Notes under the pieces: generated by a model | Told to the model about the DNA's origin: nothing | Database searches by the model: none | The model's input: the letters and a program-made list of their open reading frames with translations, nothing else | Source: a virus | Strand: one strand, 5' to 3' | Length of the DNA stretch: 64,000 bases | UHGV virus genome: UHGV-0200554 | Shown: positions 1 through 64,000 of the stretch, one piece after another | Position numbering within the stretch: position 1 is the first letter of the stretch | Layout: each line of letters starts with the position of its first letter | Program-made: the position numbers and the translations under genes

Positions 1-113
1 AAGGCGGCGCGGATGATTTTGCAAAAAGGTACGGTTTTAATAATGCCAACGAGATGATCGAGGCGGTTGTACTCCAGGCAGAAGAAGACTACGCAGAAAG
101 GGCGCTTGGTTAA
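1..113 (+). CDS. 3' end of an upstream gene (partial, C-terminal ~36 codons ending ...QAEEDYAERALG)
   Basis: Open frame from window edge to TAA at 111-113; no function assignable. Confidence 0.25.
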   Translation, partial: GGADDFAKRYGFNNANEMIEAVVLQAEEDYAERALG

Positions 114-156
114 TACACGGGCCGAAAGGCCCACCACACAAAGAGGAGTAAAAATT

Positions 157-351
157 ATGGCACTTAAAAAATTAACTGAAAAAACTCGTTGGGATATGAT
201 CGACGGGGAAGTCTATATTTTCGCCCGTAAACCTGGCGATCAAAAATGGGTAAAAGCGTTCACTTGTCACCCTGCTGTTATTGACCTCATTAAAAGTAAA
301 GGCCTACGTGAAGCAGTGGCACGTAGTCTATTAATCCCTTGCAAAGAATAA
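157..351 (+). CDS. small hypothetical protein (64 aa; track ORF 67..351 probably over-extended 5')
   Basis: ATG at 157 preceded by AAAGAGGAG RBS; followed by intrinsic terminator. Confidence 0.5.
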   Translation: MALKKLTEKTRWDMIDGEVYIFARKPGDQKWVKAFTCHPAVIDLIKSKGLREAVARSLLIPCKE

Positions 352-373
352 TATAACTGACGAAATAATAAGA

Positions 374-398
374 GGCCGCAAATAAGCGGCCTTTTTGT
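374..398 (+). terminator. rho-independent terminator (GGCCGC-loop-GCGGCC + T5)
   Basis: GC hairpin followed by TTTTT read directly in sequence. Confidence 0.6.
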
Positions 399-1059
399 TG
401 TCTGTAGTATAGTGAATCCGGTATTCAAAACAGCGGATCATTCCGCGAACGCTATGCGTGATGTGTGCATAAAATAAAATGCCTATAAATTAACCACACC
501 ACAAAAAAGCTGTATGTGCATACATAGTTTTTAAGTTTTTTCAGTTTTCAGCTGTCAAATGTGGGGCATTTTGTGAAGTATCTCACACTTTTCGGCTGAT
601 GCACATTTTATATAGCTATGTCAACAACTATAAATCTTTATAAAACAGTAAGTTACAAAGTCCATTTTTTGAAAAATCGGGTATAACTATAGGCGCGAAA
701 TTCTATTTTTCACGTAGCGTCACGATAAGATGTATCTGATAGGTATGTTTTAATTATGCAATATTAATGCATAACCAACATGTGATAAATATTCTCAACA
801 ACCCGGCAGATGTATTAAATATGGTGACTATTCCACCCCACATTATTTCAGACGGCAACTATTCCGATGTGTGATTAATATACTTTCAGGCGGTGATTAT
901 TCTGTATCTCAATAATCTATATAATATAATATTAGTAATATAATTAGATTATGAGATACAAGAAAACATCTAAAATAGTAAAATTACAATTAATGAAAAT
1001 ATATAAATTGCATAAAATAAAATAAGACAAATAACAATTTGCGAATGCAATGATCACAA

Positions 1060-1481
1060 TATGCAACGATAACATGGCGCGACCGGAGGGAGCGACATAA
1101 TAACGCTGAGTGACAATAACACCCCCGTGTTATTATCCAGCATTATTATCTCGCTAATTTATGATTATCTCATAAATTAACATGTAATAATCCTCAGCGT
1201 TATTATGTCCTCCAATAACAATAAAAATTGTTATGGTAACGCTGAGTTATTACTATGTTAATAAAAGGGCATAAAGCCCGGTACTATGTACCATTAAATA
1301 ATCTAAAACGATTACGTTTTCTCAGCGTTATTGTGTCAAATGTTATGATAACAGTATATAATTATCTTGCTAACTTTCAGTATACATATTCCGCGTAGCG
1401 TCATGTGGAGCGTGTAGTAAACCTGTAGCAAGATAAGAATAACGCTGAGGTATTGTACCGTATGCAACGATAACATGGCGC
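1060..1481. repeat. iteron block: 21-bp direct repeats TATGCAACGATAACATGGCGC at 1060-1080 and 1461-1481 flanking five copies of ATAACGCTGAG in alternating orientation (about 1095-1110, 1193-1209, 1237-1246, 1321-1337, 1438-1449)
   Basis: Exact repeats read in sequence; includes 17-bp inverted pair GACATAATAACGCTGAG / CTCAGCGTTATTATGTC. Confidence 0.6.
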
Positions 1482-1645
1482 AACTATAACAGGCCTAAAG
1501 AGTAAGATAAACAATAGTTTATGTGTATAATCGGCGGGGCCTCCTGGCTGCGCTGTGTGAAACTATCATGTATGGAAACAGTCCAGGATGTTATGATTTC
1601 AGCATGGGATTGTGTGTTTTTGAATTGTGTACGGGTAAACTGTGT

Positions 1646-1701
1646 GGGGTAAGTATAGGGGAAGTATAGGGGAAGTATAGGGGAAGTATAGGGGAAGTAT
1701 G
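1646..1701. repeat. tandem array of ~5 copies of 11-bp unit GGGGAAGTATA
   Basis: Head-to-tail copies with one-helical-turn periodicity; no spacers, so not CRISPR. Confidence 0.7.
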
Positions 1702-2008
1702 CCTAACAAATTTCGTTCTTTTTGTCAACAATTTTTCTATGAAAGTGGTCCGACCAGTTATAAGATGCATCTACGGAGCATGTTATGTAGCTGGTATGGT
1801 AGTGTGCCAGTGCAATATGATGCCCGGTCATAGCTTGTGTGGTGTACCTGTTACACCAGTAAATAGAATTAATAGCAGGCTAACTACTACAATGATTAAT
1901 CTTTTAGTGCTGTAATAAACCGCAATTATTCTCCTTTCGATTGTTTTCGTTTCCTTTCGTTTCTTATCGTTTGAGCTGTGTTTTATTCCGCGTAGCGTCA
2001 TGCTGAGC

Positions 2009-2048
2009 TGTGGATAAGTCTGTGGATAACCCTGCCTCCTGTGGATAA
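2009..2048. promoter_or_regulatory. three perfect DnaA boxes TGTGGATAA (reverse complement TTATCCACA) at 2009-2017, 2021-2029, 2040-2048, same orientation
   Basis: 9-mers match the E. coli DnaA box consensus exactly; clustered within 40 bp. Confidence 0.65.
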
Positions 2049-2911
2049 CTGGCCTGCTATGCCTGCTGTGTGGTACTATTGAACTACTGTACAAATGATC
2101 ATAAGTGCGTATAATCGGTGTTACGTATGATGAACAATACGAAGTAATAATTATTCCCACATGAGAAGGCTTATCATTTACTTAAATGTTGCTGTGGAAA
2201 ACTGTAACGCATGTTATTATTCAACCCCACACAATGAGGGCGTGAACAGTCCCCCCCTATAATCACTGTGTGCAACTATTAATCACTGTGAGTAACTACC
2301 ATGCAATAACTAGGCCAATGGTCGCAAGGCCCCGGCTATCAATTGCGTAAACAGCCTCGATATTTGAGAATCATTCGCATTATGAGAAGGAGTCGCGTTT
2401 CGCCTGCCTAATACCTCAGATGTGAGTCTGGGTGTATCGGCCCCGCACTACCCCTGCTTCAGGACAGGACCTGCGGTCCGGTGACAACAACTTGTTGTGC
2501 ACCATTGAGGATATTTGCCCCGGTTTGTATGAATACCTCTTCAGGCTGTGTACCTCCCCGTAGGGGGGGTATGGTGAGAGGTAGTACGAATAAAAAAAAA
2601 ATGAAGCCCTCTTCAGGCCTGTGATATTTGTGTGGCTGATATTTGTGGGGAATCCAGTATTTACGGGACTCCTGGACAGGGCGGGGAGGTATACACAAAG
2701 GAGGTATTATGTTAAAGATATGTTAAAATATGTGGTGCTCTTTAGGCATTATTCTTCAATGAAATCAAGTGCTTAGGCTATGTGTGGGTATTTTCTGTGA
2801 ATAATTGGCATGTTAATCGGATCAAAGAGGATTAAAGAAGGGAAATGATTTGACTCTTCATGCCACTTGTGGTATATTTTCGATACTGGTAAAGGGGGTT
2901 CGGAGGTCAGG

Positions 2912-3286
2912 ATGTTTGAGTTCAAAGCTGATGCTCAGGAGTTCTACAACAAAGTTGCTAAGCCTGTTGTGGAGTCTGTTCAGGAACACCCTGCAAGCAG
3001 ACCTACTTCTGTGGGGATAAAAGGTGTTAGCAAGTACTACAGAGGTAAACATGTGTATTACAGGGCTTACATCTGGGTAACACGCCACACTGTGAACAAG
3101 CAGTTGATCAAAACGTTTAAAACTCTGGAAGAAGCTGTAGCTCAAAGGCAGGAATGGGAACAGGTGAAGGATATTTTGGACGGGAAAGTAGCGATGGTAT
3201 TACCTTTTGAATGGGATATGGTGTATGCTTCTAAATACTGGGAAGTTTATCATGGAATGGCTCAGGAGCAGGATGAAGATTATTAA
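2912..3286 (+). CDS. stand-alone AP2-domain DNA-binding protein (homing-endonuclease-associated type)
   Basis: GGAGG RBS before ATG 2912; AP2-like signature (KGVSKYYRGK..YRAYI..KTFKTLEEAVAQRQEW); no HNH motif. Confidence 0.5.
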   Translation: MFEFKADAQEFYNKVAKPVVESVQEHPASRPTSVGIKGVSKYYRGKHVYYRAYIWVTRHTVNKQLIKTFKTLEEAVAQRQEWEQVKDILDGKVAMVLPFEWDMVYASKYWEVYHGMAQEQDEDY

Positions 3287-3801
3287 TGGACCGTGAAGGT
3301 CCGGCATGTAATGCCAGTTTATGGAATGTAATTTGTAGGCATGGAAGCTATTATTTTGCTTAGCTCTGTAATGATTAGCAGGCTGTGTGCTACAACCTTG
3401 TTGTACCTGAATCCTTAGGTTTCTAATGATTAGTTTGCTAAGTATTTATATGTGCCTAACCCCCTACCCCCGGTTCTAGTCTCCCCAACAACGCTGGTAC
3501 TTAAACTCTACCGTTATTGTGCCTTACTGCCCATATTACATCGCAGTTGGCTGGTCACTATAACCGCTCCCGCTCTCCAACCTCGACAAGCTCGTGCGAT
3601 ACTCCATTCATTCGGATGTTCACGCTGTTCACTCAGTCGATATTCCCCTATCTCCTTCAATCCGAAGAGAGAGAAACCCAGAATCGTATTCTGGAAAAGA
3701 GAGAGAAGATCTAAATTATAGCAGGAGATGAGAGGAATTGCAATATGGAGGATACCTACCAGAATTGGTAGGCATATGTGGACAGCACTTATTGACAAAA
3801 A

Positions 3802-4029
3802 CTACTCCGTATCGATATCTACCTCTGTGCCTTCCTCAGGTACAGATAACATAGCCATCTGTAGAGCTTCCTCCCAGTTAGTGCGCTCAGCCTGAGCCAC
3901 CAACTCATCCGGGTCTTTACCCAATGCTTCAGCTAACCGAGATACATAGAGTACACCAGGGAGAAGTTCAGGATCAAATTCAAGATAGAGAATCCCATCC
4001 CCATCTTCTGTGAAAAGCTCAAGTCGCAT
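3802..4029 (-). CDS. hypothetical acidic protein (75 aa)
   Basis: ORF in co-directional leftward gene block. Confidence 0.45.
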   Translation of the reverse strand: MRLELFTEDGDGILYLEFDPELLPGVLYVSRLAEALGKDPDELVAQAERTNWEEALQMAMLSVPEEGTEVDIDTE

Positions 4030-4284
4030 ACTGGCTCCTTATGTTGACTTCATACAGGTTGTACGATGCCTAAAGAGTGAAATTACTTTGTCTCTTCAGG
4101 CAACAGAGCTTGCGATTGTTGTGGATGTGTGGGCAGAGAAGCTACATAGTAGTGAATAGCTCCACGACATACTACAACAGTATGCATATCATTGTGACCG
4201 CTCCAGCTACACACAATATAGCACTTATGATTGCTAATGAGAACAGGCAGTAGCTGATAGCTGTGTCTGTAATATCACTTACCC

Positions 4285-4500
4285 TCATACGCTTCTCCTT
4301 GTTGCTCTTGCTACTTCAAAATAGTCTACATATCTTGATTCTTGCAGGATACGATAGCCTTCCCTATCTGCGTCTTCGATTGTGTGGAAGCGATCTCCAA
4401 GCTCCATACGCTCACCAGATTGTAAAACAATTATCAGCTTGTACATAGACCCTCCTTCATAATGCAAACTGATAATAGCACAGACAGGAGAAGGAGTCAA
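4285..4500 (-). CDS. hypothetical protein (71 aa)
   Basis: ORF in leftward block. Confidence 0.4.
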   Translation of the reverse strand: MTPSPVCAIISLHYEGGSMYKLIIVLQSGERMELGDRFHTIEDADREGYRILQESRYVDYFEVARATRRSV

Positions 4501-4742
4501 GCATAAACCGTGAAGAAAATAGATTATTTTCTGAGCAGTGAAGGTAAGGCTGGAAAAATTTTGGACAGCTCGCCGCTGGCGAGGAAATGTACAGACCCCC
4601 CCTAAAACGTAATAAGAGGGCCTGTAATGGGTTTTTAGGTTAGGGTAGGGTGTTTGCTCAAGTTCTTGCGAAAAATGCGTCAGAATTGCATCTAGGCCCC
4701 TTAAATTTGAAATCTGAGGTCTGTTTTTAGTCTTAGGGTCCT

Positions 4743-4958
4743 CTAAAAGTCCTCCCTTTCACGAAGTATTTTAGTGAACCCTTCAAGCCAGGTAGTGTCT
4801 GTGATCATATCAAGATCCTGTGCAAGTGCACGTCTGACGTTCCTTTTATGCACCGCAGTTAGTGTTACCCAAAAGTCCAGAGGCATGTTGGCTAGACAAG
4901 AATTGTCGAAAGGGTAATTATGCACCTTACCTTCAGAGCAGAGCACACTGAAATCCAT
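4743..4958 (-). CDS. hypothetical protein (71 aa)
   Basis: ORF in leftward block. Confidence 0.4.
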   Translation of the reverse strand: MDFSVLCSEGKVHNYPFDNSCLANMPLDFWVTLTAVHKRNVRRALAQDLDMITDTTWLEGFTKILREREDF

Positions 4959-4974
4959 TTGGCATCACCTCCGA

Positions 4975-5265
4975 TCACTTATGATCAGCGTCGTAGTCTT
5001 TCCAGGGGAGAAATTCGCAATCAAGGCCGGGGGCAACAACCTCACCAGTAGTAAGACCTTGCAGGAAGATAGTCTGCCCAGTTTCTGTAACGATGCATTC
5101 AAAATTCCTCTGATGGGCATAAAGCACCGTATAGATCTCGCCGAGGTACAACCCTTTGATACCGCCTGTTTTTACGCACATGACGCTCATAAGAGGGTAT
5201 AAACCTTCTTCACAAGTTAGTTTGCTCAGTTCTCTCATAGTGTATCTCATTGTGTCCTCCATCAT
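4975..5265 (-). CDS. hypothetical protein (96 aa)
   Basis: ORF; 4-nt overlap with next gene suggests coupling. Confidence 0.45.
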   Translation of the reverse strand: MMEDTMRYTMRELSKLTCEEGLYPLMSVMCVKTGGIKGLYLGEIYTVLYAHQRNFECIVTETGQTIFLQGLTTGEVVAPGLDCEFLPWKDYDADHK

Positions 5266-5570
5266 CCAAAAATTGTTTCGAGATAGGCAGCTCTGCGGTT
5301 TTTCGTGAAATCCTGCAAATCATTGAGATCGGCATCAGTCCTGGTACACAAAGACTCCCTGCATGTGTTCAGCCAATGCAGATCTATCATAACCTGACAG
5401 AAGTCCCTGGGTAGCATATTATCCATAACATCCTTCTTGTCAAGGTTTGGGAAGATTTCATCGATAGTGCTATCATCGGGACTAATGATACTGAATGTTC
5501 TGTCAATACCTGTGCAGACAGCTACAAGTGTAGGGCTGTCACCAGGCAACAATTCGTGATCACGAGACAT
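5262..5570 (-). CDS. hypothetical protein (102 aa)
   Basis: ORF in leftward block. Confidence 0.45.
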   Translation of the reverse strand: MSRDHELLPGDSPTLVAVCTGIDRTFSIISPDDSTIDEIFPNLDKKDVMDNMLPRDFCQVMIDLHWLNTCRESLCTRTDADLNDLQDFTKNRRAAYLETIFG

Positions 5571-5579
5571 GTAAACCTC

Positions 5580-5608
5580 AGATAAAGAAAAAGGGAGCCA
5601 AAGCTCCC
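5580..5608 (-). terminator. intrinsic terminator (GGGAGC-loop-GCTCCC + T-run on minus strand)
   Basis: Hairpin followed by TTTTTCTTT on minus strand, just downstream of gene 5615..5920. Confidence 0.5.
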
Positions 5609-5614
5609 TTCAGA

Positions 5615-5920
5615 TTATTCTGCTGAACGCTTGAAGAGGATATCAGTCTCTTCCATTGCGTCAACTTCGGCTTCCAGTTTCGCGCGACGTTTCTCTGATT
5701 CATATCTCTTATCGAATTCAGTAGCCACCAGTGACTTCAGGAATTTAGGAGAAATCAAGTGATCTTCTTTTTCCACCTTGATAATATCCTTCATTGCTTC
5801 CTTCATGTCTTTAATTTTCAACTGGAGATCAACCAGTTCTTCAACTGTTTTACGCAGACGTTCGCGTTCTGCTGGGTCAGCCGGAAGAGAAGTAAACAGT
5901 TCAACTTTAGTACGTGCCAT
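5615..5920 (-). CDS. hypothetical charged helical (coiled-coil-like) protein (101 aa)
   Basis: ORF; KE-rich heptad-like sequence. Confidence 0.5.
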   Translation of the reverse strand: MARTKVELFTSLPADPAERERLRKTVEELVDLQLKIKDMKEAMKDIIKVEKEDHLISPKFLKSLVATEFDKRYESEKRRAKLEAEVDAMEETDILFKRSAE

Positions 5921-5938
5921 CTTTAGAGGTCCCCTTTC

Positions 5939-6151
5939 TTAATCTAAAATGTCTACAATTTTGAAGTACTCTGGGCATTCGATTACATTCAGGCAGATGT
6001 AACGGCTATCACCATCGTCATCAATCGTATAGAAAGCTAACTCACCGTCAACAGCTGGATGGTGGACGACGTAACCATCGTAGATTCCACCTTTAGTGAA
6101 CCCCCAGTAATCACCGAGGCATTTCACTGCAAAGCAATCACCGTTTGTCAT
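5939..6151 (-). CDS. hypothetical protein (70 aa)
   Basis: ORF in leftward block. Confidence 0.45.
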   Translation of the reverse strand: MTNGDCFAVKCLGDYWGFTKGGIYDGYVVHHPAVDGELAFYTIDDDGDSRYICLNVIECPEYFKIVDILD

Positions 6152-6273
6152 TTCTTCAACTCCTCACGAATCCGGTCACAAACCACTTTCAGCAGATACG
6201 ACACCCCAGCAAGTATCCCGCCAAGTACAAGGGATACACCGAAGATCATCAATAGGACATAGATATCTACCAT
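6148..6273 (-). CDS. tiny single-pass membrane peptide (41 aa, MVDIYVLLMIFGVSLVLGGILAGVSYLLKV...)
   Basis: Hand-translated; fills gap between track ORFs; stop overlaps next start (ATGA); below track length cutoff. Confidence 0.3.
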   Translation of the reverse strand: MVDIYVLLMIFGVSLVLGGILAGVSYLLKVVCDRIREELKK

Positions 6274-6297
6274 GGAAACGTCCACAAGCCACCCCCC

Positions 6298-6555
6298 CTA
6301 TCGAATACCTTTCAGGATATCTTCAAGTTTATAGCCTTCGTCAATTGCATGGATAACTTCATCAGCTGTGTAGTAGTATTCTTTACACAAGCGGCAGGCT
6401 ACAAACAGTTCACCACGAAGTTCCAGACGGCTGATATCAAACTCACTGAAACCCTGTTTACGAAGTTCTATCTTACACCATTCTACGGCAACCTTGCAAA
6501 CAATAAACAGGATTAAGATTGCCAGAAGAATGGCGGTCAAAGTACTGACTACCAC
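6298..6555 (-). CDS. small N-terminally membrane-anchored protein (85 aa)
   Basis: ORF; hydrophobic N-terminus. Confidence 0.45.
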   Translation of the reverse strand: MVVSTLTAILLAILILFIVCKVAVEWCKIELRKQGFSEFDISRLELRGELFVACRLCKEYYYTADEVIHAIDEGYKLEDILKGIR

Positions 6556-6564
6556 AGAGTCCCC

Positions 6565-6648
6565 TTAGATTAGAATGATAAGTGCGATGACTGCTGCCGC
6601 TGTAATAGTTATTGTTCCTAAAAACAACTTCAGCATTTCTTTGTTCAT
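6565..6648 (-). CDS. tiny hydrophobic peptide (27 aa)
   Basis: Hand-translated; ATGA overlap with upstream gene stop. Confidence 0.25.
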   Translation of the reverse strand: MNKEMLKLFLGTITITAAAVIALIILI

Positions 6649-6953
6649 GATATAATCTCCAAAATTTCATAACGGTTAGGTTTGAATATGAAGGCTTCTT
6701 CTTTTTGGTATTTGCTTTTTATCTTCTTGCCCCCTTTTTCTTTACGGCAGAAATAACAAATGATAACGTTATCTCTTACCATGTGGAACAGGATATCTTC
6801 TTCTGTCAACCCACAGGTAGAAAGGTCCTCGTAGGAGAGTGCTTTAGCTACAGATTCTTTGGTTGGGGTTTCACCAACAACTTCGTCACCTTCGTGAACC
6901 CCGTACTCTGCCAAAGCATCTCCCACACCAATCAATCTAACTTTAACCAGCAT
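6645..6953 (-). CDS. hypothetical protein (102 aa), possible distant member of the small paralogue family
   Basis: ORF; C-terminus ...YEILEIIS. Confidence 0.45.
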   Translation of the reverse strand: MLVKVRLIGVGDALAEYGVHEGDEVVGETPTKESVAKALSYEDLSTCGLTEEDILFHMVRDNVIICYFCRKEKGGKKIKSKYQKEEAFIFKPNRYEILEIIS

Positions 6954-6967
6954 GGGAGAGTCTCCTG

Positions 6968-7240
6968 CTATTCAACGATTTCGTAGCAATCACTGCAAAC
7001 AATCATCGGGTCTGCTTCGAAGCCAGGGATATTTTCAAGAACGACCGCTTGGTTAAGAGTCAGCATAACCAGGAGAATACCAACATCTTCTTCTGCAACA
7101 CCTAAGCTAAGCAGTTCTTCTTTATTCGGGTAGTGTGCATCAAGCACAGCACCTTCTTTGATCATACCAGACGCTTCAACCATTCCTTTCATGTCACTAG
7201 GCATCATGCAGTCTTCAACTTTAGTCAGGCGAATTTTCAT
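6968..7240 (-). CDS. small acidic protein, paralogue family member (MKIRL...CYEIVE)
   Basis: Shares N-terminal MKI(K/R)L and C-terminal YE(I/V)VE with 7709..7981. Confidence 0.5.
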   Translation of the reverse strand: MKIRLTKVEDCMMPSDMKGMVEASGMIKEGAVLDAHYPNKEELLSLGVAEEDVGILLVMLTLNQAVVLENIPGFEADPMIVCSDCYEIVE

Positions 7241-7533
7241 TATTCGTCCTCCTCTTCTTCAACAACATCCCAGAAATCACCAGGGATAGCCAGACCTTTA
7301 TCTTCATCACCGTTTGGGAAAATGAAAACAACCCCTTCGAGGATCATCATCAGAGTGACCTGCTGTAATGCATCTTCACCAGGATCAGGATCTCCGTGAG
7401 AAGTGATCTCTTTCAACACATCTGCCGGACTTGGGACAAATGCATCATGAATTTCACCATCTTTGATACCGAAGATTTTTGCTGTTTCTTCGTCTACACC
7501 TTTAAGCACTACTTTAAAATCTGGTTGACGCAT
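7240..7533 (-). CDS. small acidic protein (97 aa), C-terminus ...DFWDVVEEEEDE
   Basis: ORF; acidic tail resembles paralogue family. Confidence 0.5.
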   Translation of the reverse strand: MRQPDFKVVLKGVDEETAKIFGIKDGEIHDAFVPSPADVLKEITSHGDPDPGEDALQQVTLMMILEGVVFIFPNGDEDKGLAIPGDFWDVVEEEEDE

Positions 7534-7600
7534 TGTGAGTACCTTTTGTAAAAGGGCACATCCGCTGTGCCGATGAGTTAGGGAGGTAACTGCAAGTTTA

Positions 7601-7705
7601 TCAGAGAAACTCTTTCAAAACTTTAGCTTGGGTGATCATAAAGACACCGTAAGCAAGAACTACAGGTGCTGTTACGACAGTTAAGAGATAAGCTACTGCC
7701 AACAT
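7601..7705 (-). CDS. tiny single-pass membrane peptide (34 aa)
   Basis: Hand-translated; GAGGAG RBS; tightly packed after 7709..7981. Confidence 0.3.
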   Translation of the reverse strand: MLAVAYLLTVVTAPVVLAYGVFMITQAKVLKEFL

Positions 7706-7708
7706 GCT

Positions 7709-7981
7709 TTACTCCTCAACTACCTCGTAGTTTTCAGGTAAAACAATCAGGTTTTCACCACTACCCGGGGCATCAAAAGTAGCCATACCTTCCGGCAGGT
7801 GCAGTTCAACCAAAGTGAGCAGAGCTTCACGTTCAGCTTCGCCCATACCTTCGAAAGTTTCGTCACCTAGGGCATCGCGAGCTACATCTTCCGGTGTAGG
7901 AATTTTAGCTTCTACGATCATACCTTCAGTCAGGCCGTGGATTGGATCAGCGATTTCAGTGTTCAGTAATTTAATTTTCAT
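7709..7981 (-). CDS. small acidic protein, paralogue family member (MKIKL...NYEVVEE)
   Basis: Paralogous to 6968..7240. Confidence 0.5.
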   Translation of the reverse strand: MKIKLLNTEIADPIHGLTEGMIVEAKIPTPEDVARDALGDETFEGMGEAEREALLTLVELHLPEGMATFDAPGSGENLIVLPENYEVVEE

Positions 7982-8107
7982 TAGAAGGTCCTCTTTTTGG
8001 GTAGAATTAATAGCCGTAGCCTAAGAAGTTAACAACAGCTATCAGGAAAATCATAACTAACAGACAAGCTATCTCTAAACGCATTACATGTTCTCTTTAG
8101 TTGGTAG

Positions 8108-8221
8108 TTATTTCTCTTGTTTGTAGTGTTCACGGAGGAGCTGGATTACAAAGTCCAGCCCTCCGATGATACCACAGACAAGGAAAGTATAGATGAGAAA
8201 CATTAAAATCATGTCGTACAT
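8108..8221 (-). CDS. tiny single-pass membrane peptide (37 aa)
   Basis: Hand-translated small ORF in inter-ORF gap. Confidence 0.3.
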   Translation of the reverse strand: MYDMILMFLIYTFLVCGIIGGLDFVIQLLREHYKQEK

Positions 8222-8347
8222 ACTACACCACCTTGCTGCTAGTGTCAAGTGCTTATTTGGAAAATAGGTGAATTATTTTTTACCTTTCCCGCCTTTGCCT
8301 TTGCCACCTTTTTTGCCACATGCCATACACAATCTCCAGTTAGTTAA

Positions 8348-8668
8348 TTAAAAGTGGCCTTGCGCTAGTTTAATGAGCGCATCTGCCATTTGACGAACCG
8401 CTTTGGCGTGTTCCAAAGGCGAAAGTCCGTCTTCAGGATCGAAGCGTAATGCTTCCATTACTGCTTTCAGTTCACCATCTTCCGCATGGATTTCACCACG
8501 TACCGGAAGTGCCCCAGGACACGATTGGTCCATACTTTCTTCAACGTAATCAACACCAGCGATAAGACCAAATGCACCGTTGTTGTCGATAACAAGTTCT
8601 TGTTTCATCTTGGCACCCTCTTTGTTTCGATGTGTGGTAACTATAACAGATTCAAATCGTGTTGTCAA
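8348..8668 (-). CDS. hypothetical protein (106 aa; true start may be the internal Met)
   Basis: ORF in leftward block. Confidence 0.45.
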   Translation of the reverse strand: MTTRFESVIVTTHRNKEGAKMKQELVIDNNGAFGLIAGVDYVEESMDQSCPGALPVRGEIHAEDGELKAVMEALRFDPEDGLSPLEHAKAVRQMADALIKLAQGHF

Positions 8669-9073
8669 CTACTTTTTAATCTCAATTTTGCCGTATGGAG
8701 GCATATCATCAAGATTACTGTTTTTAAGCATTGTAGCACAATTTTTATCTGGTGTCCACTGTTTTTTATCATTGTCCCAATAATAAGGAGATCTGCTATC
8801 AGGATGTTTAATTATAAACACTTCAGGTGCTGTTGTCAAGTCAATTTTTTCAAAATCTACGTGGACTTTACCATTAAACCCGCCACGTTGATATCCACGG
8901 TCGAAATTTGATCTTGCAAATAAATATCCGGCTAACCAGCCAGCAGAGACACCATCCCCCGCGATGGCGTAGCCAATTACACGTTTTCTCTTCTGGTGGT
9001 CATCCTCAACATCCCAGGCATCTTCCACCAGAGTAGTTATTTTATACAGATTCACCTCTGTGGGCCTCCTCAT
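8669..9073 (-). CDS. hypothetical protein (134 aa)
   Basis: ORF. Confidence 0.45.
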   Translation of the reverse strand: MRRPTEVNLYKITTLVEDAWDVEDDHQKRKRVIGYAIAGDGVSAGWLAGYLFARSNFDRGYQRGGFNGKVHVDFEKIDLTTAPEVFIIKHPDSRSPYYWDNDKKQWTPDKNCATMLKNSNLDDMPPYGKIEIKK

Positions 9074-9404
9074 AGTTCAGAATCATGGCATCTACAAACA
9101 ACATCCGCATAACGTTGAGGTGTTTGTTCTTGCGGCTATAATACACGTATGCATCCCCGTTGTCAAACGGAAACTGTGTGTCACCATAAACTTTTTCCAG
9201 AGCATTTTCCAGCTCTTCCTGGAGCTGATAGTACGTCCCTGTATCAAGACCTTGATAAGAGGCATACTCAGCCAGGTTCCCACATAAACCGCGATGATCC
9301 TGGAACACAGGATCAGTGTCTTTAGCACCTCCCCATGCCCAGCTCCTGTACTCCATGTAAAACTGGTACATGAAGTCAGAAGGAATTACTGTCTCAATAA
9401 CCAT
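9042..9404 (-). CDS. hypothetical protein (120 aa)
   Basis: ORF. Confidence 0.45.
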   Translation of the reverse strand: MVIETVIPSDFMYQFYMEYRSWAWGGAKDTDPVFQDHRGLCGNLAEYASYQGLDTGTYYQLQEELENALEKVYGDTQFPFDNGDAYVYYSRKNKHLNVMRMLFVDAMILNYEEAHRGESV

Positions 9405-9413
9405 AACCCACCT

Positions 9414-9713
9414 CTACTCATCTACATATATGAGCAGGATACGAGTATCCGGCACCCCAGTTACTTCCCAGTAGCCACCACCTGGATAAACTTTACCAAG
9501 CAGTACGCCGATATGGCGACGGATTTTCTCAACCATCTCTTCCATACGTTGTGCATCTTTGCGTCGGAACATGCGGAATGTGCCGTTTGACAAACGGTAT
9601 TGGTATTCCATCATCTTATCGACTAATTCAGCTACACGGTTTACTACCGGATCGTCATCGAGGCCATCAAGTAAACGAACATGACGCATAACTCTCTCCT
9701 TACCAGCCTTCAT
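9414..9713 (-). CDS. hypothetical protein (99 aa)
   Basis: ORF. Confidence 0.45.
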   Translation of the reverse strand: MKAGKERVMRHVRLLDGLDDDPVVNRVAELVDKMMEYQYRLSNGTFRMFRRKDAQRMEEMVEKIRRHIGVLLGKVYPGGGYWEVTGVPDTRILLIYVDE

Positions 9714-9761
9714 AGCGGATAATTGGTTGTGGGGGTTCAGGTGGACGTGGTTTATCGTCCT

Positions 9762-10025
9762 TTACAGCTTTTTTGGCGGTGCTGCCTTAGGCATATGAGC
9801 TTTAGTATGGATCTGGTCAGCAGTGTAATACTGTGCACCCTGCTCTGTTAAAGCTCGGTCTTTCACATAGCAATCAGCAGCCCAAACGGCCTGTTCTTCA
9901 CTATGCCATTTACGCTGACCATTTAGCCAAATATCATGCCACATTGGGATAAAGCCAAGGTGAACTTTCTTCACCTGTGCCCTCCACCATACACCATCAA
10001 AGAAGATTTTAAATTCCACTTCCAT
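9762..10025 (-). CDS. hypothetical protein (87 aa)
   Basis: ORF. Confidence 0.45.
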   Translation of the reverse strand: MEVEFKIFFDGVWWRAQVKKVHLGFIPMWHDIWLNGQRKWHSEEQAVWAADCYVKDRALTEQGAQYYTADQIHTKAHMPKAAPPKKL

Positions 10026-10297
10026 CAGTCATCCTCCACCAGCTGTGCACCTGCCGGATAAATACCTGTTTCAACCCAAAGCTCACACTGAGCGTACCCT
10101 GGGATACGAGACAGCGAGCAAGGTTTAGATGTAGTGTAGAAACGGCGTTCACCGTAACCGTTCTCCTGGAGGATCCAGAAACCTACGTCACCATCTCCAG
10201 GTATTTTCATGCCGTTCTCATCGAGCCACTCTATACTCCAGCGGCGATAAGCTACTGTGTGGAATTTACGTTTCTGCCACCAGTTAAAGAGCCACAT
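10025..10297 (-). CDS. hypothetical protein (90 aa)
   Basis: ORF; start/stop overlap with neighbours. Confidence 0.45.
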   Translation of the reverse strand: MWLFNWWQKRKFHTVAYRRWSIEWLDENGMKIPGDGDVGFWILQENGYGERRFYTTSKPCSLSRIPGYAQCELWVETGIYPAGAQLVEDD

Positions 10298-10478
10298 CTG
10301 TAACCTCCTCCAGCTTCACATAACGCCACGTACGGCTGTAGAGGGCACCAGCGTCATCAAGAGTATCACGGATGTACTCAGGAGTCGTGCCTTCTTTAAA
10401 AACGAGAACCCTGACCAGATGCCAGTCTTCGTCAATAGACATACGACCAGATATGATGAAAGTTGTTTCTGTAGGCAT
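10284..10478 (-). CDS. hypothetical protein (64 aa)
   Basis: ORF. Confidence 0.4.
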   Translation of the reverse strand: MPTETTFIISGRMSIDEDWHLVRVLVFKEGTTPEYIRDTLDDAGALYSRTWRYVKLEEVTDVAL

Positions 10479-10675
10479 CAGAAGATCTCCTCTTCAAAAA
10501 TACCTCTCTCAATAGCTTTTATCATAAGCTCTTTAGTGAAAGCAGAACCTTTCCCCTTACTTATATTTTCAGACCTACACACCATTACAATGTTTGGAGT
10601 GTCTGAGTGCACGATGTAATACAAACCATTCTGTTTGTTGAAGTAATAAGTGTCGTATTTAAATTTGTTAGCCAT
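10478..10675 (-). CDS. hypothetical protein (65 aa)
   Basis: ORF. Confidence 0.4.
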   Translation of the reverse strand: MANKFKYDTYYFNKQNGLYYIVHSDTPNIVMVCRSENISKGKGSAFTKELMIKAIERGIFEEEIF

Positions 10676-10983
10676 TAGCGTCTACCTCTACCTTTTCTTT
10701 TTACTGCTTTCTTAGGTTTCTCAGCTTCATCGTCTGCATTAAACATCTGCATGAGATGTGCCTGAGAATTCTTACCAAGGCCGGGTTTCTTCAAAGGATT
10801 ATCATGTTCTTCAATGTCAATCTCTACTGACTCAACCTCTCCGACCTTGTATGGCAATTCTAACAGAAGTTTACCATCCTTGTCAAATGTTTTTATAATA
10901 ATTGTTTTCCCTTTTTCTTCTACCTCATAACGGACACCCGCCGTATAGAAAAGTGTACCGTCATTATGATGGATCCACAGCAT
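10675..10983 (-). CDS. hypothetical protein with basic C-terminal tail (102 aa)
   Basis: ORF. Confidence 0.45.
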   Translation of the reverse strand: MLWIHHNDGTLFYTAGVRYEVEEKGKTIIIKTFDKDGKLLLELPYKVGEVESVEIDIEEHDNPLKKPGLGKNSQAHLMQMFNADDEAEKPKKAVKRKGRGRR

Positions 10984-11167
10984 CGCCTTCCTCCTTCAAC
11001 ATCTGGTGGTAGATATCCATAATGGCATCGTATGCAACATCAAAACCTTGCTGACGCAGCATATCTTCCAGAGGAGACTCCATTGTTGGGTTGTAGTGAC
11101 GAGCTACGATATCCCGATCCAGTTCGTCAAAAATGCGTTGGAATACCTCAAATTGCTCTTTTGTCAT
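10964..11167 (-). CDS. hypothetical protein (67 aa)
   Basis: ORF. Confidence 0.4.
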   Translation of the reverse strand: MTKEQFEVFQRIFDELDRDIVARHYNPTMESPLEDMLRQQGFDVAYDAIMDIYHQMLKEEGDAVDPS

Positions 11168-11553
11168 ATACGAACCCCATCTGCTGGCCCAGAGTATCGC
11201 TCAGGTTCCGTTACCGGATCACTGGCTGCTGGAGCTTCCATTCGCATCTGAGCCTGATCTCCATCCATATAAAGCCAGAACTCTATCTCTTCACCAGAAG
11301 AAAGGATAGCATAACCGTGGAAGAAATCTTTGTTCTTAGTCAACTTTTCGTCAATTGTTGCTTCGACACAAACTTCTTCATAGCCACTTTTTTGTAGCGT
11401 GTACGTTGCAACCTGGCAAGCATAAGCCTCTTGATCTCTGTAATCTTCACCCAGTGAATGAATGATGAAACCCAAGCCTAATCCGCAAAACAGGATAATG
11501 CCTAAAGCAAGCATACACTTGGCGAAAGCAACACTGAACAGAAAATTTTTCAT
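11164..11553 (-). CDS. membrane or secreted protein (129 aa, hydrophobic N-terminus)
   Basis: ORF; N-terminal hydrophobic segment with Cys residues. Confidence 0.45.
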   Translation of the reverse strand: MKNFLFSVAFAKCMLALGIILFCGLGLGFIIHSLGEDYRDQEAYACQVATYTLQKSGYEEVCVEATIDEKLTKNKDFFHGYAILSSGEEIEFWLYMDGDQAQMRMEAPAASDPVTEPERYSGPADGVRI

Positions 11554-11683
11554 ACAATGAACCTCATAGCTTCAACAAACAGAAGACCTAATGCTGCACC
11601 GAACGCAAACCAGCACACCCCATCAATTAACTCCTTAATGAACTTTTTCATGTTGCCCTCTCTTACACATCCTTGTGTAACAT

Positions 11684-12139
11684 TTATTCAAAAAGTAGCT
11701 CTACGTGGTGTAAAATAAGCATTAATTGCATTAACACAATGACAAGAACTACCCAGTTGGCTTTATTATTAACAATTTTACGAATCTTTTCAGAACGTGA
11801 TTCAGGTAGAGATCTCAGGATACGCTCTACTGAACGATTCATATCACGGATAGCCATTTTAAAACTGTCCGATCCTTCATCTTGCTCCGTAACCACGTCG
11901 AAAGCACAGTCTTTAGCGTTACCTCCAGAACCACGAGTCACAATGAGTCGATACATTGACACAGAATAATGTGTATTCGACTCAGCGTCATAGATGCTGA
12001 GAACTTCTTTGGTATGGTCAATTGCTGATGAAAGTTTAATCGCACCAGCTGTCGTCTCAATTTTACCAGCCTCAAGGAGCATTAACCAATGCTTTTTATC
12101 CAGATTCTCAAGACTAGATCTGACGTACTTCACAAACAT
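11684..12139 (-). CDS. hypothetical protein with C-terminal transmembrane segment (151 aa)
   Basis: ORF. Confidence 0.45.
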   Translation of the reverse strand: MFVKYVRSSLENLDKKHWLMLLEAGKIETTAGAIKLSSAIDHTKEVLSIYDAESNTHYSVSMYRLIVTRGSGGNAKDCAFDVVTEQDEGSDSFKMAIRDMNRSVERILRSLPESRSEKIRKIVNNKANWVVLVIVLMQLMLILHHVELLFE

Positions 12140-12352
12140 TTAATCCTCCTTGCCGAAAGTTAAAAAGAAGTTAAAATCATCAATCCAGTCCCAATTAGAG
12201 CGGATCATAGGCCACGATTTATCACCATGCTCAACATTGTGGGCGCGATAGTCCATCTCCCACACATCAATTAGCTGGTGCATATACTCTTTAGCCTGCT
12301 CAAGAGACATGTTGTCAGGATCAATTTTTGTAATGTCAATCATCTTCATCAT
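12140..12352 (-). CDS. hypothetical protein (70 aa)
   Basis: ORF. Confidence 0.4.
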   Translation of the reverse strand: MMKMIDITKIDPDNMSLEQAKEYMHQLIDVWEMDYRAHNVEHGDKSWPMIRSNWDWIDDFNFFLTFGKED

Positions 12353-12583
12353 CCTCTTTTAGTTTGTGATAAAGGATAATTGCACCCGCTAAGATAACAA
12401 AAAACAGGCACACCCCAGTCAACATCTCAACCAACATTGCTTGGCCCATGATCAACCTCTTCAATTAGCTCAACAACTTCATGTAGCAAGTTTTGCAACA
12501 AAATTTGATCAGCCAATGTTTTAGCATTGTTTCTGTGGTCTTTTATGATGTGGAGCACTTGCCACAACAATTGGGCATGAATA

Positions 12584-12802
12584 TCATCTTCCATCACCAC
12601 CTCCTCTCAGCTTACGCATATTCTTAACCCAATCGATTACACCGATCAGCAAGCCCAGGAACAGGAAAGGCCACAATCCTGCCAACCCAAGGATATTATG
12701 AACATCATCACCATCAATCCGACGTTTAGTCTTCATACACAGGATTGCCAGAACAATCATCAACAATCCTGCTACACCGAAATATAGTTCAACAATGCCC
12801 AT
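12584..12802 (-). CDS. small two-helix membrane protein (72 aa)
   Basis: ORF; two hydrophobic segments. Confidence 0.4.
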   Translation of the reverse strand: MGIVELYFGVAGLLMIVLAILCMKTKRRIDGDDVHNILGLAGLWPFLFLGLLIGVIDWVKNMRKLRGGGDGR

Positions 12803-12813
12803 TGTGTCAACTC

Positions 12814-13329
12814 CTATTTAAATTCTGCCATACTGCGGATCATCCGATCACGAGCTTTTCTGTGATGAGTACGCATACATTCTTCAAACACTCCAGAGAT
12901 AAATCTTGAAATGTAATCTCTTTCAGCTTTAGTTAGGAGTTCTTCCTCTTCTATTTCGACAGTTTTGTAAGCATATAGACCACATTCGTTGTAGCCTTCA
13001 TAATAATTCACAGCAATTTTAACAGGAAGATCATGACCTTCAAGGGTGAACGGTGTTAACCGACGCTCTGGGTGGCCTGTTTCCTCACCTTCAACAAAAT
13101 AAAGCGTATTATCATCGAACGCTTTGTCCATGCAAGCCACAAAAGCAGCTACTGCCTCAGAAACACCAGCGATAAAGTAAGCATATTTAGCTTTAGCCAT
13201 CATGATTTGATGACGTTTTACATCTGCTTCAGTGTGCTTTCCTGAAGCATAGTAATAATATGTGTGGATCTTATCCGGCGATACGTAAAAGTCTTCCCAA
13301 GTGTACAGTAGCTTGCTCATAGTGGTCAC
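12814..13329 (-). CDS. hypothetical protein (171 aa)
   Basis: ORF. Confidence 0.45.
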   Translation of the reverse strand: MTTMSKLLYTWEDFYVSPDKIHTYYYYASGKHTEADVKRHQIMMAKAKYAYFIAGVSEAVAAFVACMDKAFDDNTLYFVEGEETGHPERRLTPFTLEGHDLPVKIAVNYYEGYNECGLYAYKTVEIEEEELLTKAERDYISRFISGVFEECMRTHHRKARDRMIRSMAEFK

Positions 13330-13559
13330 TCCTCAACTATTTCGAACCCTAAACCGCCATGCTCTGGGAGCGGCAGAAGGGACATGTAGTAGGTATATCC
13401 GGGGGATATTCTTCCCTCTTTTGCACCTGCCTCTAATAAATCAACACCACGAATTATAACAATTGTCGGATCGGTTGTCAAGCGTTTACAGGGAACAATT
13501 TTGCCAACACAATCACAGAGGGATGGGTAACCGTGGTCGGTAAGGAATTTGACTTTCAT
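13326..13559 (-). CDS. small protein (77 aa), C-terminus ...FEIVEE, probable paralogue family member
   Basis: Shared C-terminal motif. Confidence 0.45.
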   Translation of the reverse strand: MKVKFLTDHGYPSLCDCVGKIVPCKRLTTDPTIVIIRGVDLLEAGAKEGRISPGYTYYMSLLPLPEHGGLGFEIVEE

Positions 13560-13600
13560 TTAAACCTCCTGAAAGGCCATCCCTGGCAGGCTAAAGAAAC

Positions 13601-14011
13601 TTACTGAACTGTTTTTGGAGCTACCATTGACAATTCTTCAATAGCGAAGAGTTCGTTACCCACAATGATATCTTCTTTTTCGCAGTTTTCAGGGTCTTCC
13701 GCGTAAATCAGAGCTACTTCATCAAATTTACAACCGATGCGATTGCCCTTATTGTCTTCCATCTGCATACGAGGATGTTCAGTCATGCAGATGTATCCGT
13801 CTGTACCGACAGTACCTTCCATAGGTTCCTGACCTGCTACTAGGATCAGGATTGTTGCACCTTTAGGTACAAAACCCATCACCTGAACAGTGTCACCAAC
13901 AATACTTTCACCGAAATGAGTTTTCTCAAACATTGTGTCTTTCACCACTGTGGCGAATTCACCGTTCACTTCTTTCTTGCCGCTCTCACCTGTTACGATT
14001 TCGATTTTCAT
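13601..14011 (-). CDS. hypothetical protein (136 aa)
   Basis: ORF. Confidence 0.45.
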   Translation of the reverse strand: MKIEIVTGESGKKEVNGEFATVVKDTMFEKTHFGESIVGDTVQVMGFVPKGATILILVAGQEPMEGTVGTDGYICMTEHPRMQMEDNKGNRIGCKFDEVALIYAEDPENCEKEDIIVGNELFAIEELSMVAPKTVQ

Positions 14012-14023
14012 CGTGGACTCCTG

Positions 14024-14284
14024 TTATTTCCAAGTGTTCATGTATTTTATTAAATCTAACATATCCCTGCCATGATCCAGATCATAAATTTCATCAGCCG
14101 GAATCATGCCAGTCAGTCTTTTGAAGTGCTCATCCTTACGCAGCATCTCACGGCACCACCAACCGCTACCTTCAGGTTTTTCACCTTGTGTGATGAATAG
14201 CTCTGTATAGTGTTTGTTTTTGCGGAACCAGATGTTGAATTTAACGTAAGCCATAAGCACCTCCGATGTTTTGAATAGTAACAC
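14024..14284 (-). CDS. hypothetical protein (86 aa)
   Basis: ORF. Confidence 0.4.
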   Translation of the reverse strand: MLLFKTSEVLMAYVKFNIWFRKNKHYTELFITQGEKPEGSGWWCREMLRKDEHFKRLTGMIPADEIYDLDHGRDMLDLIKYMNTWK

Positions 14285-14291
14285 ACATCTA

Positions 14292-14588
14292 TTACCATGT
14301 CAACATCAAAAACACAAATACAGCATCTTTTTCTGGATTCATCCCGATCACATCCACAGATATACCACCAGATCTTAGGTCAGCTATCATGTGAGGAATG
14401 TAATCTGACAGATGCTCAGGTATTTTCAGCGTGAATGAGCAGCCAAAGAAGCCTGCAACTGCCTTTTCTTTGGCTGTAGCCACAACTGCATCATAAAGCT
14501 CGTTCATCTCTTTAGGAAGCGTTACAGGAGCTTTCATGGCCAGGTTGTGTAGCGTATCTCTTGCGTTCATTATTCTGGTCCTATCCAC
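14292..14588 (-). CDS. hypothetical protein (98 aa)
   Basis: ORF. Confidence 0.4.
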   Translation of the reverse strand: MDRTRIMNARDTLHNLAMKAPVTLPKEMNELYDAVVATAKEKAVAGFFGCSFTLKIPEHLSDYIPHMIADLRSGGISVDVIGMNPEKDAVFVFLMLTW

Positions 14589-15088
14589 ATGAATGGTGGA
14601 AGTTTCAGCAGGTCCTGTTTATCCCACACAAAGAAGGCATACGCCTGACCATCAGTTCTGCCGTTCTCCTGGAAGGATGGACGCTTGGCAATGGTGATTA
14701 TCGTTGTGGGTTGGTGGGTTTGCCACCACTCATAACGTGTCTTTGACTCAAGAAAATTCAGACGAAGTAGCATGATCACCACATCAGCATCACTCAGACC
14801 TTTCTCAATAAACTCTTGAGCTTTAGAGAAGGGCGGGTTGGTCACAATGCAGTTAACATGTGGGTAATCTGTTTTCAGATAGTCCACACCTTCCTGAATT
14901 TCACCCCAGGCTGAACCTAACGGCATATTGCTGTAGAACGGCCCTGTTGCACTGTTTCTGCACGGCTCCATGAACGTGAAGTGGTCAGGGAAGTCAATCA
15001 GTTCGAATAGTGCATCCGCTAAATATTGTGGGGTGACATATTCATCATAGGGTTTACGTTCACTATCTGGCTTGCGAGCACAGGTCAT
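14570..15088 (-). CDS. small protein with NPPF motif (VTNPPF), possible N6-adenine methyltransferase-like
   Basis: Motif-IV-like NPPF in ORF translation; no clear SAM-binding motif found by eye. Confidence 0.35.
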   Translation of the reverse strand: MTCARKPDSERKPYDEYVTPQYLADALFELIDFPDHFTFMEPCRNSATGPFYSNMPLGSAWGEIQEGVDYLKTDYPHVNCIVTNPPFSKAQEFIEKGLSDADVVIMLLRLNFLESKTRYEWWQTHQPTTIITIAKRPSFQENGRTDGQAYAFFVWDKQDLLKLPPFMWIGPE

Positions 15089-15101
15089 AAATAAATCTCC
15101 A

Positions 15102-15126
15102 GATCAAAAAAGCCCTCCGAAGAGGG
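15102..15126 (-). terminator. intrinsic terminator (AGCCCTC-loop-GAGGGCT + T6 on minus strand)
   Basis: Hairpin plus TTTTTT immediately downstream of ClpP-like gene. Confidence 0.6.
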
Positions 15127-15142
15127 CTTAGCGTTATGTTAA

Positions 15143-16156
15143 TCAGCCCAGCAATTTATCATGAAGATCTTTGCCAGCTTTGATGATTTTTTTAACCAGA
15201 CGACCACGGTTGTTGTCTTTAACTTCAATTTCTTCACCAGTTAAAGCACCGTGTAACTGAACCAGAATCTCACGGAGTTCTGCAACAGTGAAGTCTTTCA
15301 GCTCTTCTTCACTTAACGTTGCAACGTTCAGTTTAAAGTTACGACCATCGTCCATCAGCAGATTCAGATAAACATCTTTCGGTTTATCTTCTTCCTTGTC
15401 TTTAGCTTTCGCTTCATGGATAGCTTTTACCAGTTCTTCCATAGAATTGCATTGACGAACTTCCGGTAAACCTTCTTCACCTAACAAGCCACGGTCTTTG
15501 TTGAAAGGCAGAGCCTGCTGACCAGCCTGAATACGTGCAATATTCTCTTCGTCAAGGATGATTGCACCAGTGCGTTCAGCCATGTCTTCTTCGTTCAACC
15601 AGACCTGACCACCACCTTTAATTTTCGCAATCTCTTCTTCAGTCAGAACACCAGTGTACATTTTATCAATCAAGCGATCAAAATGACGTTTGAAGAAAGT
15701 TACCTGATCGTGCATGTTAGCACCGTCACCATAAGTCCCGCCCTGGTAGTTATGGAACATGAATTCACAGTTCGGAGACAAAGTACGTTCTTTTGCACCT
15801 AACCACAGAATAGTACCAGCAGAGCAGACCATACCTTCAGCGTGAGTAACTACATGGCCCTGAGATTCACGCATTGCTTGGAGATAAGCCATAGCAATGT
15901 TAACGCAACCCCCTGGGCTATTGATGATAATTCTAATAGAATCATCAGGTTGCAGCATACGAATCAGTTGTAAACGAGATAGATGGTCCTGAAGGTCTTC
16001 TAAGTCATCAATATAGATGACATGATCCATAACCGGAGCAGGATAGCTGTATGTTTCCATGATGCCACCAGGCATACCGAACATTTTGTTCTGCATCGGT
16101 TCTACTGCTTTCTCGTTGCGTTCAGGCTGACGACGATTGTTATAAAATTTGTTCAT
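15143..16156 (-). CDS. ClpP-family (S14-like) serine protease with ~150-aa C-terminal helical extension
   Basis: INSPGG, GMVCSAG (Ser) and FMFHN (His) motifs; start moved to Met with AAGGA RBS. Confidence 0.6.
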   Translation of the reverse strand: MNKFYNNRRQPERNEKAVEPMQNKMFGMPGGIMETYSYPAPVMDHVIYIDDLEDLQDHLSRLQLIRMLQPDDSIRIIINSPGGCVNIAMAYLQAMRESQGHVVTHAEGMVCSAGTILWLGAKERTLSPNCEFMFHNYQGGTYGDGANMHDQVTFFKRHFDRLIDKMYTGVLTEEEIAKIKGGGQVWLNEEDMAERTGAIILDEENIARIQAGQQALPFNKDRGLLGEEGLPEVRQCNSMEELVKAIHEAKAKDKEEDKPKDVYLNLLMDDGRNFKLNVATLSEEELKDFTVAELREILVQLHGALTGEEIEVKDNNRGRLVKKIIKAGKDLHDKLLG

Positions 16157-16210
16157 GATAGCGATCCTTATGTGAGGGTAGACTTGTTGTAGCGTCACTG
16201 CATCACCACC

Positions 16211-16528
16211 TTATCTTGCTACAACGTATTTGTAAGTGTTGTCGTTCTCTGGAATTCCTGCAATGTCAACAATGTACCAGATTACACCGTCTATGTCAAC
16301 CTTTTCTCCAACAAATTTTACTTCACTTGTGAAATACTCCATAGACTCTGTGAACATCTTGTAAGACGAATTTGTCAAGATTGCCACACTTTCTACAGAA
16401 CCGTCAGGATTCTTAATCCATGCATTACGTGTTCCCTTATTGGCTACGATATAACCTTCACCTTTAGGGACAAGGCAATACACTTTGTTTAGTCTTTCTT
16501 GCAATGATAGGAATCTCTTTTCTGCCAT
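16211..16528 (-). CDS. hypothetical protein (105 aa)
   Basis: ORF. Confidence 0.45.
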   Translation of the reverse strand: MAEKRFLSLQERLNKVYCLVPKGEGYIVANKGTRNAWIKNPDGSVESVAILTNSSYKMFTESMEYFTSEVKFVGEKVDIDGVIWYIVDIAGIPENDNTYKYVVAR

Positions 16529-16617
16529 ACTTCGTTCTCCTCTTTATGGGACTAACTATAACAGAAACGATGAGGGTTGTCAACAGTTTTCTTTCAATAA
16601 ATTTTAAAATACTACCC

Positions 16618-16642
16618 ACAAAGGGGGCCGAAGCCCCCGTGT
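16618..16642 (-). terminator. intrinsic terminator (GGGGGCC-loop-GGCCCCC) downstream of PhoH-like gene
   Basis: Perfect GC hairpin followed by T-rich tract on minus strand. Confidence 0.5.
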
Positions 16643-16651
16643 TGTGAGTGA

Positions 16652-17440
16652 TTATTCAGATACCGGAGTCCAGATTTTATTTTTACGGTCTTCAATAAGG
16701 TTAAGAGCAATCTGGCGACCAATACCAGAACGGACTACATCATCTGGACTATCGAAGTCTACCATACCAACTTCTTCGTCCGGGTGACGAGTGAAGAAGT
16801 CAGTAACCCATGCAAGGCCAGAACGACCTGCAATATCGCGTTGCGAGTTATCACCCATGATTACCAGCGTTGCCTGGTCTGAAACACGAGTGATGATCGA
16901 CAACATTTCTTCCGGTGAAGTTTGCTGTGCTTCGTCAATCAGTACAAAGCAGCGTTCGTCGAAAGAACGACCACGAATTGATTCAACTTCGCAAATCTCA
17001 ATGCGGCTGTTCTGACCATCACCAAGCATAGCTGCAAATGCACCACCACCAACCTGACGGCGAATAGTGTCCATCATGCTACGCAAATAAGGCCAAAGTT
17101 TCTGCATCGCATTACCAGGTTTAAACCCTGAAGTTTTACCAGTCTGAACATATGGACGTGCAACAATGATTTTATCAATCTCATTTTTGCGTAACTGTTG
17201 ACCAGCAAAAGCTGAAGCCATGAACGTTTTACCGCTACCGAACACACCGTTTACGATAACAATCTTCTTAGTTTGTAAGAAGTGCAGATATAACCCTTGT
17301 TTTTTGTTGAGAGGACGGATAGCAGGAGCATTATACTCACGTTCTTCAGCAAATTTTTCCGCTGCGTGTCTCATACGCTCGTTTTTACGAGCTTCTTTAG
17401 CATCTTCACGCATACGACGAGTTTCGCGACTTCTACCCAT
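16652..17440 (-). CDS. phoH: PhoH-like P-loop ATPase
   Basis: Walker A GVFGSGKT and PhoH-like overall pattern in ORF translation. Confidence 0.75.
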   Translation of the reverse strand: MGRSRETRRMREDAKEARKNERMRHAAEKFAEEREYNAPAIRPLNKKQGLYLHFLQTKKIVIVNGVFGSGKTFMASAFAGQQLRKNEIDKIIVARPYVQTGKTSGFKPGNAMQKLWPYLRSMMDTIRRQVGGGAFAAMLGDGQNSRIEICEVESIRGRSFDERCFVLIDEAQQTSPEEMLSIITRVSDQATLVIMGDNSQRDIAGRSGLAWVTDFFTRHPDEEVGMVDFDSPDDVVRSGIGRQIALNLIEDRKNKIWTPVSE

Positions 17441-17534
17441 TTTGGGACTCCTTAGTTGAGGATAATTGGGGAATATTGTTTCAGACCGCTACACTTCAGC
17501 ACCGCACGGCCTAATCAACGGCTGTTTTCTTGAA

Positions 17535-17894
17535 TCATCCCAGGAGTTCAGTTAAAGATTGATCAAGTCCGGCTGCTACGCCTTGTACACGAATGTTGAG
17601 TTTCTCTGTGTGGATCAGTTCCTCCAGCTCTTTCACGGAGAACTCTTTCGCCATTGCATCCACCATAATCTCCCGCACTTTGGCCTGAGTTTTAGCTAAC
17701 AATGCTTTTTCAAGTTGTTTAGCTTTTGCTTCCAGGTCTTTCATTAGGCGAGGATCGGTAGATTTCTGTAGTAACAGGCGAATACCTTCCAATTCAAATT
17801 GAATACTTTCAGCATGGCCTGCCATCATACGTGGAAATACTAAATCCACAAATTCTTGAGCCAAAGCTCTGCGTTTGTCTACATTAATCGGCAT
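17535..17894 (-). CDS. hypothetical helical protein (119 aa)
   Basis: ORF. Confidence 0.45.
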   Translation of the reverse strand: MPINVDKRRALAQEFVDLVFPRMMAGHAESIQFELEGIRLLLQKSTDPRLMKDLEAKAKQLEKALLAKTQAKVREIMVDAMAKEFSVKELEELIHTEKLNIRVQGVAAGLDQSLTELLG

Positions 17895-18114
17895 TATTCT
17901 TCTTCCTCTTCTTTTGCTTTACGTTTTGCCCTTTCCATTTCTTCATGTTTACGCCGACGTTTAAGCTCCAGTGCCATTTCTTTCTTCAGAGCTTTTTTCA
18001 GCATTTTCTTAGCCATCTCAAGGCCCCTCCTCTGTTTTGTTGAGCTAAGTATAACAAAGTTTACTGAGCTTTGTCAACCAATCTTTTAAGTATCATGTAT
18101 TGTTTGCTTGCTTT

Positions 18115-18600
18115 TCAATCAACCTTGTGCCAGATACCATCTTTCTTAACATAAAAGCACTGATTATCAGAGCCACGGAAAGGTTTCTTTGTTGGCAGGT
18201 CTTTCTCATATCTGCCATCGATAAGCATGTCAGCAAGGCATTCTACCTGGGCACGTACCCAAATCGGTAGTTCTTCCAATACGTAGCCAGTATACACTAA
18301 AATGGTCTTCTTGTCACCAAATTTTTTGCGGATTTCTCGCATTACTGAAAGAATGCCTTCCACGTTATAAGGTGCAAGAGGTTCACCACCGAGGAAACTG
18401 ATTCCGTCGATGTAGTTATTATCCAGATCTTGAAGTATTTTGTCAAGATGTTTTTCTGAAAATGGTGTACCTTTATCTGGGTCGAAATAGGAAGCGTTAA
18501 AACACCCCTTGCAGTGATGTATGCAACCAGACACCCACACAGCAACCCTGATACCTGGCCCCTCTGTATAAGAGGCCGAATCATAACCAACTATGTTCAT
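18115..18600 (-). CDS. nrdG: anaerobic ribonucleotide reductase activating protein (radical SAM)
   Basis: CxxxCxxC-type cluster (GCIHHCKGC); GGAGG RBS before internal Met; adjacent to nrdD. Confidence 0.8.
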   Translation of the reverse strand: MNIVGYDSASYTEGPGIRVAVWVSGCIHHCKGCFNASYFDPDKGTPFSEKHLDKILQDLDNNYIDGISFLGGEPLAPYNVEGILSVMREIRKKFGDKKTILVYTGYVLEELPIWVRAQVECLADMLIDGRYEKDLPTKKPFRGSDNQCFYVKKDGIWHKVD

Positions 18601-18658
18601 CTTCCTCCCTCCAAAAAGATGCACATCCTTGTGCATCATTAGTAAATTACTCATCATC

Positions 18659-20794
18659 TCACAACATGCAGTGATCACCGCCTACATGTTTAACCCTCTC
18701 TATAACTTCCTGCTGTTTACCAACGTTGAACGGACGAGCGTTTGGTGCACTCAAGTAACCAGATACACGCCGGATTACAGAGAGTGTTGCAGGATCATGG
18801 TTACCACATTCTGGGCATTCGAAACCTTTTGCTGTTGCCTTAGCTTCGCCTTTAAAGCCACATTTCATACAAAAATCAACAGGTTGGTTTACCCCGTAGT
18901 ACATAATATGCTTGTAACCAAAATCAATAAGGGCTTCTAAAGCACCGAGGTTATTTCTCAGGTTTGGTGTCTCAATGTAACCAATGTTACCTCCGTTGGA
19001 GATCGTGGCAAAACCTTCCTCGTATAACCATTTGTCAAAAGGTGTTGTATATAACCACACAGGTTGGTGGAAGCTGTTAGTCAGGTATTCACGTTCATGT
19101 TCCAGCACCCCAGGATACGCTCTGTCTAAGCAAGTAGCTGATTTATAGCATAAACTTTCGCTCGGCGTGCCGTACAAGCTAAAACCTAATCTGCTGCGTT
19201 CTTTGAACTCAACGCATTTATCCTTCATGTGCTGGAGGATACCCAGAGCAAGGTTTTTGTCGCCTTCCCTACCGAGGATTTGGCATGTTTCATAAACACC
19301 AATGTAGCCGATACTAATCGAAGCATAGCCATCAAAAAACAAACTGTCTATGGTTTCTTCGGGGTCAAGACGGGCAAGAACACCCTCACACCACATGATC
19401 GGGTTCTGCCCCGCTTTTGTCCCTTTCAGGCGGTTGACACGAACCATGTGGGCATCGTATGCCAGTTCAAGATATTCATCAAGAACAGCGTAGAAGTCCG
19501 TACCCTCTGTCTTAGCTTTCGCTGCAATCATAGGCAGGTTAAGGCTAACAACACCTAGATTGAAGCGCCCCAGATATTTCTCTTCACCTGTTTGTTGGTC
19601 GATATATTTAGAGAGGTAGCTTCTACATCCCATGCTTGTAACATCACCAGCAGTAGAACCTGTAACTTTTCTGTTCAAAGGCACAGAAACAAAGTCTGGG
19701 TAAATTCGTTCTGCTGAGCATTCCAAAGCCAGGCGTTTCAGGTCATAATTTGGGTCACCTGGGTTAAGGTTCACACCTTCTTCAAGGAAGAACAAAACTT
19801 TAGGGAATACCGGGGTTATATGATCCTCCCCAATACCACCTTTGTGAACCATAAGATAGTTTTTAGTAATCATCCTCCCAAATTTAGAAGTATCTAGACC
19901 TAAACTGATAGTCAAAAACGGAGTTTGGCCGTTGGTGCTGGTTAATGTGTTGATTTGATAGAGAAAACATTGCATACTATCGTACACATCTTTCTCTGTC
20001 ATTTCATCGGCGACGCTTTCCGGCAAACCGTGTTTTTTACAGAAAGATAAGTTTTTATTATGTGTTTTTTCTACATAAGGTACAAGATAGCGGTCTATGT
20101 GGCTGTACGTCTGCCCACCATATTGCCCACCAGAAACAGCAGCTGAAATTTGTGAAAGAACTGTTGCAGCTACATTAATAGAATTGGGTGTTCCTATAGT
20201 TGCGTTACCTATTGTAAATCCATGCTCCAGCATGTCTGGGTAATTTACAAGACAACAGTTTGTTAATGAACTGATAATATAGTCAAGATCGTGCACATGT
20301 ATAAAACCATCGGTATGTGCCTTCGAAATATGTTCCGGTAGGATCTGTGTCACAGCTAAGTGCTTGCTTAGAATCCCAGCCAGTAAATCACGATGAGTGT
20401 GCACATGCTTGGTGGGTTTGTTAGCATTCTCCTTGGTGAATTCATCACAGGATTGGTCAAGGAAACCATTAACATCTGCCAGTAGTTTACCACCAGCTTC
20501 ACGATTGTTGTCACGGGTTTTACGGTACTCAATGTAAGCACGGGCAGCATCCAGATAACCATAGCGCATCAAAGCGTTTTCCACCATTGTGTGGATTTCA
20601 GGTACTGTAATCTCCTCTTCATGCTGAGCATAACTTTCCAGCTCAGAAACAATCTCGTCAGCAACAAAGTGTGCTGCATGGAACGCTCTTACCACATCAG
20701 CCCCAGATGCCTCCAGGGCTTTTTGTGCAGCTACCACTATTTTACGAGCATCAAAAGGTTCTGTTGTCAGATCTCTCTTGATTACGTTTAACAC
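18659..20794 (-). CDS. nrdD: anaerobic ribonucleoside-triphosphate reductase (glycyl radical enzyme)
   Basis: 711 aa; C-terminal glycyl-radical motif RVSGYLS and CxxC...CxxC zinc ribbon; GTG start with GAGGAG RBS. Confidence 0.85.
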   Translation of the reverse strand: MLNVIKRDLTTEPFDARKIVVAAQKALEASGADVVRAFHAAHFVADEIVSELESYAQHEEEITVPEIHTMVENALMRYGYLDAARAYIEYRKTRDNNREAGGKLLADVNGFLDQSCDEFTKENANKPTKHVHTHRDLLAGILSKHLAVTQILPEHISKAHTDGFIHVHDLDYIISSLTNCCLVNYPDMLEHGFTIGNATIGTPNSINVAATVLSQISAAVSGGQYGGQTYSHIDRYLVPYVEKTHNKNLSFCKKHGLPESVADEMTEKDVYDSMQCFLYQINTLTSTNGQTPFLTISLGLDTSKFGRMITKNYLMVHKGGIGEDHITPVFPKVLFFLEEGVNLNPGDPNYDLKRLALECSAERIYPDFVSVPLNRKVTGSTAGDVTSMGCRSYLSKYIDQQTGEEKYLGRFNLGVVSLNLPMIAAKAKTEGTDFYAVLDEYLELAYDAHMVRVNRLKGTKAGQNPIMWCEGVLARLDPEETIDSLFFDGYASISIGYIGVYETCQILGREGDKNLALGILQHMKDKCVEFKERSRLGFSLYGTPSESLCYKSATCLDRAYPGVLEHEREYLTNSFHQPVWLYTTPFDKWLYEEGFATISNGGNIGYIETPNLRNNLGALEALIDFGYKHIMYYGVNQPVDFCMKCGFKGEAKATAKGFECPECGNHDPATLSVIRRVSGYLSAPNARPFNVGKQQEVIERVKHVGGDHCML

Positions 20795-20816
20795 AGCAAA
20801 ACTCCTCTAATTTTTA

Positions 20817-21137
20817 TCATTGATAATCTTTTGGATCACCAATGCCGAACTCTTTTTCAGCAATATCTACATCGGTGTCCCGTATTTGAGCTTCCATCTC
20901 TTGTCTGTCAAGTTCTTCCATTATGTTGATGACTTTTCCTTTAAATTCATCAAAATAAACATCATCGCGTAGTCGGTTATCATCTGTGAGGCCATTGAAC
21001 CACAACCATCCAACATATTCTGCACGACTACCAAAACCTCTTTCTTCCCATTTTTTACTCATTTTGCCCTCTGTATTATGCTTCAAGTCCAAACAATTTT
21101 TCAAGACGTTTGAAATCGTCAATGTCGAAAGGTTCAT
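20817..21137 (-). CDS. hypothetical protein (106 aa)
   Basis: ORF. Confidence 0.4.
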   Translation of the reverse strand: MNLSTLTISNVLKNCLDLKHNTEGKMSKKWEERGFGSRAEYVGWLWFNGLTDDNRLRDDVYFDEFKGKVINIMEELDRQEMEAQIRDTDVDIAEKEFGIGDPKDYQ

Positions 21138-21540
21138 CTTCGCCTATAGACATTTGTTGCTCTTTGTCCTGGCGTTTTGTGTACTTACGAACGTTCACGC
21201 GGTCTTCAACCGGAATATCATACGGCAGATCAGAAACCAGTAATGCATCTTCCGGTACTTCTTCTACGTCAAGAATATCCACACCATGATAAATTTCTGG
21301 ATACAGGAAATCTTTCCGCATTGTGCCAGCGAAGATATCTGCTTTACGATAATGTGTGGTTTTGTTTTTACAACGGACGTTCTTGCCTTTCATCACATCT
21401 ATGTTCTTGAGGTCAAAACCTACAGCATAGAGTGCAGCCCGTAGCCCGTTTCTTGTCTTAAGATTAACACCTGGCAACTGTGCCAGAAAATCAAGGGTCA
21501 CAGAGATAAATACTTTCTTAGGTGTCATCATATCGCTCAT
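21076..21540 (-). CDS. hypothetical protein (154 aa)
   Basis: ORF. Confidence 0.45.
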   Translation of the reverse strand: MSDMMTPKKVFISVTLDFLAQLPGVNLKTRNGLRAALYAVGFDLKNIDVMKGKNVRCKNKTTHYRKADIFAGTMRKDFLYPEIYHGVDILDVEEVPEDALLVSDLPYDIPVEDRVNVRKYTKRQDKEQQMSIGEDEPFDIDDFKRLEKLFGLEA

Positions 21541-21646
21541 TTCTGTCTCTCCTTGAAGCCGTCCTTTGGGCGAGACGAACTTCTATTTTACACTATATCT
21601 TGCGGTTGATCAATTACAAATTATCTATCGTTGGGCAAGGTTTTGC

Positions 21647-21853
21647 CTATCGGCACCTCCTTACCCTAAGATGATACTCTTTCTCTTTTGCTATGTCAAT
21701 GTCTGCTTTAAACACCAAGTAACGATTGAGCATTTCTTGACACATATCGTGATTGATCCTGTTGGCAAAGACCAACTTTCCGTCCTTATCCTGCACTTCC
21801 AGCCAGTCACCTTCATGCACTACAGGATCACCACCTTTAGCACACCGACTCAT
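21647..21853 (-). CDS. hypothetical protein (68 aa)
   Basis: ORF. Confidence 0.35.
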   Translation of the reverse strand: MSRCAKGGDPVVHEGDWLEVQDKDGKLVFANRINHDMCQEMLNRYLVFKADIDIAKEKEYHLRVRRCR

Positions 21854-21855
21854 GG

Positions 21856-22458
21856 CTACTCCAGAATAGTATCCATGAAGTCTTCGATATCATACCAGTC
21901 ATCTGCCAAGCAGTCAACCGGATTAGTCAGCTCATAGAACTGTTCGTACGGAGTTTTCATTTTAATCAGGATCGTTTTAGCTGGATCAAACTGATTAAAG
22001 AACTCATTACGGTCGTCTATCATCACATCACAATTGATGTTACCTTTGAAATGTGTAGCATAGAAACCGTGGCCCTGTGAGTGATCATCAAGGTCCATGA
22101 AATCTTGAGTCCAACGCTTCAGGAAGCGAACTTTTGAAGCCTGATGGCCTTTGTGGCACATTGAGATAAACGCAATCTGATGACCCTGTTTAACCCATTT
22201 CTTAAGAACATCCATTGCATGACCATACGGACGAAGACGATCATACAAGTATGGATCCTCCCAGAAATCTTTAGGTTTCAGCATATGCTTACTCGGTTCA
22301 GGGAAGTATTTACCCAGGTCGTAGAACAATCTACCATTCTTAGGATGCTCTTCTGGCAGAGTGAAATCACCATTCACTCTGTACATCGCTTCCATCCAGT
22401 TCCACCATGCACTATCTGTAGGAACAAGTGTGAGATCAACATCAACGCCGATTAACAT
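21856..22458 (-). CDS. HAD-superfamily phosphatase, possibly 5'(3')-deoxyribonucleotidase-like
   Basis: N-terminal DVDLT (DxDxT) and later IDD motif. Confidence 0.5.
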   Translation of the reverse strand: MLIGVDVDLTLVPTDSAWWNWMEAMYRVNGDFTLPEEHPKNGRLFYDLGKYFPEPSKHMLKPKDFWEDPYLYDRLRPYGHAMDVLKKWVKQGHQIAFISMCHKGHQASKVRFLKRWTQDFMDLDDHSQGHGFYATHFKGNINCDVMIDDRNEFFNQFDPAKTILIKMKTPYEQFYELTNPVDCLADDWYDIEDFMDTILE

Positions 22459-22462
22459 ACTG

Positions 22463-23521
22463 CTACTCCTTTAAACTGTACACCCAGGGTTTAAGTATCG
22501 TTTTTTCTATCTCTTTTACAGCTTCCTTGACACTACCGTTGTTACTTACAGTATAGTGCTCGGCACAGGTATTTGTCAAGGGTTTTCGTGAATCGTTTTC
22601 CCAGGTACAACCTTGTCTTTCGAGATGTATAACAATAACTCTGAACCCCGCGTCTATAAGGACCTGCGCCTCTTCTTCAAAACCTGAATCAGAGCACAAC
22701 ACCAGGTTGCACTTATCTAAACGTATAGAGTTAAGGGTAAACCTACCGAACCAATCTTTTCCGTATTTTGGTTTAACATACTCCTCACTTAAGAACTTGA
22801 ACCACTCCCTGTTGGTATATAATTTACCACAAAACTCTATGTGTGGGATCCTCTCTTTGAAATCCCTGTTGTCATAAAAAGTTTCAAGCCTTTTATACAT
22901 TTCCTTAGACAACAGTTTGCGGCTCCAGTACCATAAACCTGATTTAAAACTGGCCTTGAAATGGTGCAGCCTGAATGCGTTACATATAAAATCCTTGCCA
23001 GAGCCTGGAGGTCCATTTAGCAATACGACGGTTTTTATCTTAAGAGCATCCTCTGCAAAATCTCTAGCAAAAGCGGCTTCCTCAAAAGTATCATAGTTCC
23101 CTAGAAATATAGACCTGTTGCTGCCGTCACCTATTCTAGCACACCATTTGCTATTATGTTTGCTAAAAGTTACTCCAGTTTTACCGCTTGTGTTGTTCGA
23201 ATACTTATTGCACCGTTTAGCAGCGCTGTTGTTAAATGTTTTACTCGTGCATTCAAGATTCCACACATAGTCCCCTACGTGGACTCCGTGCTTGTGGTTT
23301 ATTACCATATCTTCTGACAAGGGATAGTAAAACATTTCCCAGATAATCCTATGCCTTTTATATCTTTTACCATTGTACCAAATTCTCCAGTAACCCTTTT
23401 TTCCCTCTGGGCCTCCTGCAAGATCACCTGCGTTATGACTAAACCTCCCTTTTTTTCCTTCAGTTGCCTCTTTCCAGTACAGCTTGCCTTTATCATATGT
23501 GAAAATATTATTCCAATCCAT
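22463..23521 (-). CDS. in-frame fusion: N-terminal HNH-AP2 homing-endonuclease-like domain + C-terminal T4 gp1-like deoxynucleoside monophosphate kinase
   Basis: N-terminal HNH-type His/Asn pattern and AP2 motif (YDTFEEAAFARDF); C-terminal P-loop LLNGPPGSGKD and gp1-like VIVIHLERQG...NNGSVKEA; no ATG/RBS at junction. Confidence 0.6.
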   Translation of the reverse strand: MDWNNIFTYDKGKLYWKEATEGKKGRFSHNAGDLAGGPEGKKGYWRIWYNGKRYKRHRIIWEMFYYPLSEDMVINHKHGVHVGDYVWNLECTSKTFNNSAAKRCNKYSNNTSGKTGVTFSKHNSKWCARIGDGSNRSIFLGNYDTFEEAAFARDFAEDALKIKTVVLLNGPPGSGKDFICNAFRLHHFKASFKSGLWYWSRKLLSKEMYKRLETFYDNRDFKERIPHIEFCGKLYTNREWFKFLSEEYVKPKYGKDWFGRFTLNSIRLDKCNLVLCSDSGFEEEAQVLIDAGFRVIVIHLERQGCTWENDSRKPLTNTCAEHYTVSNNGSVKEAVKEIEKTILKPWVYSLKE

Positions 23522-23704
23522 AATAATCTCCTACTGTTGAACAACACCAAACCACGATGCTGGAAACATACCGAGGTATCTGTTCATACCGTGTGGGAGA
23601 TATACCAGCACATCGCAACCGACCTGCTCAACCAGGTAGACACAACCGATCTGCAAAGTTTTATCAGCATCTTCTTTGAGGCATTTTGCTTTTAACATTA
23701 TCCA

Positions 23705-23730
23705 CTCCTGAGGGGCCGAAGCCCCTCCAG
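23705..23730 (-). terminator. GC hairpin (GGGGCC-loop-GGCCCC), possible terminator
   Basis: Perfect hairpin; weak T-tract. Confidence 0.35.
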
Positions 23731-23736
23731 CTTCTG

Positions 23737-24720
23737 TTAGATGATCTGAATTAATGTTTCTTTCATTTCTTCGCGTGTACGGATGTTGCGACGATCACGA
23801 GCGATTGAACCACAGTCATCACAGCGATACACCTCGAACTTACTTACCTGGGTGTAAGCATGAACACCATCTTGCTTGGTCAGGTGTACACCACCACAGC
23901 GTGGGCAACGCAGAACAGGTTCTTCGTCCTGATAATACAGCGACATGTTCGGATGCTGTTTTGCAAACGGACGTGCAAGCAGGTATAAACCTTCCAAAGA
24001 GAGGATATCTCCTACATTATATTCACGCATTTTAGCAAATGCATTCAAGTCCCCATGCACACAGGATACCCACATTTGGAACGTGTGGTCCATAAGTTTT
24101 TGATTTTCAAGTTGAAAATACTTACAGGCATACTCCAACGTATTCGCATTTAAGTGGAATGCTTTCTTAATCATCTTCAAAGTATCCACTTCTTTATACG
24201 GAGATACTGGTGGCATATTGTGAAACGCGAACCGCATGTTGCTCCAGTTATCATCAAAAGGGGCGTTATGGGCTATTGCTATATCGCAAGTATCCAAGTA
24301 ATACCACAAATCTTCAATCAAATCATGGTCGTTGTGGATATCCTGTTGCCACATAGGGTAGTCAGGTAGACCACAGTCAACAACGGTTGGGCTATCGAGC
24401 CATTTACCAGCAAACGTCAGCATGTATGGGAAAATTTCAATCCCAGCAGGTTGGATGTTGGTTTTATAATGACCAAAAAACCACCCACAGGTTGGAGAGG
24501 TTTCTGTATCATATATCCAGATTTTAGCACCACGGTTCTCTTCCATGAAACGCTCAGCAGCTTCGCCAGCAATCTCATTGAAGTTAGCCTGGGCTTTTTT
24601 CAGCTGTAGACGAACCCAACTTTCACGGGATTCTTTACCTAATAACTCACGAGCTATCTGCCTATTGGTCCAACCCTGAGTCTTAAGCTCTACGATTTTT
24701 TCTACTGTTAAATCAGCCAT
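23737..24720 (-). CDS. DnaQ-like (DEDDy) 3'-5' exonuclease with N-terminal HTH and C-terminal zinc ribbon
   Basis: Exo I IYDTETS, Exo II IAHNAPFD, Exo III YNVGD; CPRCG...CDDCG. Confidence 0.6.
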   Translation of the reverse strand: MADLTVEKIVELKTQGWTNRQIARELLGKESRESWVRLQLKKAQANFNEIAGEAAERFMEENRGAKIWIYDTETSPTCGWFFGHYKTNIQPAGIEIFPYMLTFAGKWLDSPTVVDCGLPDYPMWQQDIHNDHDLIEDLWYYLDTCDIAIAHNAPFDDNWSNMRFAFHNMPPVSPYKEVDTLKMIKKAFHLNANTLEYACKYFQLENQKLMDHTFQMWVSCVHGDLNAFAKMREYNVGDILSLEGLYLLARPFAKQHPNMSLYYQDEEPVLRCPRCGGVHLTKQDGVHAYTQVSKFEVYRCDDCGSIARDRRNIRTREEMKETLIQII

Positions 24721-24730
24721 TTCATTATCC

Positions 24731-24961
24731 TTAGTAGAATCGTACGATATCCTGAACTTTGAAGTCTCGATACTCGCCTTTCTCTATGTCAAAAGCGTGC
24801 ATCAGATAACAATCTTCAGGATGCCATTCTGTATGTCCGAACCAGATCTGTGGCTCTGTGACTATCCGATCAGAGTATTTACCTTTGTAGTTACGATAAA
24901 GAAATCTTAGTACAACTGCTTCACATGGTTTAAACACGGGTTTCTCTCTGATCTCCGACAT
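24731..24961 (-). CDS. hypothetical protein (76 aa)
   Basis: ORF. Confidence 0.4.
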   Translation of the reverse strand: MSEIREKPVFKPCEAVVLRFLYRNYKGKYSDRIVTEPQIWFGHTEWHPEDCYLMHAFDIEKGEYRDFKVQDIVRFY

Positions 24962-25511
24962 AAAAGTCTCTCTCCTCTGTGTACTTAATAAATTCCTGCA
25001 TGTAAGCCTCTATGGCTTCATGTTTGGTTAAGCCTTCAGGTATGTCCAGATTAAGGTCTTTCTTCGCTCTGGCGATGATTGTGGCCTTAGAACAGCGCCT
25101 TAGGAACTTAGTCATGTCATCTCTGTAATTTTTGTGGAACGGGAGATCACTATAGTCATTTTCAAGATAGTCAGCCATCCGGCGCAACGCCTCTGATAGA
25201 CTGCAATCTGTGTACTCTGCAACGTATTTCATCCAGTATTTCGTGATATACCCCTCCCAGGTATTCACACACTGTGATAAAACACCTCTACAGTGTCCGT
25301 CTGCATGGTCATGGTCGAGTACTGGTTTGCGAAGTGGCTCGCCAAGTACAGGATCCAGACCACCCTGTTCCTCAGACATTTCTTCACGTAAAGCTGCAAT
25401 TTCTTTTGAATCCTTTAACCACTTGCGCGTTACAGGTGCTTTCACAGCCTTGCGTCTCGCTTTTACCTTGCGCTTCCTGATATCCCCTCCCACCAACAAT
25501 AACCTATCCAC
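24930..25511 (-). CDS. endonuclease VII-like HNH nuclease (junction-resolving or homing type)
   Basis: DHDHADGHCRGVLSQCVN matches endo VII signature. Confidence 0.6.
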   Translation of the reverse strand: MDRLLLVGGDIRKRKVKARRKAVKAPVTRKWLKDSKEIAALREEMSEEQGGLDPVLGEPLRKPVLDHDHADGHCRGVLSQCVNTWEGYITKYWMKYVAEYTDCSLSEALRRMADYLENDYSDLPFHKNYRDDMTKFLRRCSKATIIARAKKDLNLDIPEGLTKHEAIEAYMQEFIKYTEERDFYVGDQRETRV

Positions 25512-26080
25512 AAAGCATCTGCTACGTCAGCCTTACCCATAGTCAAGTTCATACCGTCAAGAAACCCAGGCCACTTCCTTTCAGCAGCAGCGATCATAAG
25601 TTTCTTGTCCATTTTCACTTGCTTCGTAATAGTATGCTCCTTGCCGGAACGTTTGTCAACCTTTATTTCTTCATAAAAGGCAAGTTCTGGTGGTAAAAAG
25701 CTATGAGCCTGCTTTTTAGCAGCCGTTACGTTCACTGTGTGGATTTTCGATATGTCTCCGAGCGTCTTCAACATGGTAAGCTCAATAGCATAGAACAGAC
25801 CTGCCAAATCCTTGCCAGCGTTACCACGGGCAAGGTTGAAAGGCAAGTCTTCCATCACAAAGTGGTCTATCTTCCACTCTTCAGCGAGTGAGGCTATTTG
25901 TTCGCATAACCACTGTATACGTTCAACGGTAAAATGGGCTTGATAAGCCCCCTTTTTCACCTCTTTGGCACAACTGTCTGCTGTCTTAAAGACGGCTTTG
26001 TGTACCGGAACACCGTCCTGCCATATGCAACAGGCCGAATGTGTTAATGATTGGTCAACAGAAAGTAAAATCACTGTCAA
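25463..26080 (-). CDS. RuvC-like Holliday junction resolvase (putative)
   Basis: RNase-H-fold-like acidic residues (LSVDQS, FVMEDL, ADALWIG). Confidence 0.45.
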   Translation of the reverse strand: MTVILLSVDQSLTHSACCIWQDGVPVHKAVFKTADSCAKEVKKGAYQAHFTVERIQWLCEQIASLAEEWKIDHFVMEDLPFNLARGNAGKDLAGLFYAIELTMLKTLGDISKIHTVNVTAAKKQAHSFLPPELAFYEEIKVDKRSGKEHTITKQVKMDKKLMIAAAERKWPGFLDGMNLTMGKADVADALWIGYCWWEGISGSAR

Positions 26081-26084
26081 CTCC

Positions 26085-26522
26085 TTATACCACAGGATCG
26101 AAATCCCTCAGCAAATTGATAATTATTTTCATCTGATCTTCGTAGAATCGAGGGTGTACGGCCCCGTCATCATACAAATTCTTTCCCAGACCAATCTCAG
26201 ATTCTTCTGTGAGACAGAAGCCTTGTTGTGTAAGCACCATAGCACCTTTATTCACCAGGTGCTGAAAGGCCAGCACAATGTTGTTGGCAATCTTTGAACG
26301 ACTCCAACCCATCCGGTGGAGGATCGTCTCCAGAGGAATAAGTTGTGGATCTGGTTCTTTATATAGCTCCTCCTCCCGAAGCAGGATTTGAGGAAGATTG
26401 TAAGCCTGCTGCACTCTACACAGCAGGTCTACCCTCTGCTCTTCATCAAGTTCGAGGATATCAGAAGCCCCCTTCACAAATAGCAAAGCATCCTCAAGGC
26501 TCGCCATATCTTGTGGGTTCAT
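26085..26522 (-). CDS. hypothetical protein (145 aa)
   Basis: ORF. Confidence 0.45.
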   Translation of the reverse strand: MNPQDMASLEDALLFVKGASDILELDEEQRVDLLCRVQQAYNLPQILLREEELYKEPDPQLIPLETILHRMGWSRSKIANNIVLAFQHLVNKGAMVLTQQGFCLTEESEIGLGKNLYDDGAVHPRFYEDQMKIIINLLRDFDPVV

Positions 26523-26573
26523 ATCCCGCTCCTGTTTATTAGCCAGAGTGATGTATACGTGACTGACCGTCTT

Positions 26574-26846
26574 CTACTGGTCAACCAGCTTAACCATGCA
26601 GTGGCCTTCTTTCCACTTAGAAATCGACTTCTCACCGTTAGAATAGTAGACTTCCAGTTTAGCACGGTTATTTTTGATCTGTATGACTTTTGCTGTCTCC
26701 AGAGCACCATAACCGTAATACACTGCAACAGTATCACCTACGTACACTGCACTGCCACGGTAGTCATGGATGTAATCAGTACCTTCTGAAACCATACTAT
26801 CCACCTTATTCGAAGAAGTGAGTTCGAGGACAAGATCCTGCCTCAC
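26574..26846 (-). CDS. hypothetical protein (90 aa)
   Basis: ORF. Confidence 0.4.
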   Translation of the reverse strand: MRQDLVLELTSSNKVDSMVSEGTDYIHDYRGSAVYVGDTVAVYYGYGALETAKVIQIKNNRAKLEVYYSNGEKSISKWKEGHCMVKLVDQ

Positions 26847-27009
26847 CTTGTTTCACCAGCTCGTACACTTCGCCTTGGCTCGTTTCATAGATACAAACTT
26901 TCTGCCCGTTGCCACGATAAGTGTCCACAAGGTAAGCTGTGTCACCTGCCAATGCAAAACCTGAAGCAAACACCACAGCAGAAATAAAGACAGCCCACAG
27001 TGTTTTCAT
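26806..27009 (-). CDS. small secreted/periplasmic protein with signal peptide (67 aa)
   Basis: N-terminal MKTLWAVFISAVVFASGFALA; next to endolysin. Confidence 0.4.
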   Translation of the reverse strand: MKTLWAVFISAVVFASGFALAGDTAYLVDTYRGNGQKVCIYETSQGEVYELVKQGEAGSCPRTHFFE

Positions 27010-27071
27010 AGTGCCCTCCTCCTTATCAACAAGTGAAGTATACCAGAAACAAAGCAGGCTGTCAAATAAAC

Positions 27072-27551
27072 TTAATCTGTAACCACACCTCCAGCATTAC
27101 GGAAAACCCTCAGCATTTTTTCAATATCCTCAACCCGCTGATCATAAAGTTTACCAGAACCTGGAGGTGGTGGGAAACTCGCCCAGCGGCTACGGCATTT
27201 ATAGATAGCTGAACGGATCCTCCCTTCATAAATGTCATCAAGGGCTTTACATTCACGGATCAGTTGTTTTGCTATAGCATCCTGACTTGCTGGGCCGAAA
27301 TCTCTTAAGCCGAGCTGTTTCATATAATGTTTGGCATATTTCTCCAAGATCTGATATCTGCCGAATGCTGATGACGTTAAGCCCGGACGTAGTTTGACAT
27401 AAATACCTGGGTGTTTACTAAGATCTTCTATATACCTCCCGCCACACAAGATGTGATACGAAGCAGCTTCGCTACCGTAACGGTCAGTTCCTTCACTGAA
27501 CGAAATCAACGAAAAAAATGCTCTCAATTGCTTATCCTTATTTAATTTCAT
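27072..27551 (-). CDS. endolysin, lambda R-family lytic transglycosylase
   Basis: Strong resemblance to lambda R: AFFSLISFSEGTD, GRYQILEKY, KQLGLRDFGPASQDA, WASFP. Confidence 0.85.
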   Translation of the reverse strand: MKLNKDKQLRAFFSLISFSEGTDRYGSEAASYHILCGGRYIEDLSKHPGIYVKLRPGLTSSAFGRYQILEKYAKHYMKQLGLRDFGPASQDAIAKQLIRECKALDDIYEGRIRSAIYKCRSRWASFPPPPGSGKLYDQRVEDIEKMLRVFRNAGGVVTD

Positions 27552-28273
27552 TTGAACCTCCGATTAAACCACTCTTCCAACAAACCGTTATGCTTTGCAT
27601 ACTCTGCGGATTTTCTGACACATACAGCATCCCACCACTCTGCATATTGCCCTAGGTGATACCTTTTACTATTTTCAGAAATCTGAACTTGCCACTTTTC
27701 AGCATCATGTCTCCATTTAACACCTGTGCACCCCGACGTGTTATTAAGTTTAAGTGTTCTGCCTTTGTAAGTACCTAAAATTAGCTGTTTTCTTGCCTCT
27801 ACAGCCTCGTCTTTGGTTCTAAAGTACCCAGCAAAAAGCGCCCCGCCTGTGATAGTGTTATATTCTGCATACCATAAACCGTTCTCACGTTTCTTATGAA
27901 CGCCTGCGTGACCGTGTAAATTATTTTTCTGTAGTAAATTATTTCTTATACGATCCTTGTTATTCTCACTATATGTTCCCATAGCAAGATTTTCTATATT
28001 ATCCTGACCTTTTATGTCATTTAAATGCCTGACAAGAAAGTTTTTTGTTAGGGAGTTATAAAACATATCATAAACTATTCTATGACGTTTCCTCTCACGA
28101 ACCTCCGAGGATTTAATACCGATGTACCCTTGCCTATCTTTACAACCCGCTTTTGTGCCAGCCTTTATAAAGAGTTGACTTTTGCCTCTACCTCTGTAAT
28201 GATTCTTTGTCCAAATTAGCTCCCCATCTTTGTACCAGAATGGGAAATTATCATTAAAGAAGAAATTAATCAT
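27548..28273 (-). CDS. HNH homing endonuclease with AP2 DNA-binding domain
   Basis: HNH core plus AP2 motif (YFRTKDEAVEARKQ). Confidence 0.65.
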   Translation of the reverse strand: MINFFFNDNFPFWYKDGELIWTKNHYRGRGKSQLFIKAGTKAGCKDRQGYIGIKSSEVRERKRHRIVYDMFYNSLTKNFLVRHLNDIKGQDNIENLAMGTYSENNKDRIRNNLLQKNNLHGHAGVHKKRENGLWYAEYNTITGGALFAGYFRTKDEAVEARKQLILGTYKGRTLKLNNTSGCTGVKWRHDAEKWQVQISENSKRYHLGQYAEWWDAVCVRKSAEYAKHNGLLEEWFNRRFK

Positions 28274-28282
28274 TTGTTCTCC

Positions 28283-28864
28283 TTAACAATGTTTATTCCA
28301 TACCGGAAGTGCGCCTGTCATATTGTAGGCCTCCTCCAGCGTTAACAATCTGCCCCACAGATCCCAACCGCAATCCATCTGCCTGCCGTAGCACTCTGTC
28401 CCAGTACCGTGATCATGCCCATACAGCTGCCTTGCACCGTAGCGTTTCTTGTTCCACGTAGCAAACTGGTAGTGGCTCATGCAGATTAGATCTTCAAAGT
28501 CTCGACATTCGTAGTAGTCAACCACTTCATGACCAAACTCTTTCATGATTCGCACTGTGGTTTCAGTATCGTGATTCCCTCGGACAAGAATAATATGACC
28601 GTTCATAATATCCAAAAAGTATTGCAGATCATGTGCAATATCTTTGTCCTTAGCACAACAAATGTCTCCCAGAAGGAACACAGTATCATCTGGAGACACT
28701 TGATCATTCCACGCAGTGATAATCCCCCTGTGCATGGAGTCCAGATTACCTTTGTACAAACCTCTGTGTTTTTGAGATGAATCAAATTTCAGGATGTTTT
28801 TATGCAATAAGTGCAGGTCTGCTGTTACGAATTTCATTCTTCGGGAACCTCCTCCCCATCCCAC
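28283..28864 (-). CDS. calcineurin-like metallophosphoesterase (Ser/Thr protein phosphatase family)
   Basis: Motifs GDICC, VRGNHDTE, GHDHG. Confidence 0.7.
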   Translation of the reverse strand: MGWGGGSRRMKFVTADLHLLHKNILKFDSSQKHRGLYKGNLDSMHRGIITAWNDQVSPDDTVFLLGDICCAKDKDIAHDLQYFLDIMNGHIILVRGNHDTETTVRIMKEFGHEVVDYYECRDFEDLICMSHYQFATWNKKRYGARQLYGHDHGTGTECYGRQMDCGWDLWGRLLTLEEAYNMTGALPVWNKHC

Positions 28865-29166
28865 GCTTTATTTTTGAAAAGTACCAGAGAGTATGCCGGA
28901 CCAGTCGCATCTTCCTGCACACTGGTGAACACACATAGTTTTTCACCCTCAATTATCTCACAATCTCTGTTCAGAGTCAATGCGAAAACACGATCACTTG
29001 CAAAATCATCTGTGCAAAGAATGAAAGCATAATCATTTTCATCGTACAAGCGCCACATCCCTGTGGCTACGATGAACGTCGGCTTAAGCTGTGTTACACC
29101 AACTTTATGCTCGTCTTTGAACACTGCTGCCATGATTGCTAAATCACCGCCATCGATTTTATTCAT
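28834..29166 (-). CDS. hypothetical protein (110 aa)
   Basis: ORF. Confidence 0.4.
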   Translation of the reverse strand: MNKIDGGDLAIMAAVFKDEHKVGVTQLKPTFIVATGMWRLYDENDYAFILCTDDFASDRVFALTLNRDCEIIEGEKLCVFTSVQEDATGPAYSLVLFKNKAWDGEEVPEE

Positions 29167-30302
29167 TTTATAATCCCCACCCTACGTAAAGTAGAAGATA
29201 AAGAAGTTTTGTCATTGAAAACACGCTTCATGTAAACAGCATCGAAAATAACGCCCATCCACTGACCAACCGAAATGTCCCGATCAATGCCGTTGAAGTC
29301 GGTGTATTTCACCCGCCCATCTGGGAACCACTCTTTGTACTGCTGGATCGTTGCTTCCCACAGCTCCAGCTCACTCTCGCATACAGACAACAACTGGAAT
29401 GCAGAAGCATCACCGAAGCGGCCTTTAGCAATCAACCCCTGATAAGGTTTGATGTTATCAGCAGTATCCCCACACAACATTTGGTAGTGGAAGAACATCT
29501 GGCCCCAGCCACCAACATCTCCATTCGGCTTCATGAAAATGTGGCCTATAGAGTCATCGATCAGCATCGGTGTTTCACGAACAAAATCGCCTTTGTCGTT
29601 ACGCATCGGATCGAACAGCAGACCAGGGGTCTGGCGTTGATCTTTATCAATACTGATCACCAGTTTGTCGAATTTACCTGTCTGTTGGTAATGTAGCCAA
29701 CCGGAGTATTGCTGGATTGCCAACCAATCATCAGCTTCCATACCATCGATCACCTGTGCGTTGAAGTGTTCCCGCAGGTATCTACGTGCATCCGGTAACA
29801 TCAGGGGTCGCAACATGTCAGCCCTGTTGGCCTTGTACTGTTCAGGCATAGGGAGATCCAGACGGAAGTTACCTTCCCCACCGAGCACGCCAATGCATCT
29901 TTCAACCGGGATACCCAAGTGGTTGAGCACAGCGTTAGCCTTGCATTTCAGTGTGTGGAGGCAATTCTCAACAGGCTCCGGTGTCTGTATATCCAGCACA
30001 TCAAAATCGTCACGGGTCCAGGGTGTAAACTCTTTACCAGCTTTTTTGCAACGTGCTTCACGGTTAGCATTCTCGGCTTTCAGCCAACCACCTACAGCTT
30101 TTTTCTGTCTTCCCCAAAACTCTGTTCTAGTTTTGAACTCTTTCTTGCGGCCTGACGCTTTGTGAGTGACCTCAATGGTTCGTTTCTCACAGCTTGCAGC
30201 AGCTTGATAAGCTACCTGATCAAAGTCGTAGTAGACCTTAGCATCAGGTTCAAGAAGATCTTTTAACTCCTCAATGGAGGTAAGTAATGGGTAGTCTCTC
30301 AA
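29163..30302 (-). CDS. 5'-3' exonuclease / flap endonuclease (RNase H, T4 rnh / T5 D15 type)
   Basis: 5'-nuclease motifs GEGNFRLDL, YKANR, GMEADD. Confidence 0.7.
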   Translation of the reverse strand: MRDYPLLTSIEELKDLLEPDAKVYYDFDQVAYQAAASCEKRTIEVTHKASGRKKEFKTRTEFWGRQKKAVGGWLKAENANREARCKKAGKEFTPWTRDDFDVLDIQTPEPVENCLHTLKCKANAVLNHLGIPVERCIGVLGGEGNFRLDLPMPEQYKANRADMLRPLMLPDARRYLREHFNAQVIDGMEADDWLAIQQYSGWLHYQQTGKFDKLVISIDKDQRQTPGLLFDPMRNDKGDFVRETPMLIDDSIGHIFMKPNGDVGGWGQMFFHYQMLCGDTADNIKPYQGLIAKGRFGDASAFQLLSVCESELELWEATIQQYKEWFPDGRVKYTDFNGIDRDISVGQWMGVIFDAVYMKRVFNDKTSLSSTLRRVGIIK

Positions 30303-30314
30303 AGTATCCTCCTG

Positions 30315-30902
30315 TTATTTGCCGCTATAAATTTTATTGAACAGCACATCATCCCCGTTACCGAGCATTTCACCGTAAGCATCACCAAACCTTCCAGCAA
30401 TAGCTTCAAGCGGGTACAGTATTGTTTTATCCAGTTCAACCAAAGCCATACCGTAGCGCTCTGCGTAATGTTTTAGTGCACGGTGCAATGAGTCATCATC
30501 GTATTGAGATTTCTTAACATCACAAACTTTTCTGATGGCCTGCATATCAAAGAAACCTTTCTGATACCATTGTAGCATCAGTTGTCTGCGCTCATCAACA
30601 ATAGTTTCTACCTCATGCAACACCTCATCAAGAGCATAGCCCTCTTTATGTGTGGAGGATTTACCACATTTAATGTAGTTACCATCTTTGCGTGGGGAAA
30701 TTGTTTCGTGTTTCTTCTCCTCCTCCTGTGCAGGGGGTTTCAACCACAGGTCGGGGTGTTTACGGTCCTTAATATCAGAGTGATTTCTCTGATAACCATG
30801 TGTCCATGTGAACGTTTTACCAGGAATTTCGTATTTTTTGGCAAGTTCTTCACGATCTTTATCGTCTGTCACTTTCATAGTAGTCTCCATGTGCAATTTC
30901 AA
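30315..30902 (-). CDS. hypothetical protein (195 aa)
   Basis: ORF. Confidence 0.45.
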   Translation of the reverse strand: MKLHMETTMKVTDDKDREELAKKYEIPGKTFTWTHGYQRNHSDIKDRKHPDLWLKPPAQEEEKKHETISPRKDGNYIKCGKSSTHKEGYALDEVLHEVETIVDERRQLMLQWYQKGFFDMQAIRKVCDVKKSQYDDDSLHRALKHYAERYGMALVELDKTILYPLEAIAGRFGDAYGEMLGNGDDVLFNKIYSGK

Positions 30903-30937
30903 CGATCAAAGCCAGGGACTAGCCCTGGCGATTGTTG

Positions 30938-31642
30938 TTACAGTTCGTCAACATCTACAAAGCTCGAAGGCTTCATGATCTTTCCTTTTCCATCAAGGAA
31001 GATGAAGCGTTTTTCACCTCTGTAGTATATTTCTGAGCAAGTGAAACCAGTATAACGCCCTTCGAATCGGTTTGTCAACTCTTTTAGCTCCAAACCTACC
31101 AGTGACGGAATATCTACCTGCACAGCAGGGACACCGTGTGCTGCACGAAGGTTCTGCAATGTGGCAAATTTACTGTCGTTTGATTCCAGAACTTTTTTCA
31201 TCATACCTTCAGTATCGCCACGGAGCTGGAACAGCAGAGCAGTTGACATACGGCAAAGTTTAGCAACGTTCATCGACTGATGATCACCAACCATCGCACG
31301 ACTTAGGAGATGCATAAACGTTCCAATTTCAAACTTACTTTCTGTGTCACGCTCGAATAATTCCTTCCAGACTAGTGTCTCACGGAGCAAGTATCCGGCG
31401 TAGCTTGTCACTACGAAGAGATCACAAGCCTCTTTCATCAAATGATCAATATCACCTTTGTCAATTGCTTCCAGTACCTCATTGAACTCTTCTTCTACAA
31501 AATTTAGTTGCAGATCCAGAGGTGTAAACTTACCGCCTTTGGCTTGTGTGGCAGCAAGGTTCCATTCCCGTACATGATCAGCGGCCCATGTGAAATTATC
31601 GCTAAGTGAAAGTTCTTCCAGTTTACGGTACAGTTTAATCAT
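30938..31642 (-). CDS. putative all-alpha NTP pyrophosphohydrolase (MazG-like), low confidence
   Basis: EExxEVLEAI..D-type motif (VEEEFNEVLEAIDKGD). Confidence 0.35.
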   Translation of the reverse strand: MIKLYRKLEELSLSDNFTWAADHVREWNLAATQAKGGKFTPLDLQLNFVEEEFNEVLEAIDKGDIDHLMKEACDLFVVTSYAGYLLRETLVWKELFERDTESKFEIGTFMHLLSRAMVGDHQSMNVAKLCRMSTALLFQLRGDTEGMMKKVLESNDSKFATLQNLRAAHGVPAVQVDIPSLVGLELKELTNRFEGRYTGFTCSEIYYRGEKRFIFLDGKGKIMKPSSFVDVDEL

Positions 31643-32136
31643 TGTTGTGAAGCCCCTTTTCGTTCAAGTTTAGCAATCAATATCCCCACCAACACAACCG
31701 CAATGCATTTTACCCCAAACTGCATAGCCATAACACCTGGCATAATCTCAAGGAATGCAACCGGACTGAATATTAATGCATCCACAGCAGCAGTGCAGAT
31801 ATTTACAACCACTATGTTATCTGTGAATCTATAAAGTATGTTGGCAGCACCGCAGCTTGCTACAACAGCTACAAAGCAACCTATCGCGGCCTGTGTGGCA
31901 ACAGGAGATACAGCAGCTGTAACCATACCAGCTATTGCCACCATGCTTATAGACCAGAATGCTCCATACTGGTGGATCACGTTGTCACGCAGAAACATGT
32001 TTGCAGCAACACAACAAGAAGTCGTGATCGGGATAACCATCCATCCCCAAACACCAACTGCAATGTTACACAGTGTGAAGATCAGTATGTATAGTAATGC
32101 TTTTTGCAGCATTGGCATCCGATCTATGATCGCCAT
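31639..32136 (-). CDS. multi-pass integral membrane protein (possible small-molecule transporter)
   Basis: Four to five hydrophobic helices. Confidence 0.5.
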   Translation of the reverse strand: MAIIDRMPMLQKALLYILIFTLCNIAVGVWGWMVIPITTSCCVAANMFLRDNVIHQYGAFWSISMVAIAGMVTAAVSPVATQAAIGCFVAVVASCGAANILYRFTDNIVVVNICTAAVDALIFSPVAFLEIMPGVMAMQFGVKCIAVVLVGILIAKLERKGASQQ

Positions 32137-32140
32137 TTGA

Positions 32141-32785
32141 CTACCCCCTTATAAGATCTTCAGCTATCTCTACCCGTCGTGAGACTATCCTTTGATCATA
32201 GTCGAGATAACCATCCTTCACTTTACTCAAGATTCTTTCAGCTTTTAATTTATTTTTAACAGCTATGGCTTCCTCCAATGTGTTACAGCTTTTGCTTTTA
32301 CCACGACCATCACGAACTTCATATTTTTTACAAGGAGTTATACGTATACCTGGTGGATAGTCTGAAGCCTTTTTACCTCTCCTGGTCAACAACATATTAT
32401 TTACATCCAAAGGAACAAAACAGCAGGTGTCTCTACTATACTCCTTTCTACCACTCTTATTAAGAATGTCTTTATCTAAAGCATAGTTTCTACCATACTT
32501 ATCCTTCATGTGATACCCCGGGGCTGTTTGGCAAAAATCACAAAAATCTTGAAAATCCTTAAAACAATTTTTTACTCCAGCATAAGTGGGCTTATTTTTC
32601 TGGTAAGCCGACCCCAACCTTGTTCTCTGTTTAATATTAAACCATATCATACCTGCTTTTGTTACAACTTTGTAAGATTTATCACCTACAACAACTTCAA
32701 CACAGTGGCACCATGTACCGTCTCTAAATTTAAAGTCAAAATCTAACAAATACCACTCTACAGGTTTTCTATTTCTCTTTTTCAT
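32141..32785 (-). CDS. putative free-standing homing endonuclease-like protein with C-terminal AP2-like motif
   Basis: Basic Cys/His-rich protein between ligase and membrane gene; TLEEAIAVKNKL; weak. Confidence 0.4.
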   Translation of the reverse strand: MKKRNRKPVEWYLLDFDFKFRDGTWCHCVEVVVGDKSYKVVTKAGMIWFNIKQRTRLGSAYQKNKPTYAGVKNCFKDFQDFCDFCQTAPGYHMKDKYGRNYALDKDILNKSGRKEYSRDTCCFVPLDVNNMLLTRRGKKASDYPPGIRITPCKKYEVRDGRGKSKSCNTLEEAIAVKNKLKAERILSKVKDGYLDYDQRIVSRRVEIAEDLIRG

Positions 32786-34059
32786 TCTAAAACCCCCCAG
32801 GTAATTGGGTCTACATCCCGTGTTGCTATACCTGTAGGGAAACTGGGTATACCATCTTCTGTGAGAGCCTGGTACTTAAACGTAATAAATTTTCCTTTCA
32901 GGTTAGCCATCCTCCAGTACAACCGTTCACCATGTGTGCCTTTCATTTTACACTTAAATACTTTACCATTTTTTAGCTGGCAAATCAAGACACCTTCACC
33001 GTTTTTATCCTCTTCAGCACCGATGACTTTGGCCTCATCTGTGTTAAATTTCTTCCATTTCAAAGCGTTACATGAACGTTGACCGTATTCATATTCACCG
33101 CAGAAATTACGCAGTACTGTACCTTCATAACCTTCAGCCATGTAACGGCCTACAGATTCTTCACATTCTTCAACTGTGTGGAACAGTTCCGGTTCAGCAG
33201 TGAAGATGTGGTCAAGATCTTCAATGAAATCTTTGATGCCGAGAAGATCTGCACAACGTCCATGCTCTGTTTCAGGATCCCACCACACTTTGTTACTTGG
33301 AATATCAAAAATGTGGTATTGCAGATCGTAGCTTGAGTAACCACCGTAACGCATGTCATCACGCACAGGTTCGACTTCAACAGGAAACTCTTCTTTGTTG
33401 AAGTTCAGATATGTCTGTTTTCCTGCCTTAATCGCAGCCTGACGACGTTTTATGTCGGCAGCATAGTCTTTATCGATCTCGGCTTGAATCTCTTCCTGTG
33501 TGCGCCAGCGTTTCGCCAGAGACACTATTTTCTGCAACGGCAGACCATGAATGTAAATCTCACCATCAAAACGGCTGAAGCCTGTGCGGATACGGAGCTG
33601 TTTCAGCTGTTTGATAATGTCACCTTCGATAGGGTACGATTTGTTACCGCGTGAGATAAACACTGGAGTATCCCCTTCGAAGTTTACCAGCAGTCGCAGA
33701 CCATCCAGTTTGTGCGATCCCCAGCACGGTAGAATAAGCGATTTACCACGTTTCAGGTAGTCATGTACCAGCATAGGAATCAGGTTTTCTTCCACCACAA
33801 GGCTGCTTTCGTCTTCAACGTATCCCAGGCGAACTTGCTTCTCCCACTTGCTGGTTGCTTCCAGAACGGCCTGTTGTTCTGGGGTAGTCTCGTTGGCACG
33901 ACCTACGTTTTTAGCTTTGCAGATCGTCTCTTTGTACTGCATTTTACCATCTTTCTTGCCGAACTCAACTATTACTTTTTCACCCTCTGTAAACACTTTC
34001 CACTGCTGTACGCTTCCGTCGCGGTTAAGTGCATAGAGGGTTGTTTTTACTTGATTCAT
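32782..34059 (-). CDS. ATP-dependent DNA ligase
   Basis: Adenylation motif I KLDG (SHKLDGLRLL); start set at Met 9. Confidence 0.75.
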   Translation of the reverse strand: MNQVKTTLYALNRDGSVQQWKVFTEGEKVIVEFGKKDGKMQYKETICKAKNVGRANETTPEQQAVLEATSKWEKQVRLGYVEDESSLVVEENLIPMLVHDYLKRGKSLILPCWGSHKLDGLRLLVNFEGDTPVFISRGNKSYPIEGDIIKQLKQLRIRTGFSRFDGEIYIHGLPLQKIVSLAKRWRTQEEIQAEIDKDYAADIKRRQAAIKAGKQTYLNFNKEEFPVEVEPVRDDMRYGGYSSYDLQYHIFDIPSNKVWWDPETEHGRCADLLGIKDFIEDLDHIFTAEPELFHTVEECEESVGRYMAEGYEGTVLRNFCGEYEYGQRSCNALKWKKFNTDEAKVIGAEEDKNGEGVLICQLKNGKVFKCKMKGTHGERLYWRMANLKGKFITFKYQALTEDGIPSFPTGIATRDVDPITWGVLE

Positions 34060-34073
34060 GTATGGTGCTCCTG

Positions 34074-34388
34074 TTAATACCAAAATTCTGTCACTGTGTA
34101 GTACAACGCATCTTCACTTGTTGCACACAAGAAAACTACGTTCCATTTACTTCCTTTTACAAATCTTTTCTGATCCACACCTACTACCTGGTTCACCTTC
34201 ACCCCTTCCATATCACCCAGCTGGAGAACATCGTTCGGCTGGATGTAAACCTCATGCAGACCTTTCTTGCGCTTCAAAGCTATTACCATAGTGTTTAGGC
34301 CATGAGAAATCTCTTTAATATCATCAGGTTCAAGGTGGTGAACTCTATACGTGTACATACTACTCTCCTTATTCTGTGTGATTATCAA
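34074..34388 (-). CDS. hypothetical protein (104 aa)
   Basis: ORF. Confidence 0.4.
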   Translation of the reverse strand: MIITQNKESSMYTYRVHHLEPDDIKEISHGLNTMVIALKRKKGLHEVYIQPNDVLQLGDMEGVKVNQVVGVDQKRFVKGSKWNVVFLCATSEDALYYTVTEFWY

Positions 34389-34436
34389 TTATACCCAAAA
34401 CACCAACGTATTGTCAAGTAGAAATAGCCCAGAGGA

Positions 34437-34634
34437 TTACTCCTCCAGGCAAGCTGCACCGTTTTCTTCCTCGAACTCATATCCGGCGACCACAAGATCT
34501 ATCAGCCGGATCGCCAGACCACCATTAGGTGAATCCACCATTAAGTCCCAACCTTCAAGGTAGGCGTAGTAAACACCACCTGTTGAGAACAGGTAATCAC
34601 CTATTGCTGGTGTTTTCGTACATTTTACAAACAT
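34437..34634 (-). CDS. hypothetical protein (65 aa)
   Basis: ORF. Confidence 0.35.
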   Translation of the reverse strand: MFVKCTKTPAIGDYLFSTGGVYYAYLEGWDLMVDSPNGGLAIRLIDLVVAGYEFEEENGAACLEE

Positions 34635-34738
34635 CTCTACACCTTTTATTCGCCTTCAAAAGATTTCTTTTGCAATTCATCAATAGCGTAGCTAACGATG
34701 AGATCTATCTGTTTTTAAGTAATTTCATCTTAAGCCCT

Positions 34739-35071
34739 CTATTTTGCAGATTTCCTTGCTACTTTCTTCGTAGCTCTGCGGCGTTTGTGGTAGATATCAA
34801 GAACAGCGTTCTCCTGGGCACATGTTTTGACTGTTTTCAGGTTGTAGGCTTGCGCTATCGGAAGATTCAGTTCCCACCAGCCAAGCCAGTATAGCTCACT
34901 CTCTGTGAGCTTCTCCTCCTTTGCTTTTCGGTACAGCTTCTGCATACCCGCGATAATATCATCGAGCGGGGTATCAAACACAAAAGCTGTTTTATCAAAA
35001 GGTGCTTTCTTCGGCTGTTTTGCCTTAGGCATCTTCCACCTCCTTAAATATCTGGTGCATCGATTCATCAC
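34739..35071 (-). CDS. hypothetical basic protein (110 aa)
   Basis: ORF. Confidence 0.4.
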   Translation of the reverse strand: MMNRCTRYLRRWKMPKAKQPKKAPFDKTAFVFDTPLDDIIAGMQKLYRKAKEEKLTESELYWLGWWELNLPIAQAYNLKTVKTCAQENAVLDIYHKRRRATKKVARKSAK

Positions 35072-35294
35072 TCATCACCAGAAAATCCCCAAAGAAGTCC
35101 ACCAGCCAATCACCACGATGGAGAACATACCCACCAAAATCATCATCGATGAGGGCTTGTGGTCGGAAATCTCTCGTCCGTACAGCATGACGAACAAACA
35201 CCCCAGTATCGTGCCAGTGTTGCAATTCAGACACGCTTGTGCTTGAGCCATCAAACTGGTGTGCTTCAATCGGTTTAATCAGTTCAAATTTCAT
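35025..35294 (-). CDS. hypothetical protein (89 aa)
   Basis: ORF. Confidence 0.4.
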   Translation of the reverse strand: MKFELIKPIEAHQFDGSSTSVSELQHWHDTGVFVRHAVRTRDFRPQALIDDDFGGYVLHRGDWLVDFFGDFLVMSDESMHQIFKEVEDA

Positions 35295-35569
35295 TCCGGT
35301 AACTCCTCAACAGGGTAAACTAACAGGTGGCAATCATCATAACGCACATTCATATGTTGCCAGCAGATAAATCGGATCGCTACAAGGTTGATCAAGTTAC
35401 GATCACCGTGCAGGCCGACACAGACATTACGCCAGTTACTACCATTCACCACACAGGTGTCAAAGTACAATTTTTCATCAAACTTGTGTTCAATATCCTG
35501 AACAATACCTTTCAGAGCGGCAAATTGTCCACCGAACACGAAGTCTCCTTCGAGATCTTTCAGTTTCAT
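35291..35569 (-). CDS. hypothetical protein (92 aa)
   Basis: ORF. Confidence 0.4.
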   Translation of the reverse strand: MKLKDLEGDFVFGGQFAALKGIVQDIEHKFDEKLYFDTCVVNGSNWRNVCVGLHGDRNLINLVAIRFICWQHMNVRYDDCHLLVYPVEELPE

Positions 35570-35570
35570 C

Positions 35571-36044
35571 TTAGTTACCTTTTGCGTAATTCTCCAACCA
35601 CGAAAAATCAGTTTCCCAGACCTTGATCTTGCTTAGTTCTCTCCACTCTTCGAAGCACGCTTCATAATACTCCTGTGCCTGCTGTTCTGTCAACCAGTTT
35701 ACGTCAGCAAAATGTTTTCTTGCACGGAGATAAACATCCCTGCCGAGGCAATTGCAGCGGCCAGGATGCACACTCATATGGCAGTCTGGGCACAATGCGA
35801 TCAGACCCACACAGGTGATCTTGTGATCTTCGAACAGGTACAACTCGTGGGCTTCCACAGGATGTTTAGGTCCTTTACCACCACAGACTTCGCATCTGTA
35901 CTCTGCTTCTTTGTAACAGCGTTTACGGGCTTTATCCCACAAGCCACGACCGATAGCTTCACGTCCTGCTACCCCCCACAGCGGTTTAGGGATAAGCTGA
36001 ACGATCAGCATTTTCTCTTCACGCATTTTACGACCGTCTTGCAT
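35571..36044 (-). CDS. Cys/His-rich putative zinc-binding protein; first gene of leftward block
   Basis: CEVCGG...CPDCH; promoter-proximal position. Confidence 0.45.
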   Translation of the reverse strand: MQDGRKMREEKMLIVQLIPKPLWGVAGREAIGRGLWDKARKRCYKEAEYRCEVCGGKGPKHPVEAHELYLFEDHKITCVGLIALCPDCHMSVHPGRCNCLGRDVYLRARKHFADVNWLTEQQAQEYYEACFEEWRELSKIKVWETDFSWLENYAKGN

Positions 36045-36087
36045 GTAGCACCTCTCTTCTTATGCATACTCTTACCAGTAGGCGAAC

Positions 36088-36122
36088 CATAACATAATTT
36101 TCATTTGCTGTCAATACTGATT
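36088..36122 (-). promoter_or_regulatory. candidate leftward sigma70-like promoter (TTGACA-17-TATGGT on minus strand)
   Basis: Read from reverse complement upstream of 35571..36044. Confidence 0.4.
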
Positions 36123-36717
36123 TAAACGCTCTCAAACGCTCTGTAACGCTGTTGGTAGTTTAGTAATGCAACTGTAGCACTTAGTCACTATTAGCTCACC
36201 ACAGAAGCTACCAGAGGCCTCAAAGCCGATTTCTGGTGTTGGGATAAGGTTGAAGCGGCGGCGCAGACTTTCGACGGCTCCTCCCGGCAGCTTCGCTTTT
36301 CGCCGTCATCCCACATTAGCACCTCCCTCACGGTCGGTGATCTTCCCACACAACTCAGGCAGCTCTGTTGTCACAGACCTGCTATGTACCCACATACATC
36401 TTCTGGATTGTTGATAATATAATATAAAATTTATTAAAACAATCCAGAAAAATAACCACCCACAGCCTGATCATCTGCTACAAAGCACTGCTTTGTCACT
36501 CCAGTGCTGTTGTCAGTGGATCATGATAATAATTATCATTAAGAAAGAGATCATTGATCAATTTGTAACATGCATAAAAAGTATGTTGAAGAGAGATCAT
36601 GGAGGTGGTGGTAAATACCACAGAACTACCATCAAACAGACAGCGGAGGGTGTGCTTGGTATTAGCACCCACCTCCTAGTCTATTTTCTTTCTTTAGAAA
36701 GAAGAAAATAGTTAGGT

Positions 36718-36832
36718 GGGCCATTATTTGGCCCTTAGAATTCAGTTTAAGGGCCATTATTTGGCCCTTGGAAGCGTTTTAAGGGCCATTATTTGGCCCT
36801 TGGATTGACTTTTATGGGCCATTATTTGGCCC
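36718..36832. repeat. four tandem 17-bp palindromes GGGCCATTATTTGGCCC (36718-34, 36751-67, 36783-99, 36816-32), 32-33 bp apart
   Basis: Exact copies; each can form a 6-bp stem hairpin or a dyad-symmetric protein site. Confidence 0.7.
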
Positions 36833-37024
36833 TTAGAATCACTCATATTGGTGGGATTTATGGTATTTTCTGTTTATTGTCAAACAGTTATAACAGTATT
36901 TCATTCTGTTGGTATCTTTATATAGACCGATCAGTCTATTACAACTATTTAACAAATGCCGACACTGTACAAAATTTCTGAGTTTTCATGTTTGACATTT
37001 CGTTAACAAATCACCAATACAGTA

Positions 37025-37699
37025 TTATTTTCTTCTTTGAGGGAAGGGTATGTGGTCATATCCTTTCCCTGCATTATCATTCACCCATTTCAGGAAGTCT
37101 ATTCTGTCTTCGAACACGTATTTCAGGTCACAACCCTCTGTACGGTACAGCATCAGGTAGTTCACCTGATTGGCATCTGGTAATTCATTCACCATTGCCA
37201 GGCGACGTGCTGGTACTCTCGTGCACAGATTTTTACCATCTTGTGGTTGCCTGCTGATCACAAGGCCAATTGACTCCAGGAACTTGATACTTTCTGCTAC
37301 CTTCCGGTTCCTGTTGTGGTTCTTGTCATATGGCAATCCTGCTTCCATAGCGATTACATGTGTGGAATCCCCGCACCAGTTGTTCCTGTGCATATCTTCA
37401 TAGCTTGTCTGCTTACGAATCTGGTAGCATTTGAACTGGATTCTGTTCTGATCAGCAAGATGACTCAACACTGCCTTGTCAATATTGGTCAGAAACAGGC
37501 AGCTTTTCTCTGCCCACACACTACCAGCCTCAGGGATTCTTCGCTTATCGAAATCTTTCCTGTTGGTCACATCTGCCGGATTTTTCACCCACACAGCAAA
37601 CAGGTTGTCAACCTTCCGATGACAATCGTCGTTGCCAAAGCAGATGTTTTTGTTGAACCAGTTCTCCAGTACGCTTGATTTGATCTCTTGTTCTGCCAT
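37025..37699 (-). CDS. hypothetical protein (224 aa), isolated leftward gene
   Basis: Complete ORF; no motif recognised. Confidence 0.5.
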   Translation of the reverse strand: MAEQEIKSSVLENWFNKNICFGNDDCHRKVDNLFAVWVKNPADVTNRKDFDKRRIPEAGSVWAEKSCLFLTNIDKAVLSHLADQNRIQFKCYQIRKQTSYEDMHRNNWCGDSTHVIAMEAGLPYDKNHNRNRKVAESIKFLESIGLVISRQPQDGKNLCTRVPARRLAMVNELPDANQVNYLMLYRTEGCDLKYVFEDRIDFLKWVNDNAGKGYDHIPFPQRRK

Positions 37700-38175
37700 C
37701 TCTGTTACCTTCTTCTGTTTTTAACAGAGTATAGCAGGCACAAGGCCTGCTGTCAATGTTCACTCGTCACGTAATGCTTTGATCATCTGTTCGAAGAATC
37801 TCCTTGCATCGTCGTAGTGCTTGTTCAGGAGTGCTTCTTTATAGTAGTAACGATAAACAACGTATTCAACGCCACGCATATGCCACCTCACTTGTTGTCA
37901 GCTTCAATCATCAGGAGTAATGCATCTTTGAACCCCATAAAAAGAACGCCACAGCGAATTTGCGGGTACGCCCTCAGGATTGGGAGCATGTACACCTTCT
38001 CTTCGTCACAGAACGTTTGAACGCTGTAGAATACGATTCTTCTCATGGTGGTTTCCTCCTATGTGTGCAAAACATATCACACCTTGTTGTGGAAGTCAAG
38101 AATAAAATCATGTTGACAACGAGATCAGGATGTGTTATCGTTCGCCAACAAGCGGATAAATGGAGGACTCATAAC

Positions 38176-38475
38176 ATGATTAGTCAAGAAACAGTACACG
38201 ATATGGCACTGGCATTCATCCGTGAGGGGTGTGATGTGTGTTACATACCAAACCCTCGCCATCAGAATGACCCTGAAGACCCATCTATTTATCTTTCTGT
38301 ATCTGGCAGAGGAATGGACCATCTTATCTATCTCGGACTGAGTAGTAAGAGAAGGGATGAATATATTGAAAAATACCAGCAGGCAATTGATCAGGCAAAA
38401 GAAGACGCACATGGTGAACAGATGTACAATTTTATTCCTGGTTTGGACGATTGTAAGGATGGAGGTGCTTTATGA
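38176..38475 (+). CDS. hypothetical protein (99 aa; track ORF 37960..38475 trimmed to RBS-linked ATG)
   Basis: GGAGG RBS before ATG 38176; stop overlaps next start. Confidence 0.45.
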   Translation: MISQETVHDMALAFIREGCDVCYIPNPRHQNDPEDPSIYLSVSGRGMDHLIYLGLSSKRRDEYIEKYQQAIDQAKEDAHGEQMYNFIPGLDDCKDGGAL

Positions 38476-39197
38476 AGAAGGTTTTAGAGTTTCAATTTGA
38501 AATTGCTGAAATAGGTGGAGAAAGACGGAGGCTTGTTAATGCAAGAGATTTGCATAAACAGTTAGGCATTCGTACACGCTTTAGTGACTGGATTAAAAGG
38601 TCATTAATTAATCAAAATTTCTTGCAAGATGTTGATTTTATCGTGGTTCTCAAAAATGAGTATGACGCAAGTAAGTTTGGTGGCATACGTAAGCAAGAGG
38701 AATATTTATGCACTGTTGAGACAGCTAAACACCTTGCTATGATGGCGAAGACACCGAAAGGTAAAGAGGTTCGTAATTACTTTATCGAAATTGAAAGAAA
38801 GTACCGCGAGTACATGATTGAGCAACGGAGGTTGGCAAGGAAGATGCTTAACATGGAAAGCTCAACAGATATGGTCTGCATAACTGTTTCGGCGAAGAAA
38901 ATCGCTAAAGTGCTTGGGATAACCATGTCTGTGTTTGACCTGAATGGATTCTTGAGGACGGATGGTTACAAGCATAAACATTGGTATAACGCAACTCTTG
39001 CTGGTCAGGAGGTGTGGAATGATTGGGTTATGAAAAGCAAATATGGGGGTCATAGGTTTACAAGCCAGAACAGTATTAACATTGTGCAATGCCTGCTTTA
39101 TGAAAAAGGTATTAGTAAGCTGGAGGATGACATTTGGCAAGAACTTGTTTGGATTGTGTTCATGAAGAATTGGGTTGATTATCTTGCCAACAGATGA
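38472..39197 (+). CDS. Rha/Ant-like phage regulatory (antirepressor-type) DNA-binding protein
   Basis: N-terminal RLVNARDLHKQLGIRTRFSDWIKRS resembles Rha/Ant-type domains; assignment approximate. Confidence 0.45.
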   Translation: MKKVLEFQFEIAEIGGERRRLVNARDLHKQLGIRTRFSDWIKRSLINQNFLQDVDFIVVLKNEYDASKFGGIRKQEEYLCTVETAKHLAMMAKTPKGKEVRNYFIEIERKYREYMIEQRRLARKMLNMESSTDMVCITVSAKKIAKVLGITMSVFDLNGFLRTDGYKHKHWYNATLAGQEVWNDWVMKSKYGGHRFTSQNSINIVQCLLYEKGISKLEDDIWQELVWIVFMKNWVDYLANR

Positions 39198-39251
39198 TTG
39201 ACAAACACAACCAAACATGCTAAGATTCTTCTTATCGAAAGGAGGTACACC

Positions 39252-39452
39252 ATGGATAATCCTGTTGCTAAAAACTGCAACAAGTTTAACAAAGCTGCAA
39301 CTCATGCTGATCGGAAGAAAGGTTGGTGTCCAGATTTAGACGAAGGACTTGAAGAGTACTTCGAAGATGAACTGGAAGACCTAGCAGACAATGCTCAAGA
39401 GATTGCAATCAGGGAATATGCAGAAAGAGCGAAAGCTGCAAGAATTTGTTGA
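39252..39452 (+). CDS. small acidic protein (66 aa; internal ATG with GGAGG RBS)
   Basis: RBS-linked start within track ORF 39198..39452. Confidence 0.4.
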   Translation: MDNPVAKNCNKFNKAATHADRKKGWCPDLDEGLEEYFEDELEDLADNAQEIAIREYAERAKAARIC

Positions 39453-39531
39453 CAATACCCTGTTTGTTTGGTAATATTAAAGCATGAGGTGAGGTAAACG
39501 ATTTTAGTTTGAGAGGTCTACAGGAAATGCT

Positions 39532-39774
39532 ATGTTTAAGGTTAAGCTCGTTTTCAGATCCTTAGAAGGAGACTATTTAGAACACGAATCTGAACACAGA
39601 TTCTTTGATGATGCTTTTGAAGTTGCAAACGATATTGCCTGCGAGAACACAGGTTACGGACTGGAGTTCTGGGAAGGAGGTGCACAAATAGATAAAAGCA
39701 AAATCTTCTATTTTTACCCGGATCCAGAATGCAGACATGTGAAATATGTGTTGTTCTTCTGTGTATTGCAATAA
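39532..39774 (+). CDS. hypothetical protein (80 aa)
   Basis: ORF. Confidence 0.4.
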   Translation: MFKVKLVFRSLEGDYLEHESEHRFFDDAFEVANDIACENTGYGLEFWEGGAQIDKSKIFYFYPDPECRHVKYVLFFCVLQ

Positions 39775-39810
39775 GGAGAGACATGAAAGACGAATTTGAT
39801 GGCTTTTAGC

Positions 39811-39839
39811 TTGACAATGTTGAGTTAAAACGCTATACT
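39811..39839 (+). promoter_or_regulatory. sigma70-like promoter TTGACA-17-TATACT
   Basis: Consensus -35 and near-consensus -10 with 17-bp spacer. Confidence 0.55.
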
Positions 39840-40071
39840 TACAGTGTTCCCCATAGAGGGCTTGATAGTGCACCACACTGAAAAATGGTAGGAACGTAGA
39901 GGGCTACGGACGCGTAGGGTTCCAGCAACCTGTAATAAGGTCGAGTCCAAGTACGGTAATGGCTTCCCCTTTCCCTTCGAGGGCTTGAAAATGCCAGAGA
40001 CGGACTGGCAATCTATTGACAATCTCCAGAGTACGTGATAAACTCAGCTTATTAACTATTCTGGAGGTTAT

Positions 40072-40419
40072 ATGGTGGACAAAAAAGAGAAAGCGAAAAA
40101 ACGTCGTCGCAGGGGCAGACCCCTGAAAGAGGAATCAAACGCTATTCAACTTGATAAAAATCTTATTGAGATGAAAGAAGCGTTCATTGCAATGGTTCCA
40201 GAGGCACACAAAGTTCTCCGCGATATGATGAATAACCCCAAAACGAAAGAAAACATTCGTCAGGGCATAGCAACATACGTTCTGGAGAAAGCTGCTGCCA
40301 TGCAGGAAGAGTACGACGAAATGTTCGGGGAAGAGGAAGAAGAATCTACTGTTGTAGATGCGACCCCAACACCGTTCTCTCCGTTTACTACAGAGATTAT
40401 CCCGATCAACGATCAGTAA
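40072..40419 (+). CDS. basic N-terminal DNA-binding protein, candidate small terminase subunit
   Basis: KKRRRRGRPLK N-terminus; position upstream of large terminase; inference only. Confidence 0.35.
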   Translation: MVDKKEKAKKRRRRGRPLKEESNAIQLDKNLIEMKEAFIAMVPEAHKVLRDMMNNPKTKENIRQGIATYVLEKAAAMQEEYDEMFGEEEEESTVVDATPTPFSPFTTEIIPINDQ

Positions 40420-40488
40420 TCATTGTTGTGTAGCCTTGGAGAGAGAAGAGTGCTTGGGCGGTAAGCACTGGAAACACCGCTCAGTAGT

Positions 40489-40564
40489 GCCCCGTTAGTT
40501 CAAATGGAAGAACAGTGGCCTTCTAAGCCATAGGTTACAGGTTCGAGTCCTGTACGGGGTGCCA
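40489..40564 (+). tRNA. tRNA-Arg (anticodon UCU, reads AGA/AGG), CCA encoded
   Basis: Hand-folded cloverleaf: 7-bp acceptor, 4-bp D stem, 5-bp anticodon stem with loop CTTCTAA, 5-bp T stem with TTCGAGT, GCCA 3' end. Confidence 0.85.
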
Positions 40565-40608
40565 ACACTTTTAACCAAAACACTAATCATTTAAAGGAAC
40601 TTAGTAAT

Positions 40609-40875
40609 ATGTATACATTAAAAATCGTAGAACGTGTAATGCCAGAAGGTGAACCGGAAGATACCAACATTCCATCTAAACCGTATCTTCGTGAGTCATA
40701 CTATGACATGAATAAAAACACAGATGTTATCTTCTATGAACCAAATCAGGAAGGTATCATCGCTGTGGTAATGGATGGTGAACAGAAGGTCTACATTTAT
40801 GATGACACTTCTGCTTACCTGATGAATGAAAACGCTGTTACAGTACGTATCATTCATCGTGTTCAGTTCAACTAA
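40609..40875 (+). CDS. hypothetical protein (88 aa)
   Basis: ORF with AT-rich RBS region; followed by terminator. Confidence 0.45.
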   Translation: MYTLKIVERVMPEGEPEDTNIPSKPYLRESYYDMNKNTDVIFYEPNQEGIIAVVMDGEQKVYIYDDTSAYLMNENAVTVRIIHRVQFN

Positions 40876-40942
40876 GGTGGTTTCAGTTCATAATCAGTTT
40901 CATTGATACATCTCCTTTCATTGGTTTATAAGTTTTAACCCG

Positions 40943-40978
40943 CCCCGTTGACTGAAATGGTCACGGGGTTTTTTATTT
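40943..40978 (+). terminator. intrinsic terminator (CCCCGT...ACGGGG + T6)
   Basis: Hairpin followed by TTTTTTATTT. Confidence 0.6.
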
Positions 40979-40996
40979 GTATGTTCTGGAGGTTTC

Positions 40997-41398
40997 GTGC
41001 CAGCAGTACTTGCATTCCTGATAAAATATAAGCGCGTGATAAAATGGACTATCGCGGCTGTCTTACTGGTTGTAGCCTGCGCTGGAGTGCACAGTTGGTA
41101 CAACACCCAGATACAAAATGCCTACAACGAAGGGGTCGCTGTAACAGAGCAGAAATGGGATAAACTGATGATGCAGCAGAAGCTACAGGCCAACCAGACG
41201 AAGTTGGAACACGCTTACGAAGTCAGAGAGCTTGAGCAAAAGCTGGCTAACATGCAGAACGCCATGAACGCTCCTGGAGCTTTTGGTGGGGCTACACAAC
41301 AGCAGTTCCAGTCATCTCCAGAAGGGCAACAGAACCGGATCCCAGATAAAGTGATCGATATCTACAACGAAAGTATTAACTCGGAGGTGCAGCAATGA
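40997..41398 (+). CDS. i-spanin (Rz-like: N-terminal TM anchor, periplasmic coiled coil)
   Basis: TM helix IAAVLLVVACAGV then Q/E-rich helical region; followed by lipoprotein ORF overlapping by 4 nt. Confidence 0.55.
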   Translation: MPAVLAFLIKYKRVIKWTIAAVLLVVACAGVHSWYNTQIQNAYNEGVAVTEQKWDKLMMQQKLQANQTKLEHAYEVRELEQKLANMQNAMNAPGAFGGATQQQFQSSPEGQQNRIPDKVIDIYNESINSEVQQ

Positions 41399-41691
41399 GG
41401 TGGTTACTTGCATTAGCGATTGCACTCACGTTTTCTATGGCCCTGGTAGGTTGTAGCTCACCTAAAAGTACGCCAGTTACAGTTGCACCGCAGAAAGTTG
41501 AACAACTTGCTGTAGAGCCTCCTGCGGCAGCTATGATCCCACCAGCAATAGCTATCCCCTTGGTGAAAGGTGCACCAGATGCGGATAACTCTGCAATTAT
41601 GAGGCAGAACAATCTCTCCTGTAGCAATGATCGTGCCAAATTAATCATCTTGCAGGATTATGTAAAATCTTTATTCAATAAGGAGAATTAA
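41395..41691 (+). CDS. o-spanin (Rz1-like outer-membrane lipoprotein)
   Basis: Signal peptide with lipobox LVGC, Pro-rich mature part. Confidence 0.55.
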   Translation: MRWLLALAIALTFSMALVGCSSPKSTPVTVAPQKVEQLAVEPPAAAMIPPAIAIPLVKGAPDADNSAIMRQNNLSCSNDRAKLIILQDYVKSLFNKEN

Positions 41692-42806
41692 TGGCTAAAA
41701 TGTATGGCCCATGCTCCCGTAAACAACAAATGATTCTGGAAAATGATGCCGACTTCCTGATCATTGGTGGGGCAGCGGGTTGTTTGTCAATGCGACATGA
41801 GGTGATGACACCTAACGGGTGGATCAGAATATCGGAATGGGATGGTCAAGATATCCTCCAGTTTGATAAAGAAACTGGTAAGGCCATGTTTATCCAGCCT
41901 GAAGAGTTTGTTAAGCTGGAATGCGACAAACTAACCAGGATTGTGCAGGATGGTATTTGTCAGGAATTATCCGACGAGCACACAGTTCTGTACGTCCCAG
42001 AAGACGGAACAGCTTACGGTACACTTAATTTCGGAGAAGTGGCTGAACAGTATGCTAACGGTGAGTTGGCAATGCGTATGCAGACCACGTTTGTGAACAT
42101 GGGTGGTACTGGCCTTGGCATTTCTGACGAAGAGCTGAAAGAAAGGGCAAGATATTACAAATTCACAGATGAGTGGTATAATTGTGATCGTCGTCAGTTG
42201 TTGCAGATCTGGTATGAGATTTACCTGAACGGTAATGATCCCCATGCCTACGTTGTTCCAACGAAAGAACAGGCTGATTTCTTGCAATACCTCGGATCAT
42301 CTTTAGGTTTCAACGCACAGATCTTCTTCGAAGAAGGTTACAAAGTTGTGTTCTCTAATGAACGTGCAGGTACGATTGCTCTTAATAACGATGCAACGTT
42401 CGAAGAGTTTGAGCCGGAAGATGGTTACAAATATTGTTTTGCTACCACAACAGGCTATTTTATCACCAGACTGGAAAACTGCATTGCAGTGACTGGTAAC
42501 AGTGGTAAATCCTTTCTTCTACAGCTTCTCCCACTAAAGATGATAGATGACCCCAACACTTCTGTGGTGATGTTCCGTAGGACAACTCCACAACTGGAAG
42601 GTGAAGGTGGTCTGTGGCCTAAAGCACTGAGTGTGTATCTGGATCTTCCTGAGTACATGAGGCCGAAATTCAGAGAGAAAGACCATAAGTTTACTTTTCC
42701 ATATTATGATGCAAAGACGGGCAAATGGAATAAGAAAAGAGACGGAGCAGTAATCAAATACTGCCATATGGAATACGTCCAAGATAAGCTGAATCATCAA
42801 GGGTAA
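41691..42806 (+). CDS. terL: terminase large subunit, exon 1 (ATPase N-terminal part; contains intein; ORF runs into intron to first stop)
   Basis: P-loop split as IIGGAAG / SGKSFLLQ around a 240-aa insert; true 3' exon boundary undetermined. Confidence 0.7.
   Translation: MAKMYGPCSRKQQMILENDADFLIIGGAAGCLSMRHEVMTPNGWIRISEWDGQDILQFDKETGKAMFIQPEEFVKLECDKLTRIVQDGICQELSDEHTVLYVPEDGTAYGTLNFGEVAEQYANGELAMRMQTTFVNMGGTGLGISDEELKERARYYKFTDEWYNCDRRQLLQIWYEIYLNGNDPHAYVVPTKEQADFLQYLGSSLGFNAQIFFEEGYKVVFSNERAGTIALNNDATFEEFEPEDGYKYCFATTTGYFITRLENCIAVTGNSGKSFLLQLLPLKMIDDPNTSVVMFRRTTPQLEGEGGLWPKALSVYLDLPEYMRPKFREKDHKFTFPYYDAKTGKWNKKRDGAVIKYCHMEYVQDKLNHQG
41781..42500 (+). mobile_element. intein (~240 aa) inserted in the terminase Walker A motif
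   Basis: Insert begins Cys (CLSMRHEVMTPNGWIRISEW, block-A-like), ends ...CIAVTGN followed by Ser; excision predicts GGAAGSGKS. Confidence 0.55.
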
Positions 42807-43331
42807 ACAAACCTGCCCTTCGTGCCTAATTCGGTGAAACTCCTTGACAAAAGGACAATACCGAGCTACGGTTAAAGGATTAGTTGAAACCGAGTGTAAC
42901 GACTATCCCCGATGAGTGTAGGGGAGTAGAATCACAAGCGATTGGTGATCCAAACGGCACGCCAAGGAGGGAAGAGCTAGTCTGTTCCACATGGTAACAT
43001 GTGGCGGGTGTCTTAGCACACCGCGTCGGAGTAGCGATCCGGCGGGACAAAAGTGGAATATACTTTAATATGTTTTGATGAGGGTTAACTGGTAGCTCTC
43101 GTAAAACCTCCCTAATTGCGGGGAAATCTTTACTATTGACACCACCAACCTATTATGGTAACATAATATTGGCTTCGGAGAAATACCGAAGGTATGGTAA
43201 TAGCGTGTTGATTTAGATAATCCGCAGCGAAGCATCCTGATAGGATGTGTGCTCAACGACTATCGCTTACGGGCGTTAGGGCCAAGCGGCTGGGGAAACC
43301 CACAGTCTTTTAAGACTGCCGAAACGGGAGG

Positions 43332-43625
43332 ATGGGAATGTGTAAAACTAAAAAATGTGTAGATTGCCAGAGAGTCCTACCTCTTGAGGATTTCTTTTTA
43401 TCTTCTAAGAGTAATGATGGGTACTCTGGTACATGCAAGGAATGCTATATGTACTACAGAAAGAATGGATCTCGTAGAAACAAGGATATGGTTAAGAGAG
43501 ATGATGCAGCAGCGTTTATTCAAGATTTGCTAGAGAAAGGTGAGCTTTTTGAATGCAAATCTTGTCATAAAAGTATGCTCGCTGACAATTTTACACAAAA
43601 CGTGATTATGGTAGGGTATATCTAG
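43332..43625 (+). CDS. intron-encoded Cys-rich zinc-binding ORF (possible N-terminal part of the homing endonuclease)
   Basis: CxxC pairs; directly upstream of HNH ORF in another frame. Confidence 0.35.
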   Translation: MGMCKTKKCVDCQRVLPLEDFFLSSKSNDGYSGTCKECYMYYRKNGSRRNKDMVKRDDAAAFIQDLLEKGELFECKSCHKSMLADNFTQNVIMVGYI

Positions 43626-43642
43626 TCACGGGCAGGTGTAAA

Positions 43643-43927
43643 ATGTGTGAGAAGTTCTATCAGCTTGAGAAGAAATTTCACATAACAAAAGACGAATATT
43701 TTCGTCTACTCTCAGATCAAGATTATAAATGTGCCATTTGCGGGATATCACTTGATGAGTATAGGTCGCAAGGGTACAGAGATTTCTTTAGTGTTGATCA
43801 TGACCATAAGACTGGCGCTGTAAGAGGTTTGCTTTGTGATAAGTGTAACAGAGCTTTAGGTTTTTTCCAGGAGGATGAGGAAACTCTTCTTAAAGCGGCA
43901 GAGTATTTACACACTCATAAGATATAG
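43643..43927 (+). CDS. intron-encoded endonuclease VII-type HNH endonuclease
   Basis: DHDHKTGAVRGLLCDKCNRALG signature; stop codon overlaps intron S element. Confidence 0.6.
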   Translation: MCEKFYQLEKKFHITKDEYFRLLSDQDYKCAICGISLDEYRSQGYRDFFSVDHDHKTGAVRGLLCDKCNRALGFFQEDEETLLKAAEYLHTHKI

Positions 43928-44043
43928 TCTGGTCTGCATGGAGACATGCAGCTGCCACATGGTGGCGGGGCAAGAGTAGCGACCTTGCCCGAACACAAAC
44001 GACACAGTTCGATTGGGAGCAAATCGACTACCTGATTTCTCGT

Positions 44044-45123
44044 ATGAGGTCGAAATCGAAATACTCTTCACGGATGGTGATCAGCTGTAACCCGGATTCT
44101 GAACACTATTTAGCCAAACTGGTTCGTTGGTGGCTTGACGACGAGGGCTACCCAGATGAAAGCAAGTGTGGCGTTAAGCGCTATTTCATCCGTAGGGATG
44201 GGGAATTTATCTTCGGCGATACGCCAGAAGAGTTGATCGAGAAGTATACCTATGTTAACGGCAAAGGTGTTGAGATAATCCCAAAACCACTCTCTATCGC
44301 TTTTATCGGTGCAACAATCCACGATAACCCCATCTGCTTGCGTGATAACCCAGAATATCTTGCATTCCTGGAAGGTCTGCCAGAGCTGGAAAAAGCACAA
44401 CTCCTCTACGGTAACTGGTTCGCTAAGCCTGAAGGTGCAAACTATTTCAGTCGCACATTCTTGAAAGATGCGGATCATGTCCCCCTCGGAGCAGTTTCTG
44501 TAAGAGCATGGGATAAAGCTGGTACAGAACGTACCTCTGGCAACAAATTCCCCGACTATACAGCCAGTATCAAGGTCAGTAAGGATAGTGATGGTTACTA
44601 CTACATCTCCGGTGACTATTGCCCTGAAAACGTAGATGATGGCAGATATTCTACGGGCTTGCACGGTAAGTTCTGCAAGAAAGCTGGGGAACGTGATGTT
44701 ATTATCAAGAAACAGGCAGAGTTTGATGGTGAGGACTGCGTAATTGTCTTCTCTGTGGACCCCGGTCAGGCAGGTAAGAGTGAGTTTCTTACTTCATCTC
44801 GTAAACTTCTTGCCGGAGGGTTCAGGGTAGAAGAAGACCCAATGCCGTCTAACAAATCAAAACTCACCCGTTTCTCCCCGTTTGCCAACCTTGCCCAACA
44901 AGGGATGGTGCGGCTTGTCCGGTCAAGTTTCGACCCGGATACACTGGAAGCATTTTTGACAGAGCTGGAGAAATTTAACGGCGAACGGTCAACCTTTAGC
45001 CGTAAAGATGATTGGGCTGACTCCATTGCTTCTGCAATTAACTACCTTGAAAAAGAGGAAGTTGCTATGCCATGTGTTATTCCGAAGATTGTTTCACCCT
45101 CTATGTATAAGAGGATGATTTAA
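44044..45123 (+). CDS. terL: terminase large subunit, exon 2 (ATPase end and nuclease domain; true 5' exon boundary is upstream of this ATG)
   Basis: YLISRMRS...VISCNP and acidic nuclease-like C-terminal region; frame open upstream to ~43921. Confidence 0.7.
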   Translation: MRSKSKYSSRMVISCNPDSEHYLAKLVRWWLDDEGYPDESKCGVKRYFIRRDGEFIFGDTPEELIEKYTYVNGKGVEIIPKPLSIAFIGATIHDNPICLRDNPEYLAFLEGLPELEKAQLLYGNWFAKPEGANYFSRTFLKDADHVPLGAVSVRAWDKAGTERTSGNKFPDYTASIKVSKDSDGYYYISGDYCPENVDDGRYSTGLHGKFCKKAGERDVIIKKQAEFDGEDCVIVFSVDPGQAGKSEFLTSSRKLLAGGFRVEEDPMPSNKSKLTRFSPFANLAQQGMVRLVRSSFDPDTLEAFLTELEKFNGERSTFSRKDDWADSIASAINYLEKEEVAMPCVIPKIVSPSMYKRMI

Positions 45124-45175
45124 GTAGTTGCCAATCTTAGATGAATGTGTTACAATAATCTATAGAGCATAACTA

Positions 45176-45200
45176 AGCCCTCTTCGGAGGGCTATTTCTT
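45176..45200 (+). terminator. hairpin + T-run (AGCCCTC-loop-GAGGGCT, ATTTCTTTT) between terminase and portal
   Basis: Read directly. Confidence 0.5.
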
Positions 45201-45223
45201 TTGTCTAACTTGAGGGTAATCTT

Positions 45224-46783
45224 GTGTCCAAGAAAAGCCGTAGGAAAAACAACGCAGCAGCCAAAGCGAGGGCTGTGAAAAAAGCTGGAAATCAAGATGC
45301 CCAGGTGCACAATGTTCGTCTGGGAGAGATTGGTTCCGGTGCACTGGCTCAGATCCAATTTGAATCTCAGCAGATGATGGTTGAGGAGTTGCGTTGGCCC
45401 AACCTTATCGCTACCGTAGAGACGATGAAATGCGACTCAACAGTAGCTACCGCTCTGGATTCTAAATATGTACTGATCACCAAAGCCTTCAACGATTTCA
45501 AAATTCTCTGTAATGAAGAGAGTGAAGAATCTAAGAAAGCAGCAGCATTTATCGACTATGCCCTGCGTAATCTCTCTAATCAGCAAACACTTCGTGATAT
45601 TGCAAGAAGTGCAGCCACCTTTAATGAATACGGCTTCTCAATATTTGAGAAAGTTTACCGTCGTGAACAGGAAGGGGAGTACGCTGGTAAATTAGTTATT
45701 GACAAGTTTGCATTCAGACCTCAAGCGAGCCTGTCCCGCAGTAACCCGTTCCAGTTTGATAAAAATAGTCGTAAACTTGAAGGTATATGGCAGTCACCGA
45801 ATGCGTTTGTTAATTTCAAACGTAATTCATACGCTGGCCCACTACTTTCTGCTCCGGCAAACTTCAACGGTGAGGAGATTTTCATTCCGGCTAAGAAAAT
45901 CATGATCATGACTCTTTCCGGTACAGAGTCCAATCCGGCAGGTGTTTCACCTATGATTGGTTGTTACAGATCCTTCCGTGAGAAAGTGCTGATCGAAAAC
46001 CTGGAAGTGGTTGGTTGCTCCAAAGATCTTGGTGGTGTGCTTGAGCTGAAAATACCGTCCAACATTCTGAATAAAGCAAGTATCGACCCCACCTCAATGG
46101 AAGGTCAGATGGTTGCTAACCTGATGGCAGATGCTGCAAATGCCCACTCCGGTGAACAGAGTTTCTTTATTCTCCCATCGGATCGTGATAAATCAGGTAA
46201 AGAACAGTATTCCATGGACCTGAAAGGGATCAATGGTGCTGGTAAACAATACTCCACCAAAGATCTTGTTGATGCACGTAAGAAAGCTATCCTTGATAGA
46301 TTTGGTGCTGGTTTTATTAACTTAGGTAACGACAACGTTGGTTCTTACTCGTTGTCCGAGTCCAAACAGTCTTTACATGGTCACTTCGTTAACCGTGATA
46401 TTGACATTATTGTTGAGGCTTTCAACAAAGACTTCATTCCCCAGATGCTGGCGCTGAACGGTATCTACCTCTCCAATGAGGATATGCCGAAACTCAAACC
46501 AGGGTTGACTGAAAAAGTTGACATGGAAGAGTTCTCCAAATTCGTACAGCGTATTGGTGCAGTTGGTTATCTGCCTAAAACTCCGGGTGTTATCAATAAA
46601 ATCCTTGAAGTTGGTGGTTTTGACTACCGCGTTGATGAGGATATTGACACTGAAGAGTTAATGCAAATACTGGGTCAGGATGTAAGTCGGTCAGGTGACG
46701 GTATGGCGGCGGGGACCAACGGTAATGGCACGTCCAGAATGTCATCCACACGCGATAATTCTGTATCAAATATGGAAAATTAA
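45224..46783 (+). CDS. portal protein (putative)
   Basis: 519-aa ORF immediately after terminase; assignment by size and position. Confidence 0.5.
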   Translation: MSKKSRRKNNAAAKARAVKKAGNQDAQVHNVRLGEIGSGALAQIQFESQQMMVEELRWPNLIATVETMKCDSTVATALDSKYVLITKAFNDFKILCNEESEESKKAAAFIDYALRNLSNQQTLRDIARSAATFNEYGFSIFEKVYRREQEGEYAGKLVIDKFAFRPQASLSRSNPFQFDKNSRKLEGIWQSPNAFVNFKRNSYAGPLLSAPANFNGEEIFIPAKKIMIMTLSGTESNPAGVSPMIGCYRSFREKVLIENLEVVGCSKDLGGVLELKIPSNILNKASIDPTSMEGQMVANLMADAANAHSGEQSFFILPSDRDKSGKEQYSMDLKGINGAGKQYSTKDLVDARKKAILDRFGAGFINLGNDNVGSYSLSESKQSLHGHFVNRDIDIIVEAFNKDFIPQMLALNGIYLSNEDMPKLKPGLTEKVDMEEFSKFVQRIGAVGYLPKTPGVINKILEVGGFDYRVDEDIDTEELMQILGQDVSRSGDGMAAGTNGNGTSRMSSTRDNSVSNMEN

Positions 46784-46803
46784 AAAAATTTTCATAAACA
46801 GGG

Positions 46804-46833
46804 TTGCATTTTAATTTGCAGTGTGGTAGAATA
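46804..46833 (+). promoter_or_regulatory. sigma70-like promoter TTGCAT-17-TAGAAT
   Basis: Read directly. Confidence 0.4.
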
Positions 46834-46850
46834 GTTTACATGAGGTAAAA

Positions 46851-47279
46851 ATGTCTACAACTGAAGAGATGATTTCATACGAGATCATCTACGAACCAAA
46901 CACTAAAGATGCTCACGGCGAGTGGATGTCCGAAGAAACTCTTCGCAAAGCGAAAGAAAGCTGGGACATGGCATACGCCGCTGGCATCGCCAGAGAAAAC
47001 CTTTTCCATCTCACCTCCACTGAAGCATTCACTATCGAAAAAACCTGGATTCAGGAAGAACTTGATGTGGTTGTTGCAGAAACCGGACAACCTATCAAGG
47101 CTGGATCATGGGTAGCTAAAGTGAAATACAATAACGAAGCCTTGTGGGAAGCTAAGAAAGCTGGCATTGTCGGTGGACTAAGCATCCAGTGCACAGGCCA
47201 TGTTAACGAAGAGACAGGTGAGATTACAGATATCAATTTCGGGGCCACAATCGTGGAAAATGAAGAGGGCGATGAATAA
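46851..47279 (+). CDS. head morphogenesis protein (142 aa), possibly a short prohead protease
   Basis: Position between portal and scaffold; no convincing catalytic motif. Confidence 0.3.
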   Translation: MSTTEEMISYEIIYEPNTKDAHGEWMSEETLRKAKESWDMAYAAGIARENLFHLTSTEAFTIEKTWIQEELDVVVAETGQPIKAGSWVAKVKYNNEALWEAKKAGIVGGLSIQCTGHVNEETGEITDINFGATIVENEEGDE

Positions 47280-48334
47280 TGGCAGACACCATCAAAATTC
47301 AAGAGAAGGGCATTGCACTGTGCCATGAAGCACAAGGTTTCAGTGCCAATAACCGTCCGATCTCTTTGCTGATGAAAAGTGATCTTGAACCAGAACAGTT
47401 GACAGCTGATATTGTCAAAGCTCTGCGTCAGGTCACGGTGGATCTTAGTTTTGAAGAATACCTCATGAGATTCTTCGGTTTGTGGGCCTATGATGCTAAA
47501 AAATTAGCCGCACTTCTGGGGTTTGAAATCGAAGAGGAAGCCTTCGCTAGAGAACACCCAGACAATGATTGGGCGCAAGCCGACGCTGAAATGGTTCGTG
47601 AATGGCTGGAAGAAGTAAACTCCACAGTAACGATCCACAAAGCTGCTCAGGAAGGTAAAGACCTTTCTTTAGTCGAACAATATGAACTTCTGAAAGCACA
47701 GCAGAAGTTCGAGGAAGTAACCGCTGATCTCTTCGATGCAGAAGGGAACCTTATTAAAGCGGTCGAAGACCCAGTAGAACCTGAGGTGAAACATGAACCT
47801 CAACCGGAGCCGAAACCGGAACCTGTACCTGAAGAAGTAGTTCCAGTTAAGCCTGTGAAAGAAGTTCCTGAAAAAACCCCAGCTAATACTGATAACAATG
47901 AACCCGCAAATATCGAGGGGAATACGGTGGAAGATGTAACCAAATCTCAAGAGTACATTGACCTGTTGAAACAGTTTGAAGCATTGCAGGCTAAACAAGC
48001 AGAAGCCGATGCAATCATCAAAGCTCAGGTTGAACTCAAAAAAGCAGAAATGCTTGAAAAAGCTAAAGCTCTTAGCTTCGTAACTGAAGAAGATCATGAA
48101 ATGCTGGTTGACTTCATGTTAGAAAAAGCTAATGAAGCAGTTGTCGCACTTCTTGAAAAAGCTCAGGCACGTATTGCTGAACTTGAAGCGGAAGTTAAAA
48201 AAACCAAAGAAGAATTCGCAACCGCCGAACACGGTAAAGACGGCGAACCTATTGTGGATGATGTTCAAAAATCCGCAGAAGAAATCCTTGCAGAAAACGT
48301 AGCGAAAGCTCTCGCTGCAAAAGCTAACAAATAA
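47279..48334 (+). CDS. scaffolding protein (putative)
   Basis: Acidic, Pro/Glu-rich linker and long coiled coil; precedes capsid gene. Confidence 0.5.
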   Translation: MADTIKIQEKGIALCHEAQGFSANNRPISLLMKSDLEPEQLTADIVKALRQVTVDLSFEEYLMRFFGLWAYDAKKLAALLGFEIEEEAFAREHPDNDWAQADAEMVREWLEEVNSTVTIHKAAQEGKDLSLVEQYELLKAQQKFEEVTADLFDAEGNLIKAVEDPVEPEVKHEPQPEPKPEPVPEEVVPVKPVKEVPEKTPANTDNNEPANIEGNTVEDVTKSQEYIDLLKQFEALQAKQAEADAIIKAQVELKKAEMLEKAKALSFVTEEDHEMLVDFMLEKANEAVVALLEKAQARIAELEAEVKKTKEEFATAEHGKDGEPIVDDVQKSAEEILAENVAKALAAKANK

Positions 48335-48346
48335 TTCAAGGGGAAA

Positions 48347-48724
48347 ATGATGATCACCACTCAATATTCTGATATCGTGCTCGGCAAAGTAGACGCAAGC
48401 GATGCTGGCTTCAACTTTAAAGAGATCGAAATCACTCTGACTGATGACCATGTAGCAGGTGCTGTAGTTACCGCTACTGGTACTCTGGCTAACGCAGATG
48501 GTTCTGATACATTCGGTGTTCTGGTAGACCGTGCCTTACTGCCTGATTCTGCTGGTCGTGTAAACCTGGCTGAACCGCTGACTATTGGTCAGACCTATAA
48601 ACTGGTTGTTGCTGTTCGCGGCGTTACCTTTGCAAAAGAACATCTGGTTATCGCTGACGGTGCAGAAGCTCCTGAAGCTGTTCTGAAAGCTCTGGAAGCT
48701 CGTGGTAACAAAGTTCAAGAATAA
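48347..48724 (+). CDS. small head protein (possible decoration protein)
   Basis: 125-aa ORF directly upstream of capsid gene. Confidence 0.4.
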   Translation: MMITTQYSDIVLGKVDASDAGFNFKEIEITLTDDHVAGAVVTATGTLANADGSDTFGVLVDRALLPDSAGRVNLAEPLTIGQTYKLVVAVRGVTFAKEHLVIADGAEAPEAVLKALEARGNKVQE

Positions 48725-48747
48725 TTGATTGATAACTGGAGAAAATA

Positions 48748-49752
48748 ATGATCACTCGTAAAGATGATTTTGGTATTGTTGACCTGGGTGCAACTCTTGA
48801 GCTGGTTCCACGCCAATTCCGTCTGATCACTGGCATGAACCTTTTTGAAACCCACCTGGGTACTTCTACCATCGCACAAATCGAACGTGTTGACGAAATC
48901 GTAGCAGATATCCCTGCTCGTCGTCGTGGTGGTGAACGTAACTACGTAGGTAGCGAACGTGCTCAGATCAAAAACCTGAACATCCCGTTCTTCCCATTGG
49001 ATAAAGGGATTACAGCAGCTGACGTTCAAAACTTCCGTCGCTACTTTACTCCTGATGCTCCGAAAACTGTGGAAGATGTTGTAACTCGTGTAGTTCGCCG
49101 CATCCGTATCTCCCATGAAGCTCTGCGTGAAAAAGCACTGTTTGCTGCTGTCATGGGTAAATCCTATGCTCCTGGTGATGCAACCTGCAAATATGACTAT
49201 TACACCCTGTGGGGCGTAACTCAGAAATCCATCGAAATCGATCCGGCTGATGCTGCTCAGGACCCGATGGAAGTTATCGAAGAAGGTCGTCTGCACATTG
49301 CTCTGCAAGCTGGTGACAATGCTGGTGCATACCGCATTATTTGCCTGTGCTCTCCTGAATTCTTCAGTGCACTGGTTCATCATCCGCTGGTAGAACTGGC
49401 TTACACCTACTACAGCTCACAACAGGAACCTCTGCGTCGTCGTCTGGGTGCTGGCGGTGAAAATTCAGTCTATCGCGTATTTGAACACAAAGGCATGACC
49501 TTCATCGAAGATATCTCCGGCAACATCCCGGCAAAAGAAGCACGTTTAGTACCGATGGGTATTGATGCTATGTTCCAGCTGCACTTTGCTCCGGCAGATG
49601 ACCTGGCAGAAGCAAATACTCCGGCACAAGAACTGTACATGTGGTACAAACACTCAGCTTATCTGCGTGAAGAAAAAGTTGAGTCTGAAACCTCTATGCT
49701 GGCTGTTAACACCCGTCCTGAACTGGTTGTTAAAGTCACTCTTCATGAATAA
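48748..49752 (+). CDS. major capsid protein (putative)
   Basis: 334 aa; after scaffold, before strong terminator; E. coli-like high-expression codons. Confidence 0.55.
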   Translation: MITRKDDFGIVDLGATLELVPRQFRLITGMNLFETHLGTSTIAQIERVDEIVADIPARRRGGERNYVGSERAQIKNLNIPFFPLDKGITAADVQNFRRYFTPDAPKTVEDVVTRVVRRIRISHEALREKALFAAVMGKSYAPGDATCKYDYYTLWGVTQKSIEIDPADAAQDPMEVIEEGRLHIALQAGDNAGAYRIICLCSPEFFSALVHHPLVELAYTYYSSQQEPLRRRLGAGGENSVYRVFEHKGMTFIEDISGNIPAKEARLVPMGIDAMFQLHFAPADDLAEANTPAQELYMWYKHSAYLREEKVESETSMLAVNTRPELVVKVTLHE

Positions 49753-49780
49753 TCGTCACCTCGGTGACTAACCTCGAAGG

Positions 49781-49812
49781 GGGGAGGGGGAACCCTCTCC
49801 CCTTTCTTGTTT
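49781..49812 (+). terminator. strong intrinsic terminator (GGGGGAGGGGG-AACC-CTCTCCCC + TTTCTTGTTTT)
   Basis: Read directly after capsid gene. Confidence 0.7.
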
Positions 49813-49834
49813 TAGGGCTGTAAAGGAGACTCTT

Positions 49835-51259
49835 GTGTTCTATCCAGTTGAATATGATCCGAAATTACGGATTTTCAATAACCAGGTAGACTTCTACGAA
49901 TTTCTGGCAGAAGCTAATCCAGAAATCAACGTAGGTCTGTCTGCGTTATTACCACCAACCGAATTTGTTGTTGGTGAAAAACACTTCCCATGCAGAACGA
50001 TTGTGGATTTCTTCGAACAGATTGCAGAACAGACTGGATTGCCAATCGACACGGAAGCCTCCACTATCCGTATGGGTGTAATTCTTTTGTTCTTCACAGA
50101 AGACTTGGGTGAGAGCATCTTAACACTTCAAAGCGGTGATGCTCATATTACGCTTACCCCTTCCGTGTTTAAAGAGGTAGATGCTGCTTCCAAGGTTTCA
50201 GTGGCAAAAGGTCATCTGTGGTATCCTGAAGAAATGCCCAGCAAGGTTACCATAAATGATGAGCAATGTGATGTTGTTTATGCAGAGGGTACTCAAACTT
50301 TCACCATTGGGTGGCCTAAGAAACGTTCTCAGGTTGTAAATCCAGGTCTGACTTCCGAACCGATTGTAAGAGAAGAGTGGGAAGAGAGTCCTAATACGCT
50401 ACCAAATGAAAGAGCACTTAAAGAAGACGGTACTTTAAAAATGGGAACGGGTGTAAAAGGCACTTATGCTACAGTTACCAGTGATGGGGTAATTGAATTA
50501 GCACTCATTCCAATGATACCTGGTCGTAAAGTATTAGGTCCTGCTGGCGATGATGGTATTTTTACTAAAACAGAAAAAGGCGACGTTTCTTGTTTCTTTG
50601 GTGTGACTAGTTTGAAATATCCGTTAAAAGATGTAATTGGTTTATATGATTCCATTACTTTAGATGTAATTAGTGATGGTACACCTATACAAAAAATGGA
50701 CTTACAATTACATAATGGCGGTTGGTATGACAAAAACGGAGAAATGTTAGAGGGTACTTACCTTGACGAATATACTATTCAAGAAGCCACTCGTGTATCA
50801 TTCTATGCAGAAAGGGGTAGAGAACATAAGTTTGTTTTAAGTGCTACCTCTGGAGAAAACACGGAGAGCATAGAAGTTACCGTTATTGATGAGTACGTAG
50901 AACCGGATCCTGAACCAGAGCTGGAACCAGAGCCGGACCCGGATACAGGAGTTGACCCAGGACCTGATCCAGAATCATTACCTGAGCCAGGACCCACTGT
51001 GGGAGACAACGGTGAAACTACAGGGCCTGCTGAATCACAGGGTGCGGAGCCAGCTATAATGACAATGAGTATGGAAGAAGCTGCTCCCGATAGCGTCGAT
51101 GCCATCCTACAGCAGGCTGCTGTTTTAGAAGACGAAGCAGACAAGAGTGGCTCTAAAGTGGCTCTTGAAGCATTCGCCAAACAATACGGTGTGAGCTTAG
51201 CTCGAAATAAAACTTTCGCCAATATGATGAAAGATTTCGAAGCAGCTCTTAGAGCATAA
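49835..51259 (+). CDS. virion structural protein (474 aa) with acidic Pro-rich linker
   Basis: Large ORF after capsid gene; PDPEPELEPEPDPD linker; function unknown. Confidence 0.45.
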   Translation: MFYPVEYDPKLRIFNNQVDFYEFLAEANPEINVGLSALLPPTEFVVGEKHFPCRTIVDFFEQIAEQTGLPIDTEASTIRMGVILLFFTEDLGESILTLQSGDAHITLTPSVFKEVDAASKVSVAKGHLWYPEEMPSKVTINDEQCDVVYAEGTQTFTIGWPKKRSQVVNPGLTSEPIVREEWEESPNTLPNERALKEDGTLKMGTGVKGTYATVTSDGVIELALIPMIPGRKVLGPAGDDGIFTKTEKGDVSCFFGVTSLKYPLKDVIGLYDSITLDVISDGTPIQKMDLQLHNGGWYDKNGEMLEGTYLDEYTIQEATRVSFYAERGREHKFVLSATSGENTESIEVTVIDEYVEPDPEPELEPEPDPDTGVDPGPDPESLPEPGPTVGDNGETTGPAESQGAEPAIMTMSMEEAAPDSVDAILQQAAVLEDEADKSGSKVALEAFAKQYGVSLARNKTFANMMKDFEAALRA

Positions 51260-51282
51260 AATTAAAAATTACACCACTACTG

Positions 51283-51317
51283 GCCCCACACCATTCCCGG
51301 TCTGGGGCTTTATTTTT
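51283..51317 (+). terminator. intrinsic terminator (GCCCCA-loop-TGGGGC + TTTATTTTT)
   Basis: Read directly. Confidence 0.6.
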
Positions 51318-51370
51318 ATCAGCTTACATGTTATAATAATTAAGTGTTCATAATCCTCAAAGGAGATAGA

Positions 51371-52045
51371 ATGGCGTGGTATGAAGAAGAAGAGGTAGTC
51401 CCTACTCCTGGTGGGGGAGAGCCTGAAAATCCAGATCCTGTAGGGCCAGATGTTGGTGAAGGCGAGGAACCCACAGATCCTGTGCCTGAGGAACCGGAAC
51501 TGCCGACTGTACCAGATGAAGATATTGATCCAGATTTTAGTCAAGAAGATTCATTGTCAGCATTCGTTCGTATTCTGCTTGGTAATGTATCACCTGAAGT
51601 ACTTCCACCGGAAACACTGGCTCTGTTTGTAGAAATGGCAGTAATGAAATACGATCTGGAAAACCATCCAGAAAGGTTGCCGAATGTCAAATATGATGCA
51701 ATGGTCCAGGCTGTACGCTGGCTGATGGTTCAGGAAGTTGCGAGCGGTGAGTCCAGCATCAGTTCTCGTCTGGAAAAAGTTGGTGATGAAACTATCGAAG
51801 TCCGTATAGGTCAGACTACATGGCAAGGCTGGAAAGACTTCCTTGACTGGCTGGTTGCCAATCCAGATTATGTTGACTCTGAACTGGATTCCTGTGGCAG
51901 ACTGGTTATCATCGGTGGTGTGCGTGAAGATGAGTTCCAGAGAGTCAAACGTAATAGAAACAGTGTTTGTGGCTTTGATGTTTCTGGTATCACACCTATG
52001 AGTGGTTTACATGGACAACCAAAAAGATACCCATCTCGCAGGTAA
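51371..52045 (+). CDS. structural protein with acidic Pro-rich N-terminus (start at RBS-linked ATG)
   Basis: AAAGGAG RBS before ATG 51371. Confidence 0.45.
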   Translation: MAWYEEEEVVPTPGGGEPENPDPVGPDVGEGEEPTDPVPEEPELPTVPDEDIDPDFSQEDSLSAFVRILLGNVSPEVLPPETLALFVEMAVMKYDLENHPERLPNVKYDAMVQAVRWLMVQEVASGESSISSRLEKVGDETIEVRIGQTTWQGWKDFLDWLVANPDYVDSELDSCGRLVIIGGVREDEFQRVKRNRNSVCGFDVSGITPMSGLHGQPKRYPSRR

Positions 52046-52060
52046 TTTGCTAAATTAGTA

Positions 52061-52089
52061 TTGAAAATTGTTGCAGCCTGTGGTATAAT
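52061..52089 (+). promoter_or_regulatory. sigma70-like promoter TTGAAA-17-TATAAT
   Basis: Read directly. Confidence 0.5.
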
Positions 52090-52107
52090 TTATCTATTGG
52101 GGGCAAA

Positions 52108-52575
52108 GTGCTTAGAGTAAAATGCACTTCTAAAACCAATTTTAAGCCGCTTGAAAGGTTCCACAGGGAACTTATTAAGTTGGAAAGTAAAACAATCTCC
52201 TATGGATTCTACGACGAAGAACATTACTCCGGCCTGAATATGGCAACACTGGCTGCAATTCATAACTTTGGCTGGAATGGTCTTCCGGTTCGTAACTTCA
52301 TGGAAACTGCTTTCGTATTTTATAATGCGGAACTCTCCAAGCAGATGGAACGACTGCTCCGCGCGATGGCGCGTGGGGCAAGTCCAGATACTATCCTGAA
52401 GCAAATCGGTAAAGGCGGGGCTGAGGCCATTAAGTTTGTTATCGAGGCGGGGATGTTCAGCAATCCAAAGGTTAGCGAACAGTGGGCGCAAGAAAAAGGC
52501 TTTAACGAAGCTATGCGTCATTATGATGTGTTGCTTGAGTCAGCAACCTTCAAAATCGGACAATTAAAAGACTAA
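52108..52575 (+). CDS. head-tail joining/neck protein (putative), GTG start
   Basis: ORF position between head and tail genes. Confidence 0.4.
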   Translation: MLRVKCTSKTNFKPLERFHRELIKLESKTISYGFYDEEHYSGLNMATLAAIHNFGWNGLPVRNFMETAFVFYNAELSKQMERLLRAMARGASPDTILKQIGKGGAEAIKFVIEAGMFSNPKVSEQWAQEKGFNEAMRHYDVLLESATFKIGQLKD

Positions 52576-52585
52576 TGGAGGTTGA

Positions 52586-53023
52586 ATGGCTGTAGGCTAC
52601 AGATTGATTGGTAAAAATAAATTAATTCCGAGAAAGACTTTTAAAGGTCGTCACAGAACGCTTAAACGCATTGATAACAGCCCTTTTGCTAACAAAGGTG
52701 TTGAGCTTGAGATAGAAGAGTTCGATGTTTTAGAATGCGTTATGCAGCCTTTAACAGGCCGTGCGGCTAAAGACTACTCCTCGCAAATTAACCCCGAAGG
52801 TGGCAGACAATACGAAGCGTATACAGTTTACTCTTCTGTACGTCTACGTAACCCCGACGAAGGGGAATATCAACTTGCAGATCAGATCCAGTTGCCAAAC
52901 CTGCATGGTGAGTTAACATGGTTCACTGTTCTGAAATGCGATCAATATCATACATCAGGTGTGGAAAGATACCGCTCCTATGTTGTGGAAGAACCCGCAA
53001 ATAACGAAGGAGACACAATCTGA
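52586..53023 (+). CDS. neck/tail completion protein (putative)
   Basis: ORF position. Confidence 0.4.
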   Translation: MAVGYRLIGKNKLIPRKTFKGRHRTLKRIDNSPFANKGVELEIEEFDVLECVMQPLTGRAAKDYSSQINPEGGRQYEAYTVYSSVRLRNPDEGEYQLADQIQLPNLHGELTWFTVLKCDQYHTSGVERYRSYVVEEPANNEGDTI

Positions 53024-53571
53024 TGGAAGAGTTTGAAAAAGTTTTTAGCGATCTGGAGGAAATTGTTGCTAAGATGGCAAGAGTTGCCACAGGCAGACGT
53101 GTCATCATGGGTGATCAGGAGATCATTCCGAAACCAGATGGTGAGTTTATCCTTCTTGAAACGATGGGTATTCAGCCACACATCTGGGAAGACAATGAAT
53201 TCCAGACCGAAGAGGGTGTTGCTTACGTTACCCACAACTACACAGTTACCTATATGTTAACTGCCTATCGTGGTAAAGCGTATGCAGCATTGTCCAGATT
53301 ATTGCAAGCAATAAACCTTCCGATGTTTTACGATAAATTCTTTCCTGATGGTTCTATGTACGCCTATTCTTCGGCCTCTACAATCTCACCTCTGCGAGTA
53401 CCGATGAATAAGCAAGCATATGAGGTAAGAGCCACGGTAATGATGACGTTTAACGTCAGGTTTATTGAGACTGACATGGCAGCGTTCGAAGATCTTCAGG
53501 GCATCGAAGCTGAGCTTCATGTTCTCCACCCTGCTGATGACAGTCAAGCGGTTATCGACCCTGGTCAGTAA
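53023..53571 (+). CDS. neck/tail completion protein (putative)
   Basis: ORF; start overlaps previous stop. Confidence 0.4.
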   Translation: MEEFEKVFSDLEEIVAKMARVATGRRVIMGDQEIIPKPDGEFILLETMGIQPHIWEDNEFQTEEGVAYVTHNYTVTYMLTAYRGKAYAALSRLLQAINLPMFYDKFFPDGSMYAYSSASTISPLRVPMNKQAYEVRATVMMTFNVRFIETDMAAFEDLQGIEAELHVLHPADDSQAVIDPGQ

Positions 53572-53643
53572 TCGTTCTCCATGTAGCGTAATGATTATGC
53601 TACTTGTTAATATCCTGTGCACAAGATATTGAAGAGGAAACAA

Positions 53644-55032
53644 ATGCCTTACAATGATAAAGTTGTCGATGTGCAAGTAAACCTGGGTACACAGCCGATT
53701 GACACAGTAGGCTTCGAAACTCCCCTGTTTATTGCCATCCACAATAATTTTACTGAACGCGCTCGCGTTTACGCTGAACTCGATCAGTTAGTTGACGATG
53801 GTTTTGCACCAGGTAGTGCTGCTCACACCTTCGCTTCTAACGCTTTCGGTGGTGAGTTTCCGCCACAATACATTGTCATTGGTCGTCAGGCTGCAACAGA
53901 AACTGTTGTTGACTTTGTTGGTGGTGTATTCCCAGCTGAATCTGAAGTTATCGTAAACGTAGCAATCCCTAATTATGATCGTGCCGTAGTCATCCAAGTT
54001 GGTGGTGGTACTGCTGCTACAGCAATTGCTGAGGCTCTGGCTACAGCGATCACTGAAGATGAAACCTTGTCAGGTGCTGGCGTAACTGCTACCGCTGGGG
54101 AAGGTAAAGTTACCGTTACAGGGGCTACCGTAGGCTACAGTGCTGGCGATTTCAAAATCGAAAATAAATCTGATGAAACTCCGCAGACGATTATCGATGA
54201 AATCAATGACGCGAACAACAACTGGTATTTCCTGTGTGCCGAAGATCACAGCACTACTGCTATCACAGCTCTTGCAAAATGGGCACAAGCTAACTACAAA
54301 CTCCATGTTTACTCCACTGCTGATGAAGATGCAATGGGCGTAGAAGGGGGTATCGGTTACGCTCTCAAACTGCTCCAGATTGATAATACCATAGGTATGT
54401 GGGATCCGCGTGCTAACATGGACTTCCCAGAAGGTGGTATCATCGGTGCAATGGCATCCAATGACCCGTCATATGGTGATAGCTTACACCTGAAAAAAAT
54501 GCCAGGCATTACTCCTCCGAACATGAGTATCGGACAGAGAATGGCATTGTGGGATAATAACCTGAACTTCTACAGAATGATCAATGGTGTTGGTTGCTTC
54601 TGGGAAGGTAAATGCGCTTCAGGCCAATATGCTGACGTAATCAGATTCTCCCACTGGATCAAATTCCGTTCCGAAGAATCTATGTTTGGCTACATGCATC
54701 GCAGATCCAATATAGGCATGAGCATGAAAATGTCTGATGATGACCTGCCTGTTATTAAATCTGTTCTGATGAACGACCCGATCAACGTTGGTATCACCAA
54801 CGGTGCTATCCTGACCGGATATGACGAAGAAAATAGTGTGTTCTATGATCCGATTATCACTGTTCCGAAACGTGCTAACATCCCTACCAATCAGCTGGCT
54901 GCTCGCACTTTGGAAGGTGTTAAAGTAGAACTGGTCTATAACAACGCTCTGCACTTTGTTAAAATCCGTATCAATGTCCTGCTGGACAAAACGGGTACTA
55001 CCGGCACAAGTGCTCAGGCAATGACTGCATAA
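53644..55032 (+). CDS. tail sheath protein (putative)
   Basis: ~460 aa ORF followed by small tube-sized ORF, chaperone pair and tape measure; order-based. Confidence 0.45.
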   Translation: MPYNDKVVDVQVNLGTQPIDTVGFETPLFIAIHNNFTERARVYAELDQLVDDGFAPGSAAHTFASNAFGGEFPPQYIVIGRQAATETVVDFVGGVFPAESEVIVNVAIPNYDRAVVIQVGGGTAATAIAEALATAITEDETLSGAGVTATAGEGKVTVTGATVGYSAGDFKIENKSDETPQTIIDEINDANNNWYFLCAEDHSTTAITALAKWAQANYKLHVYSTADEDAMGVEGGIGYALKLLQIDNTIGMWDPRANMDFPEGGIIGAMASNDPSYGDSLHLKKMPGITPPNMSIGQRMALWDNNLNFYRMINGVGCFWEGKCASGQYADVIRFSHWIKFRSEESMFGYMHRRSNIGMSMKMSDDDLPVIKSVLMNDPINVGITNGAILTGYDEENSVFYDPIITVPKRANIPTNQLAARTLEGVKVELVYNNALHFVKIRINVLLDKTGTTGTSAQAMTA

Positions 55033-55043
55033 CAGGAGGGTAA

Positions 55044-55517
55044 ATGGTCACAGATATTTTAACACCTTATGCATATGACCCGAAAAAGGTTCGTCTCTAC
55101 TTGATGACTCAGAGAGTATTCGGTTTTGCAGCGGATACAAAAATTGTTGTTTCTCGTAACGAGGACAATATTTACCCGCATATGGGCGTGGATGGTGAAC
55201 TAAGTGCAGCTTTATCCCGTAACCAATCTGGTGTAATGACTGTATCTTTACAGAACACCTCCGCATGGAACGCCTACCTGTCAGACTGGCAGAAACAAGC
55301 ATCTATCACAGGTCTTGTATTCTTCCCAGTGCTGCTGGAAGGTAGCCAGGGGCCAGGCATCAGCACTATTGGCTGGATTCAGAAACAACCTGATCTGACT
55401 TATGGTACTGAAGTTGCCCAACTTGACTGGGAAATCGGCGTACTGGATTGCTGGTTAAACAAAGACAACATCGAATCTGCAATGATGGGACTTGCAGGTT
55501 TAACTGGTATCATTTAA
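55044..55517 (+). CDS. tail tube protein (putative)
   Basis: 157-aa ORF after sheath candidate. Confidence 0.45.
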   Translation: MVTDILTPYAYDPKKVRLYLMTQRVFGFAADTKIVVSRNEDNIYPHMGVDGELSAALSRNQSGVMTVSLQNTSAWNAYLSDWQKQASITGLVFFPVLLEGSQGPGISTIGWIQKQPDLTYGTEVAQLDWEIGVLDCWLNKDNIESAMMGLAGLTGII

Positions 55518-55524
55518 TGCTACA

Positions 55525-55551
55525 GGCCACCTTCGGGTGGCCTTTCTTGTT
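55525..55551 (+). terminator. intrinsic terminator (GGCCACC-TTCG-GGTGGCC + TTTCTTGTTT)
   Basis: Read directly. Confidence 0.7.
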
Positions 55552-55559
55552 TATAAGGT

Positions 55560-55589
55560 TTGACAAAAGTTGGTGTTTTGTGGTATAGT
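55560..55589 (+). promoter_or_regulatory. sigma70-like promoter TTGACA-18-TATAGT
   Basis: Read directly upstream of nuclease gene. Confidence 0.55.
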
Positions 55590-55622
55590 TCCTTTGTGTT
55601 TAAAATTACTAGGAGTTTACAG

Positions 55623-57149
55623 ATGGCTGGAAAATGTTACACTAAAAAAGAATGGCTAACAGCTGTCTTCAAAGAAAACCCTGAGTTTGAAGAAATGTAC
55701 GATTACAGTCAAACTGAGTACAAAGGCAGTAGAGAAAAAGTGAGCATTATTTGCAAAAAACATGGTGCGTTTTCTGTAGAAGCAAATGCTCATAGAAAAG
55801 GAGAGGGATGCAAAGAATGCTACCTTGAGCGTAAACGTGGAAACAAGGAAGAATTCGTTGAAAAAGCTAAAGAAGTGCATGGGGTGCGTTACAACTACTC
55901 TAAGGTTGTGTATAAAGACAGAGTGACAAAAGTAGATATCATCTGCCCTGATCACGGAGTGTTCTCACAAAAACCTAGCAAACATTTGAGAGGACAGGGC
56001 TGCCCCCATTGTGCTAACATGGCTCGTGGTAGAAAAAGAAGAAACTCTTTTGAGGAAGTAGTGGAACAGGCCAAAGAGGTCCACAAAGATAAATACGTTT
56101 ACAAAGGTATGTTTTACGATGAAAGGAAGAAAGGTATTCTTAATATTAAATGTTCAAGGTGTGGATCAGAGTTCCAACAACCTGTGAAAGACCATGTACA
56201 CCAAAATCATGGGTGTAGACATTGTGCAAAACTAACCTCAAGAGTGGAAGAATCTGTCTTTGACTTCATAAAAACTATCTGCCCAGACGCGGAGCAGTCT
56301 GATCGCACTATCCTGGATGATGGCAAAGAGTTAGATATCTATGTCCCATCAAAGCGTGTGGCGATTGAAGTCAATGGTATCTTCTGGCATGGAGACAATC
56401 ATAAGCCTAGGGATTATCATTACAAAAAATGGTTAGCCTGTAAAGAGAAAGGTATTCGTCTGATCCAGATCACAGATTATGATTGGAATAACAACCAAAA
56501 AGTGTTTAGCCAGTTGCTGGCTCATGCCTTGGGGTGCAATAGTGAGCGTAAAGTGAATGCTAGGGAATGCGAAGTGGTGCATCTCAAATCAACAGAGTGC
56601 AAAGAGTTTTACAACGCTTACCACCCACAAGGCCATTCTCCTAACCCAATTAATCTGGCCTTGAAAACGAAAGAAGGGGAAATTGTAGCGATCATGAGCT
56701 TTGGTTATGGTAAAACTACAAGGGGTCAGGCCAGAGCTAACGGTACGACTAAAGCAACATGGGAGTTATCAAGATTTGCATCAAGCTGCTCTGTTCGTGG
56801 TGGGGCATCTCGACTGTTTAAAACGTTCATCAGAGAGAACAATCCAGAAGAGGTTAGCTCATTCAGCATGAATGACTACTTCGCTGGTGGGGTTTACGAA
56901 GTGTTAGGATTTGTTGCGGAGACGTATGGCAAACCAGACTACAGAGTGTTCCATCCGTTCAGCGGGTTACGCCACAAATCATACTGGCAACGCCGTAATA
57001 TCCCGAAACGTTTGAAAGAACTGGGTAAAGAAGAATTAAACTTTGACCCAGAAATTGATCAGCGTACAGAGCGGGAGATAGAGGATTTGGTTGGTGCTAT
57101 CCGGTTGTGGGACAGCGGCAAGATCAAATGGGTATGGAAAGCTGAGTAA
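55623..57149 (+). CDS. free-standing nuclease: three zinc-ribbon repeats (HGxF...H..GxGC..C) + PD-(D/E)xK-like (DUF559/Vsr-like) core + C-terminal unknown domain
   Basis: Three repeats of KHGAFS...GEGCKEC type; VAIEVNGIFWHGDNHK...IRLIQITDYDW; own promoter and flanking terminators. Confidence 0.5.
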   Translation: MAGKCYTKKEWLTAVFKENPEFEEMYDYSQTEYKGSREKVSIICKKHGAFSVEANAHRKGEGCKECYLERKRGNKEEFVEKAKEVHGVRYNYSKVVYKDRVTKVDIICPDHGVFSQKPSKHLRGQGCPHCANMARGRKRRNSFEEVVEQAKEVHKDKYVYKGMFYDERKKGILNIKCSRCGSEFQQPVKDHVHQNHGCRHCAKLTSRVEESVFDFIKTICPDAEQSDRTILDDGKELDIYVPSKRVAIEVNGIFWHGDNHKPRDYHYKKWLACKEKGIRLIQITDYDWNNNQKVFSQLLAHALGCNSERKVNARECEVVHLKSTECKEFYNAYHPQGHSPNPINLALKTKEGEIVAIMSFGYGKTTRGQARANGTTKATWELSRFASSCSVRGGASRLFKTFIRENNPEEVSSFSMNDYFAGGVYEVLGFVAETYGKPDYRVFHPFSGLRHKSYWQRRNIPKRLKELGKEELNFDPEIDQRTEREIEDLVGAIRLWDSGKIKWVWKAE

Positions 57150-57154
57150 TCATA

Positions 57155-57179
57155 AGCCTCTTCGGAGGCTTTTCTGTCT
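57155..57179 (+). terminator. intrinsic terminator (AGCCTC-TTCG-GAGGCT + TTTCTGTCT)
   Basis: Read directly. Confidence 0.65.
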
Positions 57180-57183
57180 ACAT

Positions 57184-57211
57184 TGACAAAAAGTGAGTAC
57201 AATGTTATAAT
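57184..57211 (+). promoter_or_regulatory. consensus sigma70 promoter TTGACA-16/17-TATAAT
   Basis: Perfect hexamers read directly. Confidence 0.65.
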
Positions 57212-57290
57212 AAATCTATATAATAACGTGGTGGTGACAGTTGTCTAAAATCGCATATCTGAATGCTTTTCATAAGAGGATAATAAAGAA

Positions 57291-58433
57291 ATGACAGATA
57301 TCTACAACGATAAAGTTGTACACGCCGAGGTGGCTCTTGGTAAAGACGCTGCATCGGGTGGCAACAGGACTTCTCTGGATAAAGAGGCTTTACGAAGTTA
57401 TGTTCTTGCTGCTAGAGAGGCGGCTAACAAAGCTAAAGTGGCTTCAGAAGAGGCAGCTTTATCACGAGACGCTTCCCAAGCAAACGCTAACAATGCATCG
57501 ATTTCCGCAACCAATGCACAAGATAGTGCAGATCGTGCAGAATCAGCAGCTAACGCAGCCGAATTATCTTCCTCTTCTGCTGAGGGCAGTGCAACTGCCG
57601 CTGCCTTATCTGCAACGCAAGCATCCGCTGATGCATCTACAGCAACACAAGCAAAAGATGACGCTGTTGCAGCCTCTGGTGTGGCAACCCAACAAGCAGC
57701 AAATGCTGAATCATCTGCCGATACATCCGCTGAAAGTGCAGATGCAGCAGCAGCAAGTGCCGCTTCTGCTCAAGGATCTGCAACTTCTGCTTCCGGTTCT
57801 GCCACGACTGCAACAGAGAAAGCAACAGCAGCGAACAAATCTGCCACCGCAGCAAAAACGTCAGAGACTAATGCCAAAACCTCTGAAACCAACGCCGCAA
57901 GCTCAGCTAGTGCAGCATCCGTTTCAGAAAGCAATGCTTCTGATTCTGCAACAGCAGCAGAGTCTTCAGCGACTTCTGCAAGATCGAGTGCTTCAAGTGC
58001 ATCGACAAGCGCCAGCACAGCCACTACTAAAGCGAACGAAGCTGCAACCAGCGCCACTGATGCTGCTAACAGTGCCAAATCCGCTTCTAATAGTGCATCA
58101 ACTGCGACAACAAAAGCAGGTGAAGCAAGTAAGTCAGCAACAGATGCTGCAAATTCAGCAAGCTCTGCTTCAGCAAGCAAAGATGCTGCTGCTGCCTCAG
58201 CCAGCGCCGCAGCTACCAGCGAAACCAAAGCAAAAGCCAGTGAAACTGCTGCTGCAAGCTCTGCTTCTTCGGCAGCCACCAAAGCATCCGAGGCTGCAAC
58301 ATCTGCCACTAACGCAGCAAAAAGTGCATCAGACGCTGCAAATAGTGTGGAGGAGGTAAAAGCACAGTTCGAACAGCGCCTTACTGAACTTGAGGCAAGA
58401 ATTGCTGCTCTTGAGGGTGCTAAAAATAATTGA
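57291..58433 (+). CDS. Ala/Ser-rich repetitive fibrous protein with C-terminal coiled coil (fibre/whisker-like)
   Basis: Long degenerate repeats (SATxAAxSAxxAAxS), C-terminal EEVKAQFEQRLTELEARIAALE. Confidence 0.5.
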   Translation: MTDIYNDKVVHAEVALGKDAASGGNRTSLDKEALRSYVLAAREAANKAKVASEEAALSRDASQANANNASISATNAQDSADRAESAANAAELSSSSAEGSATAAALSATQASADASTATQAKDDAVAASGVATQQAANAESSADTSAESADAAAASAASAQGSATSASGSATTATEKATAANKSATAAKTSETNAKTSETNAASSASAASVSESNASDSATAAESSATSARSSASSASTSASTATTKANEAATSATDAANSAKSASNSASTATTKAGEASKSATDAANSASSASASKDAAAASASAAATSETKAKASETAAASSASSAATKASEAATSATNAAKSASDAANSVEEVKAQFEQRLTELEARIAALEGAKNN

Positions 58434-58600
58434 CACAAAAACCGCTTGATGTATTATGCCTCCAACAAACAAGTTGGGGGCTTTTGCTATGAAACACTTT
58501 GAAGAGACTTAGGGTTGCATCTTTTGGATTATTGCAACACTGATGATCGGTCTGTTCTTTGTTGTACCTGGTGTGGAGGCTGCACGGACTATGCACCTTG

Positions 58601-58629
58601 TTGACAAAAAGAAAGTACAATGCTATAAT
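58601..58629 (+). promoter_or_regulatory. consensus sigma70 promoter TTGACA-17-TATAAT
   Basis: Perfect hexamers read directly. Confidence 0.65.
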
Positions 58630-58675
58630 AAACCTATGCGATAACGCATAACAACTAACTTAAGGGTAACGAGAA

Positions 58676-59140
58676 ATGCCAAACTTTAGACCTACTACAG
58701 AAATAGATTTAGTCGGACATAACTTCATCATAACCCATTGGTCCCCGATGGTGTGTATGCATAACCTGCCAAAGATTGGTAGGATTATCGCTGTGCCGAT
58801 GGGAGCTATTGGTGGTGAATTACTTAATGGTGGGAGAAATTTAGCAGAAGTGCTCCCAACAGCCTTAGTCTATCTGTTCGAACAACTTGATGACCAATCT
58901 ATTGACGAACTGTTTAAAATCCTCTTCAGCGATGTTACAGTAGACGGTGTGGACAAGGTGGATCCTGATAAACTCTTTACTGGCAATCTGTTTGCAATGC
59001 TTAAACTGGCTGGTAAGGTGCTGGAGGTAAATTACGGATCTTTTTTCACGCAAGAAGGTTTAGACGGCCTGATGTCGATGTTGCAGGGACTGCAAATGGC
59101 GAATCAGATCAACAGTCTGGACCAGGAAACTCAGGAATAA
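58676..59140 (+). CDS. tail assembly chaperone (G-like)
   Basis: Position immediately upstream of tape measure; followed by -1-frame ORF. Confidence 0.5.
   Translation: MPNFRPTTEIDLVGHNFIITHWSPMVCMHNLPKIGRIIAVPMGAIGGELLNGGRNLAEVLPTALVYLFEQLDDQSIDELFKILFSDVTVDGVDKVDPDKLFTGNLFAMLKLAGKVLEVNYGSFFTQEGLDGLMSMLQGLQMANQINSLDQETQE
59041..59047 (+). other. candidate -1 programmed ribosomal frameshift slippery heptamer T_TTT_TTC
   Basis: In 58676 frame codons are TTT TTC (SFF); -1 frame appears open from ~59017 through 59397. Confidence 0.4.
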
Positions 59141-59151
59141 GCAAAGTCGTA

Positions 59152-59397
59152 TTGCAGGCCAGCGAGTGGGCAAGGAAACATAGCTCACTCAGCTGGTTCG
59201 ATTTCCTGTGGTGTAAAGTGTTGAAAGGGTTTCGTGGTGAGAACTATGAATCTCTCAATAGCGCCGACATGGACTACTTCTTGATGTTGTGTGAGTATCT
59301 TGACATAGAAGAGTTCCTTGACGGTGTTCAGAACAAAGAGTTTGAGAGAGAGCAAGAAGCCAGGATAGCCCAGGCAAAAGCGAAACGTAGACGTTAA
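59152..59397 (+). CDS. tail assembly chaperone C-terminal extension ORF (T-like), probably expressed by -1 frameshift
   Basis: ORF in -1 frame relative to 58676..59140; TTG start in track. Confidence 0.45.
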   Translation: MQASEWARKHSSLSWFDFLWCKVLKGFRGENYESLNSADMDYFLMLCEYLDIEEFLDGVQNKEFEREQEARIAQAKAKRRR

Positions 59398-59402
59398 AGC
59401 AG

Positions 59403-59437
59403 AGGGCTGGTTCCGAAAGGATCCGGCCCTTTTTATT
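59403..59437 (+). terminator. hairpin + T-run (GGGCTGG...CCGGCCC + TTTTT)
   Basis: Read directly. Confidence 0.5.
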
Positions 59438-59454
59438 ACTAACCAGGAGAGAAT

Positions 59455-61809
59455 ATGGCTGGTAACAAAGTGGTTGCCACAACCACAAACCGAATTACAT
59501 TTGAGATTGACAACAATAGCTACAAAAAAGCTATTGAAAGAATTAAAGGATTAGGCAGAGAGTTTACAAAGCTGGGCGATTCTTTGGGAAAGGGGAATCC
59601 TCTGAAAGCCTGGCAAGCATCAATGGAGAAGACTGGTCAGATTGTTCAGAGGGTACAGAATAAACAGTTGCAACAGCAACGCCGTATGCATCAGGAAGCT
59701 GTATCCCAGGCCAAACGTGAAGCTGCTGTACGATCTGCGATAGAAAAACGTGAGAATGCCAGAAGGAAACAGGTTGTCGGTCAGATGACTGCCAAAGATC
59801 CTGAATTGGTGAGAATGCGTAAATTCTATCAGGAGCAATCTAAGTTGGCTAAGAAAAGTGGTGGCTTAGGTGGTTCCTACTTCTCCAACAAACCAGTCTC
59901 ACCTCGTGCTCTGTCCAGAGCAAATACCTTCAGATATATCCCAGGTAACCCCAACATGGGGGGTGTAGCTTCCAACCCTGCACTTGTTCGTGCCCAGACT
60001 GCCGCTATGAATAGATGGCATAAGCAGAATGGTGGTACAGGAGGCTCAGGAACGCCAAGGCGCAACAATGTAGGCATGGATAGGCTAACACACCTTACCA
60101 ATATGTCAACGCGTCTGACAGCTCGTTATGGGGCTAATTTCAGGGATATGCTTGGCGGCTACCGTCAGGTTGAACAGCAATACGCAAAAGGGTTGATAGG
60201 TAAGTCAACTTTCAACGCCCAGATCGCTGCAATGCAGAAGGGGTTTGCTAATGCTGCTGCCGGAACCATGTCTTTGAGCACTGCCTTCAATAAACTAAGA
60301 ACAACAGTCATGGATCTGACCAAAGCATACACTGCATTCTCTGCAATTGTTAGTGTTAACAGGTCTGGTCACATGATGGAAGGTGCGAGTGCTGCTCTCA
60401 CTAACGTTATGGGTGATCCTACGAAAGCTAACGCGGAAGTTGCATTCGTGCAAAGTGAGGCTATGAGATTAGGCTTCGACCTGAAATCAGGTCTGCAAGG
60501 TTACGCTCAAATGGCAGTAAACGCCAAAAACCAAATGACAGGGCAGGAAGTCCGTGATCTGTTCTCTGCTTATTCGCAATATGCTGCGTCTTATGGTGCT
60601 GATGAAGTGAAATACCAACGTGGTATTATGGCAATCCAGCAAATGCTCGGCAAAGGGCAGGTAATGTCGGAGGAACTAAAACAACAATTGGCAGAGGCAA
60701 TGCCGGGTGCTTACGAGCCGTTCATTAAAGCAACAAAAGAGGCTTTCAACCTGTCCGAGCTGACTATGGAACAGTTCATGGACATGATGCAGAAAGGCCA
60801 GGTCAAAACAGCCAAAGTAATGAAATATGTTGCTAAGTACATGAACGAAGCATCTGCTGCTGGTTATGAACGTATGCAGAAATCTAACGTTCTGGCTGAA
60901 AACCGTTTGAAAACTTTCATCGAATTAACCAAACAGAAACTGTTCACTACATGGTCAGATGAACTTACCGAGTTCTATTACACCCTGATCCGTACAGGTG
61001 AAACATTCACCCCTATGATTATGCAAGCTGGTGAGTTTGTATCTGGCTTTATCCAAGGTCTGAACGACATTGTTGGTGAATTGAATAATACAATTGTTAG
61101 TATTCGTATCTGGTGGTTGCAAGTCAGAGATCACTTTGGTCTGCTGAAAAAAGAAGTCAAAGATACAAGCAACACTGTTGATGAAACCTTCAGCAAAGCT
61201 AAGTGGGTGGGCTATGCATTCTCCATCTTAGTTGTTGTTAGCGCTGTTGGTAGATTGTTAAAAATCATCAAAGCTGTTGCCGCAACCTTAGGTATGATTA
61301 AAGCTGCGGGTGGTATAGCAGGTGCTATAGGTGGTGCCGCAGGTGGCGCAGCTGCCGGAGGAGCAGCGGCAGGAGGTGCAGCAGCCATGGCTAAGAAAGG
61401 ATTGTTTGCAAGGATACTTGGTGGCCTGTGGAAATACAAAGGACCATTAGCTATTGGCTACATGGGGTATGAAGGTGCCAACCTGATTGACGAATGGATG
61501 CAAAACTACCATCAGGAAACTGACGTGACTAAGCATCCGCAGTGGCTTGTTGATGGTGTTAATGGTATTTCATCTTTCTTTGGCTTGGACTACCGCATGG
61601 ATAATCCAATTACCTACAGAGCTAATCCAACCCCAAGTACACCTTTGGATCCGTTCCAATCTTTCAACGTTCCTCCGATTCCTCTGGAAATTGGTGAGGG
61701 TAAAATTACAATTGAGTTTGACGCTGCTCAGTTCGAAGAAATGCTGGATGCAAGGTTTGAATGGGAAAACTGGAAAGATATTAACTTGTTTGCAAGTCCT
61801 AATAACTAA
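59455..61809 (+). CDS. tail tape measure protein
   Basis: 784 aa; long helical regions plus Gly/Ala-rich hydrophobic segment; position after chaperone pair. Confidence 0.75.
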   Translation: MAGNKVVATTTNRITFEIDNNSYKKAIERIKGLGREFTKLGDSLGKGNPLKAWQASMEKTGQIVQRVQNKQLQQQRRMHQEAVSQAKREAAVRSAIEKRENARRKQVVGQMTAKDPELVRMRKFYQEQSKLAKKSGGLGGSYFSNKPVSPRALSRANTFRYIPGNPNMGGVASNPALVRAQTAAMNRWHKQNGGTGGSGTPRRNNVGMDRLTHLTNMSTRLTARYGANFRDMLGGYRQVEQQYAKGLIGKSTFNAQIAAMQKGFANAAAGTMSLSTAFNKLRTTVMDLTKAYTAFSAIVSVNRSGHMMEGASAALTNVMGDPTKANAEVAFVQSEAMRLGFDLKSGLQGYAQMAVNAKNQMTGQEVRDLFSAYSQYAASYGADEVKYQRGIMAIQQMLGKGQVMSEELKQQLAEAMPGAYEPFIKATKEAFNLSELTMEQFMDMMQKGQVKTAKVMKYVAKYMNEASAAGYERMQKSNVLAENRLKTFIELTKQKLFTTWSDELTEFYYTLIRTGETFTPMIMQAGEFVSGFIQGLNDIVGELNNTIVSIRIWWLQVRDHFGLLKKEVKDTSNTVDETFSKAKWVGYAFSILVVVSAVGRLLKIIKAVAATLGMIKAAGGIAGAIGGAAGGAAAGGAAAGGAAAMAKKGLFARILGGLWKYKGPLAIGYMGYEGANLIDEWMQNYHQETDVTKHPQWLVDGVNGISSFFGLDYRMDNPITYRANPTPSTPLDPFQSFNVPPIPLEIGEGKITIEFDAAQFEEMLDARFEWENWKDINLFASPNN

Positions 61810-61816
61810 CTTTTCA

Positions 61817-61843
61817 GGGGCCTTTATGGCCCCTTTTCTTTTA
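61817..61843 (+). terminator. intrinsic terminator (GGGGCC-loop-GGCCCC + TTTTCTTTT)
   Basis: Read directly. Confidence 0.65.
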
Positions 61844-61849
61844 TGTAAC

Positions 61850-61878
61850 TTGTAAAAACCACATTTCTATGGTATAAT
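61850..61878 (+). promoter_or_regulatory. sigma70-like promoter TTGTAA-17-TATAAT
   Basis: Read directly. Confidence 0.5.
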
Positions 61879-61912
61879 TATGAAATGGTGACTACTAGCA
61901 ACTGGAGAGGTT

Positions 61913-62794
61913 ATGCCCTATACACCTGGTGTATCAACAGTGGTTGATGAGAAAGACCTGAATAAACCTCATCTGGTCAGGTCAGAAAAGGCAAAAGAAG
62001 CTGAGAAACAAACAGAGGACGTGCAGTTCACACTGTTTATCAGTGGGCTTAATTATGGTGGTCGTAACATTGAGCTGAAAGGTAAAAACTTCACCAACGA
62101 TATCGCTATCATATTTGACCAGATTGAGAATTACACTTTTGACAGAAGTATTGATAAATCCCAATTTGCAGTAGAAGATCGTGTTACAATTTCGGATCAC
62201 GCAGTGATCAAAGATGCAGTGTTCTCCTTCACAGGTAGGGTGAATACTTCCCCACACATCATCTACGAACAAAACTATATTGACAGAAACACTGACCCAG
62301 AAAGACCAGCAGACTCTGCAAGACCTGAGGCTGCATTGCAGGCAATGGGTGAAGTCATCAAGAGAAGACAACTGGTTACATTGGTAACTGAGGAAGCTGT
62401 CCTTGAAAACTACATCGTTACCAAGTGCAGTGCGAAGAAAAGCACAGGTGAGGGAGCTGCTCTGGTGTTTGATGTTGAGCTGACAGAGTTCAGAACTTTT
62501 GTCCTCAACAAAATGGTTAATGCGACTGTCTACACCAATCCTAAAAAAATTGATAAATCAAAACAGAAAGGTGCGGTTAACGATTGCACGAAGGATAGTA
62601 ATGTTGGTAACTCAAATAATGGTCCGTATGCAGATACGACCTATACCAATGCTGCTGAGAAGTGGAACAGCCAGAAAAATATCCAGCTCAAAAATTCCGG
62701 TATGACTGTTCAGGAAGCCTATCGTCAAGAGTACGGTGGTAACTCTACAATAGTCCCCTCTGAGCAAGGTAACTACATGCATGACAACAAATAA
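61913..62794 (+). CDS. tail/baseplate-proximal structural protein (293 aa)
   Basis: ORF after tape measure. Confidence 0.45.
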   Translation: MPYTPGVSTVVDEKDLNKPHLVRSEKAKEAEKQTEDVQFTLFISGLNYGGRNIELKGKNFTNDIAIIFDQIENYTFDRSIDKSQFAVEDRVTISDHAVIKDAVFSFTGRVNTSPHIIYEQNYIDRNTDPERPADSARPEAALQAMGEVIKRRQLVTLVTEEAVLENYIVTKCSAKKSTGEGAALVFDVELTEFRTFVLNKMVNATVYTNPKKIDKSKQKGAVNDCTKDSNVGNSNNGPYADTTYTNAAEKWNSQKNIQLKNSGMTVQEAYRQEYGGNSTIVPSEQGNYMHDNK

Positions 62795-62802
62795 GGTGGC
62801 GT

Positions 62803-63180
62803 ATGGAAATCAAAGAAATGTGTGTCATCACGTTTACATGGGACATTGATGGCTATGCAGACCAAACCATGCGTGTTGTGCTTGACAATGAAACCTACGA
62901 AATGCGACTGCAATGGAATGAGAGAGATGAGTCCTGGTGGTTATCCCTTGGGGCATTAGGTGATGATCCTTTGGTATGCAGAAAAGTTTGCAACTGCCAG
63001 GACATTCTTGATGGCCTCCATTACAGAGACGATTTGCCGAAAGGTAAGCTGATAGTTCTGTGCTTTAAAGATCAGCTCTACTGGGGCCGCTGCGGTCGCT
63101 ACAATATGGGTGCACGTTCTGAGCTGCAACTGGTGTATGGTACACCTGCAAGCCTCTACGATGAAATCTACATGGAGTGA
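62803..63180 (+). CDS. small tail/baseplate protein (125 aa)
   Basis: ORF position. Confidence 0.45.
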   Translation: MEIKEMCVITFTWDIDGYADQTMRVVLDNETYEMRLQWNERDESWWLSLGALGDDPLVCRKVCNCQDILDGLHYRDDLPKGKLIVLCFKDQLYWGRCGRYNMGARSELQLVYGTPASLYDEIYME

Positions 63181-63183
63181 TTT

Positions 63184-64000
63184 ATGGCTGAGTACAGACA
63201 CAGAACTTGGCGATTACTCTTTGGCAGATGTATTGACGCTAAAAGTAAATCCAAAATAGATATCCCGAAAGCAGTTCAAAAGCGTAATGAATCAGATTCC
63301 GGTGTCTATGAGATCAGCTCCGATACCGGATTCGCCAACATTGAGTTTGATTTGCAGAAAGATAATTCCAAAGAGCCAAACAAAGGCTATGTGGTTGTCT
63401 ACAACTTGTCAGATGATACAGTGAACTATCTTGATGCCCATCAAGCAGATGCTGTTGCTGTTCTGCTTGAAGCAGGCTATGATAACGATAACCAGGTTAT
63501 CTTCTCTGGTACAGTTGAGTTTGTGGAAGATACATGGGATGGGCCAACCCGTAAGACTAAACTGATCTTCGGCGATGGTACAGAGAACATCATCAAATGC
63601 CAGACAACAAGATCATATGCCAAAGGTACTCCGATGGATACGGTGTTGAATGATCTTTTAAACGATATGAATCTACCCCGTGGACGTGTGGTTAAGTTCG
63701 GCAATCAGACTTTGCAATATTCTATGGCTTTCTCCGGCAACACGGCTGAGAACCTTCGGAAGTTTGCACGTCTCACCAACTCTAATTTCAGCGTTCAAGA
63801 TGGCGCAGTTTATTGGACTAAGACGGGTAAACGGTTTAAAGATTCAGTCTATGAGATCAGCGCCGAGACTGGTATGCATGGTTCTCCTACACCTAAGAAC
63901 CCAGAACCTGCTAAAAAACGCAAAACAAAAGCTGCTGCTAAAAGTGGTGGCAAAAGCCCTATCACCGATGAGCAAGCTGGTGTAACTGGTAAGAAAAAGA
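63184..64000 (+). CDS. tail/baseplate protein, 5' portion (ORF continues beyond window; absent from track)
   Basis: Hand-translated from ATG 63184 with no stop to window end. Confidence 0.45.
   Translation, partial: MAEYRHRTWRLLFGRCIDAKSKSKIDIPKAVQKRNESDSGVYEISSDTGFANIEFDLQKDNSKEPNKGYVVVYNLSDDTVNYLDAHQADAVAVLLEAGYDNDNQVIFSGTVEFVEDTWDGPTRKTKLIFGDGTENIIKCQTTRSYAKGTPMDTVLNDLLNDMNLPRGRVVKFGNQTLQYSMAFSGNTAENLRKFARLTNSNFSVQDGAVYWTKTGKRFKDSVYEISAETGMHGSPTPKNPEPAKKRKTKAAAKSGGKSPITDEQAGVTGKKK

Follow-up and report, generated by a model that had tools for sequence, protein, structure and literature searches.

Group I introns in terL, the gene for the large terminase subunit, have been described before. 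The terL intron of phage rV5 was reported by Kropinski et al. 2013 (PMC3606486), and introns of this type are annotated in BASEL phages, e.g., MZ501111, as a joined CDS together with a "putative homing endonuclease". Splicing of an HNH-bearing intron in terL of a related Certrevirus was shown by RT-PCR (PMC7344957). Phages of the Bastillevirinae and Twortvirinae carry several group I introns per terL, polymerase or ribonucleotide reductase gene, some terL genes having two or three; a small exon enclosed by two introns has been reported from them, as has exon skipping across tandem introns (PMC11878797); the SIOphi gene affected by skipping is named terminase in the Results and polymerase in the Discussion of that paper. 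In this sense, phage terminase genes with more than one intron, with small internal exons and with exon skipping are already on record, and the double-intron arrangement in terL considered below opens no new class of mechanism.

The stretch of DNA analysed here, referred to as the window, comprises 64,000 nucleotides of UHGV virus genome UHGV-0200554. Its terL gene (41691-45123, on the plus strand, as are all features below) is divided into three exons by two group I introns and carries one intein. The preferred reading, to which a probability of about 0.88 can be given, is that two separate subgroup-IA-type ribozymes reside in the terL pre-mRNA some 11 codons apart, and that both excisions together with intein splicing yield TerL. 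By analogy with group I chemistry, each intron would fold alone, its internal guide sequence (IGS) pairing with the end of the upstream exon (GCCCUU with AAGGGU for intron 1, GCUCUC with GAGGGU for intron 2). Free guanosine would then attack after the wobble-paired U (U42804 and U43085, respectively), and the exons would be ligated after the terminal G (G43053 and G44001). Both excisions would be required to bring exon 1, the Walker B exon and exon 3 into a single frame, and the intein in Walker A would subsequently be removed by protein splicing.

With the Bastillevirinae and Twortvirinae genes the locus shares the presence of several group I introns in one core gene, including terL. It differs from them in that those phages infect Bacillus and Staphylococcus, belong to other lineages and have unrelated insertion sites, whereas here the internal exon, only 32 nt long, amounts to the Walker B motif and an intein is present as a third element. 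Structural parallels exist to the subgroup IA2 phage introns (T4 td, nrdB and nrdD/sunY; Twort orf142), with which the window introns have in common P7.1/P7.2 between P7 and P3', an extended 3' domain (P9, P9.1, P9.2), the J6/7-P7 consensus AACGACUA, and the placement of the endonuclease gene in a peripheral loop, where intron helices conceal its start signals. The definition of subgroup IA by two extra helices, P7.1 and P7.2, placed between P7 and P3' reportedly goes back to Michel and Westhof in 1990. In contrast to the IA2 introns, the host gene here is terL, no P2 is evident in either window intron, and the endonuclease is an Endonuclease-VII-type His-Me finger protein rather than a GIY-YIG enzyme; I-TevI and I-TevII are GIY-YIG endonucleases.

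The gene model rests on the exon sequences and on their alignment with relatives. Exon 1 (41691-42804), defined by sequence and open reading frame, ends ...CAA GGG U, and the spliced product is colinear with the TerL of WalterGehring. Its last 6 nt, AAGGGU, form the P1 strand of intron 1, in which U42804 makes a U.G pair; the P1 pairs at this end are kept in 4/4 homologues, and unspliced read-through leads immediately to an in-frame TAA. Exon 2 (43054-43085; 32 nt) reads (U)UG GAA UAU ACU UUA AUA UGU UUU GAU GAG GGU, i.e., L-EYTLICFDEG, and thus encodes the Walker B motif (LICFDE), which an earlier reading of the window made from the sequence alone had been unable to place. Its last 6 nt, GAGGGU, are the P1 strand of intron 2. 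The same segment is contiguous with a neighbouring exon in relatives lacking one of the introns, being joined directly to exon 1 in relative L007 and in rV5-type phages, and directly to exon 3 in relative L011 and phage TH18. Exon 3 (44002-45123) starts TQFDWEQIDYLISRMRS... and encodes the remainder of the ATPase domain and the RNaseH-like nuclease domain (Pfam Terminase_6N, partial, and Terminase_6C). The predicted ligated junctions, ...CAAGGGU^UGGAAUAU... (42804^43054) and ...GAUGAGGGU^ACACAGUU... (43085^44002), give LNHQG-LEYTLICFDEG-TQFDWEQ, colinear with the uninterrupted LNHQGLEYTMVCFDEGTQFEWEQ; the predicted junction-spanning TerL peptides are HQGLEYTLICFDEGTQF and HQGLEYTLICFDEGTQFDWEQ. 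Reconstruction after both excisions leaves one frame of 755 codons which, minus the 240-aa intein, corresponds to a 515-aa TerL. This intron- and intein-free product has one continuous Terminase_6N match of 78.2 bits, in which residues 24-294 cover model positions 1-211/215, whereas among the separate ORFs that of exon 1 has no match and that of exon 3 gives only a partial one of 30.1 bits. A PDB sequence search with the spliced TerL returned no match.

The two introns are also recognized independently at the RNA level. In E-value mode, the Rfam model RF00028 yields two matches, the only intron matches in 64 kb: 42758-43004 in the intron 1 region with 38.0 bits (local E 1e-7, window-wide E 4e-6) and 43050-43951 in the intron 2 region with 47.9 bits (local E 1e-10, window-wide E 4e-9), the latter exceeding what chance would give. 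Both fall below the RF00028 gathering score of 50 bits, and at the gathering threshold Rfam reports only a tRNA in the whole window; the published rV5-type intron copy scores only 48.5 bits, the intron 1 homologue of L011 49.0 bits, and an ORF-less sister of intron 2 in L007 81.4 bits. Each intron contains the core P3-P4-P5-P6-P7-P3'-P8-P7' with the P3/P7 pseudoknot and the P-Q and R-S pairings. At the 5' splice sites, the guide pairings place U42804 opposite G42815 and U43085 opposite G43095, which is kept in all homologues, and alignment with uninterrupted alleles puts a terminal (omega) G at both 3' ends. Covariation was assessed on small samples of four sequences for intron 1 and seven for intron 2, representing only two lineages each; P3 and P7 are invariant across the homologues and therefore consistent with the fold but uninformative on covariation. 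A loop L9.2, GUAGCGA, is conserved and common to both introns. A candidate pairing partner for it in intron 2 (UCGCUUAC, after P7), picked out by eye, was dropped, as it is not conserved in the rV5-type copies.

Intron 1 (42805-43053) is an ORF-less, subgroup-IA-like group I intron of 249 nt, supported by RF00028, by homologues at the same site in L011, TH18 and a further relative, L023, and by its fold, in which helices follow the order P1-P3-P4-P5-P6-P7-P7.1-P7.2-P3'-P8-P7'-P9-P9.1-P9.2. The IGS lies at 42815-42820, the P7 strands at 42901-42905 and 42978-42982, P7.1 (with one compensatory pair) at 42906-42925 and P7.2 at 42929-42951, and the intron has its own P, Q, R and S elements at 42828, 42857, 42894 and 42972. 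In the alignment 96.3% of cells are paired, vs 37-42% in slid controls, and there are 7 compensatory pairs vs 0-1, with compensatory changes in P4, P5, P6, P7.1 and P9.2; the MFE z-score is -2.68. P8 has just 3 bp and is mismatched in the window copy, and P10, as read from the sequence, has at most 2 bp. A 44-nt stretch is 84% identical to the T4 nrdD intron. An alternative 3' end at G43044, which would add W-TKV before EYT, was rejected, since these residues are found in no homologue and the last base of the TH18 intron corresponds to G43053.

In its few other carriers intron 1 is unannotated. Escherichia phages vB_EcoM_TH18, 18-1-2, 19-1-2 and 24-2-1 (ON075799 and others) have an unannotated insertion between "terminase large subunit" ORFs, which is an ORF-less homologue of 245 nt, 82% identical and with the same fold. 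It likewise follows AGGGU and precedes the Leu codon opening the Walker B strand, and a Walker A intein co-occurs. However, the TH18-type insertion is offset by 1 nt in the reading frame (GGT|TTG vs GGG T|TG in the window), and in TH18 the site of intron 2 is free of an intron, a different HNH-bearing intron being found about 350 nt downstream (ATI|xDNP). With its second intron elsewhere, TH18 has no 32-nt exon.

Intron 2 (43086-44001), likewise of group I and 916 nt long, has an extended P5 domain and houses an endonuclease gene in its P8 loop; it is the intron known from terL of phage rV5 (PMC3606486). Its IGS is located at 43095-43100, the P7 strands at 43258-43262 and 43925-43929, and P10 is formed by 43088-43093 with the first bases of exon 3. 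RNAalifold recovers P1, P3, P4, P5, P6, P8 and P9 de novo; 96.9% of cells are paired vs 35-41% in slid controls, with 4 compensatory pairs, one of them in P10, and compensatory changes in P5b, P5c and P10. The core strings picked out by the sequence-only reading belong to this intron and each occurs once, in order: P AATTGCGGGGAAA (43114-43126), Q AATCCGCAGC (43219-43228), R GCTCAACGACTA (43251-43262) and S AAGATATAGTC (43919-43929). The Vequintavirus rV5-type intron occupies the identical codon position, FDEG|TQF, just past Walker B, is 89% identical at the nucleotide level, and shares the P1 guide, the P3-P9 core, the 3' domain and an Endonuclease-VII-type gene in P8 (88% aa identity after frame repair). 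In the window, however, the P7.1/P7.2 insertion between P7 and P3' (43263-43320, read from the sequence) is about 30 nt larger and not alignable with the rV5-type version, the endonuclease gene is frameshifted, and the rV5-type terL genes lack both intron 1 and the intein. The sister of intron 2 in L007 is 344 nt long, with a near-identical core.

The homing endonuclease gene (43332-43927) encodes an N-terminal Cys-rich part and a C-terminal Endonuclease VII/His-Me-finger domain. That an Endonuclease-VII-type HNH protein is encoded here, as proposed earlier, is borne out by Pfam Endonuclease_7 (PF02945; 80.4 bits vs a cut-off of 23.6, E 9e-23, at 43643-43924 in the ORF 43643-43927), and its stop codon, TAG 43925-43927, does fall within S; the gene is not, however, one ORF, being broken by a 1-nt deletion (-1 frameshift) at a T run (43589-43592) into ORFs 43332-43625 and 43643-43927. 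Addition of one T restores a 198-aa ORF with 173/196 residues identical to the intact 196-aa rV5-type protein. Its true start is likely the AUG at 43338; the Shine-Dalgarno-like GGGAGG is the P3 3' strand, and the stop codon lies within P7'. Translation from AUG 43643 could still supply the C-terminal domain. Instead of genuine decay, the frameshift may reflect an error of assembly or at a homopolymer; in L023 the run is T5, but there are other homopolymer indels, the homopolymers of interest for the frameshifts in the window and in L023 being those at 43346-43351, 43589-43592 and 43861-43866. An intact gene of this kind would normally drive homing into intron-less terL alleles at co-infection, and occupied and empty alleles do coexist among close relatives, the exon bases beside the insertion differing between the allele types. 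As the endonuclease gene is frameshifted, intron 2 is probably no longer mobile on its own.

The third element, the intein (41781-42500; 240 aa, Cys31 to Asn270, followed by Ser), whose presence in the gene had been noted from the sequence, is inserted in the Walker A P-loop. Its boundaries, GGAAG|CLSMRHEV...CIAVTGN|SGKS, are given by uninterrupted homologues, rV5-type TerL being without an insertion at exactly that point. The element is in frame within a conserved motif, starts with Cys and ends with Asn before Ser, with Gly rather than the usual His as the penultimate residue. It is conserved in L004, L006, L007, L011 and L023, and the TH18 version has 329 aa. Searches with its first 229 of 240 aa revealed no recognizable Hint/intein splicing domain, neither Pfam families nor PDB sequences giving anything at E<=1.

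The distribution of the introns among relatives is what separates the two insertions. Intron 2 alone is found in L007 and the rV5-type phages, only intron 1 of the two in L011 and TH18, neither in L004, L005 and L006, and both in L023. Relatives with just one of the introns, or with none, fix the junctions to the base. A gapped pattern for the double-intron arrangement found none in IMG/VR or in GTDB genomes and one metagenome contig, L023; the sole IMG/VR match to an intron-1 core pattern, L019, is identical with the L011 contig. Comparison of the window with L023 gives 98.4% identity for the introns and 100% for exon 2, but only ~89-90% for the flanking exons. Each of the 4 substitutions in intron 1 is located in a loop or at the P8 position that is unpaired anyway, or leaves a pair intact, and most of those in intron 2 are in loops or pair-keeping.

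Intron 1 has no endonuclease gene. Most likely it is maintained and spread by presumed hitch-hiking, as a passenger of neighbouring endonuclease-bearing elements. Its insertion phase differs between lineages, after GGG U (phase 1) in that of the window and after GGU (phase 0) in that of TH18, and in both the guide-pairing AGGGU directly precedes it. A phase shift that tracks AGGGU is the pattern expected of reverse splicing and not of endonuclease-driven homing. Intron 2, 32 nt downstream, also follows AGGGU, so that the ribozymes could compete for each other's 5' splice sites. One may speculate that intron 1 picks its insertion site via its RNA guide rather than a protein and that the two ribozymes could compete and skip the Walker B exon, a proposal we regard as doubtful; if true, TerL output would hinge on the folding kinetics of two ribozymes and an intein.

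The strongest competitor of the preferred reading, itself unlikely, builds on the same similarity: both introns would splice, with an additional exon-2-skipped RNA, from the 5' site of intron 1 to the 3' site of intron 2, acting as a leak or regulatory valve on TerL. AGGGU ends both upstream exons, and the intron 1 guide GCCCUU fits the exon 2 end in 6/6 positions, which makes mis-splicing or exon skipping possible; the intron 2 guide fits the exon 1 end in 5/6, and there is precedent for skipping across tandem group I introns of phages in the SIOphi gene and in Twort orf142 (PMC11878797). Yet the local P1 hairpins should favour correct cis pairing, and the skipped product is frameshifted and truncated, which would make it waste rather than an isoform.

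A still less probable explanation is that the ribozymes are relics, one or both introns remaining unspliced and TerL being assembled from separate polypeptides, as reported for Aeh1 NrdA, which mobE splits, or the gene being dead. Annotators of related genomes do call separate terminase ORFs, non-splicing phage HNH insertions are documented (PMC7344957, on Aeh1 and CB7_245), and the Rfam scores are under threshold. Nevertheless, unspliced exon 2 would give from GUG only VEYTLICFDEG*, with by eye no credible ribosome binding site upstream, so the essential catalytic motif would be lost without splicing. The pairing of both cores is maintained by compensatory changes, the introns are better conserved than the flanking exons in the comparison with L023, and the remaining packaging and head module genes in the window are intact.

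The sequence-only reading correctly saw terL interrupted by a group I intron with an HNH gene and had pointed to the covariance-model search and to uninterrupted homologues as the means of checking it, but it proposed one intron at 42805-44043, and these analyses split that interval in two: a 32-nt exon separates the RF00028 matches, the true 3' splice site follows G44001, and 44043 merely adjoins the first ATG in the downstream ORF, one base ahead of it. Although the interval contains one full P/Q/R/S set and the endonuclease ORF, a single intron over 42805-44043 (or 42805-44001) is barely credible and is refuted by comparison with relatives, given the second full core at 42805-43053, the conserved Walker B segment at 43054-43085 that is exonic in every relative, the frame shift and stop after ~35 codons on joining exon 1 to exon 3, and the separate occurrence of each insertion in relatives. 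A twintron was likewise rejected, the elements being adjacent, not nested, and each found alone in relatives.

With two adjacent introns as the preferred reading, three selfish elements sit on the catalytic motifs of the packaging ATPase, Walker A being occupied by the intein and Walker B flanked by the two introns. In the output of gene callers, and in several GenBank records of related phages, terL is broken up into two or three "terminase" ORFs from which the Walker B exon is missing; the correct annotation is a three-exon gene with an intein. Across close relatives, at least four sites for introns and one for an intein are seen in all combinations, and one of the introns exists among them with an endonuclease gene, with a decayed one and with none, which provides a natural and compact series for studying the cycle of gain, decay and loss of homing elements and possible interference between adjacent ribozymes. 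A scan of 41500-45300 for transcription signals found promoter-like sites at chance level (7 vs 6.5 expected) and 6 terminator-like sites vs 2.9 expected, one of which, at 45176-45193, lies past terL.

The terminase large-subunit gene (terL, 41691-45123, + strand) is organized as three exons separated by two group I introns: exon 1 at 41691-42804 (1114 nt), intron 1 at 42805-43053 (249 nt), exon 2 at 43054-43085 (32 nt), intron 2 at 43086-44001 (916 nt) and exon 3 at 44002-45123 (1122 nt). At gathering score (50 bits for the Rfam group I intron model, RF00028) the Rfam search returned only a tRNA; in E-value mode it gave two separate full-length RF00028 matches, at 42758-43004 (38.0 bits; E 1e-7 in the 1.6-kb stretch, 4e-6 in the 64-kb window) and 43050-43951 (47.9 bits; E 1e-10 and 4e-9, respectively), and no further intron match in the 64-kb window. 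The sequence-only reading had proposed a single intron filling 42805-44043; its group I assignment stands, but if exon 1 is joined directly to exon 3, the frame changes and a stop is met after ~35 codons. The P, Q, R and S strings it quoted occur once each in the order it gave, at 43114, 43219, 43251 and 43919, and Walker B, which it had been unable to place, is the LICFDE strand encoded by exon 2.

Exon 1 ends in ...LNHQG (CAA GGG U at 42804, then TAA), exon 2 reads (U)UG GAA UAU ACU UUA AUA UGU UUU GAU GAG GGU, that is L-EYTLICFDEG, then UAA, and the frame is picked up again at 44002 with TQFDWEQIDYLISRMRS. This gene model rests on the match of these exon ends and frames to the rV5-type phage WalterGehring (MZ501111), where terL is annotated as a joined CDS reading ...LNHQGLEYTMVCFDEG, intron, then TQFEWEQIDYL.... 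Comparison with the terL genes of relatives, as suggested earlier, fixes both junction pairs, since each window intron is found alone in relatives with 92-95% protein identity. The joined exons comprise 2268 nt, a multiple of three, with no stop in translation, and the product is colinear with WalterGehring TerL except for a 240-aa insertion in Walker A. Once introns and intein are removed, Pfam Terminase_6N covers residues 24-294 in one stretch (model 1-211/215, 78.2 bits), whereas among the unspliced ORFs that of exon 1 has no match and that of exon 3 only a partial one (30.1 bits).

For intron 1 a standard fold was drawn (P1, P3, P4, P5, P6, P7, P7.1, P7.2, P3', P8, P7', P9, P9.1, P9.2) and tested on four sequences from its insertion position, site A. 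Pairing holds in 96.3% of cells versus 37-42% with slid partners, with seven double-sided pair changes (P4, P5, P7.1, two in P6 and two in P9.2) versus 0-1 in slid controls; the minimum free energy fold recovers P1, P4, P5, P6, P7.1 and P9 (z = -2.68). Part of the intron is 84% identical over 44 nt to the T4 nrdD intron, and an unannotated homologue is present in TH18-like phages.

Intron 2, at site B, was aligned across seven sequences with its endonuclease gene (43349-43902) taken out. Unaided, RNAalifold returned P1 with the splice-site U.G, P3, P4, an extended P5 domain, P6, P8, P9 and P9.2; once the P7 pseudoknot and P10 are included, 96.9% of cells are paired versus 35-41% when slid, and four compensatory pairs are seen, one of them in P10, which links the guide region to the first bases of exon 3. 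Intron 2 is the terL intron reported for rV5 in 2013 (PMC3606486), with 89% identity to the rV5-type intron at a shared site; the published rV5-type copy itself reaches only 48.5 bits with RF00028. The related locus L007, whose TerL is ~92% identical to the window's, carries at 4355-4698 a 344-nt ORF-less copy with an almost identical core, a short P8 (CUCUCCACAGGGGUG) and not even a remnant of the endonuclease gene. Because this copy scores 81.4 bits, well above the cut-off, the lower score of the window intron is plausibly the cost of the ~560-nt insertion in P8. The layout of both introns, with P7.1/P7.2 placed between P7 and P3' and a tail made up of P9, P9.1 and P9.2, is that of subgroup IA (IA2-like), as seen in the introns of T4 and Twort.

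The endonuclease gene of intron 2 is intact in rV5-type phages (196 aa) but split in the window into ORFs 43332-43625 and 43643-43927, the latter clearly an Endonuclease_7 / His-Me-finger domain (80.4 bits) with its TAG inside the S element, in agreement with the endonuclease-VII-type ORF and stop overlap noted from sequence alone. One T added to the T4 run at 43589-43592 yields a 198-aa protein with 173/196 residues identical to the rV5-type protein. In L023, a metagenomic locus, the run is T5, yet the gene contains one additional A near 43350 and one additional T near 43861 (L023 about 8198 and 8760); it also reads HNH at the position of the window's HDH. The frameshifts in the window and L023 could be either homopolymer assembly errors or independent decay; with L007 lacking the gene altogether, it looks like one in the decay-and-loss phase usual for homing endonuclease genes. 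The 3' strand of P3 doubles as an SD-like GGGAGG ahead of the gene, whose start codon is part of P8 and whose stop codon is part of P7', so that ribozyme folding and endonuclease translation should be mutually exclusive, by analogy with T4 introns.

When related loci taken from IMG/VR, GenBank and a single metagenome are searched (tblastn) with TerL after removal of introns and intein, the terL clade emerges as a mosaic of insertions. The intein, after residue 30, is found in the window, TH18 (Escherichia phage vB_EcoM_TH18, L003), L004, L006, L007, L011 and L023; site A, HQG|L, is occupied in the window, L011, L023 and TH18; site B, FDEG|TQF, in the window, L023, L007 and the rV5-type phages L001, L002, L008 and L009; site C, ATI|xDNP, in TH18, L010 and L011; and site D, after residue 479, in L006, while L005 has no insertion. 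The site D intron (L006 5366-6198) scores 70.3 bits with RF00028 and those at site C (L003 about 3602-4586, L010 3018-4000, L011 4352-5325) 31-32 bits; the TH18 site C intron carries a different HNH endonuclease gene. Searches of IMG/VR and of GTDB genomes for the A+B arrangement with its 32-nt exon were negative, but it occurs in one 130-kb metagenome contig, ERZ1026772 NODE-16 (L023), from a different phage ~92% identical overall. Between the window and L023, introns are 98.4% and exon 2 100% identical, versus ~89-90% in the flanking exons.

In the proposed pathway each ribozyme would fold locally, exogenous guanosine would cleave after the wobble U, and ligation would follow the terminal G. 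Both excisions would be needed to bring Walker B back in frame, and intein splicing would then restore Walker A. Unspliced RNA has a stop at the first codon of either intron. Active splicing of both introns is very likely, because Walker B, an essential catalytic motif, lies on a 32-nt exon untranslatable alone, compensatory changes maintain both cores, and introns and exon 2 are more similar than flanking exons between the window and L023.

Occupied alleles have exactly the exon bases of P1 (AGGGU at site A, GAGGGU at site B), whereas empty alleles mostly differ (GGA CTT or GGG CTT at A; GAA GGG, GAA GGA, GAG GGC or GAG GGA at B), a contrast of the kind expected from homing with co-conversion. 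Intron 1 lacks an endonuclease gene, and it may hitch-hike with a neighbour, as all four carriers have an endonuclease-bearing intron within 32-351 nt. Relative to the reading frame, the insertion point at site A differs by one nt between lineages: the window has GGG U|UG (42801-42806 and 43054) and TH18 has GGU|UUG (L003 3005-3011 and 3257), in both directly after AGGGU, the pairing partner of the guide. Simple inheritance or homing would not produce such a phase shift. Moreover, both window 5' splice sites follow AGGGU (42799-42804 and 43080-43085); the intron 1 guide GCCCUU (42815-42820) can form 6/6 pairs with the exon 2 end, and the intron 2 guide GCUCUC (43095-43100) 5/6 with the exon 1 end, so the two sites could be confused. 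The phase offset and this cross-pairing make guide-directed insertion and exon skipping possible. An rV5-type allele in L008 (about 1600, CAG GGT TTG GAG) has the AGGGT^T target and lacks intron 1, apparently an empty yet compatible site.

Precedents are known: terL genes interrupted by two or three group I introns, small exons separating two introns, and the skipping of exons between tandem introns are all on record for Bastillevirinae and Twort (PMC11878797), and splicing of the terL HNH-intron of a related Certrevirus was shown by RT-PCR (PMC7344957). The present arrangement is thus a new combination of known kinds and no new kind. The P9.2 loops of both introns contain GUAGCGA (43028-43036 and 43979-43987), and the P7.2 hairpin of the rV5-type site B intron (GUAGAAUCAAGCGAUUC) resembles that of intron 1, which suggests one family for the terL introns of this clade; a search for a conserved pairing partner of the loop found none.

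The intein (41781-42500) comprises 240 aa, Cys31..Asn270 followed by Ser, with Gly rather than His as penultimate residue, and its first 229 aa have no sequence match in Pfam or PDB. That of TH18 has 329 aa, so the window version, shorter by ~90 central residues, may have lost most of an endonuclease domain.

Around terL the order is tRNA, two spanin-like ORFs, terL, portal, protease and capsid, a structural and packaging module. The phage is related to the rV5-like phages (Vequintavirinae; ~75-82% nucleotide identity); no near-identical genome was found in the phage collection searched. A weak Rfam match to isrG at 57814-57978 (-) (28 bits versus a gathering score of 100, E 0.0014) is probably due to chance. 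The tRNA gene (40489-40561, +; RF00005, 68.3 bits; anticodon loop CUUCUAA) is probably tRNA-Arg(UCU), and rV5-type phages also have a tRNA upstream of this module. The overlapping ORFs of 133 and 98 aa at 40997-41691 (+), the second abutting the terL start, correspond by position to the i-spanin and o-spanin that precede terL in the WalterGehring annotation. Finally, a terminator-like GC-rich hairpin with a T run behind it lies at 45176-45193 (+), ~50 nt past the terL stop codon, ahead of the portal gene.

Follow-up and report, generated by a model that had tools for sequence, protein, structure and literature searches.

The 64,000-nt window that we analysed, one strand of the virus genome UHGV-0200554, comes from a Vequintavirinae-like (rV5/Mydovirus-related) myophage and carries, in the slot between its tail tube and tail assembly chaperone genes, a gene for a 508-residue protein (55623..57149, plus strand, stop codon included). 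Judged from homology and from its distribution among related phages, this is probably a homing endonuclease gene, free-standing and belonging to the Hef-like branch of the EDxHD family, and we put the probability of this reading at roughly 0.8. The protein is modular, consisting of three zinc ribbons, a Vsr-like PD-(D/E)xK nuclease domain, and a GNAT domain similar to Mom of phage Mu. It appears to be an ordinary selfish homing endonuclease of a known family, and the conserved Mom-like domain is its only unusual feature.

The gene and its regulatory signals

A sequence-only reading of the window had described a 509-residue nuclease with its own TTGACA-18-TATAGT promoter and a strong terminator on either side. 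The ORF and the promoter are real, but the length had to be corrected. The program-called ORF (55560..57149) begins at a TTG belonging to the -35 hexamer of promoter P1, and the real start of the gene is the ATG at 55623. A ribosome-binding site (RBS), TAGGAG, was read directly on the plus strand at 55611-55616, 6 nt upstream of this ATG. P1 (55560-55589, plus strand) has the hexamers and spacing proposed, matches the consensus at 11/12 positions with a TG extension, and is a near-consensus sigma-70 promoter. Sites with matches at 11/12 positions or better occur 22 times in the window, all running in the same direction as the genes, compared with 2.4 +/- 1.6 times in shuffles, and P1 is common to the A-type alleles of four relatives (L003, L004, L007, and L008).

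Both hairpins exist, but the upstream one is not part of the cassette. This terminator (55524..55551, plus strand) has a GC-rich 8-bp stem with a UUCG loop at 55524-55543 and an imperfect T-tract after the stem (-16.1 kcal/mol, z -3.9). Because an equivalent hairpin is also present in relatives without the nuclease gene (L011, L013, L014, L016, L021, and L024), it lies outside the cassette; it is ancestral and belongs to the tail tube gene. The terminator that ends the A-type Hef cassette (57154..57179, plus strand) has a 7-bp stem with a UUCG loop at 57154-57171, again followed by an imperfect T-tract (-10.5 kcal/mol, z -3.5). In L004, L007, and L008 it likewise stands behind the Hef gene, and in L003 it comes after an additional 112-residue ORF. 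The inserted unit consists of P1, the RBS, the ORF, and the downstream terminator. With its own promoter and terminator and a position between genes that are adjacent in relatives, the gene has the features of a moron, and no benefit to the host cell is expected from it. At Rfam gathering thresholds the window gave one tRNA, at 40.5 kb, and neither a group I intron nor any other RNA near the gene. A tblastn search for paralogues in the window returned the self-match and weak matches at 38.2 kb and 7 kb (E >= 0.1), and an ORF at 37960-38475 matched no family.

Family membership and domain architecture

Homing was one of two functions that had been suggested for the nuclease, and it is favored by family searches. 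The protein matched PHROG 559 (3e-103) and PHROG 3339, 'homing endonuclease' (2.4e-72), over its full length, and full-length homology likewise connects it to annotated homing endonucleases. By tblastn we retrieved 966 phage records, 156 of them with at least 80% query coverage and many annotated as homing endonuclease or Hef-like. The 'homing endonuclease' of Xanthomonas phage phiL7/OP1/CP1 is ~40% identical over 95-99% of the length, tblastn also matched proteins of Klebsiella, Salmonella, and Campylobacter phages that carry the annotation 'Hef-like homing endonuclease', and family members also occur in jumbo phages such as RaK2 and Pseudomonas phages 30-3 and Paride. Our assignment to Hef runs through these annotations and through Taylor et al. 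2011, who assigned the Hef-type enzymes of phages to the EDxHD family (PMC3239194), and not through the founding Hef sequence of phage U5. Compared with Hef of phage U5 and the Hef-like proteins, to which annotations provide the link, the present gene resides in an rV5/Mydovirus-like phage and in the tube-chaperone slot. The label HNH endonuclease, which PHROG 559 carries, was rejected: Pfam and NCBIfam gave no HNH family, NCBIfam having no meaningful match to the protein at all, and the fold is PD-(D/E)xK. 'HNH' is a misnomer, and Hef-like (EDxHD/Vsr-type) homing endonuclease is the preferable annotation.

In other phages, too, members of the family lie between essential genes, such as gp24/gp23 in Yersinia phage TG1 and the topoisomerase II subunits in Campylobacter phage CP30A, and some phages have up to 11 copies per genome. 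F-LimIII, F-LimVII, F-LimVIII, and F-LimX of Dickeya phage LIMEstone1 and the Hef-like protein of CP30A (representing T4-like, ViI-like, and Campylobacter phages) are homologous to the window protein over its full length and, like it, are free-standing between essential genes. In LIMEstone1, the family member F-LimVIII adjoins the tail tube gene, as the Hef gene does here (PMC3296691).

The three zinc-ribbon repeats seen in the sequence-only reading form a tandem array of the CapR/DUF723/DUF4379 type (55644..56237, plus strand; residues ~8-70, 75-134, and 143-205). Their ligands are paired as C-x2-H/C ... C-x2-C (C44/H47/C63/C66, C108/H111/C127/C130, and C177/C180/C198/C201) and are invariant or nearly so among 40 homologues. 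Pfam DUF4379, 'treble clef zinc finger', was above its cut-off (1.7e-7), and DUF723 matched weakly. The PD-(D/E)xK-like core suspected earlier is a nuclease domain with a Vsr-type PD-(D/E)xK fold (56238..56534, plus strand; residues 206-304), in which E209, D238, E249, N251, H256, D258, and K269 are invariant; the AlphaFold2 model of the protein had a mean pLDDT of 87. E209, D238, N251, and H256, which are the same in all 40 homologues, align with the catalytic positions E170, D196, N208, and H213 of I-Bth0305I (PDB 3R3P), the prototype of the EDxHD family. The fifth residue of the motif differs: D222 of I-Bth0305I aligns to a non-conserved position, whereas the acidic residue invariant in this family is D258, two residues past H256. 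I-Bth0305I is intron-encoded and has N-terminal NUMOD/HTH DNA-binding motifs with the nuclease domain last (PMC3239194), whereas the window protein is free-standing, has zinc ribbons, and ends in an extra GNAT domain.

Two groups of phage enzymes share parts of this architecture. The 'outgroup' enzymes that combine CapR-like ribbons with an EDxHD/Vsr nuclease occur in phage group I and II introns and have three to five zinc ribbons of ~60 residues (PMC12350094). As in the window protein, their CapR/DUF4379/DUF723-related ribbons precede an EDxHD/Vsr-like nuclease, but they are intron-encoded and described as ending at the nuclease, whereas the gene studied here is intergenic and its product continues into a 200-residue Mom-like domain. 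The T5orf172/CapR enzymes of ICP1-like and T5-like phages also carry CapR/DUF723 'beads on a string', swap domains between alleles, and are placed beside structural genes including TAC and TMP (PMC10448857); their catalysis is GIY-YIG-like and they are without a GNAT domain, in contrast to the Vsr-like window protein.

Besides the Vsr-like nuclease, the protein has a part that the sequence-only reading had missed. Residues 305-508 (~200 residues; 56535..57146, plus strand) adopt a GNAT fold and are homologous to phage Mu Mom, a relationship recovered by fold search and profile-profile comparison only. Comparison by hhalign of the Hef C-terminal profile with a profile of eight Mom homologues gave a probability of 95.4% (E 1.7e-8). 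Pfam Mom matches members of the family, P0107 exceeding the gathering score; the window protein on its own had no Pfam Mom match at threshold, and a search of PDB profiles for the C-terminal domain yielded a chance-level match only. The GNAT fold and equivalents of E108-L109-x-R111 are common to Mu Mom (PDB 8BV8) and the Hef domain, and the Mom residues H58, R111, S146, Y159, and H183 have counterparts in H334, R384, S413, Y425, and H444. R384 pairs with R111 within the common E-L-x-R motif in 3/3 alignments; S396 pairs with S124 in one alignment, but the profile-profile alignment puts a gap next to it. Among GNATs, R111 is specific to Mom, and both R111 and S124 are essential (PMC7261163; PMC13219725). 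D149 and R151, also required for Mom activity (PMC13219725), align to M416 and D418; D149 is invariant in the eight aligned Mom homologues, and its counterpart is a variable position (M/A/T/Q) in the Hef family. Mom Y59, N121, and N163 are not conserved in the Hef domain. Since D149 and R151 are replaced, we filed the protein as carrying a Mom-like domain and not as a Mom enzyme. The Hef family pairs a nuclease with a Mom-like domain that is well conserved and in which some Mom-specific residues are kept and others are gone. Mu Mom is a standalone, tRNA-dependent adenine N6 hypermodification enzyme (PDB 8BV8), whereas the Mom-like part here is fused to a nuclease. As Mom chemistry has been solved only recently, DNA binding, cofactor binding, or DNA modification by the domain is now directly testable.

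Slot occupancy and rival explanations

The slot lies between two conserved essential genes. Upstream is the tail tube gene (55044..55517, plus strand; phrog_280, with PF11681 Phage_Tube_PhiTE on orthologues), which is 95-99% identical among close relatives and 62-89% among distant ones, and downstream is the tail assembly chaperone gene (58676..59140, plus strand; phrog_3840, 1.5e-55, with PF21822 Phage_TAC_15 on orthologues). A synteny check, as the sequence-only reading had advised, revealed presence/absence polymorphism at this collinear site. In ~40 distant rV5/Mydovirus-type loci (tube identity <=89%), the tube and chaperone genes are separated by a spacer of 78-190 bp without a Hef gene. 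All 13 close relatives spanning the slot have a Hef-family gene there (14/14 counting the window), and so do L035 and L036, whose sheath is 63-65% identical. The distribution is patchy, because the clade L010-L013/L051-L054, which is nearer (sheath ~70% identical; spacer of 176 bp in the L011/L051 type), is without the gene. The annotation of OY978796 (H3) was set aside, since it seems to be shifted relative to the sequence, for example placing an 'HNH endonuclease' over the sheath gene. The search turned up no empty site in the close clade (0/14 genomes counting the window). An exact-pattern scan of IMG/VR for the tube terminator immediately before promoter P2 of the chaperone gene found none, and a metagenome scan with the tube protein yielded more close relatives, all with occupied slots; among IMG/VR, metagenome, and Logan contigs no empty allele turned up. 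Current mobility is accordingly inferred solely from lineage replacement and the patchy inter-clade distribution, and the target is not readable because the nearest relatives with an empty site are ~74% identical in the DNA around the junction.

Occupants of the slot are far more diverse than its flanks. They comprise at least three Hef lineages plus domain chimeras, the genes being 30-97% identical; in the nuclease and GNAT parts, identity between occupants is 32-100%, versus 92-100% in the flanks; L032 has two tandem Hef genes, and L048 has a chimera. The zinc ribbons are the most variable region between alleles (33-96% identity) and have been exchanged in L004, L032, L033, and L048. Synonymous divergence of the Hef gene exceeds that of the flanks, with dS values of 0.63 versus 0.27-0.28 in L007 and 1.31 versus 0.20-0.28 in L033, and the evolutionary history of the slot Hef genes is discordant with that of the flanking genes. 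The dN/dS ratio of the Hef gene against orthologues is ~0.11 (0.04-0.19 per domain and 0.04-0.12 for the Mom-like domain), indicating that the gene is functional, and all three parts of the protein are under purifying selection. Absence at the junction in distant relatives and replacement by other lineages and chimeras agree with the mobile or moron-type insertion that had been proposed. The replacement of one Hef gene by another in this slot resembles that of mobE by hef, in which, as Sandegren and co-workers are said to have described in 2005, one endonuclease gene took the place of another at the same slot. The tube-chaperone junction is a hot slot in this clade, with turnover of homing endonuclease genes and of other small cassettes. 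With three or more lineages, domain chimeras, and a tandem pair in one slot of ~14 near-identical backbones, it offers a compact natural setting in which competition among homing endonucleases and their retargeting can be studied.

Under the homing explanation, when a phage without this allele infects the same cell, the zinc-ribbon array would read a long asymmetric site at or near the tube-chaperone junction, and the nuclease domain would cut at the site so read. Recombinational repair from the genome carrying the gene would then copy it, together with markers in its flanks, into the recipient genome, and swaps of the zinc-ribbon module may retarget or diversify specificity. The strongly conserved Mom-like domain is left unexplained by this plain homing model. 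Most likely it is an extra DNA- or cofactor-binding module. By analogy with Mom, which uses Gly-tRNA as the donor, we also considered whether the domain could be active and mark adenines at or near its own recognition site with an acyl/aminoacyl donor, which is doubtful. A Hef-carrying genome would in that case owe its immunity to modification and not to disruption of the target, and the protein would represent a one-polypeptide, site-specific 'selfish restriction-modification' homing system; a similar proposal exists for jumbo-phage Mom-REase fusions (Iyer et al. 2021, PMC7824862).

The Mom-like domain also keeps alive, as a minority alternative, the other function suggested at the outset, a nuclease against competing DNA, here with self-protection. 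The protein would then be a single-chain restriction-modification-like enzyme, made early from a host-type promoter, whose Mom-like domain hypermodifies adenines of the phage's own DNA while the fused nuclease attacks unmodified host or competitor DNA, its position being incidental as for a moron. We regard this as unlikely, though less so than the other rivals. The homology to Mom, the retained equivalents of H58, R111, S146, Y159, H183, and probably S124 (S396), the Mom-specific and essential nature of R111 and the essential one of S124 (PMC7261163; PMC13219725), the purifying selection on the domain (dN/dS 0.04-0.12), and the near-consensus sigma-70 promoter are all compatible with it, and jumbo-phage fusions, which likewise unite a Mom-family GNAT domain and a restriction-endonuclease fold in one protein, have been read as a restriction-modification-type weapon (Iyer et al. 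2021, PMC7824862). However, D149 and R151, needed for Mom activity, are replaced by M416 and D418, and the alignment at S124 is ambiguous. CapR/DUF723 arrays target DNA in other phage homing endonucleases (PMC10448857; PMC12350094), and the 9-11 paralogues of some phages, located at different intergenic sites, are hard to fit with one global modification. A lineage tied to one slot across divergent phage backbones, with replacement of slot-mates, bears the signatures of homing and not of a general restriction enzyme. Slot specificity, allele turnover, and multi-copy spread beside essential genes favor homing over the weapon reading here.

If the gene were instead a domesticated or stranded former homing endonuclease, fixed in the clade, immobile, and kept for a host-phage function such as the exclusion of co-infecting relatives, the stimulation of recombination, or regulation of the tail operon, its presence in 14/14 close genomes with no empty allele found, the purifying selection on it, and the divergence of the A-type alleles of L003, L007, and L008 roughly in step with the flanks would follow. 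Unrelated lineages, the tandem pair, and the chimeras nevertheless show that invasion and replacement go on, in L007 and L033 the gene has a higher dS than the flanks, and the same lineage occurs in the distant L035 and L036 yet not in the intermediate clade; we consider this explanation improbable by a wide margin. Least credible of all is the view that the protein serves tail structure or assembly and merely resembles a nuclease. Apart from the location within the tail morphogenesis operon, the evidence runs against it: the nuclease catalytic residues are fully conserved, the gene has its own host-type promoter and terminator, no structural-protein family matched, and ~40 related phages with the same tail genes are without it, contrary to what is expected of a virion component common to all relatives.

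The downstream neighbor and promoter P2

The sequence-only reading had placed the nuclease between tail tube and fibre-like genes. The tube was identified correctly (PF11681), but the ancestral neighbor on the other side is the chaperone gene, and the fibre-like gene is an extra insertion. This Ala/Ser-rich ORF (57291..58433, plus strand; 380 residues), whose repeats are matched by PHROG tail-fibre families (3e-15) and within which a tandem-repeat search found none, is followed by its own terminator (58458..58481, plus strand; 9-bp stem, -16.1 kcal/mol, z -4.1). The ORF is missing from the slot in all other relatives and is a second, independent insertion, peculiar to this window.

The Ala/Ser-rich ORF is driven here by a copy of the chaperone promoter P2 (57183..57228, plus strand; TTGACA-17-TATAAT, 12/12 match). 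A second copy of P2 lies 5' of the chaperone gene (58601..58646, plus strand), the two forming a 46-nt direct repeat with 85% identity. Homology to all close relatives restarts at this second copy, which marks the right junction. In L004, L007, and L008, the P2 sequence is located immediately 5' of the chaperone gene. P2 behind the Hef unit keeps the chaperone and tape-measure genes expressed. At the left junction, the P1 -35 hexamer, homology to the other-lineage carriers L006 and L009 stops at 55566, and the recombination junctions coincide with the -35 hexamers of P1 and P2. This arrangement is reminiscent of the PeSL cassettes of T4-type phages, which are also bounded by a stem-loop terminator and a sigma-70 promoter and have their junctions there (PMC2839356, PMC4122927); the phage family and the sequences are different here, and we regard the motifs as candidate exchange sites. 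Pieces of the Ala/Ser-rich ORF match a gene for a 1612-residue protein of L003, which is located in another slot.

Expression signals and selection on the Hef gene

The mechanical open reading frame between the tail tube and tail assembly chaperone genes (55560..57149) opens with a TTG that is the -35 hexamer of a promoter. The credible start of the Hef gene is the ATG at 55623, which has TAGGAG six bases before it and yields a 508-aa protein. The promoter, here called P1 (TTGACA-18-TATAGT; 55560-55589, plus strand), matches the consensus at 11/12 positions and has a TG extension. Two hairpins with a UUCG loop and a T-rich tail, at 55524-55543 (-16.1 kcal/mol) and 57154-57171 (-10.5 kcal/mol), fold far better than shuffled sequences. 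The sequence-only reading had described a nuclease cassette with these features and a 509-aa product; the features stand as listed, and the length is corrected to 508 aa. Promoters of such quality are a genuine feature of this genome, as the window contains 22 near-consensus (>=11/12) sigma-70 promoters against 2.4 +/- 1.6 in shuffles. All 22 are co-oriented with the local genes, on the minus strand up to about 37.7 kb (e.g., 8668, 13481, and 34417) and on the plus strand beyond (e.g., 39811, 52061, 57183, and 58601), and four of the six on the plus strand lie within 55.5-58.7 kb.

The Hef gene is under purifying selection and is not a decaying remnant. Its dN/dS by the Nei-Gojobori method was 0.11-0.22 against four orthologues, and the per-domain values from the three closest orthologues were 0.08-0.19 for the zinc ribbons, 0.07-0.11 for the nuclease, and 0.04-0.12 for the C-terminal GNAT domain, comparable to the 0.13 of the sheath gene. 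In two relatives (L007 and L033), dS of the Hef gene was 2-6 times that of the flanks, which is consistent with a separate history of the gene.

Insertion and turnover at the tube-chaperone junction

The window comes from a Vequintavirinae-related myophage, with a tail tube 88.5% identical to that of rV5-type phages and sheath DNA approximately 72-73% identical to that of Mydovirus. We drew on annotated phages, IMG/VR, metagenomes, and Logan assemblies to gather about 55 loci with an orthologous tube gene. Wherever tube identity is <=89%, except in L035 and L036, a terminator comes after the tube gene, then a 78-190 bp spacer and the chaperone gene, and none of these loci has a Hef homologue at the junction. 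Relative to this ancestral arrangement, the window gene is an insertion. A Hef-family gene occupies the slot in the window and in 13/13 close relatives spanning it (tube 95-99%, chaperone 89-99%, and tape measure 89-99% identical), and the nearest 14 placeable database homologues of the protein are all located there. L035 and L036 (sheath 63-65% identical) are also occupied although they are more distant than the empty-slot clade L010-L013/L051-L054 (sheath about 70% identical), and the distribution is therefore patchy.

The slot shows lineage turnover and domain swapping. The A lineage is present in the window, L003, L004, L007, L008, L032, and L033, and the B lineage, which shares only 32-35% identity with A, in L006, L009, L032, L047, and L049; L032 carries both as a tandem pair (5001-8503; A-type of 515 aa and B-type of 621 aa). 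A third nuclease/GNAT lineage occurs in L048 (about 5076-6824) as a chimera fused to a B-type N-terminus, and the A-type alleles of L004, L032, and L033 have a replaced zinc-ribbon region (36-42% identity there versus 77-94% elsewhere).

DNA homology between the window and B-type carriers ends at 55566, within the -35 of P1, and restarts at 58601, at the -35 of P2, the chaperone gene promoter. The upstream terminator (55524-55543) is ancestral because it is also present in relatives without the Hef gene. In L004, L007, and L008, the A-type gene is followed directly by the downstream terminator and a P2 copy. The window has two P2 copies (57183-57228 and 58601-58646), a 46-nt direct repeat of 85% identity flanking a second cassette with a 380-aa Ala/Ser-rich ORF. 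With a terminator plus promoter at each junction, the layout resembles that of PeSL cassettes in T4-type phages (PMC2839356, PMC4122927). Behind the B-type genes of L006 (about 9840-9870) and L009 (about 9200-9232) there is no terminator, and the chaperone promoter has its -35 hexamer within their final codons (…W I D K H G K stop); the inserted gene thereby contributes part of the promoter that serves the downstream essential genes.

Zinc ribbons, nuclease, and the Mom-like domain

In Pfam searches of the Hef protein, the DUF4379 treble-clef zinc finger scored above threshold, with weak matches to Vsr and DUF723. The whole protein matched phrog_559 (3e-103) and phrog_3339, "homing endonuclease" (2.4e-72), and its single PADLOC match was a "homing endonuclease" model. 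An alignment of 40 homologues showed three repeats, each with the ligand set C-x2-H/C ... C-x2-C, followed by a block with invariant S206, E209, D238, E249, N251, H256, D258, and K269 and by a very well conserved final 200 residues. The sole PDB sequence match was 3r3p, the catalytic domain of the enzyme that founded the EDxHD homing endonuclease family, I-Bth0305I; its D196, N208, and H213 align with D238, N251, and H256. Phage Hef-type homing endonucleases have been placed in the Vsr-like family of I-Bth0305I (Taylor et al. 2011, PMC3239194). PHROG 559 is labeled "HNH endonuclease", whereas its members, including the window protein, are Vsr-like PD-(D/E)xK proteins without an HNH motif. The feature table of OY978796.1 (L002) looks shifted against its sequence, placing an "HNH endonuclease" over the sheath gene.

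Pfam Mom (PF25680) matches several Hef-family members, of which the protein P0107 exceeds the gathering threshold, and 4/13 isolated C-terminal domains. When the Hef C-terminal profile was compared by hhalign with an alignment of Mu Mom and seven phage proteins annotated as Mom-like, the match had 95.4% probability and an E-value of 1.7e-8 over 151 columns. Mom H58, E-L-x-R111, S146, Y159, and H183 corresponded to Hef H334, (E/D/N)-L382-x-R384, S413, Y425, and H444, all invariant or near-invariant; S396 may be the equivalent of Mom S124, the alignments differing by a gap. However, D149, invariant across the eight Mom proteins, falls on M416, a variable hydrophobic position, and R151 on D418. 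Mom activity needs both residues (PMC13219725). The domain is thus Mom-like, yet it lacks a feature that defines a Mom enzyme. It belongs to the Hef family proper, being found in 319 phage records, with some proteins annotated "Hef-like", and reaching as many as 11 copies in a single Campylobacter phage genome.

Interpretation and other insertions

The best-supported explanation, to which we give a probability of roughly 0.8, identifies the window gene as a free-standing homing endonuclease gene of the Hef type. The layout of its domains, its conserved catalytic residues, its own expression signals, and its record of insertion, patchy occurrence, turnover, and domain exchange under purifying selection are observed directly. 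On this reading, the nuclease would cleave genomes without the allele at a site close to the junction, and recombinational repair would then copy the gene across. The zinc-ribbon arrays may set specificity, by analogy with CapR/DUF723 modules proposed as specificity determinants in other phage homing endonucleases (PMC10448857, PMC12350094).

The main rival takes the nuclease-Mom fusion to be restriction-modification-like, as jumbo-phage Mom domains fused to restriction-fold nucleases have been read (Iyer et al. 2021, PMC7824862). It accounts for the conserved Mom-like domain, but the missing D149/R151 equivalents and the slot-specific, multi-copy, neighbour-replacing behaviour of the family make it rather improbable. 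Domestication of the gene is quite unlikely, and a structural role for the protein even more so. Previous work has described the family along with its Vsr-like nuclease and zinc-ribbon modules, as well as the fusion of Mom to a nuclease; new here is a member in a new slot and a different phage group. Worth keeping are the well-resolved natural allele series within one slot and the residue-level account of how the C-terminal domain resembles and differs from Mom.

The 380-aa "fibre-like" ORF (57291-58433) has a promoter, RBS, and terminator of its own and constitutes a distinct cassette within 57183-58646, and among 14 close relatives it is in the slot of the window only. Segments of this ORF match an Ala/Ser-rich gene of L003 (1718-6556; 1612 aa) that occupies another slot, located upstream of the gene for the tail terminator; such a fibre-like module thus appears to be mobile among intergenic slots. 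In some relatives the tube/chaperone slot also holds a small acidic ORF (108-112 aa) that matches no family and has a promoter of its own (TTGACA...TGGTATATT); it precedes the Hef gene in L006 (7580-7906) and follows it in L003 (11642-11980). In L035 (7413-10677) an HNH_3 endonuclease gene splits the tape measure gene, and in L036 (1-985) an endonuclease gene of the T5orf172 + DUF723 type is found upstream of the adaptor gene. Across this phage group, the tail and neck module serves as a general target for homing endonuclease genes. Elsewhere in the window, a 171-aa ORF (37960-38475) with no family match, whose zinc-ribbon resemblance to the Hef protein is at chance level, precedes a gene for an anti-repressor (Ant)-like protein (38472-39197; phrog_5817, 4e-29), and a single tRNA-Arg (anticodon TCT; 40489-40564, plus strand) sits where the rightward gene block begins.
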